A stretch of DNA of 40,482 nt, from sequence record MZ234011.1. One strand, written 5' to 3'. Shown in pieces: positions 1 through 40,482 of the stretch. Within the stretch, counting starts at the first letter, position 1. The number at the start of each line of letters is the position of its first letter. The stretch comes from Escherichia phage vB_EcoP-22664UKE3-2. Below the pieces are notes generated by a model. It had not been told where the DNA came from. It was given only the letters and a program-made list of their open reading frames with translations, and searched no databases. The position numbers were made by a program, and so were the translations under genes.

Positions 1-3000
1 ATGCAGGAACGAGAGGAGCGCTCTACGTGGTTCGGTTTCGGTGCGGCTACAGAAGCTGAAGTGAAGAACTCTATGGTCGGCGTGGCTATCCGCGCTGGTC
101 AGACCGAGGACTCACTTGATGTCATTGGCGATGTGTTCAACCCGACCCGCTGGAACAACCATAAGTGGTCTCGTGAGGAGCTAGACCAGATTCGTAACGC
201 TGGGGTTTTGCCTCAGTATTACGGAGTCATTACTGGTGGCTCTCCTCAGAACCTGACCGAGCTTATTAACTTGGCGCTTGAGAACCAGAAGTTGGACCAA
301 GAGAAGGCCAAGGCTGGGACTGGTGCTCAACTGGCGGCTGGTGTGATTGGTGCTGGCGTGGACCCTCTGACCTACGTTCCTATTGCTGGGCAGGTAGGTA
401 AAGGTGGTAAGCTAGTCAACAAGATGTTCACTGTGGCTGCTCAGTCTGGTGCTCTGGCTGGGGCATCCGAGATTGCTCGAACCTCAGTTGCTGGTGGGGA
501 CGCTCATGTTGCTGAAGCTATCCTTGGTGGCGCTCTCTTCGGTGGTGGCATGACTGCTATCGCTGATGGACTAGGCAGAGCCTTAGGTCGCAACACTAAT
601 GAGTTTGCTGGTCCAGCTACACGTTTGGAAGCTCGTGAGACAGCTCGTAACGTTGATGGTCAGGACCTGTCCCGTCTCCCTATTCAGGAAGGTGAGCAGA
701 CCTTTAGTCATCAAGGCGTTAAGTTCGCTGACGTTCCGAATGAGCCGGGAAGTGTACGATTAGAAGACGGTTCAATCCTGATTGGTGAGAACCCTCTGAA
801 CCCTAAGACACGTCAAGTCTTTGACGAAGTGATTGAGCCGGAACGTGCCGCTGCTGGTGTGAACCTTGGTGGACTTACCGAGATTGGCCTGAAGCTGCTT
901 CGGTCTGAGAACCCTGAGATTCGTGGAGTAGCTGCTGACTTAGTGCGTTCACCTACTGGTATGCAGTCTGGGGCCTCAGGTAAAATCGGGACAACTGCGT
1001 CAGACGTGTTCGAGAGACTTCGTTCTGTGGACCATCGGTTCTACAACGACATCGACGATGCGGTTACTGAGGCACTAAAGGACCCGTACTTCCAGACTGC
1101 ATTCTGGCGAGACTCTGGCGCATTCCGTCAGGACATCTACCAGCGTGTGTCTATGGCTATCGAAGATGGTAGCGGAAACCTGAAGGCTGAACTGACTCCG
1201 GGAGAACTGAAAGTCTATGACCTACTGAAGAACCAGTTCGACGCCAAGCGTGAGATGATGGAGAACCCAGCGATGTTTGGTCGTCCAGACGCTCAGTCTA
1301 TCTTTCCGGGTAGCCGCTTCAAGGGAACCTACGTCCCTCATGTGTATAGCAAACAGATGAAGGAGCTGTACATCAAGGAGCTTGGGAGTCCAGAGGCGTT
1401 GCAGGAGGCCATCAAGAAGTCATGGTTGACCAGCTATGCGTCTCGACCTGAAGTCAAGAAACGCGTGGACGAGGCACTTTTAGAGGCTGACCCTACGTTG
1501 ACTCCAGAAGGACTTGCGGCTGCGGTCGATAAGTACGCCAACGATAAGGCTTATGGTATCTCTCACACCGAGCAGTTCGAGCGTTCATCCGTAATGGAGG
1601 AGAACATCAACGGGCTGGTGGGTCTGGAGAACAACAGCTTCCTTGAGGCTCGTAACCTGTTCGATAGCGATATGTCAATCGTTCTTCCTAACGGTCAGAC
1701 CTTCAGTGTCAACAACCTGCGTGAGTGGGACATGGACAAGATTGTCCCGGCCTACAACCGTCGAGTTAATGGTGATATTGCTATCATGGCTGGTACAGGC
1801 AAGACCACGAAGGAAATGAAGGACTTAGTTGAGACCATGATGAACAAGGCTGGCGATGACGGAAAGTTGAAAGGTGAAGTATCTACCTTACGTGACACCC
1901 TGAAGATTCTCACTGGTCGTGCTCGACGTGATGGTGCTGATGATGCGGCCTTCGCTACCGTGATGCGCATGATGACAGACCTATCGTTCTTCGCTAAGAA
2001 TGCCTACATGGGTGTTCAGAACTTAACGGAGATTGGTGGTATGCTGGCTCGTGGTAACGTTCGTGCACTGCTACACGGAGTACCGATGTTCCGTGACCTA
2101 GCCTTCCGTAACAAGAAGGTCGGGGCCTCGGAGATTAAGGACCTGCATAATGTTATCTTCGGTAAAGAATTAGACGACTCAATCCGTCCGTCTAAACAGG
2201 ATGTTATCGACCGTCTGCGATCTTACAGTGACCTTAGTCGTGGTACAGCTACAGCTCTGGGGACTGCTAAGTATTACACTGGTGAACTTGTAGTACGCTC
2301 TCCGTTCACTAAAGTCCTCAACGGTACGACCAACTACCTGTTAGATGCTGGACGTCAAGGCTTCCTGTCTGACATAGTGGAGCATAGCCTGACTGGTAGT
2401 AAGCGTAAGTTCGATGACCGCTGGCTGAAGACCGCTGGTATATCTGACGAGCAGTGGAGTGGAATTAAGTCCCTAATCCGTGAGTCAGTGACTCGTGGGC
2501 CAGACGGGAAGTACACCATCAAGGATAAGAAGGCGTTCAGTCAGGACCCAAGGGCTATGGACCTGTGGCGTATGGGTGACACCATCGCTGACGAGACGTT
2601 ACTCCGGCCTCATAAGCTGTCAAACATGGACGCCAAGGCTTATGGTCCTCTCGCTAAGACTGTCCTTCAGTTTAAGAACTTCGTCATCAAGTCTATCAAT
2701 GGGAGAACCATGCGAACCTTCTATAACGCCACGAAGAACAACAGAGCGATTGACGCTGCACTGTCGACCGTGATGTCTATGGGTCTGGCTGGTATCTACT
2801 ACATGGCTCAGGCGCATGTCAAGGCTTATGCTATGCAGGATGGTCGAGACCGTGACTACCTTAAGCAAGCTCTGGACCCAACGATGATTGGCTATGCGGC
2901 CCTGTCCCGTAGTTCACATCTTGGTGGCCCACTTGGGGTAGCTAACATTCTGGGAGGCATCGCTGGATATGAGGACACTAAGATGCTCCGTTCGTCTATC

Positions 3001-3303
3001 CTACCTCGTTCTCCTACAGAGAAGCCTGAGCGTGCCATCGCGTATGGTGCAGCTACAAGTGACCCTGTGATGAATGTTGTTGGTAACTTCTTGGAGCAGG
3101 TTCCAGCTTTCGGATATGCTGCTAACGTTGGCGCTTCGGCTTACAACTTGGCTGGCTACCTCAAGGCTGATACTCGTGTCAACGAGCGTGACTACATGAC
3201 CGGGATGTATAATACGTTCCGTGAACTGGTTCCGAACGACCCCATTACCCAGAAGCTGCTGCTTGGAACGTTTGAGGAGCAAGGCATCCACATCAAGGAC
3301 TAA
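1..3303 (+). CDS. Internal virion protein D (T7 gp16), C-terminal 1100 aa; 5' part of the gene is at 39898..40482 (frame continuous across the window junction)
   Basis: Translation from base 1 (STWFGFGAATEAEV...TPTRWNNHKWSREELDQIR) aligns with an internal region of T7 gp16 as I recall it; combined length about 1295 aa matches gp16; position after gp15 and before the tail fibre. Confidence 0.9.
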   Translation: MQEREERSTWFGFGAATEAEVKNSMVGVAIRAGQTEDSLDVIGDVFNPTRWNNHKWSREELDQIRNAGVLPQYYGVITGGSPQNLTELINLALENQKLDQEKAKAGTGAQLAAGVIGAGVDPLTYVPIAGQVGKGGKLVNKMFTVAAQSGALAGASEIARTSVAGGDAHVAEAILGGALFGGGMTAIADGLGRALGRNTNEFAGPATRLEARETARNVDGQDLSRLPIQEGEQTFSHQGVKFADVPNEPGSVRLEDGSILIGENPLNPKTRQVFDEVIEPERAAAGVNLGGLTEIGLKLLRSENPEIRGVAADLVRSPTGMQSGASGKIGTTASDVFERLRSVDHRFYNDIDDAVTEALKDPYFQTAFWRDSGAFRQDIYQRVSMAIEDGSGNLKAELTPGELKVYDLLKNQFDAKREMMENPAMFGRPDAQSIFPGSRFKGTYVPHVYSKQMKELYIKELGSPEALQEAIKKSWLTSYASRPEVKKRVDEALLEADPTLTPEGLAAAVDKYANDKAYGISHTEQFERSSVMEENINGLVGLENNSFLEARNLFDSDMSIVLPNGQTFSVNNLREWDMDKIVPAYNRRVNGDIAIMAGTGKTTKEMKDLVETMMNKAGDDGKLKGEVSTLRDTLKILTGRARRDGADDAAFATVMRMMTDLSFFAKNAYMGVQNLTEIGGMLARGNVRALLHGVPMFRDLAFRNKKVGASEIKDLHNVIFGKELDDSIRPSKQDVIDRLRSYSDLSRGTATALGTAKYYTGELVVRSPFTKVLNGTTNYLLDAGRQGFLSDIVEHSLTGSKRKFDDRWLKTAGISDEQWSGIKSLIRESVTRGPDGKYTIKDKKAFSQDPRAMDLWRMGDTIADETLLRPHKLSNMDAKAYGPLAKTVLQFKNFVIKSINGRTMRTFYNATKNNRAIDAALSTVMSMGLAGIYYMAQAHVKAYAMQDGRDRDYLKQALDPTMIGYAALSRSSHLGGPLGVANILGGIAGYEDTKMLRSSILPRSPTEKPERAIAYGAATSDPVMNVVGNFLEQVPAFGYAANVGASAYNLAGYLKADTRVNERDYMTGMYNTFRELVPNDPITQKLLLGTFEEQGIHIKD

Positions 3304-3321
3304 ACTATCACTATAGGAAAC
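3299..3321 (+). promoter_or_regulatory. Phage RNAP promoter upstream of tail fibre gene (TAAACTATCACTATAGGAAA), predicted +1 near 3316
   Basis: Matches the window's recurrent 20-bp T7-type promoter core; overlaps the gp16 stop codon. Confidence 0.6.
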
Positions 3322-3367
3322 TGGAGGCGCTACCATAGGTCTCCATTTAAATCACAAAGGAGGCATA

Positions 3368-5899
3368 ATGTCCACGATTACACAATTCCCTTCAGGAAAC
3401 ACTCAGTACAGGATTGAGTTCGACTACCTAGCCAGAACGTTTGTTGTTGTTACGCTGGTGAATAGCTCTAACCCTACCCTGAACCGTGTACTGGAAGTTG
3501 GTCGAGATTACCGATTCCTTAATCCAACGATGATTGAGATGTTGGTTGACCAATCAGGTTTCGACATAGTTCGTATTCACCGTCAGACTGGAACTGACTT
3601 AGTGGTAGATTTCAGGAATGGCTCAGTGTTGACAGCTAGTGACCTGACCAATTCAGAGCTTCAGGCTATCCATATTGCAGAAGAAGGTCGAGACCAAACG
3701 GTTGACTTAGCGAAGGAATATGCCGATGCTGCTGGTAGCTCTGCTGGCAACGCTAAGGATAGCGAGGACGAAGCACGCCGAATCGCTGCGAGTATCAGGG
3801 AAGCTGGTCTAATTGGCTATATTACCCGTCGCTCCTTCGAGAAAGGCTACAACGTTACAACATGGAGCGAGGTCCTGCTATGGGAAGAGGATGGTGATTA
3901 TTACCGCTGGGATGGTACGCTTCCAAAGAACGTTCCTGCTGGTTCAACTCCTGAAACTTCCGGTGGGATTGGATTAGGTGCGTGGGTTAGTGTTGGTGAT
4001 GCTGCTTTAAGAAGTCAGATTTCAAACCCGGAAGGGGCAATACTCTACCCGGAATTGCAGATGGCAAGATGGCGTGATGAGGGTGATGTTCGAGGCTGGG
4101 GTGCTAAAGGGGATGGTGTAACAGATAGTACGGAGAATATAGCTGCTTCACTAAATTCTCAAAAAGCTGTCGTAGCATCAGAAGGTGTATTCTCTAGTTC
4201 TGGTATTAATAGTAATTACTGTAACTTAGACGGTAGAGGTAGTGGCGTGCTAAGTCACCGTTCCAGTACAGGTAACTACTTAGTATTTAACAATCCACGT
4301 ACAGGTCGCTTAAGTAATATTACGGTAGAAAGTAATAAGGCGACTGATACAACTCAGGGACATCAGGTATCTCTTGCCGGTGGAAGTGATGTTACTGTAA
4401 GTGACGTTAACTTCTCAAACGTTAAAGGTACTGGTTTCAGTTTAATCGCATACCCTAATGATGCGCCACCTGATGGACTTATGATTAAAGGCATTCGAGG
4501 TAGCTATTCCGGATATGCTACTAATAAGGTAGCAGGATGCGTACTTGCTGACTCATCAGTTAACTCCCTCATAGATAACGTCATTGCTAAGAACTACCCT
4601 CAGTTCGGAGCAGTAGAGTTGAAAGGTACAGCCCGTTACAACATAGTAAGTAATGTTATAGGGGCAGATTGCCAGCATGTAACTTACAACGGCACTGAAG
4701 GGCCAATAGCTCCTTCTAATAACCTTATCAAGGGGGTGATGGCTAATAACCCTAAGTATGCAGCGGTTGTTGCAGGCAAAGGAAGTACGAACTTAATCTC
4801 AGACGTGCTCGTAGATTACTCAACTTCTGATGCTAGGCAGGCTCATGGTGTTACCGTAGAAGGGTCTGATAACGTCATAAATAATGTGCTTATGTCAGGA
4901 TGTGATGCTACTAACTCTTTAGAACAAGGGCAGACTGCTACAATTGCACGCTTTATAGGTACAGCTAATAACAACTATGCGTCTGTATTTCCTAGCTACA
5001 GTGCTACAGGTGTTATTACTTTCGAATCCGGCTCTACCCGTAACTTCGTAGAGGTAAAGCACCCTGGAAGGAGGAACGACCTTCTCAGTTCTGCTAGTAC
5101 TATTGACGGTGCAGCTACTATTGACGGCACTAATAATAGTAACGTAGTGCACGCACCCGCCTTAGGGCAGTACATAGGTAGTATGTCAGGTAGGTTCGAA
5201 TGGCGGATTAAGTCCATGTCACTCCCTTCAGGCGTTCTTACTTCTGCTGATAAGTACAGAATGCTTGGGGATGGTGCTGTGTCATTAGCTGTAGGTGGTG
5301 GTGCATCTTCTCAAGTTCGACTATTTACTTCTGATGGTACTTCTCGGGGAGTATCACTCACCAACGGTAACGTGCGTCTTCCTACCAGTAGCACAGGTTA
5401 TTTGCAGTTAGGTTCTGATGCAATGACCCCAGATAGTACTAATACATACGCATTAGGTTCCGCAAGTAGAGCATGGTCTGGCGGTTTTACTCAATCAGCC
5501 TTCACTGTTGTCTCAGATGCTAGGGATAAAACAGAGCCTCTTAATATCTCAGATGCTTTACTGGATGCTTGGTCTGAAGTTGACTTTGTGCAGTTTCAGT
5601 ACTTGGACCGAATTGAGGAGAAGGGTGCAGACTCAGCTAGATGGCACTTCGGCATCATCGCTCAGCGAGCTAAGGAGGCCTTCGAACGTCACGGTATAGA
5701 TGCACATCGCTATGGCTTCCTGTGCTTCGACAATTGGGATGATGTATACGAGGAAGATGCCAATGGCTCTCGTAAACTGATTACACCAGCAGGTTCCCGC
5801 TACGGTATTCGTTACGAGGAAGTACTGATATTAGAGGCTGCGTTGATGCGGCGTACTATTAAGCGTATGCAGGAAGCATTAGCTGTTATGTCTAAGTGA
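3368..5899 (+). CDS. Tail fibre / tailspike (gp17-like): T7-type N-terminal adaptor + pectate-lyase-like beta-helix + C-terminal intramolecular chaperone (peptidase S74-like)
   Basis: N-terminal ~150 aa (YRIEFDYLARTFVVVTL...VDFRNGSVLTASDL...IHIAEEGRD) resembles the T7 gp17 N-domain; WGAKGDGVTDSTENIAA is a pectate-lyase-superfamily motif; C-terminus has SDARDK (Ser/Lys at i, i+5) followed by a chaperone-like domain; RBS AAGGAGG upstream. Confidence 0.85.
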   Translation: MSTITQFPSGNTQYRIEFDYLARTFVVVTLVNSSNPTLNRVLEVGRDYRFLNPTMIEMLVDQSGFDIVRIHRQTGTDLVVDFRNGSVLTASDLTNSELQAIHIAEEGRDQTVDLAKEYADAAGSSAGNAKDSEDEARRIAASIREAGLIGYITRRSFEKGYNVTTWSEVLLWEEDGDYYRWDGTLPKNVPAGSTPETSGGIGLGAWVSVGDAALRSQISNPEGAILYPELQMARWRDEGDVRGWGAKGDGVTDSTENIAASLNSQKAVVASEGVFSSSGINSNYCNLDGRGSGVLSHRSSTGNYLVFNNPRTGRLSNITVESNKATDTTQGHQVSLAGGSDVTVSDVNFSNVKGTGFSLIAYPNDAPPDGLMIKGIRGSYSGYATNKVAGCVLADSSVNSLIDNVIAKNYPQFGAVELKGTARYNIVSNVIGADCQHVTYNGTEGPIAPSNNLIKGVMANNPKYAAVVAGKGSTNLISDVLVDYSTSDARQAHGVTVEGSDNVINNVLMSGCDATNSLEQGQTATIARFIGTANNNYASVFPSYSATGVITFESGSTRNFVEVKHPGRRNDLLSSASTIDGAATIDGTNNSNVVHAPALGQYIGSMSGRFEWRIKSMSLPSGVLTSADKYRMLGDGAVSLAVGGGASSQVRLFTSDGTSRGVSLTNGNVRLPTSSTGYLQLGSDAMTPDSTNTYALGSASRAWSGGFTQSAFTVVSDARDKTEPLNISDALLDAWSEVDFVQFQYLDRIEEKGADSARWHFGIIAQRAKEAFERHGIDAHRYGFLCFDNWDDVYEEDANGSRKLITPAGSRYGIRYEEVLILEAALMRRTIKRMQEALAVMSK

Positions 5900-6082
5900 G
5901 TAATACTGGAAAGAATCGAAGCCAGACTTTCTGCTCTTGAACAGAAGTAATAAACAAACCATTTTGCCATTAAGTTGGTGGGGTAGATGTTAGAAGGTTG
6001 GTGTGGTATAGACTAACTACACGCTGACCAACGTAGGTAACAACTTTGGGTCACGGACGACCCGCTTTAAACTGGAGGTTTT

Positions 6083-6277
6083 ATGATTGAGTTAGACTTC
6101 AAGAATGAGGTCCTTAAAGCCTCTCCTATCGTCGGGACCGCTGCGGCTGATGGTGCCAGTCGGTTCTTCTTCGGACTTACACTGAACGAATGGTTCTACG
6201 TTGCAGCTATCGCGTACACCGTTGTCCAGATTGGTGTGCTAGTCTACAAAACGATTAAAGGAGGTGGTAAAACATGA
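6083..6277 (+). CDS. Holin (T7 gp17.5-like, class II)
   Basis: MIELDFKNEVLKASPIVGT...FFFGLTLNEWFYVAAIAYTVVQIG closely matches T7 gp17.5 as I recall it; RBS GGAGG upstream. Confidence 0.85.
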   Translation: MIELDFKNEVLKASPIVGTAAADGASRFFFGLTLNEWFYVAAIAYTVVQIGVLVYKTIKGGGKT

Positions 6278-6537
6278 CGCAGATGGACTTAGAGAAGTTC
6301 CTCTTGATGCTGGATACAGAACGTGCTCGACTCATGCTGCAAGACTTGCGGGATGACACTAAGCGTTCACCTCAGCTCTACAACGCCATTGAGAAACTGC
6401 TTGCTCGACACAACTTTGTGTTAAGCAAGGTGTCTGTGGACGAGAAGACGCTGGCGGATATGGAGGCCTTGAACGCAGAGTATGATAAGGTGCTCTCCGC
6501 TACGGAAGATAATGACACTGGATACGGAGTACAGTAA
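6274..6537 (+). CDS. Terminase small subunit (T7 gp18-like)
   Basis: FLLMLDTERARLMLQDL...RSPQLYNAIEKLLARHNF resembles T7 gp18; start overlaps the holin stop (ATGA). Confidence 0.8.
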   Translation: MTQMDLEKFLLMLDTERARLMLQDLRDDTKRSPQLYNAIEKLLARHNFVLSKVSVDEKTLADMEALNAEYDKVLSATEDNDTGYGVQ

Positions 6538-6540
6538 GCG

Positions 6541-6586
6541 TTAGACTCAAGGTCATTACTATATGTAGTGGCCTTTATGGTTAACA
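6541..6586 (+). promoter_or_regulatory. Conserved RNA hairpin, family 2 (AGACTCAAGGTCAT...GTGGCCTTTATGGTTAAC); putative RNase III processing site before gene 18.5
   Basis: One of three copies of the same motif (also about 16553 and 23779); stem AAGGUCA/UGGCCUU requires a G-U pair so works only as RNA; position corresponds to T7 R18.5. Confidence 0.4.
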
Positions 6587-6638
6587 CTAACTAGTGGAGG
6601 AGACTCTACGTGAAATCCGATAAACCGGGAGGGCAACT

Positions 6639-7082
6639 ATGCTCGAATTTTTAAAGAGAGCGGCTCCGTGGTTACTTGCAGCAGTGATGTTTGCTGGTGG
6701 CTACCACACCGCTAACAATAAGTGGGAGGCTAAGGTAAATGCAGAATACACCTCGAATCTTAAGGCATCGGAGGATACAAGGCTTGCTGTCCAAGCTGAA
6801 GTCAACAAAGTGTCCAAACGGTTTCAGGACGAAATGTCCTCGCTGGAAGGCAGCACTGACAGGATTATTGCTGACCTTCAGTCTGACAATAAGCGGCTGC
6901 GCATCCGAGTCAAACCTACGAGTGGAACCACGCAAAGTGACGGTCGATGCGTCATTGATGGTTACGCCGAACTTGACGAACGAGATGCTAAACGTCTTAT
7001 CTCCATCGGACTGAAAGGGGACGCTTGGATTAAAGCACTACAGGATACTATCCGCAAACTTCAACAAGACAAGGAGAAATGA
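6639..7082 (+). CDS. Rz-like i-spanin (T7 gp18.5-like)
   Basis: MLEFLKRAAPWLLAAVMFAGGYH... with RIIADLQSDNKRLRIRVKPT and DERDAKRLISIGLKGDAWIKALQDTIRKLQ matching T7 gp18.5; N-terminal TM segment. Confidence 0.85.
   Translation: MLEFLKRAAPWLLAAVMFAGGYHTANNKWEAKVNAEYTSNLKASEDTRLAVQAEVNKVSKRFQDEMSSLEGSTDRIIADLQSDNKRLRIRVKPTSGTTQSDGRCVIDGYAELDERDAKRLISIGLKGDAWIKALQDTIRKLQQDKEK
6739..7014 (+). CDS. Rz1-like o-spanin lipoprotein embedded in +1 frame of Rz (T7 gp18.7-like)
   Basis: Embedded ORF with lipobox LTISGCAS and C-terminus VDASLMVTPNLTNEMLNVLS resembling T7 gp18.7; exact start uncertain. Confidence 0.7.
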   Translation: MQNTPRILRHRRIQGLLSKLKSTKCPNGFRTKCPRWKAALTGLLLTFSLTISGCASESNLRVEPRKVTVDASLMVTPNLTNEMLNVLSPSD

Positions 7083-7519
7083 TGCTCAGTGATTCGTATT
7101 TCTATGATGAGTCCAGTAAGTCTGGCCTGAAGTCCCTGCGTTCTGGTAAGGATGTGGGGTGTGTGGGAAACCACGGGTATTATCAGGTAGGAACTCGACG
7201 TCATGGACTCCTGCTGGCCCATAGAGTCGTCTGGGAGCTAACCAACGGTCCTATACCAGAAGGGATGGAGATTGACCATATCGACCGCTGCCGGACTAAC
7301 AACAGGCTGGACAACCTCCGGCTAGTTACTTCAAGCGAGAACTCCTGCAACACCTCAGGACATTCTGACTCAAAGACTGGAGTTAAGAACATATCGTTCC
7401 ATCAGAATGGCTACGCTATCGAGGTCATGCGTAAGGGGGTCCGTATGCGAACAACACGTCCTACTTTAGAGGAGGCTATCTCTGTCCGGGACCTAATGCT
7501 GGAGGGACTCTATGTCTAA
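7079..7519 (+). CDS. HNH homing endonuclease
   Basis: [56 protein letters not shown] is a typical HNH motif; sits between Rz and large terminase where T7 has no gene; overlaps terminase start. Confidence 0.75.
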
Positions 7520-9278
7520 GAAAACACCTGCTGAAAGACAGGCTGAAATGACCCAAAGGATGAGGGACGACTTCGTGTTCTTCATCTTCGTTCTCTGGAA
7601 AGCGCTGAGCCTTCCGGTTCCAACCAGATGTCAGATAGATATGTGTAAGAAGCTGGCTGCTGGCGATAACCGACGCTTCATCCTTCAGGCGTTCCGAGGT
7701 ATTGGCAAATCGTTTCTGACCTGTGGTTTCGTGGTCTGGAAGCTATGGAACAACCCAGACTTGAAGTTCATGATTGTGTCGGCCTCAAAGGAACGAGCCG
7801 ATGCAAACTCCATCTTTATCAAGCGAATCATCGACCTCATGCCTCAGCTTCAGGAACTCAAACCTAAGCAGGGACAGCGAGATGCTGTTATCAGCTTCGA
7901 CGTTGGGCCAGCCAAGCCTGACCACTCACCTTCTGTTAAGTCAGTTGGTATCACTGGTCAGTTGACTGGTAGTCGTGCTGACATACTGATTGCCGATGAC
8001 GTGGAGGTTCCGAACAACTCAGCGACTCAGGCTGCACGAGACCGTCTGTCAGAGCTTGTGAAAGAGTTTGACGCTATCCTGAAGCCGGGAGGTACGATCA
8101 TCTATCTGGGTACTCCTCAGAACGAGATGACCCTGTACCGTGAGCTGGAAGGTCGTGGGTACATCACTACTATCTGGCCCGCTCGTTATCCACGCGATAA
8201 GAAGGACTGGCAGTCTTACGGCGACCGTCTTGCACCGATGCTTCAGGCAGAGCTTGAAGAGGACCCTGAGGCCTTCTACTGGCGTCCGACCGATGAAGTT
8301 CGATTCGACGATACTGACCTGAAGGAACGTGAGCTGTCCTACGGTAAAGCTGGCTTCGCTCTACAGTTCATGCTTAACCCTAACCTGAGTGATGCCGAGA
8401 AGTATCCTCTGAAGCTCCGTGACCTTATCGTAGCAGACTTGGACCCAGCGTCCAGCCCAATGGTCTACCAATGGTTACCGAACCCTCAGAACAAGCGTGA
8501 GGACGTTCCTAACGTTGGACTCATGGGTGACTCGTACCACACGTATCAGACTGTAGGTTCTGCCTTCAGTTCGTACACCCAGAAGATTCTGGTCATAGAC
8601 CCTAGTGGTCGTGGTAAGGATGAAACTGGCTATGCGGTACTATACCAGCTCAACGGCTACATCTTCGCTATGGAAGTTGGTGGCATGCGTGGTGGTTATG
8701 AAGACTCTACGCTGGAAGCCTTGGCTAAGATTGGTCGTAAGTGGAGGGTCAACGAATACGTCATTGAGGGTAACTTCGGTGATGGTATGTACCTTGAGCT
8801 ATTCAAGCCTGTAGCGGCCCGTATCCATCCTGCGGCTGTAACTGAAGTGAAGAGTAAGGGTCAGAAAGAACTACGCATCTGTGACGTTCTGGAGCCTATC
8901 ATGGGGTCTCACAGACTTATCGTTAACGCTGCTGCTATCGTCCAAGACTACCAGACAGCCTCTGACAAGGATGGTGTTCGTAATCCTATCTACTCTCTAT
9001 TCTATCAGATGACACGTATCTCTCGTGAGCGTGGAGCCTTGGCACACGATGACCGACTTGATGCGCTGGCTATCGGTGTACAGTTCTTCGTTGAGTCGAT
9101 GGCTAAGGATGCCAACAAAGGCGAACGTGAAGTCACTGAGGAATGGCTGGAGGAACAGATGGAGAACCCACGGAAAGGCTTCGAGTCCATCCACACTGAG
9201 TTCTGGGACAATGGGGTCCGGGTAACTCACGATACGGACGACGAGCTTGGACTAGGGTCATACGTTACGTTCCACTAG
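7512..9278 (+). CDS. Terminase large subunit (T7 gp19-like)
   Basis: 588 aa, same size and position as T7 gp19; Walker A-like GIGKSF motif near the N-terminus. Confidence 0.95.
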
Positions 9279-9287
9279 CTGAATGAA

Positions 9288-9336
9288 TAACTATAGGCGA
9301 AAACTGAATTAATACGCGGTTAGTAACCTATAGTTA
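9288..9336 (+). promoter_or_regulatory. Inverted repeat TAACTATAGG ... CCTATAGTTA (10-bp arms, 29-nt spacer) downstream of terminase
   Basis: Arms are exact reverse complements; lies in the non-coding right-end region. Confidence 0.5.
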
Positions 9337-9372
9337 CTACCAGTCTAACCTACTGTTTTACAAGGAGTTTGG

Positions 9373-9395
9373 ACTTAACTATCACTATAGGGAAG
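9373..9395 (+). promoter_or_regulatory. Phage RNAP promoter (CTTAACTATCACTATAGGGAAGA), phiOR-like position after gene 19
   Basis: Full match to the promoter core; position corresponds to T7 phiOR. Confidence 0.6.
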
Positions 9396-9573
9396 ACCCC
9401 CGGTTACTTATAGTATTACTGTAGTGAATATACATATGCAGACTTTATGCAAGACCTTAGGAGGCAGACTCCGAGTTCTTACCTAAGGCTTGCACCGATG
9501 GAAGGAGGTGATATTAATCATAATCCCTCCAATACAGATAGTCACCGACCATAGATACAGGAGGTATGTAGCA

Positions 9574-9747
9574 TATGGCAAAGACCAAAGCTGTACTTAA
9601 AGCTCTGGCGACCAATCGAGCTACATACAGGTTTCTTGCTGCTGTTCTACTTGCTGCTGGCGTTACTGCTGGAAGTCAGTGGGTCGGGTGGGTCGGGTGG
9701 GTCGGGTGGGTCGAGACTCTCGTATGTACTCTGGTCTCTCAGTGTAA
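9574..9747 (+). CDS. Small Cys-rich ORF (57 aa) containing an in-frame tandem repeat (VGR x4); possible gene 19.5 analogue
   Basis: Manual translation MAKTKAVLKSSGDQSSYIQVSCCCSTCCWRYCWKSVGRVGRVGRVGRDSRMYSGLSV; RBS CAGGAGG about 10 nt upstream. May be non-coding. Confidence 0.25.
9681..9713 (+). repeat. Tandem repeat, 9-bp unit GGGTCGGGT x ~3.7
   Basis: Directly visible: gggtcgggtgggtcgggtgggtcgggtgggtcg. Confidence 0.85.
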
Positions 9748-9980
9748 TTAACGCAATCATGGTAACGATTCATGAGCGGAAGACCTAAGGTCAGTACGTG
9801 GATAAAGACTCACTCTACTGACCTTAGCTACTGTAGTCAAGGACTTTAGGTAACACCTTAAGAGAAGCTCACTTAGGGTCATCCTACTTATTGGTCTATC
9901 CTAGTGTCGCCTGACCTACGGTCCTTGACCTACAGTGGCTGTGGTCTACAGTAGTGACGATGAGTTTTGGACCAAAAGTT

Positions 9981-10180
9981 TGAGACCACATCTCACAGTT
10001 CAAGAACTTCAAGTCTCCCCCATAGGCCTCTTTCAGTCCAGACCAAAGGCCCTACCCCAGTCTATCATAAGGTTGGACCGATGGTCAAGACTTCAGGTCA
10101 ACGATAGGTTGTGGCTATGGCTTAGGGAAGGACGATAGGTTGGGACTATGGGTCTGTCTTTGAGTCTCTATCTGTATCAG
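9981..10180 (+). repeat. Putative genome left end / terminal-repeat region (approximate boundaries)
   Basis: TCTCACAGT...TCTCCCCCATAGG resembles the T7 left-terminal sequence as I recall it; lies between the phiOR-like promoter and the host-promoter cluster. Confidence 0.35.
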
Positions 10181-10193
10181 ACCTTGAGTCACT

Positions 10194-10257
10194 ACCTACA
10201 GTCTAACTACCTACAGTCATCGACCATCGGTAATGCCGCTACCTACAGTCATCGACC
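10194..10257 (+). repeat. Short direct repeats ACCTACAGTC(ATCGACC) x3, analogous to the T7 end-proximal short repeat arrays
   Basis: ACCTACAGTC at 10194, 10209 and 10241; the last two extend to the 17-mer ACCTACAGTCATCGACC. Confidence 0.6.
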
Positions 10258-10376
10258 TACGGTTAATAGACACAAGGATATAGACTTAAGGTCTAATACA
10301 TGTTAGTCAAAGACTATATCCTCTTAGTCACTATGGGGCCGACGATAGCTTAATCAATATTATTTAAGATTACCTA

Positions 10377-10412
10377 TTGACTACAGGTCCAGACTATGGC
10401 TTAATATCTTCC
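10377..10412 (+). promoter_or_regulatory. Candidate host sigma70 early promoter (A1-like): TTGACT -35 with weak -10
   Basis: TTGACT at 10377-10382; a CTTAAT/TAATAT-like -10 follows at 17-19 nt; position matches the T7 A1-A3 cluster. Confidence 0.35.
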
Positions 10413-10517
10413 GTCAACACGACACGGCAACAACCGGATAGTGAAGACGCCGGGTCATCCCGGTTAAGTAGACAGCCTGATAAGTCATACGAACAACAGG
10501 CAGATGACAGAAAGTAG

Positions 10518-10547
10518 TTGACAAGATGTACCGACTTAAAGTAGTAT
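10518..10547 (+). promoter_or_regulatory. Host sigma70 early promoter (A3-like): TTGACA - 18 nt - TAGTAT
   Basis: TTGACAAGATGTACCGACTTAAAGTAGTATGTACCACATC closely parallels T7 A3 as I recall it, including the GTACCACAT start region. Confidence 0.5.
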
Positions 10548-10660
10548 GTACCACATCAACACGAAACAACGGTGACGACCAACACTGAAACGGTCTACCT
10601 GAAGTCCTCTGACTGAAGGGAATGCTCTTTAACAATCTGGATAAACTCTTAATGTGCGCC

Positions 10661-10723
10661 GACAGTGATTAACTACAGGGTCTTTGAGTCTACATCTGAA
10701 GGCCCTGACTGATAGTCACTAAC
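10661..10723 (+). promoter_or_regulatory. Repeated hairpin element, family 1 copy A (putative RNase III site before first early gene)
   Basis: AGTGATTAACTACAGG...CCTGACTGATAGTCACTAAC; imperfect inverted repeat; nearly identical to copy D at 12156. Confidence 0.5.
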
Positions 10724-10730
10724 TTAACGG

Positions 10731-10985
10731 ATGGACACTATGAAACACTTAAGCACAATCACTAATCGCAATGAAGTATTCGTGAACACTAAAGGTTATG
10801 CGTGGATTCAGCTTAAAGAGATGAGAGGAGCGCGTCACCGTGTGGTAGTTCGCAAGGTATCAAGCAAGCCGTTCAGCAACTACAGCGTAGATACTATGCG
10901 TATAGACAACGAGACTTACCTGATAGACTCGCAGATAACCGTGCGTCCTACAGCGGGCATCTCAGCTCCTTATTTCGCTAACTGA
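10731..10985 (+). CDS. Hypothetical early protein (84 aa, basic)
   Basis: ORF with RBS-like GGATGGA upstream; first gene after the host promoters; bracketed by family-1 hairpins; no similarity I can recognise. Confidence 0.6.
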   Translation: MDTMKHLSTITNRNEVFVNTKGYAWIQLKEMRGARHRVVVRKVSSKPFSNYSVDTMRIDNETYLIDSQITVRPTAGISAPYFAN

Positions 10986-11040
10986 GAGTGATTAACTACA
11001 GGTCGTTAGACTGATAGCGGCCTGACTGATAGTCACTAGC
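10985..11040 (+). promoter_or_regulatory. Repeated hairpin element, family 1 copy B (putative RNase III site)
   Basis: Same outer arms as copy A with inner variant GTCGTTAGACTGATAGCGGCC; near-identical to copy C. Confidence 0.5.
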
Positions 11041-11058
11041 AACCTAAGAGGATTCATT

Positions 11059-11337
11059 ATGAGACTGAACAAAGCTACAGCAGAAGCCTTTCGCAAGGAG
11101 CTTGAATCAAGATTATTGTGTGGAGTGGCGGAAGGAGCCGCTCGATATAAAGAGAATGGTCTAACGTTCAAGCGCTTTATGTGGGATTGCTATCACGGAG
11201 TGGGCCATAAAAAGTCGCAGGAAATAATCACCAGCAACAATGCGGAAGTGCAAGTGATAGGAGGATACATGGCTAACGTGAAGGATTCACACATAGAGAC
11301 AATGCTTAAGAATGCACTTAAAGATGTAGCCTACTAG
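11059..11337 (+). CDS. Hypothetical early protein (92 aa)
   Basis: ORF with RBS AAGAGGA upstream; between hairpin copies B and C; no recognisable similarity. Confidence 0.6.
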   Translation: MRLNKATAEAFRKELESRLLCGVAEGAARYKENGLTFKRFMWDCYHGVGHKKSQEIITSNNAEVQVIGGYMANVKDSHIETMLKNALKDVAY

Positions 11338-11388
11338 TGATTAACTACAGGTCGTTAGACTGATAGCGGCCTGACTGATAGTCACTAA
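11333..11388 (+). promoter_or_regulatory. Repeated hairpin element, family 1 copy C (putative RNase III site before ocr)
   Basis: Near-identical to copy B. Confidence 0.5.
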
Positions 11389-11417
11389 CACATAATTAAC
11401 TTTGAGAGGATATAACT

Positions 11418-11924
11418 ATGGAACGTAATGCTAACGCATACTATGAGCTGCTGGCTGCAACCGTTGAGGCATTTATCGAGCGTATTCAGTACGACCACCT
11501 GACTCAAGATGATGACTACAGCGATGCGCTGCATGAGGTCGTAGACGGTCAGGTTCCACACTATTACCACGAGATTTTTACGGTGATGGCTGCTGATGGT
11601 ATAGACCACGAGTTCGAAGACTCTGGGCTGATGCCTGAAACCAAGGACGTAACGCGTATCCTACAAGCTCGCATCTATGAGGCGCTTTATAACGATGTGT
11701 CTAATAGCTTGGATGTAGTCTGGTTTGAGGATGAAGAGGCAGAAGAAGAGGATGAATATTGGGTAGTTGACGCTAAAACAGGCGCAATAATTGTGCAAGC
11801 TGTAGCTCTTGAGGTCGCTACTGCATGTACCAAGGTTAACTATGCGGCAGGTCGCCACCTGAAGGTGGAAGACATCAATGATAACGTAGTGTTCGACCCT
11901 GCGGCTGAGGACTGCGAGCGATGA
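11418..11924 (+). CDS. ocr: Ocr-like anti-restriction DNA-mimic protein (T7 gp0.3 homologue), 168 aa with C-terminal extension
   Basis: [43 protein letters not shown] matches T7 Ocr ([43 protein letters not shown]) as I recall it; highly acidic. Confidence 0.85.
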
Positions 11925-12091
11925 TAACTTACGGTTTATGCCAGCACCACGTCACCAACGCCCGACTTATGGTCAAGACCGGGCGGTTAACCCATGATGA
12001 GACTATGCGTCTCCTGAAGGTGGTCTACAAGCGCCGCAAGCGCATACACGACAGTTTGCACGCTGAGGATAACCAACAATGCTCCAGATAA
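11921..12091 (+). CDS. Small hypothetical early ORF (56 aa)
   Basis: ATG overlaps the ocr stop (ATGA); manual translation [56 protein letters not shown]. Confidence 0.3.
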
Positions 12092-12155
12092 CTTATAGCA
12101 GCGAACAAGCGTTCTACGACGGGTGCTACGAGATGATGAAGCGCGATACTTGCTA

Positions 12156-12220
12156 GCGACAGTGATTAACTACAGGGTCTTTGAGTCTACATCTGAAGGC
12201 CCTGACTGATAGCCACTAAC
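12156..12220 (+). promoter_or_regulatory. Repeated hairpin element, family 1 copy D (putative RNase III site)
   Basis: One mismatch relative to copy A over about 60 bp. Confidence 0.5.
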
Positions 12221-12236
12221 AACTGAGAGGACAGAT

Positions 12237-12464
12237 ATGAACACAATCACTGGTGCCATAGCCAAAGGTTTTCGAGCAATTTTCAGTGAATCGCAAGAAG
12301 TATGCACCAATCATAAATTCGTACTTTCTTGCGTAGTAGGGGACGAGTTTGACGGATTCGATAAACTGGTGGTTTGCGACCATTGTGGACAAGAGGCTAT
12401 CCAACGCTCAAACGGTAAATTTGAATTAATAGACGATAGCCTTACAGAAGGAGACGGCGAGTAA
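12237..12464 (+). CDS. Hypothetical early protein (75 aa) with Cys pairs (possible zinc ribbon)
   Basis: RBS GAGAGGA upstream; two Cys pairs including CDHC. Confidence 0.5.
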   Translation: MNTITGAIAKGFRAIFSESQEVCTNHKFVLSCVVGDEFDGFDKLVVCDHCGQEAIQRSNGKFELIDDSLTEGDGE

Positions 12465-12596
12465 CCTAGATAAACAGGAGAGAACCAAATCGTAGCTTGA
12501 CCATAACGCTGACAGGTGGATACTGAGTGATAGACGAGAGGCCGTCGAATGATAGGTGGCCTCAAAGATTATCACTTGAATTAATAGGAGTTAACT

Positions 12597-12686
12597 ATGA
12601 GTGTGGGATATTGGGTCTGCCTAGCGCCAGTTATCTGGATGATAGGCTATGGGTTATACGACTGTATTAAACGGAAATCACTATGA
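12597..12686 (+). CDS. Small hydrophobic ORF (29 aa)
   Basis: RBS TAGGAG 6 nt upstream; MSVGYWVCLAPVIWMIGYGLYDCIKRKSL; N-terminus paralogous to the next ORF (IGYGL). Confidence 0.3.
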   Translation: MSVGYWVCLAPVIWMIGYGLYDCIKRKSL

Positions 12687-12880
12687 GTATTGCACTATTG
12701 ATAGCCATAGGCTATGGACTTATCGCATACGTGCTGGTGAGAGACATCAACAAGGCACGTAAAGTCTATAAATTCAACTATGTACGTATGGTCCGCTGGA
12801 CTGTACGTCAACCTAACGGACGATTCCTGCGCAATTTAGCGAACGTCTGGGATATAGCAACTCTTGGGAGCAAACTGTAA
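12683..12880 (+). CDS. Small membrane protein (65 aa)
   Basis: Start overlaps the previous stop (ATGA); N-terminal hydrophobic segment LLIAIGYGLIAYVLV then basic tail. Confidence 0.45.
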   Translation: MSIALLIAIGYGLIAYVLVRDINKARKVYKFNYVRMVRWTVRQPNGRFLRNLANVWDIATLGSKL

Positions 12881-13206
12881 TGAACAAGTCATACGGGATT
12901 AATCTGGTACACTCTATGGACGCAGAAATGAACATGTTAAGCCTACTGGCTACCGGGTATCGTCACGGAACGTCAAGTCACACCGCACGTCAACAGCAGG
13001 AGAGGGACCGTGTACTACAGGCGCGACTCCGGGCAGAGGGCCATAAGTCCGAACTGATGTGTCTGGCGTATGGCGGACGACCGATCACTGACGATGGTAA
13101 ACTTCTGGTATCAGGCTGGAAGGCGATAGACCAACGGTCAACCATCAAGCACACGACTCACGGTGACTTCAGCCATCTCCACGCTAACCCACTGATATGC
13201 AAGTGA
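12880..13206 (+). CDS. Hypothetical early protein (108 aa)
   Basis: ORF in the early region immediately upstream of the RNAP gene; no recognisable similarity. Confidence 0.5.
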   Translation: MNKSYGINLVHSMDAEMNMLSLLATGYRHGTSSHTARQQQERDRVLQARLRAEGHKSELMCLAYGGRPITDDGKLLVSGWKAIDQRSTIKHTTHGDFSHLHANPLICK

Positions 13207-13211
13207 TTATG

Positions 13212-13234
13212 ACTTAACTATCACTATAGGACTC
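13212..13234 (+). promoter_or_regulatory. Phage RNAP promoter immediately upstream of the RNAP gene (CTTAACTATCACTATAGGACTC)
   Basis: Full promoter core 70 nt upstream of the gene 1 start. Confidence 0.6.
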
Positions 13235-13303
13235 AAGGTCTAAGACTCCAAGTGAAAGACCAAAGAGACTTTAAGTGAAAGACTAATAACAAGGACTTTA
13301 AGT

Positions 13304-15985
13304 ATGAGCGTCATCTCTATTGACAAACACGACTTCTCTGATGTGTCGAACGCCATTGAGCCGTTTAACCTGCTGGCTGACCACTACGGGCAAGACCTTG
13401 CAGTCAAACAGCTTCAGCTTGAGCATGAGGCCTACACTGAAGGTGAGCGACGTTTCATCAAGAACCTTGAGCGTCAGACCGAGCGAGGGGAACTGGCAGA
13501 CAATCAGGTCGCCAAGCCTTTGATGCAGACTCTGGTTCCTAAGATTGCGCAAGCCGTCAAGGAGTGGCACGAAGGTCCAGACGGGAAGCTGTCAACCTCA
13601 CGTCCGAGCGTAGCGTTCACCATGTTAAGCACTGAAGAGAAGGCCGTCAAGGACCGCTCTCTTCGCATCTCCTGCGAGTCTGCTGCGGTTATCATACTGA
13701 AGGTCATCCTCTCCAAGCTGGTCAAGCCTGAAGGTATACCGATTACACCGATGGCCTCCGCGATAGGTCGCACACTTGAGGATGAAATCCGATTCGGTCG
13801 CATTCGTGACAAGGAGAAGGAGCACTTCAAGAAGGCGATAGCTGATAACCTGAACAAGAGAGCCGGGGCATCATACAAGAAAGCCTACATGCAAGCGGTC
13901 GAGACATCCATGCTGGAGCAAGGCCAACTAGAAGATGCGTGGGGAACTTGGAGTCCGACCGAGGCTGTCCACGTTGGAATCAAGATGCTGGAGATTGTCA
14001 TACAGTCAACACAACTGGTCGAGCTTAAGCGTTACGGTGCTGGCAATGCAGCGGCTGACGTTGAGATGGTCCACCTGTCAGACTTCTGGGTCAAGAAGAT
14101 GGCACAACGAGGATTCAGCCTTGCGGGTATCGCCCCAGTCTACCAGCCTTGCGTCGTTCCGCCTAAGCCGTGGACTGGTGTCGTAGGCGGTGGGTATTGG
14201 GCCAAAGGTCGAAGACCATTGCCACTGATTCGCTTAGGGTCTAAGTCTGCGGTAGCACGTTATGAAGACGTATACATGCCTGAAGTCTATGAAGCTGTGA
14301 ATATCATCCAGAATACACCTTGGAAAGTGAACAAGAAGGTATTGGACGTGGTGAACAGGGTCGAGAAGCTGAACAACACGCCTATTAATGACATCCCTCA
14401 GATGGAACCGCTGAAGCCTGAGGACTATGCTGGTGAAACCGAGGAGGAACTCAAGGCATGGAAGAAGGCTGCTGCTGGTATCTATCGCCGCGAGAAGGCC
14501 AGACAGTCACGCAGATTATCACTGAGCTTTATCGTTAACCAAGCAAACAAGTTCTCTCAGTTCAAGGCCATCTGGTTCCCGTACAACATGGATTGGCGAG
14601 GTCGTGTCTACGCTGTCCCGATGTTCAACCCTCAGGGTAACGACATGCAGAAGGGGCTCCTGACTCTGGCAGTCGGCAAGCCTATTGGTGCTGACGGTTT
14701 CAAATGGCTGAAGGTCCACGGTGCAAACTGTGCGGGTGTCGATAAAGTCACCTTCGATGAGCGCATCAAGTGGGTGGAAGACAACCACGAAAACATCATG
14801 GCTGCTGCTAAGGCACCGATGGATAGCATTGAGTGGTGGGGCAAGTTAGACTCTCCGTTCTGCTTCCTAGCGTTCTGCTTCGAGTATGCTGGCGTAATGC
14901 ACCACGGCTTGTCTTACTCCTGCTCGCTGCCGATAGCGTTCGATGGGTCCTGCTCTGGGATTCAGCACTTCAGCGCTATGCTTCGCGACCACATCGGTGG
15001 ACATGCAGTAAACCTGACGCCATCCGGTAAGGTCCAAGACATCTACCGCATCGTGTCTGACCGCATTGAGGAGGAGCTTAAAGTCCTACTGGTTAACGGT
15101 ACGGACAACGAGATGGTAACTCACGAGGACAAGAAAACTGGTGAGATTACCGAGCGTCTCAAGCTGGGGACACGAGAGCTTGCCCGTCAGTGGCTGACCT
15201 ACGGTATGTCACGAAAGGTCACTAAGCGTTCGGTCATGACTCTGGCCTACGGGTCGAAAGAGTACGGCTTCGCAGGCCAAGTTTACGAGGACATCGTGAT
15301 GCCAGCGATTGACTCAGGGTCTGGCGCTATGTTCACTGAACCAAGCCAAGCATCTCGCTTCATGGCTAAGATGATTTGGGAAGCTGTGAGTGTGACCGTA
15401 GTTGCTGCGGTTGACGCGATGAAATGGCTTCAGGGTGCTGCCAAGCTGCTTGCTGCTGAAGTGAAGGACAAGAAGACTGGAGAAATCCTGAAGCCTTGTC
15501 TTCCGGTACACTGGGTCACACCTGATGGTTTCCCTGTCTGGCAGGAATACCGAAAGAAGGACACCACTCGTCTGAACCTGATGTTCTTAGGGTCATTCAA
15601 CCTTCAGCCTACCGTCAACAAAGGCACGAAGAAAGAGCTGGACAAGCACAAGCAGGAGTCAGGCATTAGCCCGAACTTCGTCCACTCACAAGATGGTAGC
15701 CACCTCCGCAAGACTGTAGTCCACACGCACCGCAAATATGGCGTGATGTCATTCGCAGTGATTCACGATAGCTTCGGGACCATCCCGGCTGACGCTGAGT
15801 ATCTGTTCCGTGGAGTCCGTGAGACGATGGTCGAGACCTACCGCGACAACGATGTGCTGCTTGACTTCTACGAGCAGTTTGAATACCAGCTTCACGAGAG
15901 CCAGAGAGACAAGTTGCCTGAGCTTCCTAAGAAAGGTAAACTGAATATCGAAGACATCTTGTCTTCAGACTTTGCATTCGCTTAA
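13304..15985 (+). CDS. 1: DNA-directed RNA polymerase, single-subunit (T7 gp1-like)
   Basis: 893 aa; N-terminus DKHDFSDVSNAIEPFNLLADHYG...LEHEAYTEGERRF...ADNQVAKPL parallels T7 RNAP; C-terminal FAFA like T7. Confidence 0.97.
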   Translation: MSVISIDKHDFSDVSNAIEPFNLLADHYGQDLAVKQLQLEHEAYTEGERRFIKNLERQTERGELADNQVAKPLMQTLVPKIAQAVKEWHEGPDGKLSTSRPSVAFTMLSTEEKAVKDRSLRISCESAAVIILKVILSKLVKPEGIPITPMASAIGRTLEDEIRFGRIRDKEKEHFKKAIADNLNKRAGASYKKAYMQAVETSMLEQGQLEDAWGTWSPTEAVHVGIKMLEIVIQSTQLVELKRYGAGNAAADVEMVHLSDFWVKKMAQRGFSLAGIAPVYQPCVVPPKPWTGVVGGGYWAKGRRPLPLIRLGSKSAVARYEDVYMPEVYEAVNIIQNTPWKVNKKVLDVVNRVEKLNNTPINDIPQMEPLKPEDYAGETEEELKAWKKAAAGIYRREKARQSRRLSLSFIVNQANKFSQFKAIWFPYNMDWRGRVYAVPMFNPQGNDMQKGLLTLAVGKPIGADGFKWLKVHGANCAGVDKVTFDERIKWVEDNHENIMAAAKAPMDSIEWWGKLDSPFCFLAFCFEYAGVMHHGLSYSCSLPIAFDGSCSGIQHFSAMLRDHIGGHAVNLTPSGKVQDIYRIVSDRIEEELKVLLVNGTDNEMVTHEDKKTGEITERLKLGTRELARQWLTYGMSRKVTKRSVMTLAYGSKEYGFAGQVYEDIVMPAIDSGSGAMFTEPSQASRFMAKMIWEAVSVTVVAAVDAMKWLQGAAKLLAAEVKDKKTGEILKPCLPVHWVTPDGFPVWQEYRKKDTTRLNLMFLGSFNLQPTVNKGTKKELDKHKQESGISPNFVHSQDGSHLRKTVVHTHRKYGVMSFAVIHDSFGTIPADAEYLFRGVRETMVETYRDNDVLLDFYEQFEYQLHESQRDKLPELPKKGKLNIEDILSSDFAFA

Positions 15986-16000
15986 CAACAGGAGAAGTAT

Positions 16001-16231
16001 ATGTCAATGAAACTTGTAGCACACAACAGGGTATTCAACGATGGGTCGGGACGTTGCCATGTAGAGCTGACTTATAAGGATTTAATCATTCTCCGAGACA
16101 GATTACAGTCGGGTGTGACTGGGTGGATTCAACCTAACGAGTACAACCTTATAGCTTCGATTGATGAAGTTCTTAACGCGTGGATGGAAGACGAGCGCAT
16201 TCAGTATCCGTCATTCCCTCTAATTAGATAA
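16001..16231 (+). CDS. Hypothetical protein (76 aa)
   Basis: ORF with RBS CAGGAGAAG upstream, between RNAP and the phi1.1-like promoter. Confidence 0.5.
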   Translation: MSMKLVAHNRVFNDGSGRCHVELTYKDLIILRDRLQSGVTGWIQPNEYNLIASIDEVLNAWMEDERIQYPSFPLIR

Positions 16232-16241
16232 GGAGAGAGTT

Positions 16242-16457
16242 ATGAAATTTGCACACAAGCATACTGGCGTTAATGGTGGGACTCAAATCGTGACCGTAAC
16301 AGAACACAACGGCAAGGGTCTGGTGAAGACCACGGTCATCCCTACCGAGATGTCCAAGCAGCTTAACATCCCGTTCAAGACTCTTGTATATCTGGTCGAG
16401 TCCAGCCACGAGAAGTACCTGAAGGACGCAGTGTCCAAGCTGGAGCAGGCCAAATGA
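16242..16457 (+). CDS. Hypothetical protein (71 aa)
   Basis: ORF with RBS AAGGAGAG upstream. Confidence 0.5.
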   Translation: MKFAHKHTGVNGGTQIVTVTEHNGKGLVKTTVIPTEMSKQLNIPFKTLVYLVESSHEKYLKDAVSKLEQAK

Positions 16458-16532
16458 CAGACATACAGTTACTGGCCCTGTGGCTGGGAGCACTCGCAGT
16501 ATTCACTTTAATCCAACGCAGAAGAGGTTAAC

Positions 16533-16555
16533 CCTAAACTATCACTATAGGCTTA
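16533..16555 (+). promoter_or_regulatory. Phage RNAP promoter (CCTAAACTATCACTATAGGCTTA), phi1.1-like
   Basis: Full promoter core upstream of gene 1.1. Confidence 0.6.
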
Positions 16556-16598
16556 GACTCAAGGTCATGACTCAAAGTCGTGGCCTTCATGATTAACC
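16553..16598 (+). promoter_or_regulatory. Conserved RNA hairpin, family 2; putative RNase III site (R1.1-like)
   Basis: AGACTCAAGGTCAT...GTGGCCTTCATGATTAAC; same motif as at 6541 and 23779. Confidence 0.4.
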
Positions 16599-16628
16599 CT
16601 AAATAAACACTACTGGAGATTTAACCGT

Positions 16629-16808
16629 ATGTATCAGAACACTATCAACTTCGAGCGCATCCGTGAACGTCAGCAGACTGAAGGTTACATCCCTAAGGGC
16701 CGCAAGCTGAACAAGACTAAACGTGGCGGTGGTATCAAAGGCGCTTTCAGAAACGCTGAAGGTAAAGACTCTCTGGTCAACCAAGAGAAATACTTCGTAG
16801 GAGCATAA
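16629..16808 (+). CDS. gp1.1-like small basic protein (59 aa)
   Basis: Manual translation contains KGRKLNKTKR, matching T7 gp1.1 as I recall it. Confidence 0.6.
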   Translation: MYQNTINFERIRERQQTEGYIPKGRKLNKTKRGGGIKGAFRNAEGKDSLVNQEKYFVGA

Positions 16809-16812
16809 CTCT

Positions 16813-17076
16813 ATGGGCCGACTTTATAGTGGCAACATCAACGCTTTCAGAGCAGCGTGTAACAGGCTTTATCAGTTAGACTTCTGCGTGATACAGCAGG
16901 ACTGGTACGACGCGCATCTTCGGAAAGAGTGCATGAGACTTCAAGTCGAGGACCGAGCTGGTAACATCTTCGCGCTTGAGACCTTCGCACACTACGATGA
17001 AGACGTGCTGTATAATACCGCAACCGACTACCTCAACGGTCTCGCTGACCATCTCGACACATGGAGCAAAGAATAA
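16813..17076 (+). CDS. gp1.2-like protein (host dGTPase inhibitor homologue)
   Basis: MGRLYSGNINAFRAACNRLYQLDFCVIQQDWYDAHLRKECMRLQVEDRAGN parallels T7 gp1.2 (MGRLYSGNLAAFKAATNKLFQLD...). Confidence 0.85.
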   Translation: MGRLYSGNINAFRAACNRLYQLDFCVIQQDWYDAHLRKECMRLQVEDRAGNIFALETFAHYDEDVLYNTATDYLNGLADHLDTWSKE

Positions 17077-18164
17077 TGACAACTATCAAAACTAACCCTC
17101 ACCGCGCTGTAGATTACTCTGAGTCTGGAATTAAGAAGGCACTGGAAGCAGCCGGGTCTCTGGAAGCTGAAGTGAAGTACGATGGTGTGCGCCTGAACCT
17201 CCTGGTACTGCGTGAAGGTGAGACCTACTGGCTTAGCCGCGAGTCGAAACCTCTACCAGCCTTGGAGTGGATGAACTCTGAGTTAGGTAATGCGTGGACC
17301 CAAGCTGACTGGCGATGGTTCCTGCGTCAATCCGGCTACGAAGGTGTGGGCATGATGATTGATGGCGAGGTCATGGTCAAAGGTGTAGACTTCAACACCT
17401 CCTCAGGTCTCATCCGAACGAAGTGGCTCAAGCCTAACAACGAGGAGTTCGCTGAATACTATTCGCCGGCGACTGGTGGAAAGAAGCTCCCGTTCTGGGG
17501 ATCCCGGTCACGACTTCAGGTTGTGGTATATGGCGTTGTCGATATGACAACCATAGCAGACCCGAAAGCAGAAGGTCCTATCCATAGCGTAACCCGCCTG
17601 AAGGCTGAAGCTATCGTCCCTCTCCTCCAGAAATACTTCCCGGAAATCGACTGGGTTCTGTCTGAGTCACACACGGTCTATGACCTTGAGTCGCTCAACT
17701 CCCTGTACGAACAGAAGCGTCTGGAAGGACATGAGGGTCTGGTAGTCAAGGACCCACTGGGTAAGTACAAGCGTGGCAAGAAGTCTGGCATGTGGAAAAT
17801 GAAGCCTGAGGAGACCATCGACGGGACCGTGTGTGGCCTCGTGTGGGGGACTCCTGGTAAGGCTAACGAAGGTAAGGTCATCGGCTTTGAGGTTCTACTG
17901 GAGGATGGCATGGTGGTCAACGCCTGTGGTCTGACTGAAGAACAGAAGGACGAGTTTACGGCTAAGGTCAAGGAGGACACGCTTGCTGCGGTTGGCATCT
18001 TTGCGCCGTACGGCATTGGTGGTAACGAACCTTGCTTCGATAACCCATACGAAGGCTGGCAGTGTGAAGTCCTCTTCATGGAGAGGTTCCCTGATGGCTC
18101 CCTTCGTCACCCCAGCTTCAAGTGCTGGCGTGGAACCGAAGACAACCCAACGGTGAAGTCATGA
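17076..18164 (+). CDS. ATP-dependent DNA ligase (T7 gp1.3-like)
   Basis: IKTNP...EVKYDGVRLN (adenylation KxDG motif)...EGHEGLVVKDP...KRGKKSGMWKMKPE...SLRHPSF parallels T7 ligase; start chosen at the ATG overlapping the gp1.2 stop (the track ORF begins at 17061). Confidence 0.95.
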   Translation: MTTIKTNPHRAVDYSESGIKKALEAAGSLEAEVKYDGVRLNLLVLREGETYWLSRESKPLPALEWMNSELGNAWTQADWRWFLRQSGYEGVGMMIDGEVMVKGVDFNTSSGLIRTKWLKPNNEEFAEYYSPATGGKKLPFWGSRSRLQVVVYGVVDMTTIADPKAEGPIHSVTRLKAEAIVPLLQKYFPEIDWVLSESHTVYDLESLNSLYEQKRLEGHEGLVVKDPLGKYKRGKKSGMWKMKPEETIDGTVCGLVWGTPGKANEGKVIGFEVLLEDGMVVNACGLTEEQKDEFTAKVKEDTLAAVGIFAPYGIGGNEPCFDNPYEGWQCEVLFMERFPDGSLRHPSFKCWRGTEDNPTVKS

Positions 18165-18340
18165 GTACACAACTTTATATCAACATAGCAAGTGGTCAAC
18201 TCTACGCTGTGGTAAATGGCGAGCTGTGGTATCGTAAACTCAAGAAGTGGGCCAAGTCCTACTACGATGAAGAGACAATATCAACCATGAGTAATCGCTA
18301 CCGTAAGGCTGCTAAGGTGAACAACTTTAAGATGCGTTAA
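18161..18340 (+). CDS. Hypothetical protein (59 aa) at the gene 1.4 position
   Basis: ATG overlaps the ligase stop (ATGA); MSTQLYINIASGQLYAVVNGELWYRKLKKWAKSYY... Confidence 0.4.
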   Translation: MSTQLYINIASGQLYAVVNGELWYRKLKKWAKSYYDEETISTMSNRYRKAAKVNNFKMR

Positions 18341-18344
18341 CGTC

Positions 18345-18380
18345 AACCCAGTGGTCTTAGGACTGCTGGGTTTCTTTGCT
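18345..18380 (+). terminator. Putative early transcription terminator (TE-like) after the ligase region
   Basis: Hairpin CCCAGTGGT...ACTGCTGGG followed by TTTCTTTGCTT; position matches T7 TE downstream of gene 1.3. Confidence 0.45.
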
Positions 18381-18399
18381 TCTGGGCCACCAGCTAGAC

Positions 18400-18422
18400 C
18401 CTAAGCTATCACTATAGGACAA
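18400..18422 (+). promoter_or_regulatory. Phage RNAP promoter (CTAAGCTATCACTATAGGACAA)
   Basis: Promoter core with one upstream substitution. Confidence 0.55.
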
Positions 18423-18448
18423 CCCTAACCGACCAAAGGAGAAACCTT

Positions 18449-18703
18449 ATGTCTAAAAACTTAATGTTCAACCGATCTACTCGAAGCTTCCACCTGTCGC
18501 ATAGCCCATTCAGCTTCCATAAAGCTAATCAACCATTACCCCGCTTTGGTAAGACAGTGGCTCTGTCTCCAGCAGTTCATGCGCTAGTCACCCGCAAGTC
18601 TATGCTGAAGGCTATGGATAAAGAACAAGTTGATGTGCCTGTGGTCATTACAAAATGGCCTCGCATTAAGCTGGCACTTCTGGTAATTAAGGAGGCGCTC
18701 TGA
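18449..18703 (+). CDS. gp1.6-like protein (84 aa)
   Basis: RBS AAGGAGA upstream; C-terminal LSPAVHALVTRKSMLKAMDKEQVDVPVVITKWPRIKLALLVIKEAL resembles a T7 gene 1.5/1.6-region protein as I recall it. Confidence 0.5.
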   Translation: MSKNLMFNRSTRSFHLSHSPFSFHKANQPLPRFGKTVALSPAVHALVTRKSMLKAMDKEQVDVPVVITKWPRIKLALLVIKEAL

Positions 18704-19035
18704 TGACATACTGTGATAGCACCACATACTGTGAAGCGTGTAATGGTGACGACCGCTTCCCGCACGTTGGTAAACTTGTAGGTAACAAACTACAAGAAAT
18801 TGATGACGTCCGCAAGCCGTCCCACTATCAGGTCTTTGATAGCGTGGAATCCATTGAGATTATCGCACGGTCAATGACTGTGAGTGAGTTCCGTGGGTTC
18901 TGCATGGGTAACGTCCTGAAGTATCGACTCCGGGCTGGTAAGAAGTCCGAACTGGCTACTATGGAGAAGGACCTGAACAAAGCATCCTTCTATCAGAAGC
19001 TGTTCGACTTGCATAAAGGTAAGTGCTATGCTTAA
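18703..19035 (+). CDS. gp1.7-like protein (nucleotide kinase family), short 110-aa form
   Basis: KPSHYQVFDSVESIEIIARSMTVSEFRGFCMGNVLKYRLRAGKKSELATMEKDLNKASFYQKLFDLHKGKCYA matches the C-terminus of T7 gp1.7 as I recall it; N-terminal CEACNGDDRFPH also matches. Confidence 0.75.
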   Translation: MTYCDSTTYCEACNGDDRFPHVGKLVGNKLQEIDDVRKPSHYQVFDSVESIEIIARSMTVSEFRGFCMGNVLKYRLRAGKKSELATMEKDLNKASFYQKLFDLHKGKCYA

Positions 19036-19115
19036 TGATATTGTGTATTACTGTGTAGTATGCGCCGGAGTTGGAGCACTAATCCTTTTAATATATTGGG
19101 CCATAGAGGTGTAAT

Positions 19116-19214
19116 ATGGAAAAGCCGAGTGAGTGGTGCGAGCGTAAATTTGAGGAGACAGGTAACGTCGATTACCTTCAGCTCTACAACTTATGGAAGG
19201 AGCGTGGTCTATGA
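19116..19214 (+). CDS. Small ORF (32 aa) at the gene 1.8 position
   Basis: Stop overlaps the gp2 start; [32 protein letters not shown]. Confidence 0.3.
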
Positions 19215-19369
19215 CTGACGTAGAGAAGAAGTACATCGTGGAGCTTGAGGGTCGCATTCAGTCCTTCGAGGTTCCGGTGTACGCAAAGTCTCTTGAAGAG
19301 GCTACCCTGAAGTCCCAAGAGTATGAGGACGCTGGGTTTGTGGTCGGACGGATTCGCCCTGAGACCTAA
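19211..19369 (+). CDS. gp2-like inhibitor of host RNA polymerase (52 aa)
   Basis: Manual translation ...[35 protein letters not shown] matches T7 gp2 ([34 protein letters not shown]). Confidence 0.7.
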
Positions 19370-19387
19370 ACTATCACTGTAGGACAG
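19365..19387 (+). promoter_or_regulatory. Variant phage promoter (CTAAACTATCACTGTAGGACAG) upstream of gene 2.5
   Basis: Promoter core with A to G at -3; may be weaker. Confidence 0.4.
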
Positions 19388-19426
19388 ACGTCCAGTTCGT
19401 AACTTTAAATTAGGAGATTTACACCA

Positions 19427-20125
19427 ATGGCTAAAGAGCAACTGAAGACTTTCACCACTCCGGTAGCTGGTATCGTTGAGCCTTACGCATGGCTGAACAA
19501 AGCAGACACCAAGTTTAATGAACGTGGTGAGCATAAGGTTAACCTGACATTCGACCTGAGCAACCCGAAGGTCCGTAAGATGATTGATGTCTTACAGAAG
19601 ATTCACGACGATGCGTATGCGAAAGCACTCGCAGACCACGAGAAGAACCCACCTCAGGTTCAGCGTGGCAAGAAGCCTATTGAACCACGAGAGGGCGACA
19701 TGCCGTGGATTGAGAATGGTGACGGTACTGTTACCCTGAAGTTTAAATGCTTCGCGTCTTACCTGAAGGATGGTAAGTCAGAGCCTATCGTATTACGGTT
19801 CTACGACACCGATGCTAAGTTAATCCGTGACGTCCCGAATATTGGCGCTGGCTCCAAACTGAAGGTCAAGTTCAAAGTCCTGCCGTTCAAGTGGAACGCT
19901 GCGACTGGTGCAAGCGTTAAGCTCCAGCTTGAGTCCTGCCTTCTGGTAGAACTGAAGGAGTGGAAAGGTGATGGTACTGGTGGCGATGGCGGCTGGGGTG
20001 ATGATGAAGACCTCGGTACTGGCTACAAAGCATCAACCGATGGTGACTTCGGGTCTGATGACTTCGGTGACGATGGTTACGAAGGTGGTGACGACTCCAA
20101 CTCTGGTGGCGATTACGACTTCTAA
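19427..20125 (+). CDS. Single-stranded DNA-binding protein (T7 gp2.5-like)
   Basis: EPYAWLNKAD...RGKKPIEPREGDMPWIENGDGTVTLKFKCFASY...GAGSKLKVKFKVLPFKWNAATGASVKLQLES plus acidic C-terminus ending DYDF, as in T7 gp2.5. Confidence 0.95.
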   Translation: MAKEQLKTFTTPVAGIVEPYAWLNKADTKFNERGEHKVNLTFDLSNPKVRKMIDVLQKIHDDAYAKALADHEKNPPQVQRGKKPIEPREGDMPWIENGDGTVTLKFKCFASYLKDGKSEPIVLRFYDTDAKLIRDVPNIGAGSKLKVKFKVLPFKWNAATGASVKLQLESCLLVELKEWKGDGTGGDGGWGDDEDLGTGYKASTDGDFGSDDFGDDGYEGGDDSNSGGDYDF

Positions 20126-20577
20126 TGGCCCAATGGTCTGCAAAACGGGGGCACTCTGTGGGTGCCTACCGCTCTGGACTTGAAGCCAAGAACCAGCAGT
20201 GGCTGGAACAGAACGGCGTCAAAGCGGAGTACGAAAGCCATTATATCAACTATGTGATTCCGGCTTCCGACCACAAGTACACACCAGATTTTATCCTTCC
20301 CAACGGTATCATCGTGGAGACCAAAGGTATCTTCGATAGTGATGACCGTAAGAAGCACCTTCTGGTACGAGAACAGCACCCAGAGTTAGACATCCGGTTC
20401 GTGTTCTCAAGTTCCCGCTCCAAGCTATACAAAGGGTCTCCGACCACGTATGGCGCATGGTGCGAAAAGAACGGCTATAAGTATGCCGATAAGTTCATCC
20501 CGGTTGAGTGGCTCCGAGAGGCGACTGTACGTCTGCCTTCAGGTATACTCATCCCCAAGAAGAAAGGAGTTAAGTGA
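20125..20577 (+). CDS. Endonuclease I, Holliday-junction resolvase (T7 gp3-like)
   Basis: GAYRSGLEAKN...YVIPASDHKYTPDFILPNGIIVETKGIFDSDDRKKHLLVREQHPELDIRFVFSSSRSKLYKGSPTTYG closely parallels T7 gp3. Confidence 0.95.
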   Translation: MAQWSAKRGHSVGAYRSGLEAKNQQWLEQNGVKAEYESHYINYVIPASDHKYTPDFILPNGIIVETKGIFDSDDRKKHLLVREQHPELDIRFVFSSSRSKLYKGSPTTYGAWCEKNGYKYADKFIPVEWLREATVRLPSGILIPKKKGVK

Positions 20578-21068
20578 TGAGCAAGAAGTTTAAACTGTTA
20601 GTAGATGCGCATGGCTGGCCTAGTGGGACTATAGTTACCAAGTGTGAGAATGACCCCGTACCAGATTCAAGAATGACCCTAGTTGAGTGCCAGACTCCAG
20701 GCGCATACAAACATGGGTCTAACGGCTGCAATACTCAGCCTGAGGGTATGTGGGGAGCATGGGTCCTTAATTGGAAACTTGAGGAAATCAAGCCGGAAGA
20801 GAAACTCACTGGTGTCCAAACCACTCAAGTCCTGCCAGCTTCGAGCGTACCGCCTGTGACTTTGAAGCGTGAAATCCTGACCATCGACAAGATTGGTGTA
20901 GGCCAGACGTTCATCGTCCATGGAAAGCCTGAAGAAGTTTACGTGAAGATTAGCAACTCACACGTCTTCAACCATAAGCATCTCCAGATGCACACCACGG
21001 ACGCACAACGCTTCATCCAGCACCTGAATCTGGTTGTCGTAAAATTGGTGGTGTACAATGGTAAGTAA
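20574..21068 (+). CDS. Hypothetical protein (164 aa) between endonuclease I and lysozyme
   Basis: Start overlaps the gp3 stop; four Cys; T7 has no gene here. Confidence 0.55.
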   Translation: MMSKKFKLLVDAHGWPSGTIVTKCENDPVPDSRMTLVECQTPGAYKHGSNGCNTQPEGMWGAWVLNWKLEEIKPEEKLTGVQTTQVLPASSVPPVTLKREILTIDKIGVGQTFIVHGKPEEVYVKISNSHVFNHKHLQMHTTDAQRFIQHLNLVVVKLVVYNGK

Positions 21069-21516
21069 GGTACAGTTCAATCCACGGTCCCGGACCGACG
21101 CTATCTTCATTCACTGTTCGGCTACCAAGCCAGAGATGGACATCGGGGTAGAGACCATCCGTATGTGGCACAAGCAGCAAGGCTGGCTGGACGTAGGCTA
21201 CCACTTTATCATCAAGCGCGATGGTACTGTGGAAGAGGGACGCCCTGTCAATGTCGTAGGGTCACACGTTAAGGACTGGAACTCACGGTCTGTAGGCGTC
21301 TGCCTTGTAGGTGGAATTGACGCTAAGGGCAAGTTTGAAGCTAACTTCACTCCAGCCCAGATGAACTCCCTGCGCAACAAGCTGGCTGACCTGAAGGACT
21401 TGTATCCTCAGGCAGAAATCAAGGCTCACCACGATGTAGCACCAAAGGCTTGCCCAAGTTTCGACTTGCAGCGCTGGCTTAACACTAACGAACTGGTCAC
21501 TTCCGACCGAGGCTAA
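21058..21516 (+). CDS. Lysozyme / N-acetylmuramoyl-L-alanine amidase (T7 gp3.5-like)
   Basis: DAIFIHCSATKPEMDIGVETIRMWHKQQGWLDVGYHFIIKRDGTVEEGR...HHDVAPKACPSFDLQRWLNTNELVTSDRG is near-identical in motif structure to T7 lysozyme. Confidence 0.95.
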   Translation: MVSKVQFNPRSRTDAIFIHCSATKPEMDIGVETIRMWHKQQGWLDVGYHFIIKRDGTVEEGRPVNVVGSHVKDWNSRSVGVCLVGGIDAKGKFEANFTPAQMNSLRNKLADLKDLYPQAEIKAHHDVAPKACPSFDLQRWLNTNELVTSDRG

Positions 21517-21530
21517 TAAGGAGAATTAAC

Positions 21531-21743
21531 ATGATTAAACTTATTGAATTTCTGGGTCGTCTGGTTGTGCGTGGCTATTCTCGTGCTGCGAGTGTGGAAC
21601 GAAAAGTCGCATCTGCTGCGGCTAAAGGTGCGGAAGCGGCTGCTGCGGAAGCGGATAGTCTGCGCATCAAGTCTCTGGACGCTGGCCTACGTGCCAAAGG
21701 TCTTGACAAGAAAGCCGAGCAACTGAAAGGCTTCTTCAGCTAA
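21531..21743 (+). CDS. Hypothetical protein (70 aa), Ala/Lys-rich
   Basis: ORF with RBS AAGGAGA upstream. Confidence 0.5.
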   Translation: MIKLIEFLGRLVVRGYSRAASVERKVASAAAKGAEAAAAEADSLRIKSLDAGLRAKGLDKKAEQLKGFFS

Positions 21744-21761
21744 ACTATCACCTTAGGGATG
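21739..21761 (+). promoter_or_regulatory. Degenerate promoter-like sequence (CTAAACTATCACCTTAGGGATG)
   Basis: Upstream half matches the promoter core but -4/-3 are changed (CACCTTAGGG vs CACTATAGGG); activity doubtful. Confidence 0.3.
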
Positions 21762-21806
21762 AGACCACGGGTCTTGTCCCTTTGTTCGCATTTGAGATTA
21801 AGAAAT

Positions 21807-21885
21807 GTCTCCATAGCTCAAACGGTAGAGCGGCGGGTCGTGATGGCCTATTGCGATTAGGGTTCGAATCCCCGTGGAGACGCCA
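21807..21885 (+). tRNA. tRNA-like element (degenerate; possible pseudo-tRNA or tRNA-like structure)
   Basis: Perfect 7-bp acceptor stem GTCTCCA/TGGAGAC, D-arm GCTC-AAACGGTA-GAGC, canonical T-loop TTCGAAT in GGTTCGAATCC, discriminator G then CCA; I could not fold a clean anticodon stem and the middle is about 3 nt long. Confidence 0.35.
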
Positions 21886-21896
21886 CTAAGGAGTGA

Positions 21897-23776
<1,880 letters not shown>

Positions 23777-23778
23777 GT

Positions 23779-23823
23779 CTAGACTCAAGGTCATTCATAG
23801 CGAGTGGCCTTTATGATTAGACT
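23779..23823 (+). promoter_or_regulatory. Conserved RNA hairpin, family 2; putative RNase III site upstream of DNA polymerase
   Basis: AGACTCAAGGTCAT...GTGGCCTTTATGATTAG; third copy of the motif. Confidence 0.4.
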
Positions 23824-23840
23824 AAAGCGGAGGATTAACC

Positions 23841-26012
23841 ATGTTTGACCTTAAGAGTATCTGGGGTTCTGACATCGAGACCAACGGTCTCCTTGATACA
23901 GTCTCCCAGTTTCACTGTGGGGTCCTGATTAACGCCGAGTCGAATGAGACCCTTAAGTATGGGGTAGCTCCGATGGTCGGTATCGTCGGCGGCTTCAAAG
24001 AGTATGTTCATAAAGTGGAAGAGATTGCCGCATCACCTGATGGTATGCTGGTATTCCATAACGGTATCAACTATGACGTCCCGGCTATAGACAAGCTGAA
24101 GCGTTTGTACTTTGGGAAACGCTTTAACTTCCCGAAACATAAGATGATTGATACCTTGGTGCTGGGACGCTTGATGTATCCAAACATTAAGTTCTCAGAC
24201 ATGGGCGCGGTGAAAGCTGGTCGTCTGCCACCTAAGATGATGGGACGCCAGTCTCTTGAGGCTTGGGGCTATCGTCTCGGTGAGATGAAAGGTGAGTACA
24301 AACACGATTACGTTGCCAAGTGCAAGGCTGAAGGTATCGAATATAAGGCTGGGGACGAATGGTTGTTCCCGTCTCAGGAGATGCTGGACTATAACGTTCA
24401 AGACGTTGTGGTCACACTGGCGTTGTTCAAGAAGTTCCTGACTGACAAGTATTACTTCCAGTCTGAACAGTTCGCTTTCGACCAGATTTATGCGTTGCGT
24501 CTGGAACATGATGCTGCGTGGACCTGTGCGAAGATGGAGCGTAATGGCTATCCGATGAACACCGAGATGGTCGAAGGCTTATATCGTGAACTCACTGTCA
24601 AACGAGCAGAGTTGCTGGACAAGCTGCGTTCGACTTTCGGTAGCTGGTACGCACCAAAGGGAGGCAAGGAGTTCTTCAGGCATCCACGGACAGGTAAGGA
24701 CCTTCCGAAGTATCCGAGGGTCGTGTATCCTAAGGTCGGTGGCATCTTTAAGAAGCCGAAGAACAAAGCTCAACGCTTAGGTCTTGAACCTTGTGAACGC
24801 GATACGCGAGACACGATGGAAGGAGCACCATTCACGCCAATCACTTACGTTGAGTTTAATCCGGGAAGCGGAGACCACTTAGCGAAAGTCCTGATGGAGC
24901 GTGGCTGGGAGCCTGTTGACTTCACTGACACCGGGAAACCTGTAGTCGATGACGAGACGTTGGAACACGTTAAGTTACCAGACGCAGAGGCTCAGGCTTG
25001 CGTAGAGCTGGTCCGTGAGTATCTGGTAGTCCAGAAGCGCATCGGTCAGGCGGCTGAAGGTAAGAACGCATGGTTGAAACTTGTAGGTCCAGACGGACGT
25101 ATGCACGGCTCAATAAACCCATGCGGGGCAGTAACCGGACGTGCGACCCATAGTTCACCAAACATGGCTCAGGTCCCGGCTAACGGTGCTCCATATGGTG
25201 AGACTTGCCGTGGTGCTTTCGGTGCAGCGTGGAACAAGAAGGACGGTAAGCCAGACCCTTGGATTCAAGTTGGTGTGGATGCCTCAGGTCTTGAGCTTCG
25301 TTGTCTTGGGAACAGAGCGGCTCCGTTTGATGGTGGTGCATATGCGAAGACTGTGGTAGAAGGTGACATCCACTGGGCCAACGCAGTAAACGCTGGGTTA
25401 GCACCTAACGTCCAACGCGATAAGTCTAACCACGACCATGAGGCTTTCCGTAACAACGCTAAGACGTTCATCTACGCGTTCCTGTATGGTGCAGGGGCCG
25501 CTAAGATTGGACTGATAGTAGGCGGTGGTAAGAAGGAAGGTTCAGCGCTCATGAAGAAATTCATTGAGGGTACACCAGCTATCAAGGACCTCAGGGAAGC
25601 TGTAAGTAATACGTTAATCTCAGACTCTAAGTGGGTGGACGGAGAGAACATCGTTAAATGGAAACGCCGTTGGTTGCGTGGACTCGATGGTCGCCGTATA
25701 CACATACGGTCTCCACACTCAGCACTGAACGCATTACTTCAAGGTGATGGTGCGGTAGTATGTAAGCACTGGATTGTTGAGACTGAACGTATGCTCGAAG
25801 AGGCCGGGTATGTCCACGGCTGGGAAGGAGACTTTGCGTACATGGCATGGGTCCACGACGAATTGCAGATTGCAGCTCGGAACATGGAGATTGCCGAAGA
25901 TATTCGCAGGATTGCTCAACTTGCTATGCGTAAGGTGGGTGAGTTCTATAACTTTAAATGTGTCCTTGATACTGAAGGTAAGCTTGGACCAACTTGGAAG
26001 GAGTGTCACTAA
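23841..26012 (+). CDS. DNA polymerase (T7 gp5-like, family A)
   Basis: 723 aa; exonuclease motif DIETNG, FHNG..YDVPA, polymerase motifs (DASGLELRC, KTFIYAFLYGAG, WVHDE), C-terminus DTEGKLGPTWKECH, all parallel to T7 DNAP. Confidence 0.97.
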   Translation: MFDLKSIWGSDIETNGLLDTVSQFHCGVLINAESNETLKYGVAPMVGIVGGFKEYVHKVEEIAASPDGMLVFHNGINYDVPAIDKLKRLYFGKRFNFPKHKMIDTLVLGRLMYPNIKFSDMGAVKAGRLPPKMMGRQSLEAWGYRLGEMKGEYKHDYVAKCKAEGIEYKAGDEWLFPSQEMLDYNVQDVVVTLALFKKFLTDKYYFQSEQFAFDQIYALRLEHDAAWTCAKMERNGYPMNTEMVEGLYRELTVKRAELLDKLRSTFGSWYAPKGGKEFFRHPRTGKDLPKYPRVVYPKVGGIFKKPKNKAQRLGLEPCERDTRDTMEGAPFTPITYVEFNPGSGDHLAKVLMERGWEPVDFTDTGKPVVDDETLEHVKLPDAEAQACVELVREYLVVQKRIGQAAEGKNAWLKLVGPDGRMHGSINPCGAVTGRATHSSPNMAQVPANGAPYGETCRGAFGAAWNKKDGKPDPWIQVGVDASGLELRCLGNRAAPFDGGAYAKTVVEGDIHWANAVNAGLAPNVQRDKSNHDHEAFRNNAKTFIYAFLYGAGAAKIGLIVGGGKKEGSALMKKFIEGTPAIKDLREAVSNTLISDSKWVDGENIVKWKRRWLRGLDGRRIHIRSPHSALNALLQGDGAVVCKHWIVETERMLEEAGYVHGWEGDFAYMAWVHDELQIAARNMEIAEDIRRIAQLAMRKVGEFYNFKCVLDTEGKLGPTWKECH

Positions 26013-26296
26013 TGGCTATTACTAAACGTATTCGTGTGAGTTTTGATCTGAAGATGGTTGCTAACTCAAAGGAAGAAGATACCATGTGTCGCCAACTGGC
26101 TGATATGACTAAAGCCTACGCTGAGGGTGAGAAGCTGGATGGTCTTCAGTTGGCTCTGGTCAAAACCGCAATCGAGTCAGGCCCTGAGTCTGCCCTTGAA
26201 ATTGCCCTCAAGAAGACCATCAAGGAGAAGCTGGTAGACGACTTTGGTTATGGCCAGTTCGGAGTATCTAACCTGCGATTCGAGGTCAAGCAATGA
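26012..26296 (+). CDS. gp5.5-like protein
   Basis: MAITKRIRVSFDL...GLQLALVKTAIESGPES resembles T7 gp5.5 as I recall it; ATG overlaps the polymerase stop (TAATG). Confidence 0.55.
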   Translation: MAITKRIRVSFDLKMVANSKEEDTMCRQLADMTKAYAEGEKLDGLQLALVKTAIESGPESALEIALKKTIKEKLVDDFGYGQFGVSNLRFEVKQ

Positions 26297-26502
26297 GTGA
26301 ATACTTACGGGTCCTAGCGGCCCTTAAGTCCTGCCCGAAGACCTTCCAGTCCAACTATGTGCGCAACAACGCTGCACTTGTGGCTGAGGCTGCGAGTCGT
26401 GGACATCTAAGCTGCCTGTCTATGGATGGGCGTAACAACGGTGCGTGGGAGATTACCGCTGCTGGCACCAAGTTCCTGAACCAACACGGAGGATGCCTGT
26501 GA
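26293..26502 (+). CDS. gp5.7-like protein
   Basis: MSEYLRVLAALKSCPKTFQSNYVRNNAALVAEAASRGHLSCLS...GAWEITAAGTKFL is nearly identical to T7 gp5.7 as I recall it. Confidence 0.8.
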   Translation: MSEYLRVLAALKSCPKTFQSNYVRNNAALVAEAASRGHLSCLSMDGRNNGAWEITAAGTKFLNQHGGCL

Positions 26503-27365
26503 GCGAAAAGAAAATAGCTCTGGTGCTAGACGGTGACTACTTAGTGTTCTCTTCTATGGCTGCTGCCGAGGACGAGACAGACTGGGGTGATGGCATATGG
26601 ACCCTTATCTGCGACCATGAGAAGGCTCGTCGTATCCTTGAGAACACCATCGCTGAAATCGTTAAGAAGCGTAAGGCGTGGAAAGACGCTAAGATTGTGA
26701 TGTGCTTTACTGACGATAACAACTGGCGTAAGGACGTGCTACCTACCTATAAGGCCAATCGTAAAGGTTCCCGCAAGCCTGTAGGTTACAAGAAGTTCGT
26801 AGCCGAAGTGATGGCTGACCCACGGTTCAACAGCTTCCTGCGTCCTACGCTTGAAGGTGATGACTGTATGGGCATCATCGGGACCAGACCTCAGATTGTC
26901 GGCTGTGACCATGCGGTTCTGGTATCCTGCGATAAGGACTTCAAGACCATCCCGAACTGTGAGTTCTTCTGGTTAACCACTGGTGAAATCCTGAGTCATA
27001 CGACTGCTGAGGCAGACTACTGGCACATGGAGCAAACCATCAAGGGTGACACTACAGATGGATACGGTGGCATTCCGGGGATGGGTGAGGACACCACTCG
27101 TGCGTTCCTTGACGAGCCGTACTACTTCGTGCAGGAGAGCCGTGAGCTTAAGACTGGTAAGAACAAAGGCCAGATTAAGACTGAGTGGAAGAAGTATCCA
27201 AAGCGTGAAGACATGACGCTGTGGGACTGCATGGTGACTCTGGCTGCTAAAGCGGGGATGACCGAGGAGGAACTTCTGGTCCAAGCTCAGGTAGCTCGTA
27301 TTTGTCGAGCCTCTGACTACGACCCTAAGTCAAAGGAGGTCATCCTGTGGACACCATCCATGTAA
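26493..27365 (+). CDS. 5'-3' exonuclease (T7 gp6-like)
   Basis: LVLDGDYLVF...YKANRK...KPVGY...CDKDFKTIPNC...TIKGDTTDGYGGIPG...WDC...AKAGMTEEEL parallels T7 gp6; start codon ambiguous (ATG 26493 or GTG 26499). Confidence 0.93.
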   Translation: MPVSEKKIALVLDGDYLVFSSMAAAEDETDWGDGIWTLICDHEKARRILENTIAEIVKKRKAWKDAKIVMCFTDDNNWRKDVLPTYKANRKGSRKPVGYKKFVAEVMADPRFNSFLRPTLEGDDCMGIIGTRPQIVGCDHAVLVSCDKDFKTIPNCEFFWLTTGEILSHTTAEADYWHMEQTIKGDTTDGYGGIPGMGEDTTRAFLDEPYYFVQESRELKTGKNKGQIKTEWKKYPKREDMTLWDCMVTLAAKAGMTEEELLVQAQVARICRASDYDPKSKEVILWTPSM

Positions 27366-27371
27366 TTTACT

Positions 27372-27392
27372 GGGCCGGACTTCTGGCCCTTT
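27372..27392 (+). terminator. Weak hairpin after gene 6 (GGGCCGGACTTCTGGCCC + TTT)
   Basis: GC-rich stem directly visible with a short T tract; function uncertain. Confidence 0.25.
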
Positions 27393-27491
27393 ACTGCATG
27401 TACAAGTGGTTCGGGTCGAACAACCGCCCTAAACACTGAGTCTAACCGATAGTCATATCCTATCAATCCAACAGTCATCCATAGGTGAAAT

Positions 27492-27514
27492 ACTAAACTA
27501 TCACTATAGGGACT
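27492..27514 (+). promoter_or_regulatory. Phage RNAP promoter (ACTAAACTATCACTATAGGGACT), phi6.5-like
   Basis: Full promoter core. Confidence 0.6.
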
Positions 27515-27575
27515 TTAGGACCTAAGATATGACTATAAGATAGACTTTAGTCTTAACTTAAAGAGGAGATTCAAG

Positions 27576-27848
27576 ATGGCGATTAATGCTATTGAAAACG
27601 TTGTTAAGCAGTTACAGGAAGAAAGACTTGATGTCCCTAACATCTCCCAGTCTGCCATCCAGTTCCTGCACGTACTGTTCAACGCAAGCTACGCTGAGAA
27701 GATGGGAGCTATCAGTCTCCTCAAGCAGCAGGGCTACAGCGATGCGTTCATTGCTGGGTTCATCAAGGGTCTCCAGTATTGTTCTGACACTCTCGACTCT
27801 GCGATTGCTATGCGTCGTGAGCTGAAAGATACCGTTCAGTTCGATTAA
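27576..27848 (+). CDS. Hypothetical protein at the gene 6.5 position (90 aa)
   Basis: ORF with RBS AAGAGGAG upstream. Confidence 0.5.
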   Translation: MAINAIENVVKQLQEERLDVPNISQSAIQFLHVLFNASYAEKMGAISLLKQQGYSDAFIAGFIKGLQYCSDTLDSAIAMRRELKDTVQFD

Positions 27849-27862
27849 CTGTAGGAGGGACT

Positions 27863-28087
27863 ATGTGTTTCAGTCCAAAGATTAGCACTCCGAAGCCTTC
27901 GGTCCAAGCACCTGAACCAGCACCTCTGAGTGAGGAAGTTGCGTCAGTTGACATCGGGGCTGAATCGGATGTGGACACCAACGAGACCAAAGGTATCAAA
28001 GACCTGAAGGTCAAGAAGGAGTCTGCACCTAAAGATAAATCGTCAGTGAGTCGCGCCATGCGAGCCTCTGGCGTAAACATGGGGTAA
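27863..28087 (+). CDS. gp6.7-like virion protein
   Basis: MCFSPKISTPKP...EPAPLSEEVASV parallels T7 gp6.7 (MCFSPKIKTPK...VEPAPLTQEVSSV). Confidence 0.75.
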   Translation: MCFSPKISTPKPSVQAPEPAPLSEEVASVDIGAESDVDTNETKGIKDLKVKKESAPKDKSSVSRAMRASGVNMG

Positions 28088-28091
28088 GACA

Positions 28092-28496
28092 ATGCTACCA
28101 TATCTCAACTCACGCGAAGGTCGCCACATGTGCGCCTGTCGCCTCTGGGAAGACGGGCAGTATAACTTCAAGTCATTCGAGGACTTCAAGGCTCATACTT
28201 ACCGTATGGCTGACGAGTTCGAAGGTGAAGAGTACACAATCTACGATGTCTCAGGTCAACCAGTAGCGTATCTCTACATGCTGGCTACCGCATCTTGGCA
28301 CCGACCGACTCCCGGTCTTGACCTTTCAATCGTCGCTATTCGTAGTGACTCTCAGTCCTCCCGCAAGGTTCTTGAGACTGTCAGGCACATCATAAACGAA
28401 GAATGCAAGCGTTGGGGTCTTGGCTGGTATTCTCGTGTCAAGCATGTTTCCGGGTCGGTAGACATCGTAACAACTAAGGAGATTAACCGTGGGTAA
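28092..28496 (+). CDS. gp7-like protein (by position and size)
   Basis: 134-aa ORF between gp6.7 and gp7.3; T7 gp7 is of similar size. Confidence 0.55.
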   Translation: MLPYLNSREGRHMCACRLWEDGQYNFKSFEDFKAHTYRMADEFEGEEYTIYDVSGQPVAYLYMLATASWHRPTPGLDLSIVAIRSDSQSSRKVLETVRHIINEECKRWGLGWYSRVKHVSGSVDIVTTKEINRG

Positions 28497-28737
28497 ATCA
28501 ATCAGTAAGGCTTTCAAGAAAGTGGTGAACAATGCGTTGGGGACCGTTGGTCTAGGTAAGGACGATGCGCCTAAGGTTGTTGAGGCTCAGACCCCAGCAG
28601 CACCAGTGGAAGTACCGAACGACAAAGTGGAGGATGTGGATACTGAAACAACCGCATCTGACGAGAAGAAAGTGAAGCGTTCCGGTAAGCGTAGCCTTCA
28701 GGTCTCTCGTACCTCTGGTGGCGGTATTTCTATTTAA
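28489..28737 (+). CDS. gp7.3-like tail-associated protein
   Basis: N-terminus MGKSISKAFKKVVNN and C-terminus KRSLQVSRTSGGGISI parallel T7 gp7.3 (…KSLSVARSSGGGINI). Confidence 0.75.
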   Translation: MGKSISKAFKKVVNNALGTVGLGKDDAPKVVEAQTPAAPVEVPNDKVEDVDTETTASDEKKVKRSGKRSLQVSRTSGGGISI

Positions 28738-28748
28738 GGAGGTGACGA

Positions 28749-30317
28749 ATGGCTGAACGTGAAGGGTTCGCTGCTGAAGGAGCCAAAGCGGTCTATGACC
28801 GACTGAAGAACGGTAGACAGCCATATGAGACACGCGCTCAGAACTGTGCTGCTGTCACTATCCCGTCACTGTTTCCTAAGGAGTCCGACAACTCGTCTAC
28901 TGAGTACACCACTCCGTGGCAAGCTGTGGGTGCTCGCTGCTTGAACAACTTGGCTGCGAAGCTGATGTTGGCATTATTCCCTCAGTCACCGTGGATGCGA
29001 CTTACAGTCTCCGAATATGAGGCAAAGACCTTGAGTCAGGACTCAGAGGCGGCTGCTCGTGTTGATGAAGGGCTGGCTATGGTCGAGCGTGTGTTGATGG
29101 CTTACATGGAGACTAACAGTTTCCGTGTCCCATTATTCGAGGCGCTGAAGCAGCTTATCGTCTCAGGTAACTGCCTGCTCTACATCCCTCCTCCAGAACA
29201 AGGAACCTACAGTCCTATGCGAATGTACCGCTTAGTGTCCTACGTTGTTCAACGTGATGCTTTCGGTAACATCTTACAGATTGTGACTCTCGACAAGGTA
29301 GCGTTTAGTGCTCTACCGGAAGACGTGAAGTCTCAACTCAACGCAGACGACTATGAGCCTGACACCGAGCTTGAAGTGTATACGCACATCTACCGTCAGG
29401 ACGACGAGTATCTGCGCTACGAGGAAGTGGAAGGCATTGAGGTGACAGGTACCGATGGTTCCTACCCGCTGACTGCATGTCCATACATCCCGGTACGAAT
29501 GGTTCGACTGGATGGTGAAGACTACGGTCGTTCTTACTGCGAGGAGTATCTGGGTGACCTCAACTCGCTGGAGACGATTACAGAAGCTATCACAAAAATG
29601 GCTAAGGTAGCCTCCAAGGTGGTGGGCCTCGTTAACCCGAACGGTATCACGCAACCTAGACGTCTGAACAAGGCGGCTACAGGTGAGTTCGTGGCTGGTC
29701 GAGTTGAGGACATCAACTTCCTGCAACTGACGAAAGGTCAGGACTTTACGATTGCTAAGTCGGTGGCTGACGCTATCGAGCAACGTTTAGGCTGGGCCTT
29801 CCTTCTTAATAGTGCTGTTCAGCGTAATGCCGAGCGTGTCACTGCTGAAGAGATTCGTTATGTTGCTGGCGAACTGGAGGCGACCTTAGGTGGCGTGTAC
29901 TCAGTACAGTCACAAGAGCTTCAGTTGCCTATCGTCCGTGTGCTGATGAACCAACTTCAGTCTGCTGGCATGATTCCAGACCTTCCGAAAGAAGCGGTAG
30001 AGCCTACGGTCTCCACTGGTCTGGAAGCGTTAGGTCGTGGTCAGGACTTAGAGAAGCTGACTCAGGCAGTCAACATGATGACCGGGCTACAGCCTCTACA
30101 ACAGGACCCAGACATTAACTTGCCTACACTGAAGCTGCGACTGCTGAATGCCTTAGGCATTGACACCGCTGGTCTGCTACTGACTCAGGACGAGAAGTTG
30201 CAACGCATGGCTGAACAATCCGCTCAAGGAGCTGTGGTCAATGGTGCGTCTGCTGCTGGTGCTAACATGGGTGCTGCTGTGGGTCAGGGAGCTGGTGAGG
30301 ACATGGCTCAAGCCTAA
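28749..30317 (+). CDS. Head-to-tail connector / portal protein (T7 gp8-like)
   Basis: VYDRLKNGRQPYETRAQNCAAVTIPSLFPKESDNSSTEYTTPWQAVGARCLNNLAAKLMLALFP... is co-linear with T7 gp8. Confidence 0.97.
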   Translation: MAEREGFAAEGAKAVYDRLKNGRQPYETRAQNCAAVTIPSLFPKESDNSSTEYTTPWQAVGARCLNNLAAKLMLALFPQSPWMRLTVSEYEAKTLSQDSEAAARVDEGLAMVERVLMAYMETNSFRVPLFEALKQLIVSGNCLLYIPPPEQGTYSPMRMYRLVSYVVQRDAFGNILQIVTLDKVAFSALPEDVKSQLNADDYEPDTELEVYTHIYRQDDEYLRYEEVEGIEVTGTDGSYPLTACPYIPVRMVRLDGEDYGRSYCEEYLGDLNSLETITEAITKMAKVASKVVGLVNPNGITQPRRLNKAATGEFVAGRVEDINFLQLTKGQDFTIAKSVADAIEQRLGWAFLLNSAVQRNAERVTAEEIRYVAGELEATLGGVYSVQSQELQLPIVRVLMNQLQSAGMIPDLPKEAVEPTVSTGLEALGRGQDLEKLTQAVNMMTGLQPLQQDPDINLPTLKLRLLNALGIDTAGLLLTQDEKLQRMAEQSAQGAVVNGASAAGANMGAAVGQGAGEDMAQA

Positions 30318-30335
30318 ACTATCACTATAGGAACA
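30313..30335 (+). promoter_or_regulatory. Phage RNAP promoter (CCTAAACTATCACTATAGGAACA), phi9-like
   Basis: Full promoter core overlapping the end of gene 8. Confidence 0.6.
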
Positions 30336-30406
30336 ACGTCTGGTCTACAATTTGTAGGTTTCTAGTCCAGTTGTTCCTACCATTTCAATCAAAGGAGAAT
30401 GACTCA

Positions 30407-31291
30407 ATGTCTCAATCAGTTTATGCCGAGTTCGGCGTTAGCTCTAATGCAATCACTGGTTCCGTTGAGGACCTGAACGAACACCAGAAGTCTATGCTTG
30501 AACAGGACGTAGCTGTTCGTGATGGCGATGACGCTATTACCTTCAAGCAACTGGAAGCCGAAAACGAAGAGGCGACCGAAGAAGACGAGAACGTCGAAGA
30601 GACGGAGGGTGCTGAAGACAACGAGTCCGATGACGAAGAGTCTGAGACCGATGGTGAGCAGCCTGAGTTCATTGAACTGGGTGATGCACCGAAAGAGCTG
30701 ACCGAAAGTGTCACCGCTCTGGATGAAAACGAAGCTGCATTTGACGACATGGTGTCTTCCGCTGTAGAAGCTGGCAAGGTCACTGCTGATGAAATTACCG
30801 CTATCAAGGCTGAATACGCCAAGGACGGTAAGCTGTCTGACGCATCCTACGCTAAGTTGCAGGAAGCAGGTTACACCAAGCGTTTCGTAGATTCGTTTGT
30901 CCGTGGTCAGGAAGCTCTGGCTGAACAGTATGCTGCTGGAGTGGTTCGCTACGCTGGTGGAGCTGAACAGTTTAACCGCATTCTGTCTCACCTTGAGTCA
31001 ACCGACCCGTCAACTCGTGAGGCACTGGAAGCTGCTATCGTTCGTAAGGACATTTCGACTACCAAAGCTCTGCTGAATCTGGCTGGCAAGACTCTGGGTA
31101 AAGCTGTTGGTGTTAAACCTCAGCGTACCATCACCACTCAGGCTAAACCTGTGGTCGCACCTAAGGCTCCTCAGACCGAAGCATTCAGCTCCAAGGCTGA
31201 CATGATTAAGGCTATGAGTGACCCGCGATACCTTCGTGACGCTAAGTACACGATGGAAGTACGCGCTAAGGTAGCTGCCTCAAGCCTGTAG
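30407..31291 (+). CDS. Capsid assembly scaffolding protein (T7 gp9-like)
   Basis: Acidic protein; VYAEFGVSSNA...VAVRDGDDAI...SYAKLQEAGYTKRFVDSFVRGQEALAEQY...MIKAMSDPRY parallels T7 gp9; RBS AAGGAG 9 nt upstream (the track ORF starts earlier at 30371). Confidence 0.9.
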   Translation: MSQSVYAEFGVSSNAITGSVEDLNEHQKSMLEQDVAVRDGDDAITFKQLEAENEEATEEDENVEETEGAEDNESDDEESETDGEQPEFIELGDAPKELTESVTALDENEAAFDDMVSSAVEAGKVTADEITAIKAEYAKDGKLSDASYAKLQEAGYTKRFVDSFVRGQEALAEQYAAGVVRYAGGAEQFNRILSHLESTDPSTREALEAAIVRKDISTTKALLNLAGKTLGKAVGVKPQRTITTQAKPVVAPKAPQTEAFSSKADMIKAMSDPRYLRDAKYTMEVRAKVAASSL

Positions 31292-31292
31292 G

Positions 31293-31315
31293 ACTAAACT
31301 ATCACTATAGGGAGA
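31293..31315 (+). promoter_or_regulatory. Phage RNAP promoter upstream of major capsid gene (CTAAACTATCACTATAGGGAGACC), phi10-like
   Basis: Closest match to the strong-promoter core CACTATAGGGAGA. Confidence 0.7.
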
Positions 31316-31417
31316 CCAAGAGACAGACTCAAGGTTTCCCTATTACTTCAGTCCATACGGATTGGGCGTACAGTAAGTAATAAACTTTATCTTTCAATTG
31401 AATAGGAGAATTATCAT

Positions 31418-32467
31418 ATGGCAAACGTTCCGGGTCAGAAAGTTGGTACAGACCAAGGTAAAGGCAAATCTGGTTCCGACGCTCTGGCGTTGTTCCTGAA
31501 GGTCTTTGCTGGTGAAGTCCTGACCGCATTCACTCGCCGCTCTGTAACTGCTGACAAGCATATTGTCCGTACCATTCAGAACGGTAAGTCTGCTCAGTTC
31601 CCGGTCATGGGACGCACCTCTGGGGTGTATCTGGCTCCGGGTGAGCGACTGTCCGATAAGCGTAAAGGTATCAAACATACCGAGAAAGTGATTACCATTG
31701 ATGGTCTGCTGACTGCCGATGTGATGATTTTCGACATTGAAGACGCGATGAACCACTATGACGTGGCTGGCGAGTACTCCAACCAGTTGGGCGAAGCTCT
31801 GGCTATCGCTGCCGATGGTGCGGTACTGGCTGAGATGGCTATTCTGTGTAACCTACCGGCTGCATCTGATGAAAACATCGCTGGTCTTGGCAAAGCGTCT
31901 GTGCTGGAAGTTGGTACTAAAGCAGACCTGAACACTCCGGCTAAGCTGGGTGAAGCAATCATCGGTCAACTGACCATTGCTCGTGCGAAGCTGACATCCA
32001 ACTACGTTCCTGCTGGCGACCGTTACTTCTACACCACGCCGGACAACTACTCTGCAATCCTCGCGGCTCTGATGCCGAACGCTGCTAACTATGCTGCGCT
32101 GATTGACCCAGAGACTGGTAACATCCGTAACGTAATGGGCTTCGTGGTTGTTGAAGTTCCACACTTGACTCAGGGTGGTGCTGGGGAAACTCGTGGTGCC
32201 GATGGTATCACTATTGCGACTGGTCAGAAGCACGCCTTCCCAGCTACTGCTACTGGTGATGTTAAAGTTGCTCTGGACAACGTTGTGGGCCTGTTCTCTC
32301 ACCGTTCTGCTGTAGGTACTGTTAAGCTGCGTGACTTGGCGCTGGAACGTGACCGTGACGTCGATGCTCAGGGCGACCTGATTGTTGGTAAGTACGCTAT
32401 GGGTCACGGTGGTCTGCGTCCAGAAGCAGCAGGCGCACTGGTTTTCACAGCGGCGTCAGCGGGTTAA
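31418..32467 (+). CDS. Major capsid protein 10A (T7 gp10A-like)
   Basis: TDQGKGKSGSDALALFLKVFAGEVLTAFTRRSV...KSAQFPVMGRT...KHTEKVITIDGLLTADVMIFDIEDAMNHYDV...ALMPNAANYAALIDPE...HRSAVGTVKLRDLALER...KYAMGHGGLRPEAAGA is co-linear with T7 10A. Confidence 0.97.
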   Translation: MANVPGQKVGTDQGKGKSGSDALALFLKVFAGEVLTAFTRRSVTADKHIVRTIQNGKSAQFPVMGRTSGVYLAPGERLSDKRKGIKHTEKVITIDGLLTADVMIFDIEDAMNHYDVAGEYSNQLGEALAIAADGAVLAEMAILCNLPAASDENIAGLGKASVLEVGTKADLNTPAKLGEAIIGQLTIARAKLTSNYVPAGDRYFYTTPDNYSAILAALMPNAANYAALIDPETGNIRNVMGFVVVEVPHLTQGGAGETRGADGITIATGQKHAFPATATGDVKVALDNVVGLFSHRSAVGTVKLRDLALERDRDVDAQGDLIVGKYAMGHGGLRPEAAGALVFTAASAG

Positions 32468-32730
32468 CGACCTTTAAGGCCCTCTCTACAGAGGGTCCTA
32501 CCTTAGAGACGTATAGTTCTACGGTGGGAACCAGCCTGAAGGTTGACTTCCCTGAGCTTTCAGATGTGACCGATTGGTCGCTGCTTGAGGTGACTACGCC
32601 TGATGGTGTTAGCTACTCCCGTAGAACCAACAGTCTCTACTTCAAGGCCACCTCTGGCGTGGAAGGTCTGGTGATTGTTGGGTATGACGGTACGCCTGTG
32701 CGTTCCTTCAACGTATCTTTCACAAACTAA
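31418..32730 (+). CDS. Minor capsid protein 10B via programmed -1 frameshift at slippery GGTTTTC (32440-32446)
   Basis: Slippery heptamer G GTT TTC lies 8 codons before the 10A stop; the -1 frame is open from there to a stop at 32728-32730, adding about 95 aa. Confidence 0.6.
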
Positions 32731-32734
32731 TTGA

Positions 32735-32776
32735 AACCCCTTGGGTGCCTTCGGGTGCTTGAGGGGTTTTTTTTTG
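32735..32776 (+). terminator. Rho-independent terminator (Tphi-like) after the capsid gene
   Basis: 13-bp stem CCCCTTGGGTGCC/GGTGCTTGAGGGG with UUCG tetraloop followed by T9; resembles T7 Tphi. Confidence 0.8.
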
Positions 32777-32790
32777 CTTAAGGAGGGACT

Positions 32791-32886
32791 ATGTTCCTTA
32801 TTTACACAGGGTTAGCACTATTCGTCTTATTCTGGGCGTACCTGCTGCCCAGCTCACCGTCTAGCCCTATGACCGCTAAGGAGTAA
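32791..32886 (+). CDS. Small hydrophobic ORF (31 aa) between the terminator and gene 11
   Basis: Strong RBS AAGGAGGG 5 nt upstream; MFLIYTGLALFVLFWAYLLPSSPSSPMTAKE; its stop overlaps the gene 11 RBS. Confidence 0.25.
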   Translation: MFLIYTGLALFVLFWAYLLPSSPSSPMTAKE

Positions 32887-32890
32887 ACCT

Positions 32891-33457
32891 ATGTCTCAAT
32901 ACATTCCACTTAATGCTAACGATGACTTAGATGCCATCAACGATATGTTAGCTGCTATTGGTGAACCAGCAGTCCTACAGCTTGACGAAGGTAACGCTGA
33001 CGTCTCGAACGCTCAACGTATCCTGCATCGTGTTAATCGTCAGGTCCAAGCTAAAGGCTGGAACTTTAACATCAACGAAGCTGCTGTCCTGACGCCTGAT
33101 GTCCAAGACAACAGGATTCGATTCCTGCCGTCTTACCTTCGGGTCATGACTGCTGGGGCCACCAGCTACTACAGCAACATGGGTGGATACCTATACGACC
33201 TGTCCACTCAGTCAACCACTTTCACCGACCCTATAACGGTAGAGCTTGTTGAGATGAAACCGTTCTCGGAGATGCCTGTGGTATTCAGGGACTACATCGT
33301 TACCAAGGCCAGCCGTGAGTTCAACGCTAAGTTCTTCGGTAGCCCAGAGTCTGAACTGTACCTTCGTGAGCAGGAATCAGAACTCTATCAGCAGGTCATG
33401 GAATACGAGATGGACACTGGTCGCTACAACATGATGTCCGACATCGGGAGGGACTAA
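32891..33457 (+). CDS. Tail tubular protein A (T7 gp11-like)
   Basis: DAINDMLAAIGEP...NAQRILHRVNRQVQAKGWNFNINE...FRDYIVTKASREFNAKFFGSPE...MEYEMDTGRYNM parallels T7 gp11. Confidence 0.95.
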   Translation: MSQYIPLNANDDLDAINDMLAAIGEPAVLQLDEGNADVSNAQRILHRVNRQVQAKGWNFNINEAAVLTPDVQDNRIRFLPSYLRVMTAGATSYYSNMGGYLYDLSTQSTTFTDPITVELVEMKPFSEMPVVFRDYIVTKASREFNAKFFGSPESELYLREQESELYQQVMEYEMDTGRYNMMSDIGRD

Positions 33458-33684
33458 TGGCTAGTCACAACCTGAAGATTCACCGCCAGCACTTTGGTCC
33501 GGTACAACTAGGTCTAAAGACAGCAGAGCTGAGACTTAACGACCGGGACTTTAAGGTTGGCGACTGGCTTATCCTGAATGAGTGGGACAACGGGTATACT
33601 GGACAACAGGTAGCACGTAAGGTTGTCCACATTGCTGACGTTGGGGACATCGCTGATGGATACGTCATAATGAGTATGATTTAA
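33457..33684 (+). CDS. Small ASCH/PUA-like (DUF3850-type) protein inserted between gp11 and gp12
   Basis: 75 aa; pattern LKIHRQHFGPVQLGLKTAELRLNDRDFKVGDWLILNEW resembles small ASCH-fold proteins from memory; T7 has no gene here. Confidence 0.55.
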   Translation: MASHNLKIHRQHFGPVQLGLKTAELRLNDRDFKVGDWLILNEWDNGYTGQQVARKVVHIADVGDIADGYVIMSMI

Positions 33685-33693
33685 GGAGGGCAT

Positions 33694-36051
33694 ATGCCAC
33701 TAATTACACAATCAATCAAGAACCTTAAAGGTGGCATTAGCCAACAGCCTGACATACTGAGGTTCTCAGACCAAGGCGAGGAGCAAGTTAACTGCTGGTC
33801 ATCAGAGAGTGATGGCCTCCAGAAGCGTCCACCTACAGTCTTCAAGCGACGTCTTAACATCGACGTTGGGAGCAACCCTAAGTTCCACCTGATTAACCGT
33901 GATGAGCAGGAGCAGTATTACATCGTGTTCAACGGGTCCAACATTCAGGTAGTTGACTTGAGTGGTAATCAATACTCAGTTTCCGGTGCGGTAGATTACG
34001 TTAAGTCGTCCAACCCGCGAGATGACATACGTGTCGTTACCGTTGCAGACTATACGTTCATCGTGAACCGTAAGGTTGTCGTTAAAGGTGGAAGCGAGAA
34101 GTCACACTCTGGTTATAATCGTAAAGCTCGTGCTTTAATTAACCTGCGTGGTGGACAGTATGGTCGCACCCTTAAGGTAGGAATCAACGGAGGCGTTAAG
34201 GTTTCGCATAAGCTGCCAGCAGGTAATGATGCCGAGAATGACCCACCTAAGGTGGATGCTCAGGCCATCGGTGCAGCTCTGAGAGACCTTCTTGTTGCTG
34301 CCTATCCTACCTTCACGTTCGACCTTGGGTCTGGCTTCCTGCTAATCACAGCTCCTTCAGGGACCGACATTAACTCAGTGGAGACTGAGGATGGATACGC
34401 TAACCAGCTAATCAGCCCAGTCCTCGACACGGTGCAAACAATCTCTAAGTTGCCTCTTGCGGCTCCAAATGGGTACATCATTAAGATTCAAGGTGAGACC
34501 AACAGTAGCGCCGATGAGTATTACGTGATGTATGACTCCAACACTAAGACGTGGAAGGAGACAGTAGAGCCGGGAGTGGTCACTGGGTTTGATAACACCA
34601 CAATGCCACATGCTCTGGTTAGACAATCTGACGGCTCCTTTGAGTTCAAGACTCTGGACTGGTCCAAGCGTGGTGCTGGTAATGATGACACAAACCCTAT
34701 GCCTAGCTTCGTGAATGCCACGATTAACGATGTGTTCTTCTACAGGAACAGGCTGGGGTTCTTGTCAGGTGAGAACGTAATCATGAGCCGTTCAGCCAGC
34801 TACTTTGCGTTCTTCCCTAAGAGTGTGGCGACACTGAGTGATGATGACCCTATTGATGTAGCTGTAAGTCACCCTCGAATCTCAATCCTTAAGTATGCCG
34901 TTCCGTTTAGCGAGCAGCTACTACTTTGGTCTGATGAGGTTCAGTTCGTGATGACAAGCTCTGGGGTGCTTACCTCGAAGTCTATCCAGCTTGATGTAGG
35001 CTCAGAGTTTGCCTTAGGAGATAATGCCAGACCGTTCGCTGTAGGACGCTCAGTCTTCTTCTCAGCGCCTCGTGGGTCATTCACCAGCATTAAGCGATAC
35101 TTCGCTGTAGCAGATGTGTCTGACGTGAAGGATGTCGATGATACCACTGGTCACGTACTGTCCTATATCCCTAACGGGGTGTTTGACATTCAAGGTACAG
35201 GGACTGAGAACTACATCTGCGTCAACTCTACAGGTGCATACAACCGAATCTACATCTATAAGTTCTTGTTTAAGGACGGCGTACAGCTTCAAGCCTCTTG
35301 GTCGCACTGGGAGTTCCCTAAAGCTGATAAGATTCTGGCGTCTGCTTCGATTGGCTCTACCATGTTCATTGTTCGTCAGCACCAAGGCGGCGCGGACCTT
35401 GAGCACCTTAAGTTTATCAAGGAGGCAACCGACTTTCCGTTAGAGCCATATAGACTCCACGTTGACTCCAAGGTGTCTATGGTAATACCAATTGGCTCAT
35501 ACAACGTTGACACCTATAAGACTACGGTTGACATTGGTTCTGCTTATGGTGGAAACGCTCCGTCTCCCGGTCGGTACTATCTTATTGACAGTCAGGGTGC
35601 CTACGTGGACCTTGGTGAATTGACAGACATCTCAACTGTGGCTATACTAAATGGCGATTGGTCAGGACGTACAGTGTTCATAGGACGGTCTTATCTGATG
35701 TCCTACAAGTTCTCACGGTTCCTGATTAAGATTGAAGACGATAGCGGCACTCAGTCTGAAGACACTGGTCGTCTACAACTTCGTCGGGCTTGGGTCAACT
35801 ACAAGGACACTGGCGCTCTTAGACTCATTGTCAGAAACGGTGAGCGGGAGTTCGTGAATACCTTTAATGGGTACACCCTTGGTCAGCAGACCATTGGGAC
35901 TACCAACATTGGTGACGGTCAGTATCGCTTCGCTATGAATGGTAACGCATTAACCACGAGTCTAACCTTAGAGTCAGATTATCCTACCCCAGTGTCCATC
36001 GTTGGCTGTGGCTGGGAGGCGTCATACGCTAAGAAAGCTCGTTCCGTCTAA
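33694..36051 (+). CDS. Tail tubular protein B (T7 gp12-like)
   Basis: ITQSIKNLKGGISQQPDILRFSDQG...LQKRPP...HLINRDEQEQYY...MPHALVR...SFVNATINDVFFYRNRLGFLSGENVIMSR...LQLRRAWVNYKDTG...GCGWE is co-linear with T7 gp12. Confidence 0.97.
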   Translation: MPLITQSIKNLKGGISQQPDILRFSDQGEEQVNCWSSESDGLQKRPPTVFKRRLNIDVGSNPKFHLINRDEQEQYYIVFNGSNIQVVDLSGNQYSVSGAVDYVKSSNPRDDIRVVTVADYTFIVNRKVVVKGGSEKSHSGYNRKARALINLRGGQYGRTLKVGINGGVKVSHKLPAGNDAENDPPKVDAQAIGAALRDLLVAAYPTFTFDLGSGFLLITAPSGTDINSVETEDGYANQLISPVLDTVQTISKLPLAAPNGYIIKIQGETNSSADEYYVMYDSNTKTWKETVEPGVVTGFDNTTMPHALVRQSDGSFEFKTLDWSKRGAGNDDTNPMPSFVNATINDVFFYRNRLGFLSGENVIMSRSASYFAFFPKSVATLSDDDPIDVAVSHPRISILKYAVPFSEQLLLWSDEVQFVMTSSGVLTSKSIQLDVGSEFALGDNARPFAVGRSVFFSAPRGSFTSIKRYFAVADVSDVKDVDDTTGHVLSYIPNGVFDIQGTGTENYICVNSTGAYNRIYIYKFLFKDGVQLQASWSHWEFPKADKILASASIGSTMFIVRQHQGGADLEHLKFIKEATDFPLEPYRLHVDSKVSMVIPIGSYNVDTYKTTVDIGSAYGGNAPSPGRYYLIDSQGAYVDLGELTDISTVAILNGDWSGRTVFIGRSYLMSYKFSRFLIKIEDDSGTQSEDTGRLQLRRAWVNYKDTGALRLIVRNGEREFVNTFNGYTLGQQTIGTTNIGDGQYRFAMNGNALTTSLTLESDYPTPVSIVGCGWEASYAKKARSV

Positions 36052-36075
36052 CTTATTGAAGGGCCTATAGATTTA

Positions 36076-36098
36076 CCTTAACTATCACTATAGGGACT
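36076..36098 (+). promoter_or_regulatory. Phage RNAP promoter (CCTTAACTATCACTATAGGGACT), phi13-like, nested inside an inverted repeat
   Basis: Full promoter core; flanked by AGGGCCTATAG (36060-36070) and CTATAGGCCCT (36097-36107). Confidence 0.6.
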
Positions 36099-36127
36099 AT
36101 AGGCCCTTAAGGTTATAAGGAGACTTT

Positions 36128-36598
36128 ATGTATATTCGCAAGGCTACGGAACCAGATGTCCACTACTTTCTGTGGCATCTTTCAGCAGATGATGTTAATG
36201 AATGCAAAGCAAACTACGGGTCAACCGTGGGTCTCTCAGAGAGACTGCTTAAGCACCTATCTCCATCATCTGTGGTTTTAACGAACGGTGTAGGTGAAGT
36301 GTTTGCCTATGGTGGAAACCAAGGGGATAACGTATGGTTCTTGACTTCTGGTCTGGTCTACAAGCTGGGGCCTAAAGAGAAGCGAGAGTTCATAAAGTGT
36401 ATCTCTGAGTACAGGGACTTAATGTTAGACCAATACGGGACCATCTGGAACTACGTGTGGTCAGGCAATAAGTCTCACATTAAATTCTTGAAGTTGCTTG
36501 GCGCTAAATTCCATGATGATTGGACTGTAAGCCCGGTAACTGGTGAGCGTTTTCAACTATTCACTATCTCTAAGGAGGACGTATGTGCGAGCCAGTAA
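36128..36598 (+). CDS. Internal virion protein A (gp13-like, by position)
   Basis: 156-aa ORF between the phi13-like promoter and gp14; RBS AAGGAGA upstream. Confidence 0.6.
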   Translation: MYIRKATEPDVHYFLWHLSADDVNECKANYGSTVGLSERLLKHLSPSSVVLTNGVGEVFAYGGNQGDNVWFLTSGLVYKLGPKEKREFIKCISEYRDLMLDQYGTIWNYVWSGNKSHIKFLKLLGAKFHDDWTVSPVTGERFQLFTISKEDVCASQ

Positions 36599-37170
36599 GT
36601 ATCGGCATGGGTATTATGGCTGTAGCTGGTGCCGCTATGTCCGCTTCTAGTCAGGCCAAAGCTGAGGGTGCTGCTATCGACGCTCAGAACCGTCAGGCTC
36701 AGGAGATGGTTAAGCAGATGAACTACTCTGACGCCAACCTGAAGATGCAGGAGCGAGACCTGAAGGAGCAGCAGATGGCTGAACTGACAGAGACCACGTT
36801 AAACGGTATCCGCAATCAGGGTATGGTCCGAGCTGCGGTAGCTGAGTCCGGTCTGGAAGGTAACTCTATGGACAGGATTGAACGTCAAGTCGCGGGAGAC
36901 ACAGTCAAGGAGAGAGCCGGGATTACCGAAAGCTACAACCGTGACTATGCGGCTATCTTCGGGAACCGTATCGCCAACATTGAGAACACCAAGTCTGCTA
37001 TCCGTGGTCAAGGTAAAATCATCAAGACCAGCCCACTAGCTCATGCACTTAATGTTGCTAACGCCGGGATGCAAGGGTACGCTGCTGGCAAGTCAATATC
37101 TGGGGCATCAAGCTCCGGTGGTGCCGCACCGATTAGTGCTGCTAAAGGCACACCTACAGGTCATAGCTAA
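36583..37170 (+). CDS. Internal virion protein B (T7 gp14-like)
   Basis: 195 aa; SMDRIERQVAGDTVKERAGITESYNRDYAAIFGN and C-terminal AAKGTPTG parallel T7 gp14. Confidence 0.85.
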   Translation: MCEPVSIGMGIMAVAGAAMSASSQAKAEGAAIDAQNRQAQEMVKQMNYSDANLKMQERDLKEQQMAELTETTLNGIRNQGMVRAAVAESGLEGNSMDRIERQVAGDTVKERAGITESYNRDYAAIFGNRIANIENTKSAIRGQGKIIKTSPLAHALNVANAGMQGYAAGKSISGASSSGGAAPISAAKGTPTGHS

Positions 37171-37181
37171 GAGGAGGACTA

Positions 37182-39464
37182 ATGGCTAGTAATATTGAAT
37201 CAGCTCTGGCTAATCGGACTATGGGTCGTGGCAGGGCTCCGGGTAAAACTATCGCCGTCAACTATCAAGCAGCCAGCGTTCAGGCTCCAACTGGTGACTC
37301 AGGTCTTGCTCGGGCGTTAACCAACTTCGTTGAGTCTGGTACTGGATTATACAAGCAGTTCAAAGACGAGGAGAAGACACGGGCCGACGAGCGGTCTAAC
37401 GAGATTATCCGTAAGCTGACACCTCAGCAAAGACGTGAGGCTATCCAGAACGGTACATTGCTGTATCAGGATGACCCTTACGCTATGGAAGCACTTCGAG
37501 TCAAGACGGGCCGTAACGCTGCCTTTGCGGTTGATGACGAGATTAACGTTAAGATTCAGAACGGTGAGTTCCGTACACGTCAGGACATGGAAGAGTATCG
37601 CCACCAGAGACTTCAGGACGCCGCTAAGTCCTATGCTGAAGAGGCGGGTATTAACCCTACCGACGAGTTCTTCCAGCGCGGGTTCAACGATAACATCACA
37701 GACCGAAACATCGCTATCTATGGGTCTTTCAATAAGTATTTCAGCAAGCAGTCTGAAGAGACAGCAATGTTGAACACTCGTATTGAGATGAACTCGTTCC
37801 TTAACGATGGGGACCTGATGCGTTCGCCTGAGTCTGGAAAGACCTTCATGGCCTACCTTCGGGATGGACTGACGACTGCTGCTATCCCTTCTGACCAGCG
37901 AGCACGAGAGGTAATCACCCAGACGGTCCGTGACGCAATCCAGAAGTCAGGAGGCTCAAGCTTCCTACAGCAAGTCCGTGGCGAGCGTATCACCCTTAAC
38001 GGTATTGATGCTACCATCGAAGAGATTGTAGGCCCTGACGTCTTCAATGCTGCTGTGGTTGAGGCTCAAGGTACCGAGTACAAGTTGGTGGCTAAGTATC
38101 AGGAAGACTTATCGTTAGGCGTTCAGTCTGCGATTCTTCAGGACGACCCAACCATCGGTCTGGCCCAGATTCAGAAACTCAAGGAGCAGAACAACCTGCT
38201 TCAGCCGGGGGAAGAACTCACGCCTCAGCGTCAGATGCTTATTAATGCCGAAGCCAGCTTACTGGAAGCGGTCAAGCGTAAGTCTGCTGAACAGGCGAAG
38301 GAGAACACTAAGTTAATCCAGACTCAGAACAAGCAACTGGTCATCGACCAAGTGTATCAGCGACGTCTGGCTGGGGACAACGTGTCCACCAACTATGAGG
38401 ACCTTCCGGTCTCTGAAGCTACAGGAGAGTTCAAGCGTTCAGACATGAACAACTATGCGTCTGCAAAGCTACAGCAGATTGACCAGATGGACATCCCTGA
38501 GGCTGCTAAGGACGCTCAGAAGGTGGCATTGTTAAGAGCTGACACTAACAACGGTCCGTTCCGTAATGCATTCCAGACGCTTACTCAGGACGCTGCTGGT
38601 GAGTGGCAAGCTGCGGTCATCCGTGGACAGTACGACCCAGACAAGATGCAACGCTTCGAGTCTCTTCGTCGTGCCTACACTCAGGACCCTTCAAGTTTTG
38701 CTGCTCTGTATCCTGACCAAGCTCAGTTGTTCTCTACGTTCGACCAGATGGACAAGATGGGTCTGGACCCTCAGACGATGATTGAAGCTGATAAGCAAGC
38801 TGCAAGTCAAAGCCGTGAGATGCGCATGGAGTCAGACAAGGCGTGGCAGGAGCTGAAGAACGACTCCAAGAACACCCAGTTGTCTCGCCTCCCAACGTCT
38901 CTGGACTCAAGTGCTCGTAAGGTATGGGACTCATGGTACTACCGTACAGGTAACGCTGATGCTGCAACTCAGCAGACTCAACGATGGCTGAATGAAAATA
39001 CCGTAACGTTCCAGTCTGAAGGTTCTGACGGTAAGTCCATCGGCATGGTGTCAAAGCACCAGCTTATGGTCGGGGATAACCCAGAGTCGTGGCAGGTTGG
39101 TCGAGACATTATCGACACCGCTCGTAAGCAGCTCATTAAGGCCAACCCTTGGGTAGTGAACTCTCAGTTGTCCGTTGTTGAACAGAACGGCTCTATCTTC
39201 CTCCAAGACGCTACAGGGACTATTCGTATTCGCTACGATAAAGAACTTGTAGGTAAACTCTACCGCGAACAACAGCAGAAGGCACAAGATGCCGCATACG
39301 CTCAGGCAGAACGTGACGCTAACAAGCGAGCGCGTATCGTCAGGACTAAAACTGCTGGTGACAAACGTCGAGCTGACCGAGAGGCCAACATCGAGAAGCG
39401 CGGAGGGATGTACAATGACGTCTCATTGGAGGGTATCGCAAACGTACTAATCGGTAAGGAGTAA
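37182..39464 (+). CDS. Internal virion protein C (T7 gp15-like)
   Basis: 760-aa ORF at the gp15 position and size; RBS AGAGGAGG upstream. Confidence 0.9.
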   Translation: MASNIESALANRTMGRGRAPGKTIAVNYQAASVQAPTGDSGLARALTNFVESGTGLYKQFKDEEKTRADERSNEIIRKLTPQQRREAIQNGTLLYQDDPYAMEALRVKTGRNAAFAVDDEINVKIQNGEFRTRQDMEEYRHQRLQDAAKSYAEEAGINPTDEFFQRGFNDNITDRNIAIYGSFNKYFSKQSEETAMLNTRIEMNSFLNDGDLMRSPESGKTFMAYLRDGLTTAAIPSDQRAREVITQTVRDAIQKSGGSSFLQQVRGERITLNGIDATIEEIVGPDVFNAAVVEAQGTEYKLVAKYQEDLSLGVQSAILQDDPTIGLAQIQKLKEQNNLLQPGEELTPQRQMLINAEASLLEAVKRKSAEQAKENTKLIQTQNKQLVIDQVYQRRLAGDNVSTNYEDLPVSEATGEFKRSDMNNYASAKLQQIDQMDIPEAAKDAQKVALLRADTNNGPFRNAFQTLTQDAAGEWQAAVIRGQYDPDKMQRFESLRRAYTQDPSSFAALYPDQAQLFSTFDQMDKMGLDPQTMIEADKQAASQSREMRMESDKAWQELKNDSKNTQLSRLPTSLDSSARKVWDSWYYRTGNADAATQQTQRWLNENTVTFQSEGSDGKSIGMVSKHQLMVGDNPESWQVGRDIIDTARKQLIKANPWVVNSQLSVVEQNGSIFLQDATGTIRIRYDKELVGKLYREQQQKAQDAAYAQAERDANKRARIVRTKTAGDKRRADREANIEKRGGMYNDVSLEGIANVLIGKE

Positions 39465-39466
39465 AC

Positions 39467-39916
39467 ATGAAGAACGGGACAGCCAGTGAGAGACTGGCAG
39501 AACTGTCAGTAGCTGAAGAGTCTGGCTGTATCCGATTCACAGGCCACTTAGACGGAGAAGGATACGGAAGGATAATGGTGGCTAGGGTTAAGTATATGGC
39601 ACATCGTCTCTCCTACTCCATAAATAAGGGGCCAATACCAGATGGCTATGTTGTTAGGCATAAATGTGATAATCCATCATGCATAAATCCTGAACACCTT
39701 GAAGTAGGAACGCAGGCTGACAACATTGCAGATAAGGTATCCAGAGGCCGACAGGCAAGAGGTAGTGGAGCAGGCAGAGCTATACTGACAGAGGAATCTG
39801 TTAGGGAAATACGCTCCAGTCCATTAAAAGTATCTGAGCTTTCCACCTTATACGGGGTAAGCGTCGTTTCCATACGAAATATATTGAGGAGAAAGACATG
39901 GCAACACGTGGCGTAA
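39467..39916 (+). CDS. HNH homing endonuclease inserted between gp15 and gp16
   Basis: GCIRFTGHLDGEGYGRIMVARVKYMAHRLSYSINKGPIPDGYVVRHKCDNPSCINPEHLEVGTQADN is a classical HNH motif; overlaps the gp16 start by 19 nt. Confidence 0.8.
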   Translation: MKNGTASERLAELSVAEESGCIRFTGHLDGEGYGRIMVARVKYMAHRLSYSINKGPIPDGYVVRHKCDNPSCINPEHLEVGTQADNIADKVSRGRQARGSGAGRAILTEESVREIRSSPLKVSELSTLYGVSVVSIRNILRRKTWQHVA

Positions 39917-40482
39917 GGAACGCAAATCCGGGCAATATCCGTAAGTCCAAAGACCAGTGGGAAGGTGCTATAGGCGATGATGGTGCATTCGTTATCTTCG
40001 ACAGTCCTGAATCTGGGGTCCGAGCATTAGCGAAAAACCTTCAAAGCTACGGTCGCCAAGGTTATGACTCTATCGAGAAGATTATCAACAGATGGGCACC
40101 TCCGAGCGAGAACGACACTCAGTCCTACATCGACTCGGTTGTATCTGCTACTGGTATTCCTGCAACTCAAAGTCTCGACCTATCTGACCCTGACACCCTG
40201 TCTTCTCTGGCACAAGCTATCAGCTTCCATGAGACAGGCTCACGGTACGACCCTGAAGTCTATCAGAAGGGAGTCGCACGGGCACTCAACGGCATTAGCC
40301 CAAAGACTCCACCAGTAAGCGCTAACGTATTTGACGCACTCACGGAAGGACTCAAGTCTAAACCTAAAGTAGCTCTGGGTGAGAACCTTCCGACCGCTGC
40401 TGGTCTTAACATTGAGGGTCAAGCACCTGAAGCTCCCAACGAATCGTTCGGTGAGATGTTCTATAAGTCTACTGGCGAGACC
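39898..40482 (+). CDS. Internal virion protein D (gp16), N-terminal 195 aa; continues in frame at window position 1
   Basis: ORF runs off the window end with no stop; its last residues (...FGEMFYKSTGET) and the first residues of the window (MQEREERSTWFGF...) are contiguous relative to T7 gp16 (...WETHGETLDEYNSRSTFFGF). Confidence 0.85.
   Translation, partial: MATRGVRNANPGNIRKSKDQWEGAIGDDGAFVIFDSPESGVRALAKNLQSYGRQGYDSIEKIINRWAPPSENDTQSYIDSVVSATGIPATQSLDLSDPDTLSSLAQAISFHETGSRYDPEVYQKGVARALNGISPKTPPVSANVFDALTEGLKSKPKVALGENLPTAAGLNIEGQAPEAPNESFGEMFYKSTGET

Follow-up and report, generated by a model that had tools for sequence, protein, structure and literature searches.

Ocr is the textbook DNA mimic and serves as the reference inhibitor of type I restriction-modification (R-M) and BREX systems and as the reference trigger of PARIS. 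To our knowledge, nearly all work on Ocr was done on the 117-aa protein of phage T7. A C-terminal Strep tag does not abolish the activity of T7 Ocr against EcoKI or BREX (Isaev et al. 2020, PMC7261183). A spontaneous T7 deletion, arising by slippage between short repeats, fused residues 1–110 of Ocr to 121 residues of gp0.7; this 0.3-0.7 fusion kept full anti-EcoKI activity, performed about 10-fold worse against BREX and, upon passage on BREX+ cells, was cut short by selected stop codons where the appended part begins (PMC7261183). These data show that the Ocr C-terminus tolerates additions, that a bulky addition can shift the target profile and that costly additions are shed fast. T7 Ocr, like other small acidic proteins, sets off PARIS (PMC11464382), and this sensing of T7 Ocr makes a pressure to modify or disguise the protein plausible. 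Like the 0.3-0.7 fusion, the protein described here consists of Ocr and an extra C-terminal domain; the fusion, however, arose accidentally in the laboratory and carries an unrelated moiety of 121 aa, whereas the domain described here is natural and conserved.

The analysed stretch of DNA, hereafter the window, comprises 40,482 nt of Escherichia phage vB_EcoP-22664UKE3-2 (MZ234011.1; Autographiviridae, Studiervirinae, Kayfunavirus). The window apparently represents a complete, circularly permuted Kayfunavirus genome, as its terminase gene ends ahead of the early region. Positions 11418–11924 of the plus strand form one open reading frame (ORF) of 168 aa, the translation of which is identical to the sequence quoted in the preliminary description, and the opposite strand of this interval has no ORF longer than 74 aa. 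The gene is 100% identical in six GenBank Escherichia phages, including vB_EcoP-101120B1-2 and PM129, and is labelled 'protein Ocr' in these. Public records often mis-annotate the Ocr gene, as 'protein kinase', 'Phage protein kinase', 'similar to N4-like RNA polymerase' or 'NinH protein'.

As read from the annotation of phage MZ234022 (identical) and of K1F, the Ocr gene is located in the early region, with the terminase gene and small ORFs upstream and a few small genes followed by the RNA polymerase gene downstream; metagenomic loci show the same context. The start codon is preceded by the Shine-Dalgarno-like motif GAGAGGA (11404–11410, plus strand; read from the sequence), which ends 7 nt 5' of the ATG. 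Directly 5' of the gene lies a 55-nt repeated hairpin (11336–11390, plus strand), one of three copies of direct-repeat family D2, which folds with an internal loop between two stems (−24.5 kcal/mol, z = −4.8) and is probably, by analogy with T7 R0.3, an RNase III-type processing site of the early transcript. Repeats of 55–64 nt from two families are found between the early genes (10660–10723, 10987–11041, 11336–11390, 12157–12220, and 12526–12580). Their folding is strong (−23 to −25 kcal/mol, z −3.4 to −4.8) and gives two-stem hairpins with an internal loop, and both families probably mark RNase III processing sites, as in T7. On the 3' side, a gp0.4-like gene of 56 aa (11921–12091, plus strand; identified in the ORF list, PHROG 5058, and PF26807 Phage_T7_GP04 in related loci) overlaps the Ocr stop codon with its ATG (ATGA) and is therefore probably translationally coupled to Ocr. 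A gp0.7-type protein kinase is absent between the Ocr and RNA polymerase genes of the window (11924–13300; context in locus L001) and K1F. In the window and K1F this interval contains only small ORFs of 30–108 aa, and the missing kinase indicates that Kayfunaviruses do without the broad kinase counter-defence of T7. Elsewhere in the window, four copies of a repeat that each end in TTAACTATCACTATAGG (9340–9391, 13179–13230, 27459–27510, and 36043–36094) resemble promoters used by the RNA polymerase that the phage itself encodes, and a 53-nt direct repeat with 83% identity (TTAGACTCAAGGTCAT…GGCCTT…; 6541–6593 and 16553–16605, 10 kb apart) has an inverted-repeat-like core.

Codons 1–103 (11418–11726, plus strand) constitute the Ocr core, the DNA-mimic domain, as identified by Pfam, PDB, and PHROG matches. 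Residues 8–95 match the Pfam family 'ocr' PF08684 (104.9 bits at a cut-off of 25 bits, E = 3.5e-30), residues 11–113 align with T7 Ocr (117 aa; PDB 1s7z and seven more entries; E = 1e-25), and the whole protein matches PHROG 2568 'ocr-like anti-restriction' (E = 4e-54). Identity to T7 Ocr is 53% over 106 positions of the local alignment, a 41-letter motif stretch is conserved between the two proteins, and 25 of the 33 acidic positions of T7 Ocr are also acidic in the window protein, counted as positions in the alignment. Both proteins have a pI of about 4 and are encoded among the first early genes of T7-like genomes. The core has a D+E content of 21% and a pI of 4.16, and the full protein carries a net charge of −30. 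AlphaFold2 (AF2) modelling of the monomer placed core helices at residues 7–26, 35–59, and 75–95, with pLDDT <50 at residues 59–73; the last helix (75–95) is predicted to be shorter than in T7 Ocr and is followed by the conserved 'DVVWFE' segment. The median dN/dS of the core is 0.11. These matches bear out the earlier assignment of the N-terminal ~110 aa to the Ocr family, and we conclude with high confidence that the gene encodes a genuine DNA mimic of the Ocr family. Residues 1–103 are expected, by homology with T7 Ocr, to form a dimer that sits in the DNA-binding clefts of type I R-M enzymes and of the BREX methyltransferase and would shield the unmodified phage genome once the early region is expressed; dimerisation and anti-restriction activity of the window protein are thus predictions from sequence.

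T7 Ocr stops at 117 aa, after its acidic tail, whereas in the window protein the equivalent of this tail is a linker to a further module, which is followed by an 'EDCE' tail. The poly-acidic linker (codons 104–113, 11727–11756, plus strand) has nine acidic residues out of ten and aligns with the acidic tail of T7 Ocr, so that residues 114–168 (55 aa) are truly extra. This agrees with the preliminary description, which had reported ~55 additional C-terminal residues (168 aa versus 117 aa in T7). The linker leads to an accessory C-terminal module (codons 114–162, 11757–11903, plus strand; YWVVDAKTG...VVFDPA) of ~49 aa with a predicted beta-beta-alpha-beta-beta arrangement, and the ORF closes with the acidic tail AEDCER and the stop codon (11904–11924, plus strand). 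'EDCE' is common to the short Ocr forms of the same lineage; in long forms the tail is short, acidic, and usually ends in EEDCE. In the DNA alignment the module sits exactly between linker and acidic tail. Among homologues, the linker ranges from about 4 (P0101) to about 21 (P0094) residues owing to in-frame indels, and it has the highest column entropy (0.91), a dN/dS of about 0.4–0.5, and lowered AF2 confidence; we infer that the tether is flexible. A search of 5.8 billion proteins yielded 502 matches, of which the best 120 clusters are all 162–179 aa long and share the reading frame of the window protein; the differences among them are in-frame linker indels and numerous substitutions within the extension. 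Precomputed Pfam annotations, based on a release recent enough to contain PF26807, assigned PF08684 alone to the normal long forms and PF26807 only to the deletion-fusion variant P0099. An origin of the extension as a fused gp0.4 was considered and rejected, as the gp0.4-like gene is a separate ORF (11921–12091).

Modelled alone from an alignment of 36 sequences, the module gave a compact AF2 prediction (pLDDT 91.9, pTM 0.76) with strands at module residues 3–7, 13–18, 37–40, and 46–48, a helix at 20–32, and a short terminal helix. In the full-length monomer its elements retained a pLDDT of about 90, the linker was less confident, and the overall pTM was 0.51; these summary confidence values suggest two units without fixed mutual orientation. 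Across 120 long forms, the hydrophobic core (W115, V116, I125, L131, A134, Y142, V150, V157, V158, and F159) and turn residues (D118, T121, G122, G145, H147, E151, D152, N154, D155, D160, and P161) are invariant or nearly so, and the variable positions are on the outer faces of the helix and strand 2. The dN/dS of the module, as was calculated by the Nei-Gojobori method from ten codon-aligned genes (the window, K1F, three IMG/VR loci, four metagenomic loci, and PZL-Ah1), has a median of 0.25 (range 0.10–0.66), and in the same pairs its dN is 2–4 times that of the core. Purifying selection acts on the module, which changes more quickly than the mimic core. Its net charge amounts to −2 in the window and −9 in K1F and PZL-Ah1, these values being the limits of the range among homologues. 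We have high confidence in the resulting anatomy, i.e., a tethered, independently folded accessory module on Ocr.

No match to the module was found in Pfam, PHROGs, NCBIfam, PADLOC or PDB sequences, and no paralogue is encoded elsewhere in the window or in 80 related loci. A full HMMER profile scan of 1.84 billion representatives (50% identity) returned just two repeat-protein false positives, at a bit-score threshold that is high for a 50-aa domain and would miss remote relatives. Combined k-mer and HMMER searches with the single module sequence and with a 25-sequence profile that included the PZL type recovered only split-gene fragments (P0121 and P0122); as they missed known long Ocr proteins and their candidate step seems length-biased, the absence of other module fusions is weak evidence. 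In fold comparisons the top matches, all weak, were the ClpS adaptor, T4 Dmd, and AcrIF9, the latter two being small phage inhibitors. Foldseek of the module against the PDB produced nothing significant, and a fold search in BFVD retrieved small uncharacterised phage proteins only (E ≥ 0.02). A ClpS-like adaptor was rejected (hhalign probability 0.3%, with the ClpS fold covered in part only). ClpS and the C-terminal domain of ribosomal protein L7/L12, T4 Dmd, and AcrIF9 share a generic small alpha/beta likeness with the module that has no counterpart in sequence profiles and that we do not regard as homology. We treat the module as a small alpha/beta orphan; domains of this kind are frequent in inhibitors that phages encode, a resemblance that we use as a lead only.

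The same architecture is found in phage K1F, the type phage of Kayfunavirus, sequenced in 2005. K1F gp0.3 (YP_424911.1, 169 aa) equals the window protein in three-part organisation and genomic position, and the extension is therefore not peculiar to the window phage. The cores of the two proteins are nearly identical and the module dN is only about 0.22; the differences consist of substitutions, mainly in the module helix and strand 2, and of linker composition, with module charges of −9 in K1F and −2 in the window. At least 80% of the window gene is covered by 71 GenBank phage records. By tblastn, T7 Ocr detected Ocr in 571 phage records, and the module sequence detected the module in 71; in all 60 of the latter listed in detail, it is located at the Ocr gene of a Kayfunavirus-like phage. 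The extension is consequently present in 71 of the 571 Ocr-carrying records and absent from about 88%. Similarly, only 4 of 66 IMG/VR Ocr loci contain the module; the other 62 encode proteins that end with the acidic run and, with two exceptions, are 108–123 aa long. The earlier concern that such an extension might be common and functionally neutral in characterised Ocr homologues is not borne out, as the searchable literature yielded no characterised homologue with this extension.

Short Ocr proteins are known from, e.g., phages K1E (118 aa) and KP32 (115 aa). In the short proteins of Kayfunavirus and Przondovirus phages (Ro103C3lw, 110 aa; Bas105, 114 aa; KP32, 115 aa) the module is wholly absent, but they occupy the same locus and have the core subtype of the window protein, i.e., …NDVSNSSDVVWFE followed by the acidic run and a DCE or DCDD tail. 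A divergent module (WYVINDEESGPHVVAYYDSLEAAIEAANERYNTLGKLCHVEDDTSSEVLYNPV), with about 25% identity to that of the window next to a core identity of about 85%, is encoded by Aeromonas phage PZL-Ah1 and locus L048. The Ocr-like protein of PZL-Ah1 (QMP81610.1, 170 aa) has the architecture of the window protein, and its module aligns position for position with the window module (W-V-I, G, VV, LEAAI, Y, G, VED, and V-LYNP). These divergent versions indicate that the module is older and more variable than the K1F group alone would suggest. In PZL-Ah1 (L010, 1–1446), a T3-type SAM hydrolase, the long Ocr with the divergent module, and a gp0.7-type kinase are encoded side by side, a trio of adjacent early genes for host takeover or anti-defence.

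Several naturally occurring variants clearly derive from long forms. In three loci of related phages (L002–L004; L002, 2667–3180), the GGG run at the start of the module (window position 11761–11763, plus strand) reads GGGG, and this +1 frameshift yields a 117-aa Ocr and an overlapping ORF of 59 aa. The three loci come from three runs of one study (Logan SRR33193082-84), and GGGG may be a real variant or a homopolymer error. The length of the truncated protein equals that of T7 Ocr by coincidence. In P0099, the module runs to '...GRHLK' and then, owing to a deletion, continues into the end of the gp0.4-like gene downstream. Escherichia phage vB_EcoP_IMEP24 (L005, 1162–1722) encodes a 186-aa Ocr in which the module is broken after '...PLKDAIA' and its second half is replaced by unrelated sequence (…YHLAGKDFKSKDEAIRYAVELAGG…); no gp0.4-like gene follows downstream. 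The 127-aa Ocr of STP-SP8 retains a relic of the module composed of the last strand and the tail ('...SVVFDHAAAEDCE'), a stretch that is close to the long forms in its DNA sequence and was detected with the module HMM (hmmsearch E = 6e-4).

Short and long Kayfunavirus Ocr genes differ at the DNA level by one clean in-frame gap that is flanked by GAGGA microhomology and has its ends in the repetitive acidic codons beside the module (GAAGAGGA / GAGGAGGA). The short forms end in …VVWFEAEEDCE (Ro103C3lw), …EAEESDEEACE (Bas105), and other variants including …EDCDD. In a neighbour-joining tree built from the 103-aa cores, which has low resolution, long forms are scattered among short ones. For the simplest short forms, deletion is a more economical explanation than insertion. 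The module is dispensable and was repeatedly lost, and its patchy distribution is shaped at least partly by loss. The shedding of the gp0.7 appendage in T7 closely parallels the natural frameshift and deletions of the module. Early-gene content showed no consistent difference between long- and short-form phages and no candidate partner or substitute of the module in the small sample compared. Another C-terminal fusion is present in IMG/VR locus L061 (UViG_638277131), where the acidic tail of a 140-aa T7-type Ocr is replaced by other sequence, reminiscent of the laboratory 0.3-0.7 deletion mutants.

We propose that K1F-like (Kayfunavirus) phages make a two-part early protein that combines the Ocr mimic with a tethered module. 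The module would act as an accessory protein-binding head that hangs from the mimic on the poly-acidic linker, followed by the short tail that usually ends in 'DCE', and would provide another point of contact, be it to an additional host or defence target or to part of what Ocr itself targets. The earlier suggestion that a C-terminal extension could alter the target range of Ocr has an experimental precedent in the T7 0.3-0.7 fusion (PMC7261183). A benefit that depends on the host would explain why selection keeps the module in many phages and removes it in others. That the module mediates an additional protein contact of host-dependent value is inferred with moderate confidence, and the explanation as a whole, i.e., a bona fide Ocr with a tethered accessory module and a host-dependent extra contact, appears to us somewhat more probable than improbable. 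The frequent loss would also fit a module that is only weakly or conditionally useful. A more specific version, which we regard as tentative, is a two-headed anti-defence protein whose Ocr rod inhibits type I R-M and BREX and whose module neutralises or evades a different host system, for example a PARIS-type sensor of Ocr-like acidic proteins or another enterobacterial defence. If so, the polymorphism in module presence would mark a trade-off between hosts with different defence repertoires.

The module might instead act on Ocr itself, by hiding the mimic from sensors such as PARIS, by altering stability or turnover, or by linking dimers end to end. The triggering of PARIS by Ocr, which implies pressure for disguise (PMC11464382), is in line with such a role, as are the measurable effects of C-terminal appendages on performance against BREX but not EcoKI (PMC7261183), the faster evolution of the module compared to the core, which is expected from an arms race, and the identity of the best weak fold matches (ClpS adaptor, T4 Dmd, and AcrIF9). 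However, the likeness to ClpS is partial and found no backing from hhalign (probability 0.3%) or Foldseek against the PDB (not significant), and a long flexible tether makes a poor steric shield. We consider an action on Ocr possible but rather unlikely.

Less probable still is that the module is a near-neutral passenger, the relic of an old fusion or insertion, kept by linkage while slowly disappearing. Loss is indeed frequent and occurred by many routes, phages with the short form are viable isolates (Bas105 and Ro103C3lw), and the searches made detected no relative or function of the module. On the other hand, its dN/dS is well below 1 (0.10–0.16 in the lowest pairs with estimable dS), the hydrophobic core and turn motifs are kept in about 120 clusters, and the fold pattern is preserved in PZL-Ah1 at about 25% identity. 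The model is moreover compact and confident, and a neutral tail of 50 codons would not last long in a lytic phage of 40 kb.

The preliminary description had suggested an extended DNA mimic. In such a protein the extension would lengthen the DNA-like surface and cover a longer footprint. Linker and tail are strongly acidic and the K1F and PZL modules have a net charge of −9, but the window module has only −2, and a charge that varies between −2 and −9 is not conserved, which argues against the module being simply further DNA mimic. The extension is predicted to form a separate globular alpha/beta unit on an acidic tether and no helical rod with phosphate-like spacing, and the linker is variable in length and has lower AF2 confidence. 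A longer mimic is accordingly very improbable, and the earlier wording should be replaced by that of a separate module. Finally, an artefact, i.e., the sequencing frameshift envisaged earlier or an erroneous joining of Ocr and the next gene during assembly, can be dismissed with near certainty because, even if frameshifts or fusions do occur at the Ocr locus of some relatives, 71 independent GenBank records, K1F, and at least 120 divergent clusters keep the frame with in-frame indels only, and the gp0.4-like next gene is present as a separate ORF.

The gene family and its architecture are already known from databases, where the K1F form has been present since 2005 and is annotated as Ocr or, often, incorrectly. 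We found no discussion or functional study of the Kayfunavirus Ocr extension, including that of K1F, in the searchable literature, the 2005 K1F genome paper lying outside this scope. New are the recognition of the extension as a discrete, selected orphan domain, its patchy distribution, and its divergent homologue in Aeromonas phages. Should the module prove neutral, the finding would amount to an annotation detail. The natural pairs of long and short forms and the laboratory tractability of K1F make the role of the module directly testable. A large group of therapeutic-candidate coliphages (K1F, LM33_P1, CLB_P1, and many more) encodes a long Ocr with this extra, apparently unexamined domain. 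If the module adds a target or re-tunes the specificity of Ocr, host-range prediction for long-form phages would be affected, and the long Ocr proteins would represent a natural case of modular anti-defence proteins.

Follow-up and report, generated by a model that had tools for sequence, protein, structure and literature searches.

A short gene 1.7 homologue with a DUF3310 core in Escherichia phage vB_EcoP-22664UKE3-2

According to PMC7693777, which cites Tran 2012, gp1.7 of phage T7 needs no divalent cation to convert dTMP to dTDP and dGMP to dGDP. Among the T7 gp1.7-like proteins, it is the only one known to have been characterised as a kinase. In the laboratory, T7 can do without gene 1.7 (PMC9712115). 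Other proteins of the DUF3310 family, such as lactococcal SaV and mycobacteriophage gp47 and gp54, are toxic or defence-triggering and have no demonstrated kinase activity. SaV in particular is known as a toxic early protein tied to sensitivity to the abortive-infection system AbiV, and not as a kinase (PMC8306868).

The window analysed here is the whole 40,482-nucleotide stretch of the genome of Escherichia phage vB_EcoP-22664UKE3-2 (record MZ234011.1). It contains a homologue of gene 1.7 that a preliminary description had taken for a shortened gp1.7, with the middle of the protein missing and the nucleotide-kinase activity possibly changed or abolished. The preferred reading, held at a probability of about 0.8, is that this 110-aa open reading frame (ORF), with one of the several domain architectures that gp1.7 has in nature, is a functional orthologue of T7 gene 1.7.

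The gene 1.7 homologue and its surroundings

The gene 1.7 homologue occupies 18703..19035 on the plus strand and encodes 110 aa followed by a stop codon. The product is a DUF3310 "nucleotide kinase" of the short architecture, module A plus core. Module A (aa 1-37; 18703..18813, plus strand) contains the motif C4-x5-C10-x2-C13-x3-DDRFPH21 and then a linker. The DUF3310 core (aa 38-110; 18814..19032, plus strand) consists of a P-x-HY motif, a short beta element, and three helices. The ribosome-binding site AGGAGG (18690-18695, plus strand) lies seven bases 5' of the ATG at 18703-18705. The syntenic upstream neighbour is an 84-aa gene 1.6 homologue (18449..18703, plus strand), as identified from the ORF list, the annotation of MZ234022, and a comparison of gp1.6 across loci. 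Its TGA stop (18701-18703) overlaps the ATG of gene 1.7 by one base, and the identical junction is found in T7. This overlap would be compatible with translational coupling.

The order of genes, namely ligase, gp1.6, the 110-aa ORF, a 32-aa gp1.8-like ORF, gp2, gp2.5, and endonuclease I, matches the synteny of T7, and the gp2 RNA-polymerase inhibitor downstream of the 1.8-like ORF matches Pfam PF16857. A phage RNA-polymerase promoter core, TCACTATAGGACA, is located at 18409..18421 on the plus strand and would drive the 1.6-1.7-1.8-2 unit; according to the motif count, the window has 12 copies of this core, compared with an expected 0.7. After the ligase/1.4 region, the terminator scan found a terminator-like hairpin with a 12-bp stem and a T-rich tail (18345-18372, plus strand). 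The neighbouring ORFs and the promoter following the terminator-like hairpin thus place the gene 1.7 homologue, like its T7 counterpart, in a class II unit for DNA metabolism. Gene 2.5 is preceded by another promoter core (19374-19386), which has one mismatch, and the succession of hairpin, promoter core, and promoter core before 2.5 parallels TE, phi1.5, and phi2.5 of T3 and T7.

Six deposited Escherichia phages, all in the genus Kayfunavirus and MZ234022 among them, match the 1.2 kb that surrounds the ORF at 100% identity, and further Kayfunavirus records hold copies of this region with ~99-100% identity. The coding sequence QZI79778.1 of MZ234022 is a 100% identical protein and is annotated as "nucleotide kinase Gp1.7". 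About 91 nt (window 19033-19123) separate the gp1.7 stop from the gp1.8-like ORF. This stretch gave no match in an Rfam search, and its predicted RNA fold is unremarkable (z -1.1). Many relatives do not have it; their gp1.7 is 1-2 aa longer and is followed by sequence aligning from window position 19124. Two of the related loci, L014 and L016, do possess the stretch.

Comparison with T7 gp1.7 and integrity of the core

T7 gp1.7 is 196 aa long, so the length given in the preliminary description is correct, and both that figure and the 110 aa of the ORF are borne out. The two proteins have in common the DUF3310 core, the N-terminal CxxC..DDR[YF]PH motif, and the place between genes 1.6 and 1.8/2. 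Pairwise alignment does not show full-length colinearity. In BLASTP, window residues 16-110 align with T7 residues 96-196 at 58% identity (E 3e-41), and the last 73 residues are identical to T7 124-196 at 52 of 73 positions (71%). At the other end, window residues 6-32 align with T7 17-44 over C-x-A-C-x3-DDR-[YF]-PH at 39% identity with an E-value of 0.003. Strong similarity had been claimed for both ends; it holds for the C-terminal region, whereas the N-terminal motif is weak in the pairwise comparison.

The weak N-terminal match is supported by intermediates. In P0019 and P0021, both of 112 aa, a T7-type "MGCIAC(L/F)E(K/N)DDRYPHTC" is joined straight onto the core. The gp1.7 of L020 (IMGVR_UViG_2706795180_000001; P0015; Escherichia phage P694), which is 162-169 aa long depending on the start codon called, has tandem N-terminal motifs: a window-type "CDSTTYCEACNGDDRYPH", then a complete T7-type N-terminus, "MGLLDGAAWEKENPPVRA(A/T)GCIACLENDDRYPHTC", and then the core.

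As had been proposed, the middle of the T7 protein is absent; in BLASTP, T7 residues ~34-115 have no counterpart in the 110-aa protein. Counted against T7, the absent residues are ~11 at the N-terminus, ~68 between the two D-x-R-x-PH motifs (28-33 and 96-101), and ~6 in the linker. Of the two proteins, only that of T7 has module B, a helix followed by C-x4-C-x4-C-x2-C, together with its linker, and the ~11 extra N-terminal residues. The T7 middle module was not found by tblastn in the rest of the window, and a gene 1.7 split into parts was ruled out on this basis.

A further start lies inside the T7 gene, at M42, and is served by a Shine-Dalgarno sequence of its own; the window has no counterpart to it. 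Codon 42 of the T7 gene is an ATG with AAGGAG 7 nt upstream (L002:1336-1341), and the calculated mass of the product from M42 is 17,711 Da. The homologues P0023 and P0030, both of 157 aa, begin precisely at the residues of T7 M42, "MTEREQE". T7 reportedly makes a full-length and an N-terminally shortened gp1.7 with equal kinase activity, and the shortened form is said still to include module B. The C-terminal half of T7 gp1.7 reportedly suffices for sensitivity to dideoxythymidine (ddT). The M42 start with its Shine-Dalgarno sequence and the starts of P0023 and P0030 appear compatible with such a two-form gp1.7. The mass of the T7 short form, which we take to be 17,782 Da, fits the 17,711 Da from M42 inexactly, so the details of that form are uncertain.

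The core of the window protein has the features of the whole family. Pfam DUF3310 (PF11753) matches aa 36-98 with an E-value of 4.2e-21; its score of 75.2 bits exceeds the gathering cut-off of 24, and the alignment spans positions 1-59 of the 60-position model. It is the sole Pfam domain recognised in the 110-aa protein. PHROG 2585, "nucleotide kinase", matches with an E-value of 3e-48, limited to profile positions 89-172 of 175, and an NCBIfam search of the 110-aa protein matched no model. The residues P39, H41, Y42, G65, N70, K73, Y74, R77, K81, and K93, invariant across the family in two alignments of diverse members (30 and 104 sequences), are all kept.

A HMMER search of 1.84 billion cluster representatives yielded 2550 clusters (50% identity) at E<=1e-3. 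Among the best 150 of these, the match nearly always runs from about query residue 30 to 105-110 and usually lies near the C-terminus of the target, and target lengths range from 82 to 341 aa, with 27 of 145 at 115 aa or less. A profile search of a 5.8-billion-protein collection found 3794 members, many of which are stand-alone cores of 75-101 aa, and some of these are already labelled nucleotide kinase; this search replaced one seeded with the protein of Bacillus phage BeachBum, which had returned 10 proteins. The BeachBum protein is itself a core-only DUF3310 protein of 76 aa. It and the SaV protein of Lactococcus phages have the signature P-x-HY ... N-x2-KY-x2-R ... K in common with the window protein, but such stand-alone or SaV-like proteins have no N-terminal module or a different one, and their identity is 25-40%. 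As judged from these alignments, the shared and conserved unit of the family is the C-terminal DUF3310 core of ~75 aa, which is complete in the window protein.

Structure prediction gives a similar division of the protein. In the AlphaFold2 model from a 104-sequence alignment, the block-mean pLDDT is 87-98 for residues 51-110 and 94-98 in four of the six 10-residue blocks. In the modelled core, a short beta element (43-49) is followed by three helices (50-56, 60-79, and 84-107). Residues 1-39 have low confidence (pLDDT 47-57) and are unpacked against the core. An earlier run with a shallow alignment of close relatives only gave a pLDDT of 55 and was superseded by the deeper alignment. The DUF3310 core is thus predicted to fold as an autonomous domain. 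Foldseek against BFVD returned exclusively DUF3310, nucleotide-kinase, and SaV-like proteins of 86-339 aa, and Foldseek against the PDB returned no match at E<=0.001. The PDB sequence search gave only cytohesin PH domains, which were rejected as chance matches (E >= 0.14); a solved relative of the 110-aa protein was found by neither the PDB sequence search nor the fold search.

The N-terminal cassette

The N-terminal region was classified in a census of the 120 nearest protein clusters at 90% identity, in all of which the last 75 residues are near-invariant. Module A alone, the window type (CxxC..DDR[YF]PH), occurs in 20 clusters with lengths of 110-115 aa and one tandem-A form of 162 aa. Module B alone, a helix with C-x3-5-C-x3-5-C-x2-CP that equals T7 residues ~42-100, is the arrangement of 37 clusters (139-157 aa, one of 181). 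Module C alone (KHKEWC...CDCG) accounts for 25 clusters, of 105-118 aa apart from two of 144 and 146 aa, and the beta-rich module D alone ("KVGDxVxY...GKV...VKWP") for 19 clusters, of 144-148 aa apart from one of 171 aa. Module E alone (HYCxxC...CxC) is seen in four clusters of 104-109 aa. The A+B arrangement of T7 is found in four clusters (178-180 aa) and B+C in one (174 aa), and the remaining ten clusters (105-150 aa) have other arrangements.

Since the T7-type A+B architecture is present in just four of the 120 nearest clusters, the middle module is not family-defining. The type phages also differ from each other. T3 gp1.7 (163 aa) and K1F gp1.7 (148 aa) have the DUF3310 core and the synteny in common with the window, but T3 has an unrelated, beta-rich N-terminal module of type D and K1F has module B only. 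The architecture counts and the differing type phages T7, T3, and K1F make the T7 long form the exception and not the standard. The 196-aa gp1.7 of T7 would accordingly be an atypical architecture of the longest type, and the ~75-aa DUF3310 core the real family unit.

The exchange of the N-terminal region is also visible in the DNA. In blastn comparisons with 27 related loci, a mosaic cassette at 18526..18800 (plus strand) comprises the 3' two-thirds of gene 1.6 and the N-terminal module of gene 1.7. For the majority of Kayfunavirus relatives, DNA identity to the window is 85-94% between ~18801-18808 (codon ~34, "DDVRKPSHY") and the stop codon. On the 5' side, the alignment with them reaches only as far as ~18525, and the interval 18526-18800 is replaced, with flanks that align at 75-94%. 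On the evidence of the alignments and the census, the N-terminal part of gp1.7 is a swappable, lineage-variable cassette ahead of a conserved core. There are two sequence types of gp1.6, which are not strictly linked to the type of gp1.7 module; in L014, the gp1.6 type of the window is paired with a C-type gp1.7. Module A of the window protein has three Cys and one His (C4, C10, C13, and H21), which may form a metal (zinc) site.

The turnover of the cassette bears on two related proposals, both of which are considered unlikely. The first is that the core is active and the N-terminal cassette tunes its behaviour, such as oligomerisation, partner binding, metal or redox sensing, or visibility to Avs5 or AbiV-like sensors, so that the A-only form would be functionally different from the T7 protein and not disabled. 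A recombination hot spot lies in the N-terminal region, where near-identical cores are preceded by at least five module types unrelated to one another and the DNA junction, at codon ~34, is sharp. Several of the modules are Cys/His-rich, one resembles an SH3/KOW-type beta module, and module A is strongly conserved itself (dN/dS 0.085). In addition, EfAvs5 is activated by T7 gp1.7 (PMC11897194), and phage sensitivity to AbiV involves SaV, a DUF3310 protein (PMC8306868), which makes the N-terminal turnover at least suggestive. On the other hand, any functional role of the modules would be conjectural, AlphaFold2 leaves module A unpacked on the core, and T7-like phages commonly shuffle cassettes among adjacent early genes, which may bring no adaptive benefit.

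The second and narrower proposal names a driver of the turnover. Exchange of the N-terminal cassette would be driven by host immune sensors of gp1.7 or SaV-type proteins (Avs5, AbiV-like systems), or else by different host partners, and the A-only form of the window would be an evasion or targeting variant instead of the product of neutral mosaicism. On this view, which is speculative and improbable, the cassette is deliberately exchangeable, and five or more unrelated modules recombine at a fixed point shortly before P-x-HY. Cassette shuffling would be relevant if Avs5-type sensing of gp1.7 depends on the N-terminal region.

Conservation, function, and related loci

The preferred reading of a functional orthologue draws on the conservation of the short form. 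The combination of the window N-terminal module and core is carried by 32 deposited genomes of phages of Escherichia, Salmonella, Citrobacter, and Shigella, with module identities of 70-100%, and the same architecture of A plus core is found at 48% identity in the distant 43.5-kb contig L027. In the comparison with the locus L004, where synonymous divergence is close to saturation (dS 1.26-1.46), the N-terminal module has a dN/dS of 0.085 and the core one of 0.19, and both are therefore under purifying selection. From these comparisons, the short architecture is that of a common, old, and functional gene. The proteins annotated as nucleotide kinase in Kayfunavirus and related phages, including Vec13 (111 aa), LM33_P1, and Salmonella phage BP12A (114 aa), have the same A plus core at 69-100% full-length identity. 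They show no architectural difference from the window protein and represent the same variant, already deposited and annotated. The 110-aa protein is thus an ordinary, naturally short, and already annotated gp1.7 variant that was already known, and the significance for the window, where it is an ordinary annotated Kayfunavirus gene, is low.

The same data weigh on the idea of a decaying remnant, in which the middle of a T7-like gp1.7 was deleted and the product is inactive or being lost. The T7 D-x-R-x-PH motifs flank the missing segment, which formally resembles a deletion between short repeats. Damaged copies occur in relatives, with a frameshifted core in the K1F reference and an internally deleted N-terminal module and frameshifted C-terminus in L008, and gp1.7 is non-essential in T7 under laboratory conditions, as cited above. 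However, the ORF of the window is intact and has a good ribosome-binding site, both of its parts are under purifying selection, and the A-plus-core form is kept in the 32 genomes and in L027. Every invariant core residue is present, and the A+B form is the minority. Because of the selection, the conservation, and the integrity of the core, the decaying remnant is essentially excluded; the pseudogene reading was rejected on the dN/dS values and the conservation in 32 genomes.

Least probable of all is that the protein acts early in the manner of SaV, to shut off or divert a host function, and is not primarily a nucleotide kinase, its "kinase" label having been carried over from T7: the DUF3310 proteins of lactococcal phages and mycobacteriophages are toxic when expressed and the core has no recognisable nucleotide-binding fold, but the gene has the same DNA-metabolism operon position as T7 gene 1.7, and the 71% identity of the core to T7 gp1.7, the one family member with demonstrated kinase activity, makes a purely SaV-like role unlikely.

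With the ORF read as a functional gene 1.7 orthologue, the 110-aa protein probably has the kinase activity of T7 gp1.7. By homology to T7 gp1.7, it would make the diphosphates from dTMP and dGMP and would need no divalent cation. Its likely role would be to supply dNDP and dNTP precursors for phage replication from the dNMPs of host DNA breakdown. The presumed catalytic unit is the DUF3310 core, which would be small, all-helical, and without a P-loop, preceded by an exchangeable N-terminal cassette that here would consist of the short Cys/His module A only, with module B absent. The catalytic determinants are most likely in the DUF3310 core because it is the only part common to all members, and module A is presumably dispensable for catalysis.

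The suggestion that the kinase activity is altered or abolished is consequently unsupported. The missing segment is a lineage-variable module, the core is complete, the short form is conserved under purifying selection, and even shorter, core-only homologues exist. The natural 110-aa protein, or the core-only proteins of 76-100 aa, would be handy minimal constructs for the structure and mechanism of a P-loop-less, metal-independent kinase.

A few related loci show rearrangements of their own. K1F: The reference gp1.7 (L028:985-1431; NC_007456 7484-7930) leaves the family frame in the core after "RLRAGKK" and has an unrelated end, and a separate 75-aa ORF follows. This is either a frameshift or sequencing error of the reference or a genuinely disrupted gene.

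L008 (IMGVR_UViG_2974604219_000001; ~966-1322 and ~1516-2260): The gene has a T7-type N-terminal motif with an internal deletion that joins "MGCIACLEK" to "PEVTPTDDQP", and a frameshifted C-terminus. The core region of the window matches two separate places in this locus, a sign that gene 1.7 may have been duplicated or rearranged locally.

L021 and L027: An ORF of 140-165 aa is located directly upstream of gp1.7 instead of gp1.6 (L021:1031-1453 and L027:974-1471). With its motif "DHDH..G..RG.L...CN", the product looks like a putative HNH endonuclease, and some phage records likewise list "nucleotide kinase" together with "HNH endonuclease".

What the first reader, a model, noticed from the sequence alone, without database searches (positions are those of the whole stretch)
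21807..21885. tRNA-like element with perfect acceptor stem, D-arm, T-loop and CCA but no canonical anticodon arm
tRNAs are not a usual feature of T7-like genomes. This 79-nt segment has a perfect 7-bp acceptor stem, a GCTC/GAGC D-stem, the invariant GGTTCGAATCC T-arm motif and an encoded discriminator plus CCA, yet I cannot fold a clean anticodon stem. It may be a decaying captured host tRNA, a non-canonical tRNA, or a tRNA-like structure co-opted for RNA processing or priming; it sits just upstream of the primase-helicase gene behind a degenerate promoter.
Basis: seen in the sequence. Interest (0 to 1): 0.65.

Follow-up and report, generated by a model that had tools for sequence, protein, structure and literature searches.

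The report
Conserved non-decoding tRNA-like RNA cassette
A minority of T7-like (Kayfunavirus) phages carry an 88-bp insert just upstream of their primase-helicase gene that encodes a tRNA-shaped RNA; its tRNA body is strictly conserved but its anticodon arm is a freely drifting hairpin, so it is probably kept for its tRNA shape and not for reading codons.

Summary
Window 21807-21885(+) is called a tRNA by ARAGORN (Thr-CGU, 79 nt) and by Rfam RF00005 (36.7 bits, gathering score 29). Acceptor stem, D arm, T loop and GCCA are canonical. The anticodon arm is not.

Ten distinct natural variants and RNAalifold support a 5-7 bp bulged stem (29-33/39-43, plus 27-28/47-48) capped by a 5-nt loop. They contradict ARAGORN's arm, the tRNAscan GTG register and the single-sequence MFE helix.

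The element is an 88-bp cassette flanked by a TAAG repeat. It sits in the gene 4 leader, which is a hot spot that holds HNH genes or small ORFs in other relatives. I found 34 GenBank Kayfunavirus records with it, 1 of 43 IMG/VR relatives, and no close E. coli tRNA (best 55/79).

Excluding pO91, SH5 and Kc166A, the tRNA body has 0/62 variable sites. The arm has 6/17, the adjacent leader 12/63 and gene 4 third positions 81/195. So it is not a decaying relic, and the variable "anticodon" argues against decoding.

Best reading: a selected, non-decoding tRNA mimic, probably excised by RNase P and acting through its tRNA body. Expression, processing and function are untested.

The parts
21744..21759 (+). 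Variant phage-RNAP promoter-like site, ACTATCACCTTAGGGA (consensus ACTATCACTATAGGGA). Transcription would start at about G21756.
   Evidence: 7 matches in the window against 0.32 expected; this copy has CTTA in place of TATA. It is conserved in carriers and non-carriers. Activity was not tested.
21756..21780 (+). 5' leader hairpin GGGAUGAGACC-ACG-GGUCUUGUCCC. It resembles the 5' stem-loop of T7 phi10 transcripts (from memory).
   Evidence: 11 pairs in both the MFE and the centroid fold. Present with compensating variants in relatives with and without the element.
21803..21890 (+). 88-bp insertion relative to 'empty' relatives: AAAT + 79-nt element + C + TAAG. It is flanked by a TAAG direct repeat (21799-21802 and 21887-21890).
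   Evidence: SH4, ST56 and KKP_3263 read GATTAAGGAGTGACCAATG; carriers read GATTAAG|AAAT..CCAC|TAAGGAGTGACCAATG; 18 of 23 IMG/VR relatives are empty here.
21807..21885 (+). tRNA-like RNA gene (79 nt).
   Evidence: ARAGORN; Rfam RF00005 36.7 bits; cloverleaf 90.9% paired over 10 variants, 0/500 shuffles as good; RNAalifold consensus.
21807..21813 (+). Acceptor stem 5' strand. It pairs with 21875-21881. The predicted RNase P cut lies between U21806 and G21807.
   Evidence: Seven Watson-Crick pairs. pO91 has a compensatory U2-A74 to C2-G74 change, and Kc166A shifts both strands by one pair. U(-1) and A(-2) match the bacterial RNase P preferences described in PMC4919922.
21816..21831 (+). D arm: stem GCUC/GAGC, loop AAACGGUA with G18 G19.
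   Evidence: Stem invariant in all 10 variants. The only loop change is AC to GA in pO91.
21833..21854 (+). Non-canonical arm replacing the anticodon arm. Stem is element positions 29-33/39-43 (G.U, G-C, G-C, U.G, C-G), plus outer pairs 27-48 and 28-47 across the bulge A44 U45 U46. The 5-nt loop GUGAU lies at 21840-21844.
   Evidence: No natural variant breaks a pair. 29-43 goes GU to AU; 32-40 goes UG to UA (3 sequences) or CG (1). RNAalifold finds the same arm. Kc166A keeps the outer pairs with a 2-nt bulge. Rival arms are broken by variants. 6 of 17 sites are variable, a rate like synonymous sites.
21858..21874 (+). T arm: stem UAGGG/CCCCG (U.G, A.C mismatch, 3 G-C pairs), loop UUCGAAU.
   Evidence: Kc166A has G55-C65 changed to A-U and repairs A53.C67 to A-U.
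21875..21885 (+). Acceptor stem 3' strand (21875-21881), discriminator G (21882) and encoded CCA (21883-21885). Together these form an RCCA motif.
   Evidence: GCCA is conserved in all close copies. It reads AACCU in Kc166A.
21887..21902 (+). Shine-Dalgarno block TAAGGAGTGACCAATG of gene 4. It starts 2 nt after the CCA and is the repeated junction used by all cassettes at this spot.
   Evidence: It is unpaired in the centroid fold of the leader.
21900..23600 (+). Gene 4 primase-helicase (566 aa), downstream neighbour on the same transcript.
   Evidence: ORF list; GenBank annotation of relatives.

Best explanation
The element is an accessory 88-bp cassette encoding a tRNA-shaped RNA that is no longer a decoder.

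Shown: it has a canonical tRNA body (acceptor stem, D arm, T loop, GCCA), and this body is under strong purifying selection. The anticodon arm has been replaced by a bulged hairpin with a 5-nt loop whose sequence drifts at about the synonymous rate, with only its pairing preserved. The cassette sits in the gene 4 leader, 48 nt downstream of a phage-type promoter start and its 5' hairpin. It is present or absent among otherwise similar phages.

Inferred: phage RNA polymerase transcribes it as part of the gene 4 leader. Host RNase P cuts between U21806 and G21807; all sequence determinants are present (U-1, A-2, G1-C72, a 12-bp acceptor/T stack, the D/T elbow, RCCA). The 3' end is trimmed to the encoded CCA, releasing a stable RNA of about 79 nt and separating it from the gene 4 mRNA.

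Most likely role (inference, moderate to low certainty): the released RNA acts in trans as a tRNA mimic through its body. It would occupy a tRNA-binding factor, either a host tRNA-directed defence or processing enzyme, or the phage's own Gp5.5-like protein, whose T7 homologue binds tRNA. It would not read codons.
For: - Detection as a tRNA.
- Structure: cloverleaf plus the 28-33/39-44 arm is 90.9% paired, with 0/500 shuffles as good. RNAalifold finds the same arm independently. ARAGORN's arm, the MFE arm and the GTG register are contradicted by variants.
- Selection: (17 close carriers plus the window; Kc166A excluded), body pi=0.007, arm 0.057, leader 0.063, gene 4 third positions 0.126. Excluding SH5 and pO91 as well, body has 0/62 variable sites, arm 6/17 (p=4e-5), leader 12/63 (p=3e-4), third positions 81/195 (p=1e-12). 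22 records are 79/79 identical while their flanks are only 87-96% identical.
- Not host-derived.
- Not decoding: the positions ARAGORN or tRNAscan would read as the anticodon (33-36) vary between near-identical phages. ACG is the rarest Thr codon.
- Cassette and hot spot.
- Independent fold within the leader, with the SD left free.
- RNase P determinants: PMC4919922.
- Gp5.5-like protein in the same genome. T7 gp5.5 binding tRNA: cited via PMC8501957.
Against: - No expression, processing or phenotype data are available.
- Only 10 distinct variants exist, and most differ at one position.
- Five of the six double-sided 'covariations' come from one register shift in a single divergent copy (Kc166A).
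- The cassette moves by recombination, because carriers and non-carriers share leader haplotypes. Part of the identity across genomes could therefore reflect recent spread. The body-versus-arm contrast within the element is robust to this; the element-versus-flank contrast is less so.
- The body's private-variant rate is not lower than the all-sites rate of leader plus gene 4 (P=0.31).
- The single-sequence fold is unremarkable: z=-1.2, and the MFE is not the cloverleaf.
- The T stem carries an A.C mismatch.
- About 80% of relatives lack the element, so it is dispensable.
- No partner for a trans-acting role is identified. PARIS AriB recognition features (UAAU, U16) are absent.
Confidence: 0.5

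Rival explanations
1. Cis-acting punctuation only. The tRNA shape serves as an RNase P cleavage signal that cuts the gene 4 mRNA away from upstream transcripts, or gives it a structured, protected 5' end. The released or attached RNA has no role of its own.
For: The element lies inside the gene 4 leader and ends 1 nt before the SD block, with the SD left intact and unpaired. The RNase P determinants are complete. The constrained-body, drifting-arm pattern is what a processing signal needs. Precedents exist: MALAT1/mascRNA, P1/P7 C4 RNA, RNase P cleavage of operon mRNAs (PMC4919922).
Against: The position may simply reflect the recombination hot spot, since unrelated protein cassettes use the same junction. 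Relatives express gene 4 from the same leader without it. A pure cleavage signal should tolerate more change in the D loop, variable region and T loop than the near-zero variation seen (0/62 sites excluding pO91, SH5 and Kc166A; all four body variants are in pO91). The leader already has a conserved 5' hairpin.
Confidence: 0.2
2. Neutral passenger. A tRNA gene captured from another phage or bacterium was crippled in its anticodon arm and now spreads with the cassette traffic at this hot spot (possibly helped by neighbouring HNH endonucleases) without benefit to the phage.
For: tRNAscan-based GenBank annotations call it a pseudogene or 'tRNA-OTHER'. It occurs in only 34 GenBank records and 1 of 23 IMG/VR Kayfunavirus-like relatives. 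HNH or ORF cassettes lie next to it in SH5 and Kc166A. Recombination shuffles it. Recent spread could explain the identity across genomes.
Against: Within the same 79 nt the arm has 6/17 variable sites and the body 0/62 (p=4e-5; excluding pO91, SH5 and Kc166A), which recent spread cannot explain. The substitutions that do occur in stems are compensatory or pair-improving (pO91 2-74; Kc166A 55-65 and 53-67; arm 29-43 and 32-40). The divergent Kosakonia copy (55/78 identical over the 79-nt element; 84.6% over the 64-nt BLAST match) still keeps the cloverleaf.
Confidence: 0.12
3. Genuine decoding tRNA with an unusual anticodon arm, for example ARAGORN's Thr(CGU), a His(GUG)-like tRNA, or a 9-nt-loop tRNA. 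It would supplement the host pool or replace a host tRNA destroyed by an anticodon nuclease, as T5 tRNAs do against PARIS and Retron-Eco7.
For: ARAGORN assigns Thr(CGU) with U33 and a purine at 37. The loop UCGUGAU resembles the E. coli tRNA-His loop UUGUGAU. The CCA is encoded and the body is canonical. Phage tRNAs with altered anticodon stem-loops are a known counter-defence (PMC12409363, PMC11464382). Cellular tRNAs with the same acceptor stem are Arg or Lys, and Lys is a PARIS target.
Against: Under ARAGORN's register the anticodon would be CGU, CAU or CUU, and U33 becomes C, in near-identical phages. Under the GTG register it would be GUG, AUG, GUU or UUU. Both registers have unpaired stem positions and are further broken by variants. 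The variants support C33-G39 and U32-G40 pairing, which leaves only 5 loop nucleotides. ACG is the least used Thr codon. From established E. coli identity rules (my own knowledge), G73 with C3-G70, no long variable arm and no G-1 fits none of the synthetases that ignore the anticodon. The AriB target motif is absent.
Confidence: 0.08
4. Replication primer. The 3' end of the tRNA-like RNA primes T7-type DNA polymerase, supplementing the primase encoded immediately downstream, as host tRNAs can do in T7 primase mutants.
For: Adjacent to the primase-helicase gene. Zhu et al. 2012 (cited in PMC8501957) reported tRNA priming in T7, masked by gp5.5. A Gp5.5-like gene is present.
Against: From my recollection of that paper (the paper itself is not held), priming relies on the 3' ACCA shared with primase products. 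This element ends in GCCA, and the Kosakonia copy in AACCU. Adjacency is explained by the cassette hot spot.
Confidence: 0.03

Closest known systems
mascRNA / MEN-beta tRNA-like small RNAs cut from MALAT1 and NEAT1 (eukaryotes)
   Same: A tRNA-shaped module embedded in a longer transcript. Its acceptor/T/D body is conserved and recognised by RNase P (PMC4919922). From my own knowledge, mascRNA's anticodon arm is small and not used for decoding.
   Different: Eukaryotic nuclear lncRNA context. There the cut creates the 3' end of the upstream RNA and the CCA is added afterwards. Here the CCA is encoded, the module lies in a phage mRNA leader, and processing is only inferred.
Phage-encoded tRNAs that counter tRNA-cleaving defences (T5 tRNA-Lys/Thr/Asn against PARIS; T5 tRNA-Tyr against Retron-Eco7)
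   Same: A phage-borne tRNA-family gene with changes concentrated in the anticodon stem-loop. It is accessory, and T7-like phages are PARIS-sensitive (PMC12409363, PMC11464382, bioRxiv 10.1101/2023.03.15.532788).
   Different: Those are canonical, chargeable decoders that replace a cleaved host tRNA. This RNA has no stable anticodon and a 5-nt loop, and it lacks the UAAU/U16 features AriB reads.
RNase P-processed phage regulatory RNAs (P1/P7 C4 antisense RNA; from memory also P4 CI RNA and phi80 M3 RNA)
   Same: Small phage RNAs matured by host RNase P through a tRNA-like acceptor structure with a CCA (reference list of PMC4919922).
   Different: Those mimic only the acceptor/T minihelix and act by base pairing with targets. 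This element is a complete cloverleaf with D arm and elbow, and no target complementarity was identified.
Canonical cellular tRNA-Arg and tRNA-Lys with the same acceptor stem, and E. coli tRNA-His
   Same: Acceptor stem GUCUCC-N/GGAGAC, UAGCUCA and UUCGAAUC are shared with 87 bacterial and archaeal tRNAs typed Arg (71) or Lys (16). The loop UCGUGAU resembles the tRNA-His loop UUGUGAU.
   Different: All of those have a 5-bp anticodon stem, a 7-nt loop and about 76 nt in total. This element has 3 extra nucleotides between the D and T arms and a different arm. Identity to any of the 17 E. coli K-12 tRNAs compared is at most 55/79.
tufB-type tRNA-mRNA co-transcripts (thrU-tyrU-glyT-thrT-tufB)
   Same: tRNA genes lie directly upstream of a protein-coding gene in the same orientation (gene order seen). 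That they form one operon whose tRNAs are excised is my own knowledge.
   Different: Those are functional decoding tRNAs of the host. Here there is a single non-decoding tRNA-like unit in a phage.

Membership tests
tRNA (Rfam RF00005; canonical decoding tRNA) | Scores at or above the family's curated threshold | tested here: met
   36.7 bits against a gathering score of 29. This is low for a tRNA (typical scores are higher, from memory), because the anticodon arm contributes nothing.
tRNA (Rfam RF00005; canonical decoding tRNA) | 7-bp acceptor stem, discriminator and 3' CCA | tested here: met
   Seven Watson-Crick pairs plus G-CCA. 98.6% of cells are paired over 10 variants, and pO91 has a compensatory change.
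tRNA (Rfam RF00005; canonical decoding tRNA) | D arm and T arm with the conserved elbow nucleotides (U8, A14, G18 G19, A21, T54 Psi55 C56, A58) | tested here: met
   All are present in the sequence. The D stem is invariant. The T stem has 3 G-C pairs plus U.G plus an A.C mismatch.
tRNA (Rfam RF00005; canonical decoding tRNA) | 5-bp anticodon stem closing a 7-nt loop with U33 and a purine at 37 | tested here: not met
   Rfam leaves 21 nt unaligned here. ARAGORN's register is 70% paired and broken by variants. The GTG register is 38% paired. The supported arm has a 5-nt loop.
tRNA (Rfam RF00005; canonical decoding tRNA) | Anticodon conserved among orthologues | tested here: not met
   Positions 34 and 36 (inside either proposed anticodon), and also 32 and 38, vary among phages whose element body is otherwise identical.
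tRNA (Rfam RF00005; canonical decoding tRNA) | Aminoacylation and use on the ribosome | not testable with these tools
   Needs charging assays or tRNA-seq of infected cells.
tRNA pseudogene / decaying captured host tRNA | Evolves neutrally over its whole length | tested here: not met
   Body 0/62 variable sites against arm 6/17, leader 12/63 and third positions 81/195 (pO91, SH5 and Kc166A excluded). With only Kc166A excluded, pi is 0.007 for the body and 0.057-0.126 for the comparators.
tRNA pseudogene / decaying captured host tRNA | Recognisable close match to a host tRNA gene | tested here: not met
   No BLAST match in 5,426 E. coli genomes at E<=10. The best of 17 K-12 tRNAs is hisR at 55/79. 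Only 17 of the host's tRNA species were compared.
RNase P-processed tRNA-like elements (mascRNA type; phage C4 RNA type) | Substrate determinants: acceptor/T coaxial stack, G1-C72, 3' RCCA, U(-1) | tested here: met
   7+5 bp stack, G1-C75, GCCA, leader ...AAGAAAU|G. Determinants as listed in PMC4919922.
RNase P-processed tRNA-like elements (mascRNA type; phage C4 RNA type) | Actual cleavage by RNase P and accumulation of the small RNA | not testable with these tools
   Needs northern blot, 5'-end mapping or an in vitro assay.
Phage counter-defence tRNAs (T5 type) | Canonical decoder of the isoacceptor that the defence nuclease destroys | tested here: not met
   No stable anticodon. The AriB-recognised UAAU and U16 are absent: the loop is GUGAU and position 16 is A.
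tmRNA and viral 3' tRNA-like structures | tmRNA has a tag ORF and pseudoknots. TYMV-type elements have a pseudoknotted acceptor at a genome 3' end. | tested here: not met
   ARAGORN reports no tmRNA. No Rfam family other than tRNA reaches its gathering score; the next-best hits are 13.5-20.3 bits against gathering scores of 45-68. The element is internal to a dsDNA phage transcript.

The most novel reading that the evidence does not exclude
T7-like phages carry a mobile RNA-only counter-defence or host-takeover cassette. It would be a highly transcribed, non-decoding tRNA mimic that titrates a tRNA-directed factor through its acceptor/elbow/CCA body. Candidates are a host immune effector acting on tRNA bodies or 3' ends, or the phage's own Gp5.5/H-NS/tRNA complex. 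The useless anticodon arm would be free to drift.
Probability: 0.25. Interest if true: 0.75.

Novelty: new variant of a known kind. Interest (0 to 1): 0.55.

Why it matters
Phage tRNA genes are normally explained by codon supply or, more recently, as replacements for host tRNAs cut by immune nucleases. This element does not fit either explanation. Selection keeps the tRNA body and ignores the part that reads codons. It also travels as an 88-bp RNA-only cassette in a hot spot otherwise used by homing endonucleases and small accessory proteins.

If the RNA is made and processed as predicted, it would be a bacterial-virus counterpart of tRNA-like small RNAs such as mascRNA. It might also be a new class of RNA-based host-manipulation or anti-defence factor in one of the best-studied phage groups.

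There is a practical point too. Public records label it inconsistently as tRNA-Thr, tRNA-Pseudo(GTG) or tRNA-OTHER, or leave it unannotated. The Thr assignment is not supported.

The system is easy to test. Natural isogenic-like pairs with and without the cassette already exist, for example SH4 and SH5.

Tried and rejected
- **Generic viral-contig scan.** A tRNA-shaped pattern returned 120 unrelated tRNAs and no relative. A specific motif found only one IMG/VR copy. The single metagenome scan added only two copies.
- **BLAST outward from the divergent Kosakonia copy.** It returned the same 34 records, so no deeper homologues were available for covariation analysis.
- **Single-sequence folding.** It is uninformative (z=-1.2), and its 10-bp alternative helix 30-39/43-52 is broken by variants at 8 of 10 pairs.
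- **ARAGORN's Thr(CGU) arm and the tRNAscan GTG register.** Both rejected on pair counts.
- **Diversifying selection on the loop.** Not supported: the arm's private-variant rate equals the third-position rate (P=0.24), although it exceeds the all-sites rate (P=0.006). My first version of this test included SH5, whose HNH insertion misaligns gene 4, so I redid it.
- **PARIS-specific decoy.** The AriB determinants UAAU and U16 are absent.
- **Codon-supply explanation.** ACG is the rarest Thr codon.
- **Prophage attachment site.** I considered and dropped this. Relatives' annotations around the locus show no integrase, and from my own knowledge these phages are strictly lytic. I did not screen the whole window for an integrase. 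The element is also a full-length tRNA-like unit, not a tRNA 3' fragment.
- **Sigma-70 promoter or intrinsic terminator near the element.** None found.
- **Literature.** Searches found no description of this element; Kayfunavirus genome papers only give tRNA counts. Zhu et al. 2012 could not be read.
Full report
**1. What is there**

The window is a Kayfunavirus genome (T7-like, Studiervirinae). A 1-kb query around the finding matches Escherichia phages vB_EcoP-101120B1-2, PM129 and others at 99.9%.

At 21807-21885 on the + strand, ARAGORN calls a 79-nt tRNA-Thr(cgt). Rfam's tRNA model scores 36.7 bits against a gathering score of 29, with E=2.9e-4 for the window. Even with relaxed thresholds no other Rfam family comes near its gathering score.

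- a perfect 7-bp acceptor stem, GUCUCCA/UGGAGAC;
- U8 and A9;
- a GCUC/GAGC D stem with loop AAACGGUA (G18 G19 present);
- a UUCGAAU T loop;
- discriminator G and an encoded CCA.

Between the D and T arms there are 25 nt where a class I tRNA has about 22. Rfam leaves that block unaligned (21 nt against 17 in the model).

**2. Context**

The phage promoter consensus in this window is ACTATCACTATAGG(G/A)A, with six copies. The site at 21744-21759 is a variant, ACTATCACCTTAGGGA (7 matches against 0.32 expected). Its transcript would begin with an 11-bp hairpin at 21756-21780.

The element follows after a 26-nt spacer. Its CCA is followed by one C and then the Shine-Dalgarno block TAAGGAGTGACCAATG of gene 4, the 566-aa primase-helicase at 21900-23600. 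When the leader is folded as a whole, the element forms its own domain and the SD stays unpaired in the centroid structure. No sigma-70 promoter or intrinsic terminator is predicted nearby.

**3. It is a discrete cassette in a hot spot**

Relatives without the element (SH4, ST56, KKP_3263) read ...GATTAAGGAGTGACCAATG(gene 4). Carriers read GATTAAG|AAAT-[79 nt]-C|TAAGGAGTGACCAATG. This is an 88-bp insertion (21803-21890) flanked by a TAAG repeat.

The same junction holds other cargo in other relatives:
- small ORFs in Ro103C3lw and ST17, with the whole SD/ATG block duplicated;
- an HNH endonuclease gene after the element in SH5, and a 179-aa ORF after it in Kc166A.

Contents of this junction in the 23 Kayfunavirus-like IMG/VR loci:

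| Content | Loci |
|---|---|
| Empty | 18 |
| 59-aa ORF | 2 |
| 116-aa HNH-like ORF (judged by eye, no domain search) | 1 |
| 36-aa ORF with a similar N-terminus | 1 |
| The element | 1 |

None of 20 more distant T7-like loci has any tRNA near gene 4. In GenBank phages the element occurs in 34 records, all Kayfunavirus or Kayfunavirus-like, on Escherichia, Enterobacter, Salmonella, Klebsiella, Citrobacter and Kosakonia hosts. That compares with 183 records that align over at least 80% of the 1-kb region.

Carriers and non-carriers share leader haplotypes; for example SH4 and SH5 have identical hairpins. The cassette is therefore gained or lost by recombination.

Public annotation is inconsistent: tRNA-Thr, tRNA-Pseudo(GTG), tRNA-OTHER or nothing.

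**4. Origin**

There is no BLAST match in 5,426 complete E. coli genomes even at E<=10. That search is insensitive for short matches in so large a database, so I also compared the element locally with 17 E. coli K-12 tRNAs.
- The best full-length match is tRNA-His at 55/79. Its anticodon loop UUGUGAU resembles the element's UCGUGAU, which probably explains tRNAscan's 'Pseudo(GTG)' call.
- No host tRNA matches the body better than 38/58.
- tRNA-Glu matches the 3' part best, at 24/31.

Across 185,579 species genomes, 87 tRNAs share the acceptor stem, UAGCUCA and the T loop. ARAGORN types all of them as canonical tRNA-Arg (71) or tRNA-Lys (16). The element is tRNA-derived, but it is not a recent capture from the host, and its ancestral identity is ambiguous.

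**5. Structure of the odd arm**

I gathered 10 distinct variants: 8 from GenBank, 2 from metagenomes, including the divergent Kosakonia phage copy.

| Candidate | Cells paired | Effect of natural variants |
|---|---|---|
| Cloverleaf backbone plus arm 28-33/39-44 | 90.9% (0/500 column shuffles as good; slid controls 34-54%) | none breaks a pair |
| ARAGORN's Thr(CGU) arm, 26-30/38-42 | 70% | 29-39 never pairs; 28-40 and 30-38 broken |
| tRNAscan GTG register, 27-31/39-43 | 38% | not applicable |
| Single-sequence MFE helix, 30-39/43-52 | 86% | disrupted at 8 of 10 pairs |

Caveat: five of the six pairs with changes on both sides are acceptor pairs in Kc166A. They stem from one event, a one-pair register shift of both strands. 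The independent compensatory changes are:
- pO91: U2-A74 to C-G;
- Kc166A: G55-C65 to A-U;
- Kc166A: repair of the A53.C67 mismatch to A-U.

In the supported arm, G29.U43 becomes A-U, U32.G40 becomes U-A (three sequences) or C-G (one), and C28.A44 becomes U-A.

RNAalifold, which was not given my structure, returns the same stem 29-33/39-43 with a 5-nt loop. It adds G27-C48 and C28-G47 across a 3-nt bulge. Kc166A keeps these outer pairs with a 2-nt bulge.

The 'anticodon arm' is therefore a bulged hairpin of up to 7 bp capped by the pentaloop G34 U35 G36 A37 U38. This geometry cannot present an anticodon in the normal way. Thermodynamically the cloverleaf (-23.5 kcal/mol when constrained) is not the MFE (-28.0), and the single-sequence z-score is only -1.2. 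The structural case rests on comparative data, not on folding energy.

**6. Selection**

I aligned 19 carriers: the window, 15 GenBank loci and 3 IMG/VR or metagenome loci. Kc166A was excluded from the statistics.

Nucleotide diversity:

| Partition | pi |
|---|---|
| Upstream CDS | 0.141 |
| Adjacent 63-nt leader | 0.063 |
| Gene 4 third positions | 0.126 |
| Element arm (positions 28-44) | 0.057 |
| Element body (positions 1-27 and 45-79) | 0.007 |

All four variable body sites are in one phage, pO91, and two of them form a compensatory pair.

Variable sites excluding pO91 and SH5 (SH5's HNH insertion misaligns gene 4):

| Partition | Variable sites | Fisher p against body |
|---|---|---|
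| Body | 0/62 | not applicable |
| Arm | 6/17 | 4e-5 |
| Leader | 12/63 | 3e-4 |
| Gene 4 third positions | 81/195 | 1e-12 |

Private-variant rates:
- Arm: 0.35 per site. Indistinguishable from third positions (0.25; P=0.24), above the all-sites rate (0.094; P=0.006).
- Body: 0.065 per site. Below third positions (P=7e-4), but not below the all-sites rate (P=0.31).

In short, the body is at least as constrained as coding sequence. The arm drifts about as fast as synonymous sites, and only its pairing is preserved. I see no convincing evidence of diversifying selection on the loop, although positions 34, 36, 38 and 40 are hit more than once.

Because the cassette recombines, identity across diverged genomes could partly reflect recent spread. 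The body-versus-arm contrast lies within one 79-nt unit and is immune to that objection.

**7. What it is not**

- **Not a decaying pseudogene** (section 6).
- **Not a conserved decoder.** Under ARAGORN's register the anticodon would be CGU, CAU or CUU in near-identical phages, and U33 is C in one. Under the GTG register it would be GUG, AUG, GUU or UUU.
- **Not explained by codon supply.** ACG, read by Thr(CGU), is the rarest Thr codon in the phage: 15% of Thr codons, 8.6 per 1000.
- **Probably not charged.** By established E. coli identity rules (my own knowledge, not tested), G73 with C3-G70, no long variable arm and no G-1 matches none of the synthetases that ignore the anticodon.
- **Not specifically linked to PARIS.** AriB reads UAAU near the cleavage site and U16 (PMC12409363). 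The element has neither.

**8. How it most likely works**

Shown: a tRNA-shaped cassette whose body is under selection, whose arm drifts, and which lies in a promoter-proximal leader.

Inferred from established RNase P biology (PMC4919922): U(-1), A(-2), G1-C72, a 12-bp acceptor/T stack, an intact D/T elbow and a 3' RCCA make it a near-ideal E. coli RNase P substrate. The encoded CCA would allow normal 3' trimming. The expected outcome is an RNA of about 79 nt released from the gene 4 leader.

Strict conservation extends beyond the minihelix that cleavage alone needs. It covers the D loop, the variable region and the T loop. The cassette also shares its site with unrelated cargo. For both reasons I favour a trans-acting tRNA mimic over a purely cis-acting cleavage signal, at roughly 0.5 against 0.2.

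Possible partners are speculative. One group is host tRNA-directed defence or processing enzymes that read the body or the CCA end. Another is the phage's own Gp5.5-like protein (26009-26296; phrog_1452, E=3.6e-25). Its T7 homologue forms a complex with H-NS and tRNA (Zhu et al. 2012, cited in PMC8501957; the paper itself is not held). The priming idea from that work is disfavoured because the element ends in GCCA and not ACCA.

**9. Comparison and novelty**

By the Rfam threshold the element belongs to the tRNA family. It fails two defining features of a decoding tRNA: anticodon-arm geometry and a conserved anticodon.

Functionally it most resembles tRNA-like small RNAs such as mascRNA, and RNase P-matured phage RNAs such as the P1/P7 C4 RNA. 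It differs from T5-type counter-defence tRNAs, which are canonical decoders.

I found no paper describing it. Kayfunavirus genome papers only report tRNA counts, and a search for phage tRNA-like anti-defence RNAs found nothing relevant. I rate it a new variant of a known kind.

Interest is moderate at 0.55. The conservation pattern is clean and the system is very tractable, but function is unproven, the family is narrow, and the element is dispensable for most relatives.

Noticed in passing
window 21799-21902; L140, L141, L003, L001, L237, L248, L258, L259: The gene 4 leader is a cassette hot spot. Alternative inserts are small ORFs of 31-35 aa, a 59-aa ORF, an HNH-like endonuclease ORF and a possible remnant of it, and a 179-aa ORF. 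Most of the ORF cassettes (Ro103C3lw, ST17, L237, L259) are bounded by the repeated block TAAGGAGTGACC(A/G)ATG, which suggests exchange by recombination at this shared ribosome-binding sequence.
   Followed up: partly
L251, L252, L254, L256 (IMG/VR) and L140 (Ro103C3lw), just upstream of gene 4: At the position where this window has ACTATCACCTTAGGGA, these otherwise similar phages have a T3-like motif, AACACTCACTAAAGGGA. This implies a different RNA polymerase promoter specificity within close relatives.
   Followed up: no
window 21805-21816: The insertion creates a 3-codon mini-ORF, ATG TCT CCA TAG, overlapping the 5' end of the element. It is preceded only by the truncated SD remnant TAAGAA. 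Probably incidental.
   Followed up: no
window, whole genome (28 long + strand ORFs): Lysine codons are 76% AAG (46.9 per 1000). From memory, E. coli decodes both Lys codons with a single tRNA-Lys(UUU) species. Cellular tRNAs sharing the element's acceptor stem include tRNA-Lys(CUU). No variant of the element has a convincing CUU anticodon loop, however.
   Followed up: partly
L143 (LM33_P1), L146 (HC12), probably L149 (LNA5; unannotated, inferred from alignment length); window 21531-21743: These carriers lack the 70-aa ORF (phrog_1950, unknown function) that lies between the amidase gene and the leader in the window. The region upstream of the leader is therefore also variable.
   Followed up: no
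L135 (metagenome contig CYGL01000127.1), element T stem: This copy has CCC in place of CCCC on the 3' side of the T stem. That would remove the mismatched C67, or it may be a homopolymer assembly error.
   Followed up: no
window 21744-21780: The variant promoter plus 5' hairpin upstream of gene 4 is conserved in carriers and non-carriers, with compensating changes in the hairpin. From memory it recalls the T7 phi3.8/R3.8 arrangement (a promoter followed immediately by an RNase III site). Whether the hairpin is an RNase III site was not examined.
   Followed up: no
window 26009-26296: Gp5.5-like H-NS inhibitor gene (phrog_1452, E=3.6e-25). The next ORF (26293-26502) matches the C-terminal half of a fused family, phrog_17900.
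   Followed up: partly

Follow-up and report, generated by a model that had tools for sequence, protein, structure and literature searches.

Gene 10 of Escherichia phage vB_EcoP-22664UKE3-2 (MZ234011.1) very probably produces a minor, longer capsid protein through a -1 ribosomal slip at the GGTTTTC site known from T7, as judged from the sequence of this phage and its relatives. We analysed the whole 40,482-nucleotide stretch, referred to here as the window, and confirmed the presence of both the shift site near the end of the capsid gene and the -1 open reading frame (ORF) that follows it. The interpretation of these two elements as a T7-type frameshift is supported. By analogy with T7, we infer slipping in this phage and its efficiency (~10% in T7), as well as the incorporation of the longer product, 10B, into virions.

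Layout of gene 10 and its shift site

The major capsid gene, 10A, occupies positions 31418 to 32467 on the plus strand as a zero-frame ORF of 349 aa. Its product matches the Pfam family Gp10A-like (PF21703, E = 1e-104) and is homologous to T7 10A (PDB 2xvr, E = 3e-145), while residues 1-344 are near-identical to the solved capsid chain 9vvq (714 bits, E 4e-214). The host of the shift site is thus a T7-type (Gp10A-like, HK97-fold) major capsid gene. The gene region is 99.9% identical to that of Escherichia phage vB_EcoP-101120B1-2 and shares at least 95% identity with 55 phage records, mostly Kayfunavirus or Escherichia phages (K1F-like, Autographiviridae, Studiervirinae). Upstream of gene 10, we identified a candidate promoter at 31293-31315 on the plus strand, ACTAAACTATCACTATAGGGAGA, the 3' end of which is CACTATAGGGAGA, the core shared by late promoters of the T7 group. 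This candidate lies in the same place as the annotated phi10 of T7, K11, and T3, and its resemblance to these suggests a phi10-type promoter for the phage RNA polymerase.

The slippery heptamer, G GTT TTC, lies in register at 32440-32446 on the plus strand, where the zero frame reads CTG GTT TTC and the Val and Phe codons are numbers 342 and 343 of 10A. The GTT codon lies eight codons 5' of the 10A stop (TAA, 32465-32467), which is six codons past TTC. The initial annotation had this spacing right but placed the start of the heptamer at 32437, which is the last base of an Ala codon (GCA), rather than at 32440. No stop interrupts the -1 frame between 32392 and 32727, and it ends with TAA at 32728-32730, leaving 94 sense codons after the slip (HSGVSGLTTFK...NVSFTN), in agreement with the roughly 95 codons to 32730 claimed earlier. 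The encoded extension contains the peptide ALSTEGPTLETYSSTVGTSLK.

A Tphi-like intrinsic terminator follows at 32733-32775 on the plus strand, with a 17-bp stem at 32733-32770 and a run of nine T's at 32767-32775 (folding -25.6 kcal/mol, z = -3.1). It begins 3 nt past the 10B stop, as expected from the earlier statement that the -1 ORF ends right before it, and Tphi is annotated at the corresponding place in T7, T3, and K11.

Two small ORFs were noted further downstream. A 31-aa hydrophobic ORF, MFLIYTGLALFVLFWAYLLPSSPSSPMTAKE, at 32791-32886 on the plus strand lies between Tphi and gene 11 and is preceded by AAGGAGG. MZ234022 lists this ORF as hypothetical, and both Peacock and K1F lack it, which makes it an insertion relative to K1F. 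A 75-aa ORF at 33457-33684, also on the plus strand, lies between the tail tubular genes 11 and 12, where T7 has no gene; its equivalent in EV136_1 is annotated as DUF3850.

The length of the open frame exceeds chance expectation. Within gene 10, the -1 frame carries 29 stops in 324 codons, and the probability of 94 open codons is ~1.5e-4. GGTTTTC occurs twice in the 40.5-kb window, at about the rate expected by chance, and the second occurrence, at 12267, does not lie in register. Among the long ORFs of the window, only gene 10 has a slippery heptamer in register within its last 30 codons.

We propose that most ribosomes would read 31418-32467 without interruption to make 10A, while a minority would slip back by one nucleotide on G GTT TTC, with the pairing of tRNA-Phe changing from UUC to UUU and that of tRNA-Val changing from GUU to GGU. 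The slipped ribosomes would continue with CAC AGC GGC... in the -1 frame as far as TAA 32728-32730 to give 10B (31418..32446 joined to 32446..32730, plus strand), a minor capsid protein of 343 + 94 = 437 aa compared to the 349 aa of 10A. The product would consist of the 10A shell fold through Phe343, a linker of ~20 residues, and a 74-residue Ig-like beta-sandwich. Co-assembly of 10B with 10A would leave a fraction of the subunits bearing the domain on the outer surface of the capsid.

Slip mechanism and conservation of the heptamer

In a canonical bacterial -1 frameshift cassette of the dnaX or IS type, an X XXY YYZ heptamer allows tandem re-pairing; G GTT TTC does not strictly follow the XXX-YYY-Z pattern. 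In the A site, UUC to UUU re-pairs well, while in the P site GUU to GGU re-pairs poorly. It is an accepted site in T7, where GGTTTTC is the gene-10 frameshift sequence and ~10% 10B is made (PMC1635266). Our search for additional stimulators covered both sides of the heptamer. No stem-loop or pseudoknot was found 5-9 nt downstream of it, the nearest stable hairpin being a 7-bp structure at 32479-32496 on the plus strand, 32 nt 3' of the heptamer. This hairpin is a doubtful stimulator: it is too far away for a classical 5-9-nt spacer, and it showed no compensatory change in an alignment fold of 11 relatives (covariation term +0.48). RNA structure across 32447-32530 was not significant (folding z = -1.6), synonymous variation was not depressed near the slip site (pS 0.189 vs 0.192 further on), and an Rfam scan of 32300-32900 gave no match above threshold. 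A Shine-Dalgarno-like element (AGGAGG) ~10 nt 5' of the heptamer was not conserved, as the Gly codon there ends in a variable base (GGC, GGT, GGA).

Subgroup-specific, fairly strong hairpins were observed in KP32 and K11, in CR8 and EV136_1, in T7, and in K1F. They begin ~13-36 nt past the heptamer (spanning +13 to +60 nt), which is too far for a classical stimulator. The gene-10 shift of T7 reportedly requires a distal 3' stimulator that includes Tphi, and the terminator of the window is in the same relative position as Tphi of T7. Taken together, a T7-type slip driven mainly by the heptamer is the best-supported reading.

The TTTT within the site, which the annotators of CR8 flagged as 'tttt', raises the question of whether the long form is instead produced by phage RNA polymerase slipping on the run of four T's. 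We find this scarcely credible. Four T's fall far below the run lengths known to support transcriptional slippage, and relatives use alternative sites, C CCA AAG and A AAG, of a kind classically associated with tRNA slippage. In T7, the shift at the identical heptamer is also said to have been characterised as translational. Ribosomal slipping thus remains the preferred reading.

The identical heptamer is found at the homologous position in T7, K1F, K11, KP32, CR8, EV136_1, ZCEC02, and Peacock; in the first seven of these, the zero-frame stop lies 3-6 codons past the heptamer and the -1 frame is open. The window's CTG GTT TTC aligns with GTG GTT TTC of T7 at a conserved ...GA(L/V)VF. Since codon preference alone would spell the heptamer in ~31% of L-V-F sequences, its presence in a single genome is weak evidence, and the weight comes from comparison. 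To this end, we used 110 unique T7-like capsid 3' ends from IMG/VR, picked solely by an upstream MGHGGLRPE motif. Among the GenBank loci, OP272493 was set aside because its assembly is too frameshift-ridden.

Within this set, 45 of the 46 sequences with an in-register GGTTTTC had a -1 ORF that continued for 37 codons or more beyond the 10A stop. In the other 64, such an ORF was present in 22 and absent from 42 (Fisher P = 9e-13, a value not corrected for phylogeny). Roughly half of these 22 carried a different recognisable slippery motif, either T3-type C CCA AAG or A AAG, or else a heptamer altered at one base (C/A GTT TTC or G GTT TTT), while no slip site was identified in the others. Sequences that keep L-V-F and have no extension use GTC or GTA as the Val codon.

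Selection on the extension was measured with 13 distinct close relatives. The pN/pS ratio was 0.24 in the -1 frame compared to 1.2 and 1.8 in the control frames, and variable columns were distributed 23/17/56 over the three codon positions. Codons 8-26, the 19 codons between the 10A stop and the earliest possible start codon, a GTG at 32524, were constrained to the same degree (pN/pS 0.23) as the domain proper (0.21), indicating that coding constraint reaches back to the overlap with 10A. Because purifying selection includes a stretch 5' of any start codon, these data argue that the extension is not a separate gene.

This result bears on how the extension is usually annotated. Most records of the clade, including the 99.9% match MZ234022, show it as a separate hypothetical protein beginning at the GTG equivalent to 32524, and PHROG 7473 was built from such calls. 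If they were correct, the -1 ORF would be an independent, unfused gene of 68 aa (gp10.1) with its own start. The GTG is indeed present at 32524, but no Shine-Dalgarno sequence was found upstream of it, and it lies within the part of the domain that is predicted to form strand 1 (residues 21-26). The apparent start also shifts among relatives, with gene-caller fragments of 54, 63, 64, 68, 75, 83, 84, and 87 aa, and some relatives have no start codon at the position of the window's GTG. The -1 frame, on the other hand, is open back to the heptamer in every relative compared. We therefore consider an independent small gene very unlikely and favor a fused product.

Purifying selection of this strength is also difficult to reconcile with the -1 ORF being a decaying relic, in which the heptamer persists only through preferred codons for L-V-F and 10B is produced or incorporated in negligible amounts, if at all. 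A relic would be compatible with the ~31% expectation from codon bias, the lack of a detected local stimulatory structure, the loss of the C-terminal half of the domain and the terminator stem in IMGVR_UViG_2974604219, and K1F, which is entirely without the Ig-like domain. It would not readily account for a domain that is 42-50% identical across three genera with invariant motifs, for the tight coupling of heptamer and long ORFs, or for the length of the open frame relative to chance. We judge decay to be highly improbable, and continue with a selected extension reached by frameshifting.

The predicted Ig-like domain and the cassette that carries it

AlphaFold, run with a 17-sequence alignment, modelled the extension with a mean pLDDT of 81. 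Residues 1-20 (HSGVSGLTTFKALSTEGPTL, 32446-32505, plus strand) had a pLDDT of 48-53 and no secondary structure, consistent with a flexible linker. Residues 21-94 (32506-32727, plus strand) were predicted to be all-beta with a pLDDT of ~90, forming a two-sheet sandwich of ~7 strands that is superposable on known Ig-like domains. The predicted combination of a disordered linker and an Ig-like sandwich fits the initial suggestion that the extension could display a decoration domain. Two motifs of polar and aromatic residues in the domain, DVTDWS and RRTNSLYFK (RRTxSLYFK across genera), are invariant.

We then examined which families the domain belongs to. The extension matches PHROG 7473, which is labelled 'unknown function', and has no Pfam match. 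The only Pfam and PDB sequence matches, to carboxypeptidase and Rab, were dismissed as chance. Using tblastn, we found the extension in 454 phage records, covering Kayfunavirus, Przondovirus (K11 and KP32, ~44% identity), and Caroctavirus CR8 (50% identity); among the matches listed, it always lay at or just past the 3' end of the capsid gene. A word-indexed protein search returned only 28 short phage ORFs, which revealed no further protein context for the domain.

A full HMM search of 1.84 billion representative proteins yielded only fragments from phages, repeat matches judged to be spurious, and a single protein with BACON repeats. The ELWxxDG-repeat proteins (P0035, P0036, and P0038) matched through short repeated motifs over some 25 (23-32) profile positions and were disregarded. 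The match to the protein with 4-5 BACON repeats had E = 1.2e-11, a value summed over the repeats, with a pairwise hhalign probability of 40%, and there was no direct Pfam match to BACON (PF13004/PF19190). The BACON connection suggested by these profiles should be treated as a lead rather than a result. No match to Big_2 (PF02368) was detected in the extension at E up to 1, and homology to the Big_2 domain of T3 was rejected, as hhalign between the two families gave a probability of 1%.

By analogy with other phage Ig-like decorations, the domain most likely acts as an accessory that adheres weakly to surface or mucus glycans and is not needed for assembly. The assembly of cargo-bearing 10B into virions has been shown in K1F, where g10b::gfp virions fluoresce (PMC6277420). 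As a separate observation, IMGVR_UViG_2974604219_000001 carries a deletion of ~164 nt, equivalent to window positions 32603-32766. The C-terminal half of the domain is lost along with the 10B stop and the stem of Tphi, and the -1 frame is fused to a downstream small ORF. Unless it is an assembly artefact, this deletion implies that the domain is dispensable.

Comparison of the window with K1F showed 90-100% identity up to the heptamer, unrelated sequence from ~32450 to 32718, and homology again at the terminator. On this sequence evidence, the -1 cargo behaves as a swappable cassette, with the heptamer and the terminator as its boundaries. The cargoes found in this slot were a charged tail of the T7/K1F type, the window's domain, Big_2, two copies of Big_2, and, in one metagenomic contig, Big_2 with a GDSL/SGNH-like region.

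Two of the IMG/VR sequences illustrate the larger cargoes. On the minus strand of IMGVR_UViG_3300034127_000003, a capsid ending in ...ALVF with G GTT TTT (capsid motif at 923, 10A stop at 983) is followed by a -1 ORF of ~470 codons (stop at 2395), and then by a Tphi-like terminator and gene 11. This ORF contains a Pfam Big_2 domain, GDSL/SGNH-like motifs (FEGDSLTAN, IFIHCGTNNY, and DGTHSN), and ~200 residues more, and may encode a capsid-displayed esterase made by frameshift. In IMGVR_UViG_651703078_000001 (9433-10020), a 176-aa -1 extension comprises two tandem Big_2 domains; the heptamer is absent there, and GAA AAG is a candidate slip site.

A broader, tentative hypothesis, which we think could hold but would not favor, is that the domain founds an unclassified Ig-like family, possibly related to BACON, that binds glycans, with DVTDWS and RRTNSLYFK forming the ligand site. 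Phages of the genera Kayfunavirus, Przondovirus, and Caroctavirus would carry it sub-stoichiometrically on the capsid to cling to capsule, LPS, or mucus, and the stretch between heptamer and Tphi would be a plug-in slot through which T7-family phages exchange surface cargo.

Annotation and comparison with known systems

The annotation of the extension is inconsistent across databases. In ~450 GenBank phage records, it stands alone under the name 'hypothetical protein', 'minor capsid protein', or gp10.1, with varying starts, and MT862763 gives the label 'minor capsid protein 10B' to 10A itself. Its presentation as a separate protein in most records is a systematic mis-annotation. The feature itself is a routine example of a recoding system that is well known and ordinary for the T7 family, and our understanding of frameshifting or capsid biology is unchanged. 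The main value of the analysis lies in correcting the annotation in most of the 454 matching records and in pointing to an uncharacterised family of Ig-like domains. The site also offers a natural, tolerated position for display on therapeutic K1F-like and Klebsiella KP32/K11-like phages. By analogy, the domain may serve as an accessory adhesin, and could affect how these phages behave in mucus or on capsulated hosts.

Among the closest known systems is 10A/10B of T7 (Teseptimavirus). As the initial annotation proposed, the T7 arrangement is reproduced in the window, with a homologous capsid gene, G GTT TTC at homologous codons, and a -1 ORF that ends before Tphi. However, the T7 extension is charged and of low complexity (…LTPAQEAARTRAANKARKEAE…), with no Pfam domain and no relationship to the window's 94-aa beta domain. 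It is also shorter, at 56 aa after the slip compared to 94 aa. The earlier remark that the extension is considerably longer than in T7 therefore holds, but its length is not unusual, as the annotated 10B of T3 is ~433 aa.

The cargo can also be compared with that of T3 (Teetrevirus), in which a -1 extension of ~90 aa with one Ig-like domain brings 10B to ~433 aa, compared to 437 aa in the window. A 2026 preprint describes the T3 10B extension as a predicted Ig-like, mucin-interacting domain reached via frameshift (10.64898/2026.06.25.734500). T3 differs from the window in its slip site, C CCA AAG instead of G GTT TTC, and in its domain, which is assigned to Pfam Big_2 (E = 2.7e-10), a family to which the window's domain gave no match. 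At the level of predicted fold only, the window's domain also resembles the C-terminal domain of lambda gpV, T4 Hoc, and, as a lead only, BACON, with no significant membership in their sequence families. Cryo-EM capsid models of relatives (9vvq and phage H5) contain the 10A fold only.

Within its own genus, the window shares the heptamer and the sequence upstream of it with the type species, K1F, although the K1F tail is short, T7-type, and 48 aa long, and its cassette is non-homologous. CR8 (HG818824) has a homologous extension (50% identity) and a record that describes 10B as arising by -1 frameshift, with 'matches in mass spectrometry', an annotation that does not specify whether junction or extension peptides were matched. 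Peacock (MK903279) is near-identical to the window, with 98.5% DNA identity, the same heptamer, and a 94-aa extension that differs at four residues, and its record annotates a joined 'minor capsid protein' produced by -1 frameshift with the same join as in the window. The 10B described here is thus known already from Peacock, as are its homologue in CR8 and a long Ig-like 10B in T3.

Follow-up and report, generated by a model that had tools for sequence, protein, structure and literature searches.

A predicted RNA hairpin around the phi13 promoter of a K1F-like phage probably corresponds to R13, an RNase III site of the T7 group

Results

Organization of the gene 12-13 region

The DNA analysed here (hereafter the window, meaning the whole stretch of 40,482 bp) is that of a K1F-like Kayfunavirus. 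With respect to K1F it is circularly permuted by ~10.7 kb, which places gene 12 at 33.7 kb instead of 22.9 kb; its positions 36040-36135 match K1F and many other records at 100% identity, and the phi13 region has at least 99% identity in 80 of 220 records. On the plus strand, gene 12 (33694-36051; tail tubular protein B, from its open reading frame and the K1F and EcoDS1 annotation) is followed by gene 13, an open reading frame at 36128-36598 with its ATG at 36128 and the Shine-Dalgarno sequence AAGGAG at 36117-36122. Its product is an internal virion protein (the label in K1F is '13.0 internal virion protein'), which shares 47% identity with gp13 of T7 and likewise with gp13 of T3. Between the two genes lies the phage RNA polymerase promoter phi13, CCTTAACTATCACTATAGGGACT (36076-36098 on the plus strand, -17 to +6), with transcription starting at G36093. 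An identical sequence is labelled 'promoter phi13' in the EcoDS1 record, and the promoter matches the consensus of the eleven phage promoters in the window, all of them on the plus strand; the 15-nt promoter core occurs at these 11 plus-strand sites, against 1.08 expected by chance. Gene 12 has no promoter of its own: a promoter scan found none between phi10 (start 31310) and phi13 (31311-36080), and gene 10 is followed by a Tphi-like terminator (32733-32770, plus strand), composed of a 17-pair stem and a T-run, whose equivalent is annotated in EcoDS1.

A perfect inverted repeat encloses phi13

An initial annotation of this DNA had described a late promoter nested in a perfect 11-bp inverted repeat, formed by the 11-mers AGGGCCTATAG (36060-36070) and CTATAGGCCCT (36097-36107), both of which can be read directly from the sequence. 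This description was accurate and slightly understated the repeat, since one further pair (one base on each side) extends it to 12 perfect base pairs, AAGGGCCTATAG (36059-36070) and CTATAGGCCCTT (36097-36108), with 26 nt separating the arms. The nested promoter is likewise genuine, given that the spacer has the same sequence as phi13 of EcoDS1 and matches the ten other phage promoters of the window. Perfect 12-bp inverted repeats with loops of up to 60 nt occur twice in the whole window, against a mean of 0.09 in 200 dinucleotide shuffles (7.5% of the shuffles hold any such repeat); the mean for 11-mer inverted repeats in the same shuffles is 0.5. The repeat at phi13 is not a one-off, because it is conserved in relatives (see below). 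The other perfect 12-bp short-loop repeat, CTAAGGTCAGTA / TACTGACCTTAG (9785-9796 / 9816-9827, with a 19-nt loop), lies just past a small open reading frame (9575-9751), near the presumed right genome end, and this reading frame contains a perfect tandem repeat of its own (GTGGGTCGG x 3.9, at 9679-9713), which includes repeated GGGTC, a T7 primase recognition sequence.

Relative to the phi13 start, the 5' arm of the hairpin occupies positions -34 to -23 and the 3' arm positions +5 to +16 (both on the plus strand). The 5' arm is thus present only in read-through RNA coming from gene 12, and the 3' arm in read-through and phi13-initiated RNA alike, so that this geometry confirms the initial proposal that the former RNA carries both arms and the latter the 3' arm alone. 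Since genes 11 and 12 are promoterless and have the Tphi-like terminator upstream, their RNA can come only from read-through, and it crosses both arms.

Predicted RNA fold

As RNA, the segment 36040-36130 has a predicted folding energy of -27.8 kcal/mol (z = -3.24 in comparison with shuffles). The whole stacked structure, 36049-36115, accounts for -23.2 kcal/mol, and the 12-bp stem alone for -18.4 kcal/mol. In the minimum free energy (MFE) structure, the 12-bp stem stands on a 5-bp basal stem (UAACU 36049-36053 / GGUUA 36111-36115, plus strand), from which a 5/2-nt internal loop separates it; above it, a 5/1-nt internal loop leads to a 5-bp upper stem (CCUUA 36076-36080 / UAGGG 36091-36095, plus strand, weakly supported) capped by a 10-nt loop. 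The promoter lies in the apical part of the hairpin. Substrates of the E. coli RNase III comprise about two helical turns (~20 bp) of mostly double-stranded RNA, often with an internal loop. The pairs predicted here add up to 22 (12 + 5 + 5), with two internal loops; in the relatives, the uninterrupted stem is often of 9 bp and the upper stem is weak. Zhang and Nicholson are said to have found, in 1997, that the proximal and distal boxes beside the cleavage position of RNase III sites are free of disfavoured base pairs. An Rfam scan of 35800-36400 at permissive E-values placed no family at the site; its two matches elsewhere in that segment were at chance level (E = 1.7 and 6.8) and far below the gathering scores.

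A role of the hairpin in translational control was considered and rejected. The mean unpaired probability of the gene 13 Shine-Dalgarno sequence plus AUG is 0.46-0.47 whether the RNA reads through or starts at phi13, and three RNAs modelled as products of hypothetical cuts give 0.41-0.47.

Conservation within Kayfunavirus

For the within-genus comparison we used 18 distinct gene 12-13 spacers from Kayfunavirus-like contigs of IMG/VR. The initial annotation had proposed conservation in relatives as a check on the repeat, and the repeat is indeed kept: the 9-bp core GGCCTATAG/CTATAGGCC, as well as the entire stretch CACTATAGGGACTATAGGCCCTT, is invariant in all 18 spacers, and the arm core is unchanged even where the identity of gp13 is only 62-67%. 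In three of these relatives (L048, L053 and L055) the arms are identical despite a replaced promoter specificity region (-17 to -8), which means that the conservation of the arms is not a by-product of promoter recognition. The replacing segments, ACTATTACACCCTCACTATAGGGA and AATATTTAACACTCACTATAGGGA, are located ~30 nt upstream of gene 13 (these loci are on the same contigs as L018, L023 and L025) and, being different segments between unchanged arms, they imply that the polymerase/promoter specificity was swapped with the hairpin arms left untouched.

Outside the core the pairing is less uniform. Of the 18 distinct relatives, 12 cannot form the third pair of the stem (G36061:C36106), so that the 12-bp stem of the window stands at the long end of the range and the typical uninterrupted stem has 9 bp, a short length for RNase III if it is not prolonged by stacking of the flanking stems. 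In the basal stem 98.9% of the alignment cells are paired in the 18 relatives, five of which have a U-A to U-G change; in the upper stem 88.8% of the cells are paired, with no compensatory change, and relatives with a different promoter specificity region have lost this stem. The covariation test on the 18 distinct spacers found no compensatory change within Kayfunavirus (shuffles reach the observed values), and the set contains one A-U to G-U and one U-A to U-G change that keep the pairing on the plus strand only. The Kayfunavirus alignment alone neither supports nor refutes an RNA structure, the invariant 9-bp core being uninformative in this respect.

The arm pair is confined to this locus. 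Scanning IMG/VR for GGCCTATAG-N15-45-CTATAGGCC returned 27 contigs, 22 of which correspond to the same Kayfunavirus locus with its 26-nt spacer, the remaining five being unrelated sequences, such as collagen-like repeats. A dispersed motif is ruled out by this result, given that the arm pair with 26-nt spacing occurs in IMG/VR only at the Kayfunavirus-like gene 12-13 locus.

Conservation across the T7 group

A gp13 profile retrieved 79 T7-group loci. With the window added, these make 80 loci, whose gene 12-13 spacers comprise 64 distinct sequences. A helix encloses phi13 in every one of them (64/64), and the hairpin is conserved at this wider scale also. When the longest uninterrupted helix around phi13 is taken from each spacer, the median length is 12 bp; shuffled sequences give 7 bp on average and 9 bp at the 95th percentile. 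At least seven unrelated arm sequences or registers are in use (K1F-type, L051, L057, L058, T3-, T7- and K11-type). In the T7-, T3- and K11-type spacers, as in L051, the promoter core itself (approximately -8 to +7) serves as the 3' arm and pairs with an 'anti-promoter' 5' arm, for example GTCTCCCTGTGGTG; in the K1F-type spacers, in L057 (ACCCTATG/CATAGGGT) and in L058, the arms flank the promoter. The RNAalifold consensus of 21 T7-register sequences is a helix of 11 pairs, in which G-U prevails at two positions and both partners have changed in three pairs. Since a G-U pair corresponds to a C-A mismatch on the opposite strand, the T7-register helix is a structure of the plus-strand RNA and not a dyad of the DNA. 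T3-like and some K11-like phages have a poly-G run, variable in length, that separates phi13 from the ribosome site of gene 13 (T3 itself, L031, at 3497-3512; also L072 and L104).

An apparent shift of register by duplication of the promoter core

The window contains a 9-nt tandem repeat, ACTATAGGG|ACTATAGGC (36087-36104, plus strand, as read from the sequence), the second copy of which makes up most of the 3' arm, so that this arm probably arose as a second copy of the promoter core. Apparently, then, the 3' arm moved from the promoter core to positions +5 to +16 through a 9-nt tandem duplication of the core. Such a duplication, if it took place in an ancestor with the T7 register, would have given the 5' arm a second partner, located downstream of the first. 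In L051, a relative of the K1F-type group, the T7-type register is still present. In the window itself, the T7-type register (CCUAUAG 36064-36070 / CUAUAGG 36088-36094) is worth -6.6 kcal/mol, against -18.4 to -23.2 kcal/mol for the flanking register; given this weakness, the T7-type pairing was rejected as the structure of the site and can be at most a transient intermediate.

Similar arrangements elsewhere in the window

Other promoters of the window have comparable surroundings. A long imperfect hairpin (27439-27545), with an 11-bp core, ATAGTCATATC/GATATGACTAT (27449-27459 / 27526-27536), surrounds the phi6.5-type promoter (start 27509), which 29 MFE pairs enclose; by analogy with the R6.5 annotated around phi6.5 in T3, where the arms flank the whole promoter in the same manner, this hairpin is probably an R6.5 counterpart. 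Upstream of the promoter that starts at 19382 (AACTATCACTGTAGG), an 'anti-promoter' TTTGTGGT (19337-19344) pairs with the core, with 24 enclosing MFE pairs in 19310-19420, a segment that may be another promoter-associated processing hairpin. Short segments complementary to the core, CCTATAGT and CCTGTAG, are also found upstream of phiOR and phi10 (9327-9334 / 9384-9391 and 31285-31291 / 31305-31311, respectively), and anti-promoter segments seem to recur in this genome.

Discussion

The phi13 hairpin as a probable R13 site

In our view the inverted repeat, with phi13 embedded in it, is probably what corresponds in Kayfunavirus to R13, the RNase III processing site of other T7-group members. 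We favour this reading because the position and the layout match those of the sites annotated in T3 and phiYeO3-12: the gene 12 stop (36051), the hairpin (36059-36108), phi13 (36076-36098) and the gene 13 ATG (36128) follow each other as they do around R13 in these two phages. The same reading is favoured by the helix that encloses phi13 in all 64 spacers, by the plus-strand signal of the G-U pairs, by arms that stay identical where the specificity region has been replaced, by the read-through RNA that must exist, and by the parallel between the phi6.5 hairpin of the window and R6.5 of T3. In the T3 RefSeq record, the stem_loop at 25443-25480 ('RNase III recognition site R13') encloses the promoter phi13 (25457-25479), and in the phiYeO3-12 record a 'putative RNase III site R13' (26209-26246) encloses phi13 (26223-26245); both labels are curator calls, the latter being explicitly 'putative'. 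The records of T7 (RefSeq and V01146), phiA1122, K1F and EcoDS1 carry no RNase III site annotation. The phi13 region of T7 has a hairpin of 15+3 bp with z = -4.1, and the corresponding value for T3 is z = -4.7. Cleavage at the T7 site is placed a few nucleotides downstream of the phi13 start, which would fit the R13 reading. According to 10.1101/106799 and PMC6938266, T7 has an RNase III site beside the promoter that separates gene 12 from gene 13, and R13 is a weak site; the underlying data originate in Dunn & Studier 1983, cited in both articles, and PMC6938266 treats R13 as a cleavage site. Among the observations that count against the R13 reading are this weakness of T7 R13, the lack of compensatory change within Kayfunavirus, the stem pair broken in 12 of the 18 relatives, the weak upper stem, the lack of a matching Rfam family and the invariance of the arms, which is stricter than a plain hairpin would need.

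The processing mechanism that would follow from the R13 reading can be outlined as follows. Genes 11 and 12 would be transcribed by polymerases that start at phi6.5, phi9 or phi10 and read through Tphi, and the resulting RNA would fold into an irregular hairpin across 36049-36115. The host RNase III would then cut the double-stranded part, parting the gene 12 mRNA from that of gene 13 onward and leaving a 5' end presumably within ~10-15 nt of the phi13 start. RNA initiated at phi13 (G36093), having the 3' arm only, would form no hairpin and should escape cutting. With read-through RNA cut and phi13 RNA left uncut, gene 13 mRNAs with nearly the same leader would be produced by both routes. The initial annotation had suggested that the hairpin might process read-through transcripts, terminate them or mark a secondary replication origin; the first of these three possibilities gains support from the equivalent R13 annotations in T3 and phiYeO3-12 and from the T7 papers, and the other two fared badly, as discussed below.

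Alternative explanations

Several other explanations were weighed against processing at an R13 site. The plus-strand hairpin might act without RNase III, either as a stable 3'-end structure that shields the gene 11-12 read-through mRNA against 3' exonucleases or as an insulator of the gene 13 leader from upstream RNA, and its stability (-23.2 kcal/mol; z = -3.24), its conservation and its position immediately after the gene 12 stop are all compatible with this, as is the fact that R13 of T7 is only a weak cleavage site. We nevertheless consider such a role unlikely, given that, with neither an endonucleolytic cut nor a terminator, there would be no 3' end to protect, that the curated records of T3 and phiYeO3-12 name the equivalent element an RNase III site and that the predicted accessibility of the gene 13 ribosome site is 0.46-0.47 with or without the upstream arm. 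The repeat could, on the other hand, be a by-product of sequence history with little function, if the core duplication placed a second CTATAGG beside an older anti-promoter and the arrangement then persisted by descent or mosaic recombination. This would agree with the tandem repeat ACTATAGGG|ACTATAGGC at 36087-36104, with the lack of compensatory change within the genus and with the region being at least 99% identical in 80 of the 220 records; it is made improbable by the invariance of the arms despite gp13 identities of 62-67% and a replaced specificity segment, which argues for selection on the arms, and by the independent arm pairs that enclose phi13 in other genera. We attach very little weight to the idea that phi13-initiated mRNA pairs in trans with the 3' end of the gene 12 RNA (a 12-nt complement), as an intermolecular RNase III substrate coupling the messages of tail and core genes, or that the arms are recognised sequence-specifically by a phage or host factor. 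The former is conceivable because the 3' arm (+5 to +16) lies wholly in the transcribed leader of every phi13 mRNA, and the latter because both arms are strictly invariant, which is unusual for a plain hairpin.

The remaining explanations would place the function of the repeat in the DNA or in the polymerase. The primary origin of T7 is a promoter followed by a markedly AT-rich stretch. Around phi13 of this phage the flank has an A+T content of 62-65% and the flanking 60-nt windows a G+C of 0.35-0.42, that is, they are only mildly AT-rich. This composition weighs somewhat against a function at the DNA level, be it as a secondary origin of replication, as a cruciform or as a protein-binding dyad with phi13 at its centre, and so do the helices of the relatives, whose G-U pairs would be C-A mismatches in DNA or on the other strand, and the arm register, which shifts between genera while the hairpin stays. 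A perfect repeat could in principle extrude as a cruciform, and T7 phage promoters can act as secondary origins, phiOR and phi6.5 being the ones named in PMC8373140 (after Rabkin & Richardson 1988); according to the same paper, these origins need a phage promoter and not an inverted repeat. The proposed origin thus finds no repeat-specific support in this paper, which ties origins to the promoter, and with the mildly AT-rich flank and the G-U helix of the relatives we regard any DNA-level role as very improbable. That the repeat makes the phage RNA polymerase terminate or pause would likewise agree with a stable hairpin formed in read-through RNA only; this is, however, the explanation to which we give the least credence. 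The stem is followed by UUAAGGUUAUAAGG (tail UUAAGGUUAUAA) and not by a U-run, the loop has 26 nt, and the terminator scan is blank at 36059-36120, yet detects the Tphi-like terminator at 32733-32770, so that the proposed termination of read-through RNA is not supported. Moreover, genes 13-16 depend on phi13 alone as promoter, and the biology of the T7 group relies on read-through at this point.

Significance

The R13 reading adds little new biology: to nest a promoter in a hairpin of the RNase III type is an already described design of the T7 group, which the initial annotation had not recognised. The import of the reading is that this late-promoter design holds also in K1F-like phages. What is new is the Kayfunavirus instance, unannotated in the K1F and EcoDS1 records (which, at phi13, annotate the promoter only), with its shifted arm register. 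The apparent shift of the 3' arm to a duplicated copy of the core offers an example of a hairpin re-registered in evolution without being lost. With this design, mRNAs from read-through and those initiated locally would also come to have similar leaders. From a practical standpoint, when K1F-type phages are engineered or their promoters are reused as orthogonal parts, the flanks at -34 to -23 and +5 to +16 should be treated as a probable processing signal.

Comparison with known systems

Among the known systems, the secondary origins of T7 (phiOR and phi6.5) have a phage promoter in common with this site, and no inverted repeat enters their definition; phi13 differs from them in that it has no strongly AT-rich flank. 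Tphi, a class I intrinsic terminator for T7-type polymerases, is, like the phi13 hairpin, a stable RNA hairpin in late transcripts, with a small loop and a U-run, neither of which is found at phi13. R13 of T7 comes much closer to the site described here: both occupy the gap between genes 12 and 13, and both embed the promoter in a hairpin whose formation requires read-through RNA. In T7, the promoter core (-8 to +7) acts as the 3' arm and the helix contains G-U pairs, whereas here the 3' arm spans +5 to +16, the promoter lies between the arms and the 12 pairs are perfect; cleavage is documented for T7 R13, whereas the site of this phage is known from its sequence and predicted fold. The R13 sites of T3 and phiYeO3-12 also have the promoter within a stem-loop directly after gene 12, but in the T7-type register, as a 38-nt stem-loop with a 2x2 internal loop, sharing only the promoter core with the K1F-type arms. 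The stem-loop R6.5 of T3 (17135-17206), which encloses phi6.5 (17160-17182), belongs to another locus and has longer, imperfect arms, but these arms flank a complete promoter, just as they do at phi13 in this phage.

Follow-up and report, generated by a model that had tools for sequence, protein, structure and literature searches.

The HNH gene that we consider here, at positions 39467..39916 of Escherichia phage vB_EcoP-22664UKE3-2, has a described counterpart in Citrobacter phage CR44b, where gene 7.7C (YP_009007181) is annotated as "predicted homing endonuclease / HNH endonuclease." Like the gene here, 7.7C encodes 149 aa, is flanked by genes 15 and 16 and overlaps the latter by 19 nt, and the two proteins share 83.8% aa identity. 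Counterparts are found at the same gp15/gp16 locus in about 20 other Kayfunavirus records (ST20, CHRF_10022, PH1061, EPr2, TM1, GA2A, Ro45lw, and others), with aa identities from 54.7% to 100%; they differ only by sequence divergence and by mosaic recombination within the ORF. The gp15/gp16 HNH gene is thus already known, in that the same locus is annotated as a homing endonuclease in public records. Mosaicism in T7-like phages is well known to arise in part from HNH homing endonuclease genes (HEGs), and the present gene is a clean but ordinary example.

A more distant relative is T7 gp7.7 (130 aa, annotated as an HNH endonuclease), which is 47.7% identical to the protein here over residues 21-148 (86% of the protein; E=9e-23). 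Read directly from the T7 locus, gp7.7 shares the HNH_3 core, the C-terminal helix-turn-helix (HTH), and the C-terminal end RKTW-R-H-I; it differs in lacking about 20 N-terminal residues and in lying between genes 7.3 and 8 rather than between genes 15 and 16. At its 3′ end, gene 7.7 likewise runs up to or into the beginning of an essential gene (gene 8, at TAATG), but the overlap is only 1-4 nt compared with 19 nt here. To our knowledge, T7 gp7.7 has no known target or activity, and a literature search found no experimental characterization of the gp15/gp16 HNH locus or of T7 gp7.7 activity. The T7 protein is dispensable and can be deleted (PMC9825161).

Among solved structures, the best full-length match is I-HmuI of phage SPO1 (PDB 1U3E; Foldseek prob 1.00, 146 aligned columns), which shares the layout of an N-terminal beta DNA-binding region, a His-Me finger, a helical linker, and a C-terminal HTH, at 17% sequence identity and a TM-score of 0.34-0.39. 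I-HmuI is encoded by an intron in a DNA polymerase gene and nicks one strand, whereas the HNH gene here is free-standing. I-HmuI also lacks a Cys/His zinc-type loop; the C67/C72/H77 loop of the HNH protein instead resembles that of I-PpoI.

In their genomic setting, T4 SegG and MobE and the HEGs of ICP1-like phages, the latter at recombination boundaries, are similar: they are intergenic nuclease genes adjoining essential genes. The T4 free-standing and ICP1-like HEGs are reported to be polymorphic among relatives and to move with coconversion of flanking markers (PMC2790892; PMC10448857). They belong to families different from the HNH_3 protein here, SegG and the ICP1 HEGs being of GIY-YIG and T5orf172 type and MobE an HNH of another branch, and their activity has been demonstrated, whereas that of the gp15/gp16 HNH is inferred only. 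Closer to hand is the Kayfunavirus HEG between the Rz-like and terminase genes (7079-7519 here; ORF48 of Hafnia phage Ca), also of HNH_3 type and overlapping both of its neighbors. It shows presence/absence polymorphism of about 400-430 nt, as is seen at gp15/gp16, but differs in its locus and its C-terminal half, and its similarity to the gene here is marginal.

Genomic setting of the HNH gene

The window (the whole stretch of DNA analyzed, 40,482 nt) is the entire genome of vB_EcoP-22664UKE3-2 (MZ234011.1; Kayfunavirus, Escherichia phage). gp16 leaves the window at its end and resumes at 1..3303, and the joined ORF is intact at 1295 aa with one terminal stop; the window is therefore a circularly permuted complete genome. 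The features needed here are as follows.

36080..36096, + strand: phage RNA polymerase promoter upstream of gene 13, an exact match to the consensus AACTATCACTATAGGGA
37182..39464, + strand: gp15 (internal virion/core protein C), 760 aa, from the ORF list and homologues annotated as gp15 (CR44b and others)
39467..39916, + strand: HNH ORF, 149 aa, with an ATG start and a TAA stop at 39914-39916, from Pfam and PHROG matches
39898..40482 (N-terminal 195 codons), then 1..3303, + strand: gp16 (internal virion protein D), from homologues annotated as gp16
[quoted passage not shown]

The left flank of the insertion is gp15, with its TAA stop at 39462-39464, and the right flank is gp16. The initial annotation had placed an HNH gene between them with a 19-nt overlap into gp16, and both points agree with the PF13392 match at 39467-39916, the gp16 ATG at 39898, and the HNH stop ending at 39916. 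The gene is free-standing: it is intergenic, outside any intron or intein, and gp16 is uninterrupted. An Rfam scan of the gp15-gp16 region gave no match and no intron was found in the window; a Pfam search of gp15 and of the gp16 N terminus, with the library copy used, returned no domain.

For transcription, we took as consensus AACTATCACTATAGGGA from the promoter annotated in CR44b; it has 11 sites in the genome, compared with 0.12 expected by chance. The closest promoter 5′ of the HNH gene is that at 36080..36096, and the following one is at 3303-3319, after gp16. The search found no phage promoter within or adjoining the HNH cassette, and sigma-70-like and terminator-like matches for the cassette were at or below chance. 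Lacking a promoter of its own, the cassette should therefore be transcribed late from the gene 13 promoter, together with genes 13, 14, 15, and 16.

The gene had been described as the second of two unrelated HNH genes. The sole other HNH gene in the genome is indeed that at 7079..7519, but "unrelated" overstates the case, as both belong to PF13392, though very divergent. A pairwise comparison of the two proteins detects only 9/22 identities (BLASTP E=2e-5, phmmer E~3e-4), and on this basis the two genes are distant members of the family with different C-terminal halves and not recent duplicates. The 7079..7519 gene is likewise present in some relatives and absent from others, and it segregates independently of the gp15/gp16 cassette. 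In Hafnia phage Ca, a homologous 397-bp indel was found within a single stock, and loss of this HEG was linked to a plaque-size phenotype (PMC8861465).

Family and fold of the HNH protein

The HNH ORF matches Pfam HNH_3 (PF13392) over aa 43-86 (E=1.2e-13; 50.9 bits compared with a gathering cutoff of 24.8), matches zf-His_Me_endon only below threshold, and matches the PHROG HNH families with a best E of 1.5e-34. The motif CDNPSCINPEHL that had been the basis for calling an HNH gene lies at aa 67-78. Across a family alignment of 68 sequences, H65, C67, D68, C72, H77, G81, N86, and R95 are invariant and H46, R47, N69, N74, and P75 are at least 90% conserved, and the protein here has kept all of them. 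By analogy with I-HmuI, H65 would be the general base and N86 a metal ligand.

An AlphaFold2 model (mean pLDDT 94.3) gives the same layout, with an N-terminal beta region, a His-Me finger core, and a C-terminal HTH (about aa 105-148). In the model, residues 62-65 and 78-81 form strands and residues 83-92 a helix, giving a beta-beta-alpha-metal fold; the HTH helices are at 109-117, 122-129, and 133-140. The best PDB folds found by Foldseek, I-HmuI, I-PpoI, and Smad MH1, are all His-Me fingers, with weak E values of 1e-3 to 1e-2; a PDB sequence search with the protein gave no match at E<=1. The low TM-scores to I-HmuI (0.34-0.39) are to a structure in an extended, DNA-bound conformation.

The protein ends in RRKTWQHVA, and the family consensus is RKTWxH[VI] followed by 0-1 residues; across 62 family members from other loci, W is found in 60/62, H in 51/62, and V, I, or L in 60/62. 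Compared with homologues at the same site, dN/dS is 0.05-0.26, and synonymous divergence (dS) is saturated between HNH subtypes, with flanks that are ~97% identical. These comparisons indicate that the ORF is under purifying selection. Most copies of the gp15/gp16 HNH gene are intact at exactly 149 aa. The source record, MZ234011.1, labels the product a "hypothetical protein," a label that can be corrected.

Distribution among relatives and the case for homing

Two further features were defined by comparison with relatives.

39467..39897, + strand: inserted cassette, 431 nt, starting at the HNH ATG and ending immediately ahead of the gp16 ATG, from alignment of HNH+ and HNH-less junctions
39898..40197, + strand: HNH-linked divergent tract at the gp16 5′ end, from identity to HNH-less close relatives

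An alignment of the junction across relatives, the check proposed in the initial annotation, reveals a clear insertion polymorphism of 429-432 nt, located exactly between the gp15 stop and the gp16 ATG. The cassette is absent in 21/24 IMG/VR relatives; among 207 GenBank records it is present in about 23, corresponding to about 20 distinct phages, and absent in about 184. Homologues of 39467..39916 are also found in many metagenome contigs. The GC content of the cassette is 46.2%, versus 51-52% in the flanking genes.

Left of the cassette, gp15 is 96-98% identical to that of HNH-less relatives right up to the stop codon. To the right, the divergent tract is 62-76% identical to HNH-less close relatives, compared with 96-98% for gp15 and >=94% deeper in gp16; its core is gp16 nt 1-150 (39898-40047), with weaker divergence to about nt 300. 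HNH and gp16 nt 1-150 occur together on both group-1 and group-2 backbones, with sharp boundaries. Ro103C3lw is 96-100% identical to the HNH-less L021 in gp15 and 100% identical from gp16 nt 151 onward, but its gp16 nt 1-150 are 57-72% identical to L021 and 90-94% identical to vB_EcoP-22664UKE3-2; PhiNW-B1 shows the same pattern. Since the cassette carries the first ~150-300 nt of gp16 with it, this region can mislead phylogenies and complicate the engineering of Kayfunavirus therapy candidates.

Decayed and possibly emptied loci are also seen. A pseudogene with a 1-nt deletion is present in at least 24 contigs, and the empty sites of HC13, Esher7, and phiYIO1-1 keep the HNH-linked gp16 allele. 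phiYIO1-1 has G6/T9 along with the ATAAGA signature, and short-range recombinants therefore exist. We considered HC13 as proof of precise loss of the HEG and rejected this, since the phiYIO1-1 recombinant allows an ancestral empty allele as well. Loci with and without the gene, frameshifted copies, and empty sites with an HNH-linked flank together form an unusually clean natural series suited to a homing experiment in an easily handled coliphage. With a module found on different backbones, with decayed copies and empty sites that retain the linked flank, and with another HNH gene segregating independently, sequence comparisons support the initial suggestion of homing endonuclease traffic.

From the family assignment, the model, and this distribution, 39467..39916 most likely encodes a free-standing homing endonuclease, one that falls in the T7 gp7.7-like branch within the HNH_3/His-Me-finger family. 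We imagine that, when the phage coinfects a cell together with an HNH-less relative, the HNH enzyme would nick or cut the empty junction. Based on conservation only, the best candidate target would be the region surrounding AAGGAGTAA-N4-5-ATGGCGACTCGTGGTATTCGCAA, a block without variation among HNH-less genomes; the 23-mer ATGGCGACTCGTGGTATTCGCAA is found exactly in 21 HNH-less loci and in 0 HNH+ loci and is absent from vB_EcoP-22664UKE3-2. Recombinational repair off the HNH+ genome would then copy the cassette into the cut genome. The repair might resolve beyond about gp16 nt 150, carrying the nt 1-150 tract along, because gp16 nt 16-150 are variable and nt 151-225 are conserved. A distant downstream cleavage site, as for SegG, was considered as the source of the ~150-300-nt gp16 tract and dropped: the tract ends where the conserved block at nt 151-225 starts, and crossovers would resolve there anyway. 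In the searchable literature, no cleavage, nicking, or biased inheritance is reported for this HNH protein, T7 gp7.7, or any member of the locus.

The same nuclease could instead be domesticated or beneficial to the phage, in competitor exclusion, degradation of host or rival DNA, or DNA processing, with its patchiness due to ordinary gain and loss. Strong purifying selection over saturated synonymous divergence is in line with such a role, as are the late expression and cotranscription with virion genes that the promoter map suggests and the plaque-size phenotype of Hafnia phage Ca upon loss of its other HEG (PMC8861465). We nevertheless regard a beneficial role as unlikely, given that about 90% of close relatives thrive without the gene, that frameshifted copies persist in many contigs, and that homologues of the gp15/gp16 HNH occupy many different and unrelated positions in other Autographiviridae, as is typical of selfish HEGs. 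The gene is dispensable: it is missing from about 90% of relatives, and deletion of T7 gp7.7 is tolerated (PMC9825161). Competitive exclusion in particular is no true rival to a homing endonuclease, since free-standing HEGs act that way.

Coinheritance of cassette and flank does not by itself speak for homing, as plain linkage or ordinary recombination in a mosaic region would yield the same pattern. One could therefore envision a passive passenger, its nuclease inactive or nonspecific, spread by ordinary homologous recombination at a gp15/gp16 mosaic hot spot. Recombination is free among T7-like phages, the mosaic structure of gp15 and gp16 is plain to see at these loci, and PhiNW-B1 gp15 changes backbone about 300 nt before its end; moreover, the right tract boundary coincides with the conserved block at gp16 nt 151-225, and local sequence conservation alone accounts for it. 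Inert copies should decay, however, and while some did, most are intact at the full 149 aa, with the catalytic and zinc-ligand positions all intact and a dN/dS of about 0.1; a passenger of this kind is quite unlikely. Finally, a spurious ORF or an annotation artifact of the permuted assembly junction, which might be raised because the permutation falls inside gp16 and the source record says "hypothetical protein," is already refuted by significant domain matches and a confident structure model, by recurrence of the same ORF in about 20 independently sequenced phages and many metagenome contigs, and by dN/dS, the permutation point lying 566 nt downstream of the HNH ORF.

Fit between the cassette and gp16

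Four further features lie in or beside the cassette.

39456..39461, + strand: Shine-Dalgarno sequence AAGGAG within the final gp15 codons, from junction alignments
39472..39538, + strand: potential mRNA stem beginning 3 nt after the HNH AUG, in which 39472-39486 pairs with 39522-39538
39886..39891, + strand: new Shine-Dalgarno sequence GAGGAG for gp16, inside the HNH coding sequence, read from the sequence
39898..39916, + strand: dual-coding overlap of 19 nt, covering gp16 codons 1-6 (M A T R G V)

In HNH-less relatives, the Shine-Dalgarno sequence at 39456..39461 serves gp16 and is followed by the gp15 stop TAA, the spacer, and the ATG; in HNH+ genomes the same elements stand in front of the HNH ORF. 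The spacer variants that follow the gp15 stop, cata, taaca, and taata, each occur in HNH+ as well as HNH-less genomes, and the left boundary of the cassette is therefore the ATG. As read from these alignments, the cassette took over the RBS, spacer, and ATG position used by gp16 where the HNH gene is absent. For gp16 itself, the sequence at 39886..39891 lies 6 nt upstream of its ATG, and GAGGAG or AAGGAG is found there in 15/15 HNH+ loci.

The overlap, in the +1 frame, encodes the HNH C terminus, (T)W Q H V A plus the stop, and the gp16 ATG is embedded in the HNH Thr-Trp codons. At every one of the 15 HNH+ loci, gp16 nt 9 is A (giving His), TAA or TGA is found at nt 17-19, and the gp16 Arg7 codon is AGR, not CGC. 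The codon choices of gp16 are ones that permit the overprinted HNH C terminus (T-W-x-H-V) and its stop. The overlap had been taken to suggest a constraint on the insertion site; dual coding, with the conserved HNH C terminus lying over gp16 codons 1-6, explains it better. We also considered whether the HNH-linked "synonymous" changes at gp16 nt 6-21 reflect target-site immunity and rejected this, since HNH coding needs suffice: the changes are not independent evidence of immunity because the HNH protein needs the His, the stop, and a compensating Arg codon.

The gp16 start ATGGCGACTCGTGG already reads W-R-L-V in the +1 frame, and the HEG may have been captured via microhomology between its own 3′ end ACATGGnnnCACGT and this gp16 start.

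The potential stem at 39472..39538 has an MFE of -31.8 kcal/mol (z=-3.49), and 0/200 shuffles fold as well. The RNAalifold consensus has 15 pairs, kept by 9-10 of 10 sequences, with 0 compensatory changes, and the stem sequence is invariant even between HNH subtypes with only ~55% aa identity. The stem is a possible translation attenuator; it is unproven because all 15 pairs lack compensatory changes. The invariant first ~33 nt of the ORF and the stem may act in cis as such an attenuator, keeping nuclease dosage low with gp16 translation still coupled. Taken jointly, overprinting, microhomology capture, and an attenuator would make the cassette finely coadapted with gp16, beyond a passive insert, a combination that we put forward tentatively and think somewhat doubtful as a whole.

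The dual-coding overlap illustrates how a selfish gene can sit at the start of an essential gene and leave its protein sequence and translation signals undisturbed. An analogous 17-nt overlap, on another gp16 N terminus, is found in a phage of another genus, Przondovirus vB_VIPKPNMC04.

The gp15-gp16 cassette and its product

The window covers the entire, circularly permuted genome of a K1F-like T7-family phage, genus Kayfunavirus. Its ends (1 and 40482) both fall inside gene 16, and several MZ2340xx sister records stop at the same point; this permutation point has no biological meaning and follows a convention of assembly or deposit. The gp16 gene starts at 39898, runs past the window end and continues through 1..3303 as a single uninterrupted ORF of 1295 aa. 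Over 38900-40482, the closest GenBank entries are Kayfunavirus PDP21P1 (97.7%) and T147P5 (97.0%). The junction contains the following features.

39462-39464, + strand, gp15 stop codon (TAA), followed by two bases (AC) and the HNH ATG
39467..39916, + strand, HNH ORF, 149 aa
39886-39891, + strand, GAGGAG ribosome-binding site for gp16, brought by the cassette
39898, + strand, ATG at the start of gp16
39914-39916, + strand, HNH stop codon (TAA), inside gp16
7079..7519, + strand, other HNH_3 gene, between the Rz-like gene and the terminase large subunit

In the source record the HNH protein is labeled "hypothetical protein 22664UKE3-2_060" (100% identical). The initial annotation had placed it in the HNH family by a motif, CDNPSCINPEHL, which is indeed present, and the protein matches Pfam HNH_3 (PF13392) at 50.9 bits (cutoff, 24.8) as well as several PHROG HNH families. 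A six-frame scan bore out the claim of a second HNH gene in the genome, finding one other, at 7079..7519. Describing the two as unrelated was too strong, since both are PF13392 members; they are nevertheless no recent duplicates, as a single local match with 9/22 identities is all that they share. The gene at 7079-7519 has 4 nt in common with the Rz-like gene and 8 nt with that for the terminase large subunit. Among relatives it is, in turn, an ~430-nt presence/absence polymorphism, segregating independently of the gp15-gp16 cassette (MZ234022 has the former without the latter).

T7 gp7.7, which T7 can dispense with (PMC9825161), shares 47.7% identity with the HNH protein across 86% of the latter. 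Relatives were found in 1,288 phage records (tblastn, E<=1e-8), at varied positions in Autographiviridae: beside ligase, endonuclease I, DNA polymerase, gene 8 and elsewhere. Eight residues (H65, C67, D68, C72, H77, G81, N86 and R95) are invariant in a 68-sequence family alignment. With the family alignment as input, AlphaFold2 gave a model with a mean pLDDT of 94.3, for which the top solved-structure matches were homing endonucleases, I-HmuI (full length, probability 1.00) and then I-PpoI, with weak E-values and TM-scores; a sequence-only search of the PDB with the protein gave no match.

Alignment of the junction in relatives with the cassette (HNH+) and without it (HNH-less) shows the cassette's anatomy at the nucleotide level and upholds the proposed insertion polymorphism. 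HNH-less genomes read ...GGTAAGGAG TAA cata ATGGCGACTCGT..., with gp16 beginning 3-5 nt past the gp15 stop; HNH+ genomes have 431 nt extra, from the HNH ATG through the base preceding the gp16 ATG. The cassette is missing in 21 of 24 IMG/VR relatives, and among 207 GenBank records matching the region, 23 (~20 distinct phages) have the 149-aa HNH here, at 54.7-100% amino acid identity. Spacer variants between the gp15 stop and the next ATG (cata, taaca and taata) are common to empty genomes, before gp16, and occupied ones, before HNH, and thus the left boundary of the mobile unit is the ATG itself. The AAGGAG ribosome-binding site that serves gp16 in HNH-less genomes is used by HNH here. GC content is 46.2% in the cassette versus 51-52% in the flanks.

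In kind and in place, the cassette is already known: Citrobacter phage CR44b has the identical arrangement, annotated as gene "7.7C, predicted homing endonuclease" with an HTH noted, and other records call the same-locus gene "HNH endonuclease" or "HNH homing endonuclease." Differences in presence of homing endonuclease genes are routinely reported for T7-like phages (PMC4925675), and for the other such Kayfunavirus gene, that at 7079-7519 in the window, a homologous 397-bp indel has been published from within one stock of Hafnia phage Ca (PMC8861465). The location of these genes at genetic-exchange boundaries is an established concept (PMC10448857; PMC2790892). No experimental work on the gp15-gp16 HNH locus was found in the literature searched. 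What we add is the exact anatomy of the cassette, a dual-coding account of the overlap, the co-transferred tract with its boundary, and a catalogue of decayed and emptied alleles.

Dual coding at the gp16 start

The 19-nt overlap reported initially is correct, running from the gp16 ATG at 39898 to the HNH stop. In the family alignment, the C terminus at other loci (62 sequences) has the form R-K-T-W-x-H-[VI] plus 0-1 residues, with W in 60/62, H in 51/62 and V/I/L in 60/62; T7 gp7.7 ends ...RKTWRHI*. The window has T W Q H V A *, encoded by ACA TGG CAA CAC GTG GCG TAA; the gp16 start codon falls within those for Thr and Trp, and HNH reads gp16 codons 1-6 in the +1 frame. In that frame, the common allele of HNH-less genomes would give T W R L V V F A I T I R V T S G *. 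The 15 HNH+ loci examined all have A at gp16 nt 9 (synonymous in gp16, but replacing Leu by His in HNH), TAA or TGA at nt 17-19, and AGR rather than CGC for gp16 Arg7, a substitution required to preserve Arg when C19 is replaced by A. All three are missing in 21/24 HNH-less loci examined (Fisher p, uncorrected for shared ancestry, 3e-8 for the stop codon and 5e-9 for the nt 9 A). Judged from these alignments, the overlap is mechanistically explained by dual coding of the HNH C terminus and the gp16 start. We had considered the HNH-linked gp16 substitutions as independent evidence of target immunity and rejected this, because dual coding accounts for them.

Klebsiella phage vB_VIPKPNMC04 (Przondovirus; locus L046, 2471-2878) has a 135-aa HNH relative, 37% identical, also between gp15 and gp16. 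Its overlap with gp16 is 17 nt, the codons for its conserved ...A-Y-V-H-L-Q* end contain the gp16 ATG, and its gp16 N terminus differs from that of the window. The overprinting architecture has arisen there too, on a different gp16 N terminus.

Movement, selection and decay

Up to its stop codon, gp15 of the window is 96-98% identical to that of HNH-less close relatives; gp16 nt 1-150 are just 62-76% identical, with mixed values to ~nt 300 and >=94% identity beyond. Ro103C3lw, compared with the HNH-less locus L021, is 96-100% identical in gp15 until ~100 nt before the stop and 100% identical from gp16 nt 151 onward, but its gp16 nt 1-150 are only 57-72% identical to L021 and 90-94% identical to the window. 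PhiNW-B1 has the same pattern of backbone and tract. These comparisons show the gp16 5′ tract moving with the cassette onto a different backbone. The right-hand boundary of the tract coincides with a generally conserved gp16 block at nt 151-225 (mean majority-base fraction, 0.90-0.96 versus 0.74-0.86 at nt 16-150), the expected resolution point of homologous exchange, and we therefore dropped the idea of a distant cleavage site downstream in gp16.

The best-supported reading, and in our judgment a probable one, is that the cassette is a free-standing homing endonuclease gene. We infer that the enzyme would cleave the empty gp15-gp16 junction and that repair would then copy the cassette into the cut genome. 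The best candidate target is a block that does not vary across HNH-less genomes from either backbone group; the 23-mer ATGGCGACTCGTGGTATTCGCAA has exact copies in 21 HNH-less loci but in neither the window nor any HNH+ locus. The sequence comparisons show the anatomy and polymorphism of the cassette, co-transfer of its flank, selection and decay.

Several HNH subtypes occupy the junction (window; CR44b; PH1061/LNA5; Ro103C3lw; TM1/GA2A/Ro45lw). Between subtypes dS is saturated (about 1.6-1.8), on backbones ~97% identical, and the ORF is mosaic, the window being identical to CR44b over the first ~100 nt and falling to ~70% identity or lower thereafter. The dN/dS is 0.05-0.26, and each copy so examined is exactly 149 aa. 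That the nuclease is beneficial or domesticated seems to us unlikely; that the cassette is a passive passenger of ordinary recombination seems slightly less likely still. An artefactual ORF is very unlikely.

Inactivated copies exist. In ~39-kb ENA metagenome contigs (L043-L045, 1501-1931), a 1-nt deletion at ~codon 90 (GATAAGGTG to GATAA-GTG) truncates the protein at residue 90; it recurs in at least 24 contigs. This version is a decaying copy: although inactivated, the cassette keeps its length and the ribosome-binding site for gp16. Single assemblies show several more frameshifted C termini. HC13 (L041/L007), Esher7 (L048) and phiYIO1-1 (L047) lack HNH but have the gp16 5′ allele linked to it, with both the embedded TAA stop and the AGR codon for Arg7; they are either cassette-loss products or descendants of the first-invaded allele. 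In phiYIO1-1, HNH-less nt 1-14 are joined to a ZH4-type tract from nt 15, which implies either repeated loss or exchange within a very short stretch of homology. Taken together, the alleles span the stages expected of a homing endonuclease life cycle: empty, occupied, degenerate, and emptied with a linked (presumably resistant) flank.

P0048, from a 627-nt ENA contig, is a chimeric HNH. Its C-terminal half is nearly the same as in the window protein, its N-terminal 65 aa are unrelated, and the two parts meet at the conserved VVRHKCDNPSCINPEHL motif. This suggests that HNH genes shuffle domains at the catalytic motif.

Expression context and other features

Scanning the window with a CR44b-derived consensus gave 11 phage-promoter sites. 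Those nearest HNH are at 36080, upstream and before gene 13, and at 3303, after gp16, which puts HNH on a late 13-14-15-HNH-16 message. At its 5′ end, the ORF is nearly invariant for ~33 nt (39467-39499) between subtypes of ~55% amino acid identity, as is the CTGGCTGT block (39522-39538); the family N terminus is not conserved at the protein level. From 3 nt past the AUG, 39472-39486 can pair with 39522-39538 (z=-3.49). Pairing potential is retained in 9-10 of 10 sequences, in which no pair had compensatory changes. It is possible, if unproven, that this stem is a translation attenuator.

Two further features lie elsewhere in the genome.

21807-21885, + strand, tRNA-like gene: ARAGORN tRNA-Thr (anticodon CGT); Rfam tRNA, 36.7 bits (gathering score, 29)
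6535-6587, + strand, ~50-nt stretch with a hairpin, AAGGTCATTAC-TATATG-TAGTGGCCTT, directly 3′ of the gene 18 stop codon

The tRNA-like gene, between a promoter-like site (21743-21759) and the gp4 primase/helicase ORF (21900..23600), seems an unusual feature in an unusual place for a T7-like phage. The 6535-6587 stretch recurs at ~90% identity in many Autographiviridae records from Klebsiella, Serratia and Yersinia, where its record coordinates vary widely, and looks like a conserved RNA-processing (RNase III-type) hairpin.

Follow-up and report, generated by a model that had tools for sequence, protein, structure and literature searches.

Gp16 of phage T7 is a protein of the internal core stack that is ejected at infection and places its enzyme domain in the periplasm on the gp15 tunnel, where it opens the peptidoglycan locally, while its tape binds gp15 and its C-terminal body spans the inner membrane (PMC8954989). 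Residues 1-156 of T7 gp16 constitute the transglycosylase (LT) domain and residues 157-228 a 'molecular tape' that cements gp15 (PMC8954989). Under standard conditions T7 can do without the LT activity, which matters only for highly cross-linked peptidoglycan (Moak & Molineux 2000, via PMC8954989). Moreover, it has already been described that muralytic modules are swapped and relocated among the ejection proteins of podoviruses (PMC8954989).

A very different setting for a phage muralytic enzyme is provided by ORF39 of Hafnia phage Enc34 (PDB 7Q47), which was placed in family PHA02564 by its authors (PMC8943055) and which is a lysis-cassette endolysin with a C-terminal two-helix membrane anchor; M4Lys of Salmonella phage BSPM4 is a further member of the family. 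E. coli, P. aeruginosa and H. alvei cells with a permeabilised outer membrane are lysed by the catalytic domain of ORF39, whose all-helical fold is related to the lysozyme alpha-lobe by circular permutation and whose residues Glu131, Trp79 and Tyr95 superimpose on catalytic residues of GH73 and GH23 enzymes (PMC8943055). A catalytic role has been proposed for Glu131 and a GH73-like N-acetylglucosaminidase mechanism for the enzyme as a whole; the paper is silent on gp16 and on internal virion proteins (PMC8943055).

Here we describe gp16 of Escherichia phage vB_EcoP-22664UKE3-2 from its sequence record MZ234011.1, the whole 40,482-nt stretch of which is the window of this analysis. Judged by sequence, the record is a Kayfunavirus genome (K1F-like, Autographiviridae, Studiervirinae), as the region analysed shares 98% nucleotide identity with Kayfunavirus PDP21P1 and 80-97% with many K1F-like phages. 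In the relatives CR44b, SH5 and PRF-SP4, which are classified in Autographiviridae, Studiervirinae, Kayfunavirus, the gene is named 16, internal virion protein D. Our results make it likely that Kayfunavirus gp16 carries an Enc34-type endolysin module in place of the T7 SLT domain and that, within the ejectosome, this module would act as the peptidoglycan glycosidase carried by the virion, probably with GH73-like chemistry.

The gp16 reading frame reaches the end of the sequence at position 40482 after 195 codons, and frame 1 from position 1 adds a further 1100 codons up to a stop codon at 3301-3303. The gene and its parts are as follows.

39898..40482, plus strand: 5' part of gene 16, codons 1-195 (internal virion protein D, ejectosome protein), with ATG at 39898 and GAGGAG at 39886-39891; residues 1-195 match chain 9vvp_L (Gp29) with E=2e-116.
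1..3303, plus strand: remainder of gene 16, codons 196-1295 and the stop codon, encoding the T7-like body, as indicated by the in-frame continuation and by BLASTP against T7 gp16.
39898..40290, plus strand: predicted Enc34 ORF39-type (PHA02564-family) muralytic domain, residues 1 to ~131, at the position of the T7 SLT domain (phmmer, Foldseek).
40270..40482, continuing at position 1, plus strand: start of the T7-homologous part, an extended linker of residues 125-195 corresponding to the gp15-binding 'molecular tape' of T7 (BLASTP; PMC8954989).

The joined protein of 1295 amino acids is free of internal stops and aligns in one ungapped stretch, 1-1295, with PDB chain 9vvp_L, that is Gp29 of phage E1004, which likewise has 1295 amino acids; the join of position 40482 to position 1 is therefore real. 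Thus, the record is a circularly permuted genome with its break inside gene 16. Gp29 is contained in the structure 'Core proteins of the bacteriophage E1004' (9VVP, released 2025-11-12), and as a near-identical orthologue, whose N-terminal domain differs by few substitutions and which shows no substantive difference from the protein described here, it is a solved-structure representative of the same protein. One might object that the 195-residue end piece is a product of assembly or of the limits of the window rather than the true N-terminus of gp16, as its reading frame extends past the end of the sequence and as several GenBank records that share this permutation point leave the same piece unannotated. 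The chance of this is negligible: the joined frame equals 9vvp_L in length and alignment, and intact orthologous genes of 1295-1299 codons with the same N-terminus are annotated in CR44b, SH5 and PRF-SP4, so that an assembly artefact is excluded by the intact orthologues together with 9VVP. Examples of records cut at the same codon in gene 16 are MZ234009, MZ234021, MZ234022 and MZ234024; records cut in this way either leave the N-terminal enzyme domain without annotation or begin the gene at position 1, under the name of a truncated 'lytic exotransglycosylase'.

The gene order is also of the T7 type. A 760-aa ORF (37182-39464), in the position of gp15 in the relatives, is followed by an HNH insert, by gp16 (39898 to 3303 across the ends) and by an 843-aa ORF (3368-5899), and the CR44b annotation gives the same gp14-gp15-gp16-gp17 type of order. 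As in T7 (7EYB, 7K5C, 6YT5), gene 16 thus lies between gp15 and the tail fibre or spike gene, and in both phages the encoded protein starts with a cell-wall enzyme module.

It is in the nature of this module that the two proteins differ. A sequence-only reading of the DNA had claimed that the N-terminus of gp16 lacks a T7-type SLT signature, and Pfam, hhalign and BLASTP bear this out; the three peptide strings that it quoted from this region are all found in the translation. That this reading could describe gp16 past residue 195 is accounted for by the join of the two sequence ends. At E<=1, Pfam returned zero matches in the first 195 residues as well as in the full 1295-aa gp16, whereas residues 1-235 of T7 gp16, included as a positive control, matched PF01464 SLT with 7.4e-31. 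Hence the profile search for a standard SLT domain with its catalytic Glu, which had been set in advance as the test for refutation, was negative. Furthermore, hhalign of a 120-sequence profile of the N-terminal domain against residues 1-156 of T7 gp16 gave a probability of 0.1%, and tblastn with residues 1-230 of T7 gp16 found no match anywhere in the 40,482-nt genome.

BLASTP of the full gp16 against T7 gp16 gave one co-linear alignment, which extends from residues 125 to 1295 (152-1315 of T7) with 53% identity, starts at K125 and includes the gp15-binding tape; nothing similar was found N-terminal of residue 125. Co-linearity with T7 had been placed from residue ~200 onward and the first 195 residues had been held to be unlike T7. 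The former start has to be moved to residue 125, and the latter holds for residues 1 to ~124-131 and fails for residues 125-195, where 31% identity to T7 152-220 is seen (E=3e-7; alignment block 125-198). In agreement with this, a PDB sequence search matched the T7 gp16 structures 7eyb, 7k5c and 6yt5 to residues 125-1294 only. Since T7 homology resumes at residue 125, the non-T7 part comprises residues 1 to ~124-131 and not all 195. Residue 125 corresponds to T7 residue 152, near the end of the LT domain and the start of the tape, and so the junction lies exactly at the domain boundary, where identity to T7 falls abruptly to background.

What then occupies the first ~131 residues? The sequence-only reading had suggested a swap to a different peptidoglycan-hydrolase module, and this suggestion is supported by phmmer, by Foldseek and by the conservation of the Enc34 catalytic residues, although for a segment of ~125-131 residues rather than 195. 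Phmmer matched residues 3-122 to 7q47_A, the catalytic domain of Enc34 ORF39, with E=3.9e-13, and pairwise identity of the two domains is 40% across 133 aligned positions. A homologue search with the N-terminal domain recovered only small stand-alone proteins (86-234 aa) and no gp16, and these were used for the alignment. An AF2 model computed with the 120-sequence alignment reached a pLDDT of 93.8 and shows a compact domain that ends near residue 131; it supersedes an AlphaFold run from the single sequence of 195 residues (pLDDT 41). In Foldseek this model matches 7Q47 with a TM of 0.84 and has the same helical core fold and topology. Outside the Enc34 family its nearest fold neighbours are GH73 glucosaminidases (FlgJ 5DN5, TM0633 4QDN and C. 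difficile Ecd09610 8YXK), and not GH23 structures, as would be expected of an SLT domain. The Kayfunavirus domain is shorter than that of Enc34 and lacks several of the Enc34 loop insertions. Its membership in PHA02564 we infer from its homology to Enc34 ORF39; Pfam and NCBIfam leave the domain unmatched, and PHROGs distributes it among seven families whose names disagree ('endolysin', 'head protein', 'tape measure', 'tail injection transglycosylase').

Pairwise alignment with Enc34 ORF39 places the three residues implicated in catalysis as follows. Residue numbers in PMC8943055 equal the genomic number minus 1, and this offset was applied in the mapping.

40093..40095, plus strand: Trp66 (TGG), corresponding to Enc34 Trp79, putative substrate-positioning aromatic residue.
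40126..40128, plus strand: Tyr77 (TAC), corresponding to Enc34 Tyr95.
40231..40233, plus strand: Glu112 (GAG), predicted catalytic glutamate in the motif FHETGS, corresponding to Enc34 Glu131.

Across the 120 homologues Tyr77 and Glu112 never vary and Trp66 is retained in at least 90%; four Kayfunavirus representatives, epsilon15 gp15 and Enc34 have all three residues. The gp16 domain of Providencia phage PSTRCR_120 retains the Glu and the Tyr and has Leu instead of Trp66, from which it follows that the complete Trp/Tyr/Glu triad is not absolutely required for retention of the domain.

Could the N-terminal domain nevertheless be a T7-type SLT (GH23) domain that was inherited vertically and has diverged to the extreme, with no swap having occurred? 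Its place in the protein and its presumed role are the same as in T7, and the authors of the Enc34 study argue for very distant common ancestry of their enzyme with GH23 and GH73 (PMC8943055). However, a Pfam SLT match that is absent at E<=1 where T7 scores 7e-31, and the hhalign probability given above, are hard to reconcile with such descent. The only invariant Glu of the domain is E112 on the penultimate helix (H98-113), whereas the catalytic E37 of T7 is located on the first core helix, and the helix order is permuted as in Enc34. Extreme divergence confined to this domain would also have to be squared with the 53% identity of the remainder of gp16 and its abrupt loss at the domain boundary, and with the 40-52% identity of the domain to proteins of unrelated phages (Enc34, epsilon15, D3112-like). 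We regard this explanation as scarcely credible, and a hyper-diverged SLT as excluded for practical purposes. It is with the Enc34-type module as the preferred assignment that two further alternatives have to be considered, both of which concern what the module does. One is that it is enzymatically inactive and persists solely as a structural 'wing' on the periplasmic tunnel or core stack, as might be argued from the dispensability of the T7 activity under standard conditions (PMC8954989) and from W66L in the Providencia phage homologue. The conservation of E112, Y77 and W66 in the homologues, the invariance of all three in the Kayfunavirus representatives examined, and the maintenance of the domain at 80-99% identity across about 216 records speak against this, and we consider it very unlikely.

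More room, though still on the improbable side, is left for the second, namely that the enzyme is active but cleaves another bond, be it as an endopeptidase, a bifunctional enzyme, a muramidase or a lytic transglycosylase. HPLC of M4Lys digests suggested products of both glucosaminidase and endopeptidase activity (cited in PMC8943055), and public records name the protein 'lytic exotransglycosylase'. Then again, the nearest folds outside the family are those of GH73 glucosaminidases, the Enc34 authors saw no structural basis for an endopeptidase activity (PMC8943055), and the 'exotransglycosylase' labels come without an SLT signature and were probably transferred from T7-type gp16. The activity, bond specificity and entry role that we assign to the gp16 domain are inferred ones, the activity being extrapolated from free-standing endolysins with which it shares 37-40% identity.

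By analogy with T7, gp16 of the present phage would travel in the core stack of the virion and, at infection, pass through the tail into the cell envelope. The presence of gp16 in the virion of relatives is documented by mass spectrometry for CR44b (record note) and for SH3 and SH4 (PMC4925675), and by the 9VVP core structure. The Enc34-type domain would then be positioned in the periplasm outside the gp15 tunnel, where it would cut the peptidoglycan locally, while the tape segment would bind gp15 and the C-terminal body would cross the inner membrane. According to this model the enzyme cassette ahead of the tape has been exactly replaced, with tape and body remaining T7-like from residue ~125. 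Glu112 on the penultimate helix would act as the catalytic residue, assisted by Trp66 and Tyr77, and the chemistry would be a GH73-like N-acetylglucosaminidase hydrolysis and not lytic transglycosylation. Being part of a 1295-aa virion core and ejection protein rather than an anchored endolysin, the module would act from the outside at entry, unlike its Enc34 counterpart. As the LT activity of T7 is dispensable in standard conditions, the contribution of the domain to infection may be conditional here as well. Lysis at the end of the cycle, finally, would be brought about by a separate enzyme and not by the gp16 domain.

21061-21513, plus strand: T7 gp3.5-type N-acetylmuramoyl-L-alanine amidase, 69% identical to the T7 protein and presumed to be the endolysin of the phage, separate from the gp16 enzyme domain.

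How widespread is this arrangement? In a tblastn search the N-terminal domain was found in 771 phage records, 216 of which match at >=80% identity (80-99%) and, as far as checked, are Kayfunavirus. The gp16 body was found in 1278 records (221 at >=80% identity, two at 60-80% and 1055 below 60%) and the T7-type SLT N-terminal domain in 1223. The counts for body and N-terminal domain together indicate that the Enc34-type domain tracks one well-separated clade. Of the T7-like gp16 genes in the collection searched, roughly one in six would belong to this clade, most of the others apparently carrying SLT, and on the same comparisons the N-domain swap is seen to be genus-wide in Kayfunavirus. The domain has a GC content of 51.1% and the genome one of 49.8%, so that a recent transfer is not indicated by base composition.

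The remaining matches are scattered over chivirus-type endolysins, including that of Enc34, the 'head protein' gp15 of epsilon15, D3112/JBD-type transposable Pseudomonas phages ('structural protein P5'), autolykivirus-like Vibrio phages of 13-14 kb and microviruses of 5-6 kb ('P5-like structural protein'). Proteus phage RS51pmB was considered as a further carrier of the domain in gp16 and rejected, as the domain resides there in a small protein adjoining a holin, which is an endolysin context. Escherichia phage HEMP4, which is unannotated, contains a copy of the domain with 56% identity. Epsilon15 gp15 resembles the gp16 described here in that a domain of the same type (48-52% identity, triad conserved) is part of a large internal virion protein of a podovirus. 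It differs in that the domain lies inside the chain, near residue 246 of 842, and in that the protein is otherwise unrelated to T7 gp16. The record note for epsilon15 gp15 (2263-4791) cites an HHpred match to SLT, and this protein may therefore carry two different muralytic modules.

A gp16 of 1292 amino acids is encoded by Providencia phage PSTRCR_120 (MW358928.1, 3995-7873), a member of Studiervirinae with no genus assigned. Its body is 29% identical to that of the present phage and 31% to that of T7, and its N-terminal domain is 41% identical to that of the present phage. An Enc34-type domain on such a distant body implies either repeated acquisition of the cassette or its long presence in part of the subfamily. 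A bolder reading would be that the gp16 enzyme of Studiervirinae is an exchangeable cassette that recombines exactly at the boundary of domain and tape, and that the Kayfunaviruses and, independently or ancestrally, the Providencia lineage use a GH73-like N-acetylglucosaminidase rather than an LT and hence a different entry chemistry. In this full form we think it doubtful and give it only a small chance of being correct. If it were true, no 1,6-anhydro-muropeptides would be formed and a free MurNAc C6-OH would not be needed, and these phages could get through peptidoglycan in states, or in the presence of inhibitors, that stop T7-type LT domains. A sporadic HNH gene just upstream might promote co-conversion of the cassette. 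The sequence-only reading had suggested that the swap may be relevant to cell-wall penetration in a different host; Kayfunavirus hosts are ordinary enterobacteria including E. coli, which is also the host of T7.

Neither the enzyme family nor the host protein nor the phage genus is new, a near-identical protein is in the PDB, and to a specialist the finding will be unsurprising, as the swapping of muralytic modules in podovirus ejection proteins has been described before. The general picture of mosaic ejection proteins is unchanged by it. What is gained is a concrete enzyme assignment for Kayfunavirus gp16, with E112 as the predicted catalytic residue, and the correction of a systematic annotation error; domain scans of these gp16 proteins return nothing. 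Public records label Kayfunavirus gp16 inconsistently, often as 'lytic exotransglycosylase'; a 2025 survey lists 1295-aa Kayfunavirus proteins without a recognised domain beside SLT-bearing gp16, and a published endolysin survey includes truncated versions of 1102-1106 aa. With this assignment the Enc34/M4Lys enzyme family would comprise, beyond endolysins, entry enzymes in the virions of T7-like phages as well. T7 and K1F-type gp16, moreover, form a natural pair with the same scaffold and different enzymes (GH23 SLT, PF01464, with E37 in the one and an Enc34-type domain, unrelated by sequence, in the other), which could be used to probe the contribution of the periplasmic enzyme to the ejectosome, and the 131-aa domain by itself is a small candidate module for an enzybiotic. 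The K1F genome paper of 2005 by Scholl and Merril may reportedly already comment on the N-terminus of gp16. In the literature covered by our search there was no statement of an Enc34-type domain in Kayfunavirus gp16, and no paper on PDB 9VVP or on phage E1004.

The HNH gene between gp15 (37182-39464) and gp16 deserves a separate remark. It occupies positions 39467-39916 on the plus strand, encodes a homing endonuclease of 149 amino acids (Pfam HNH_3, 1.2e-13), overlaps the start of gp16 by 19 nt and contains the gp16 ribosome-binding site. Its GC content is 46.4% as compared to 49.8% for the genome. Its occurrence in relatives is sporadic: only 16 of 198 matching records cover >=80% of a 1083-nt query, many cover 58-68%, and in SH5 and PRF-SP4 gp16 directly follows gp15 with no HNH gene between them. 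The region including gp15, the HNH gene and gp16 also shares 83.5% DNA identity with GenBank record MT350292.1, 'Enterococcus phage EFA-1', whose host label, E. faecalis, looks doubtful for a T7-like enterobacterial phage.
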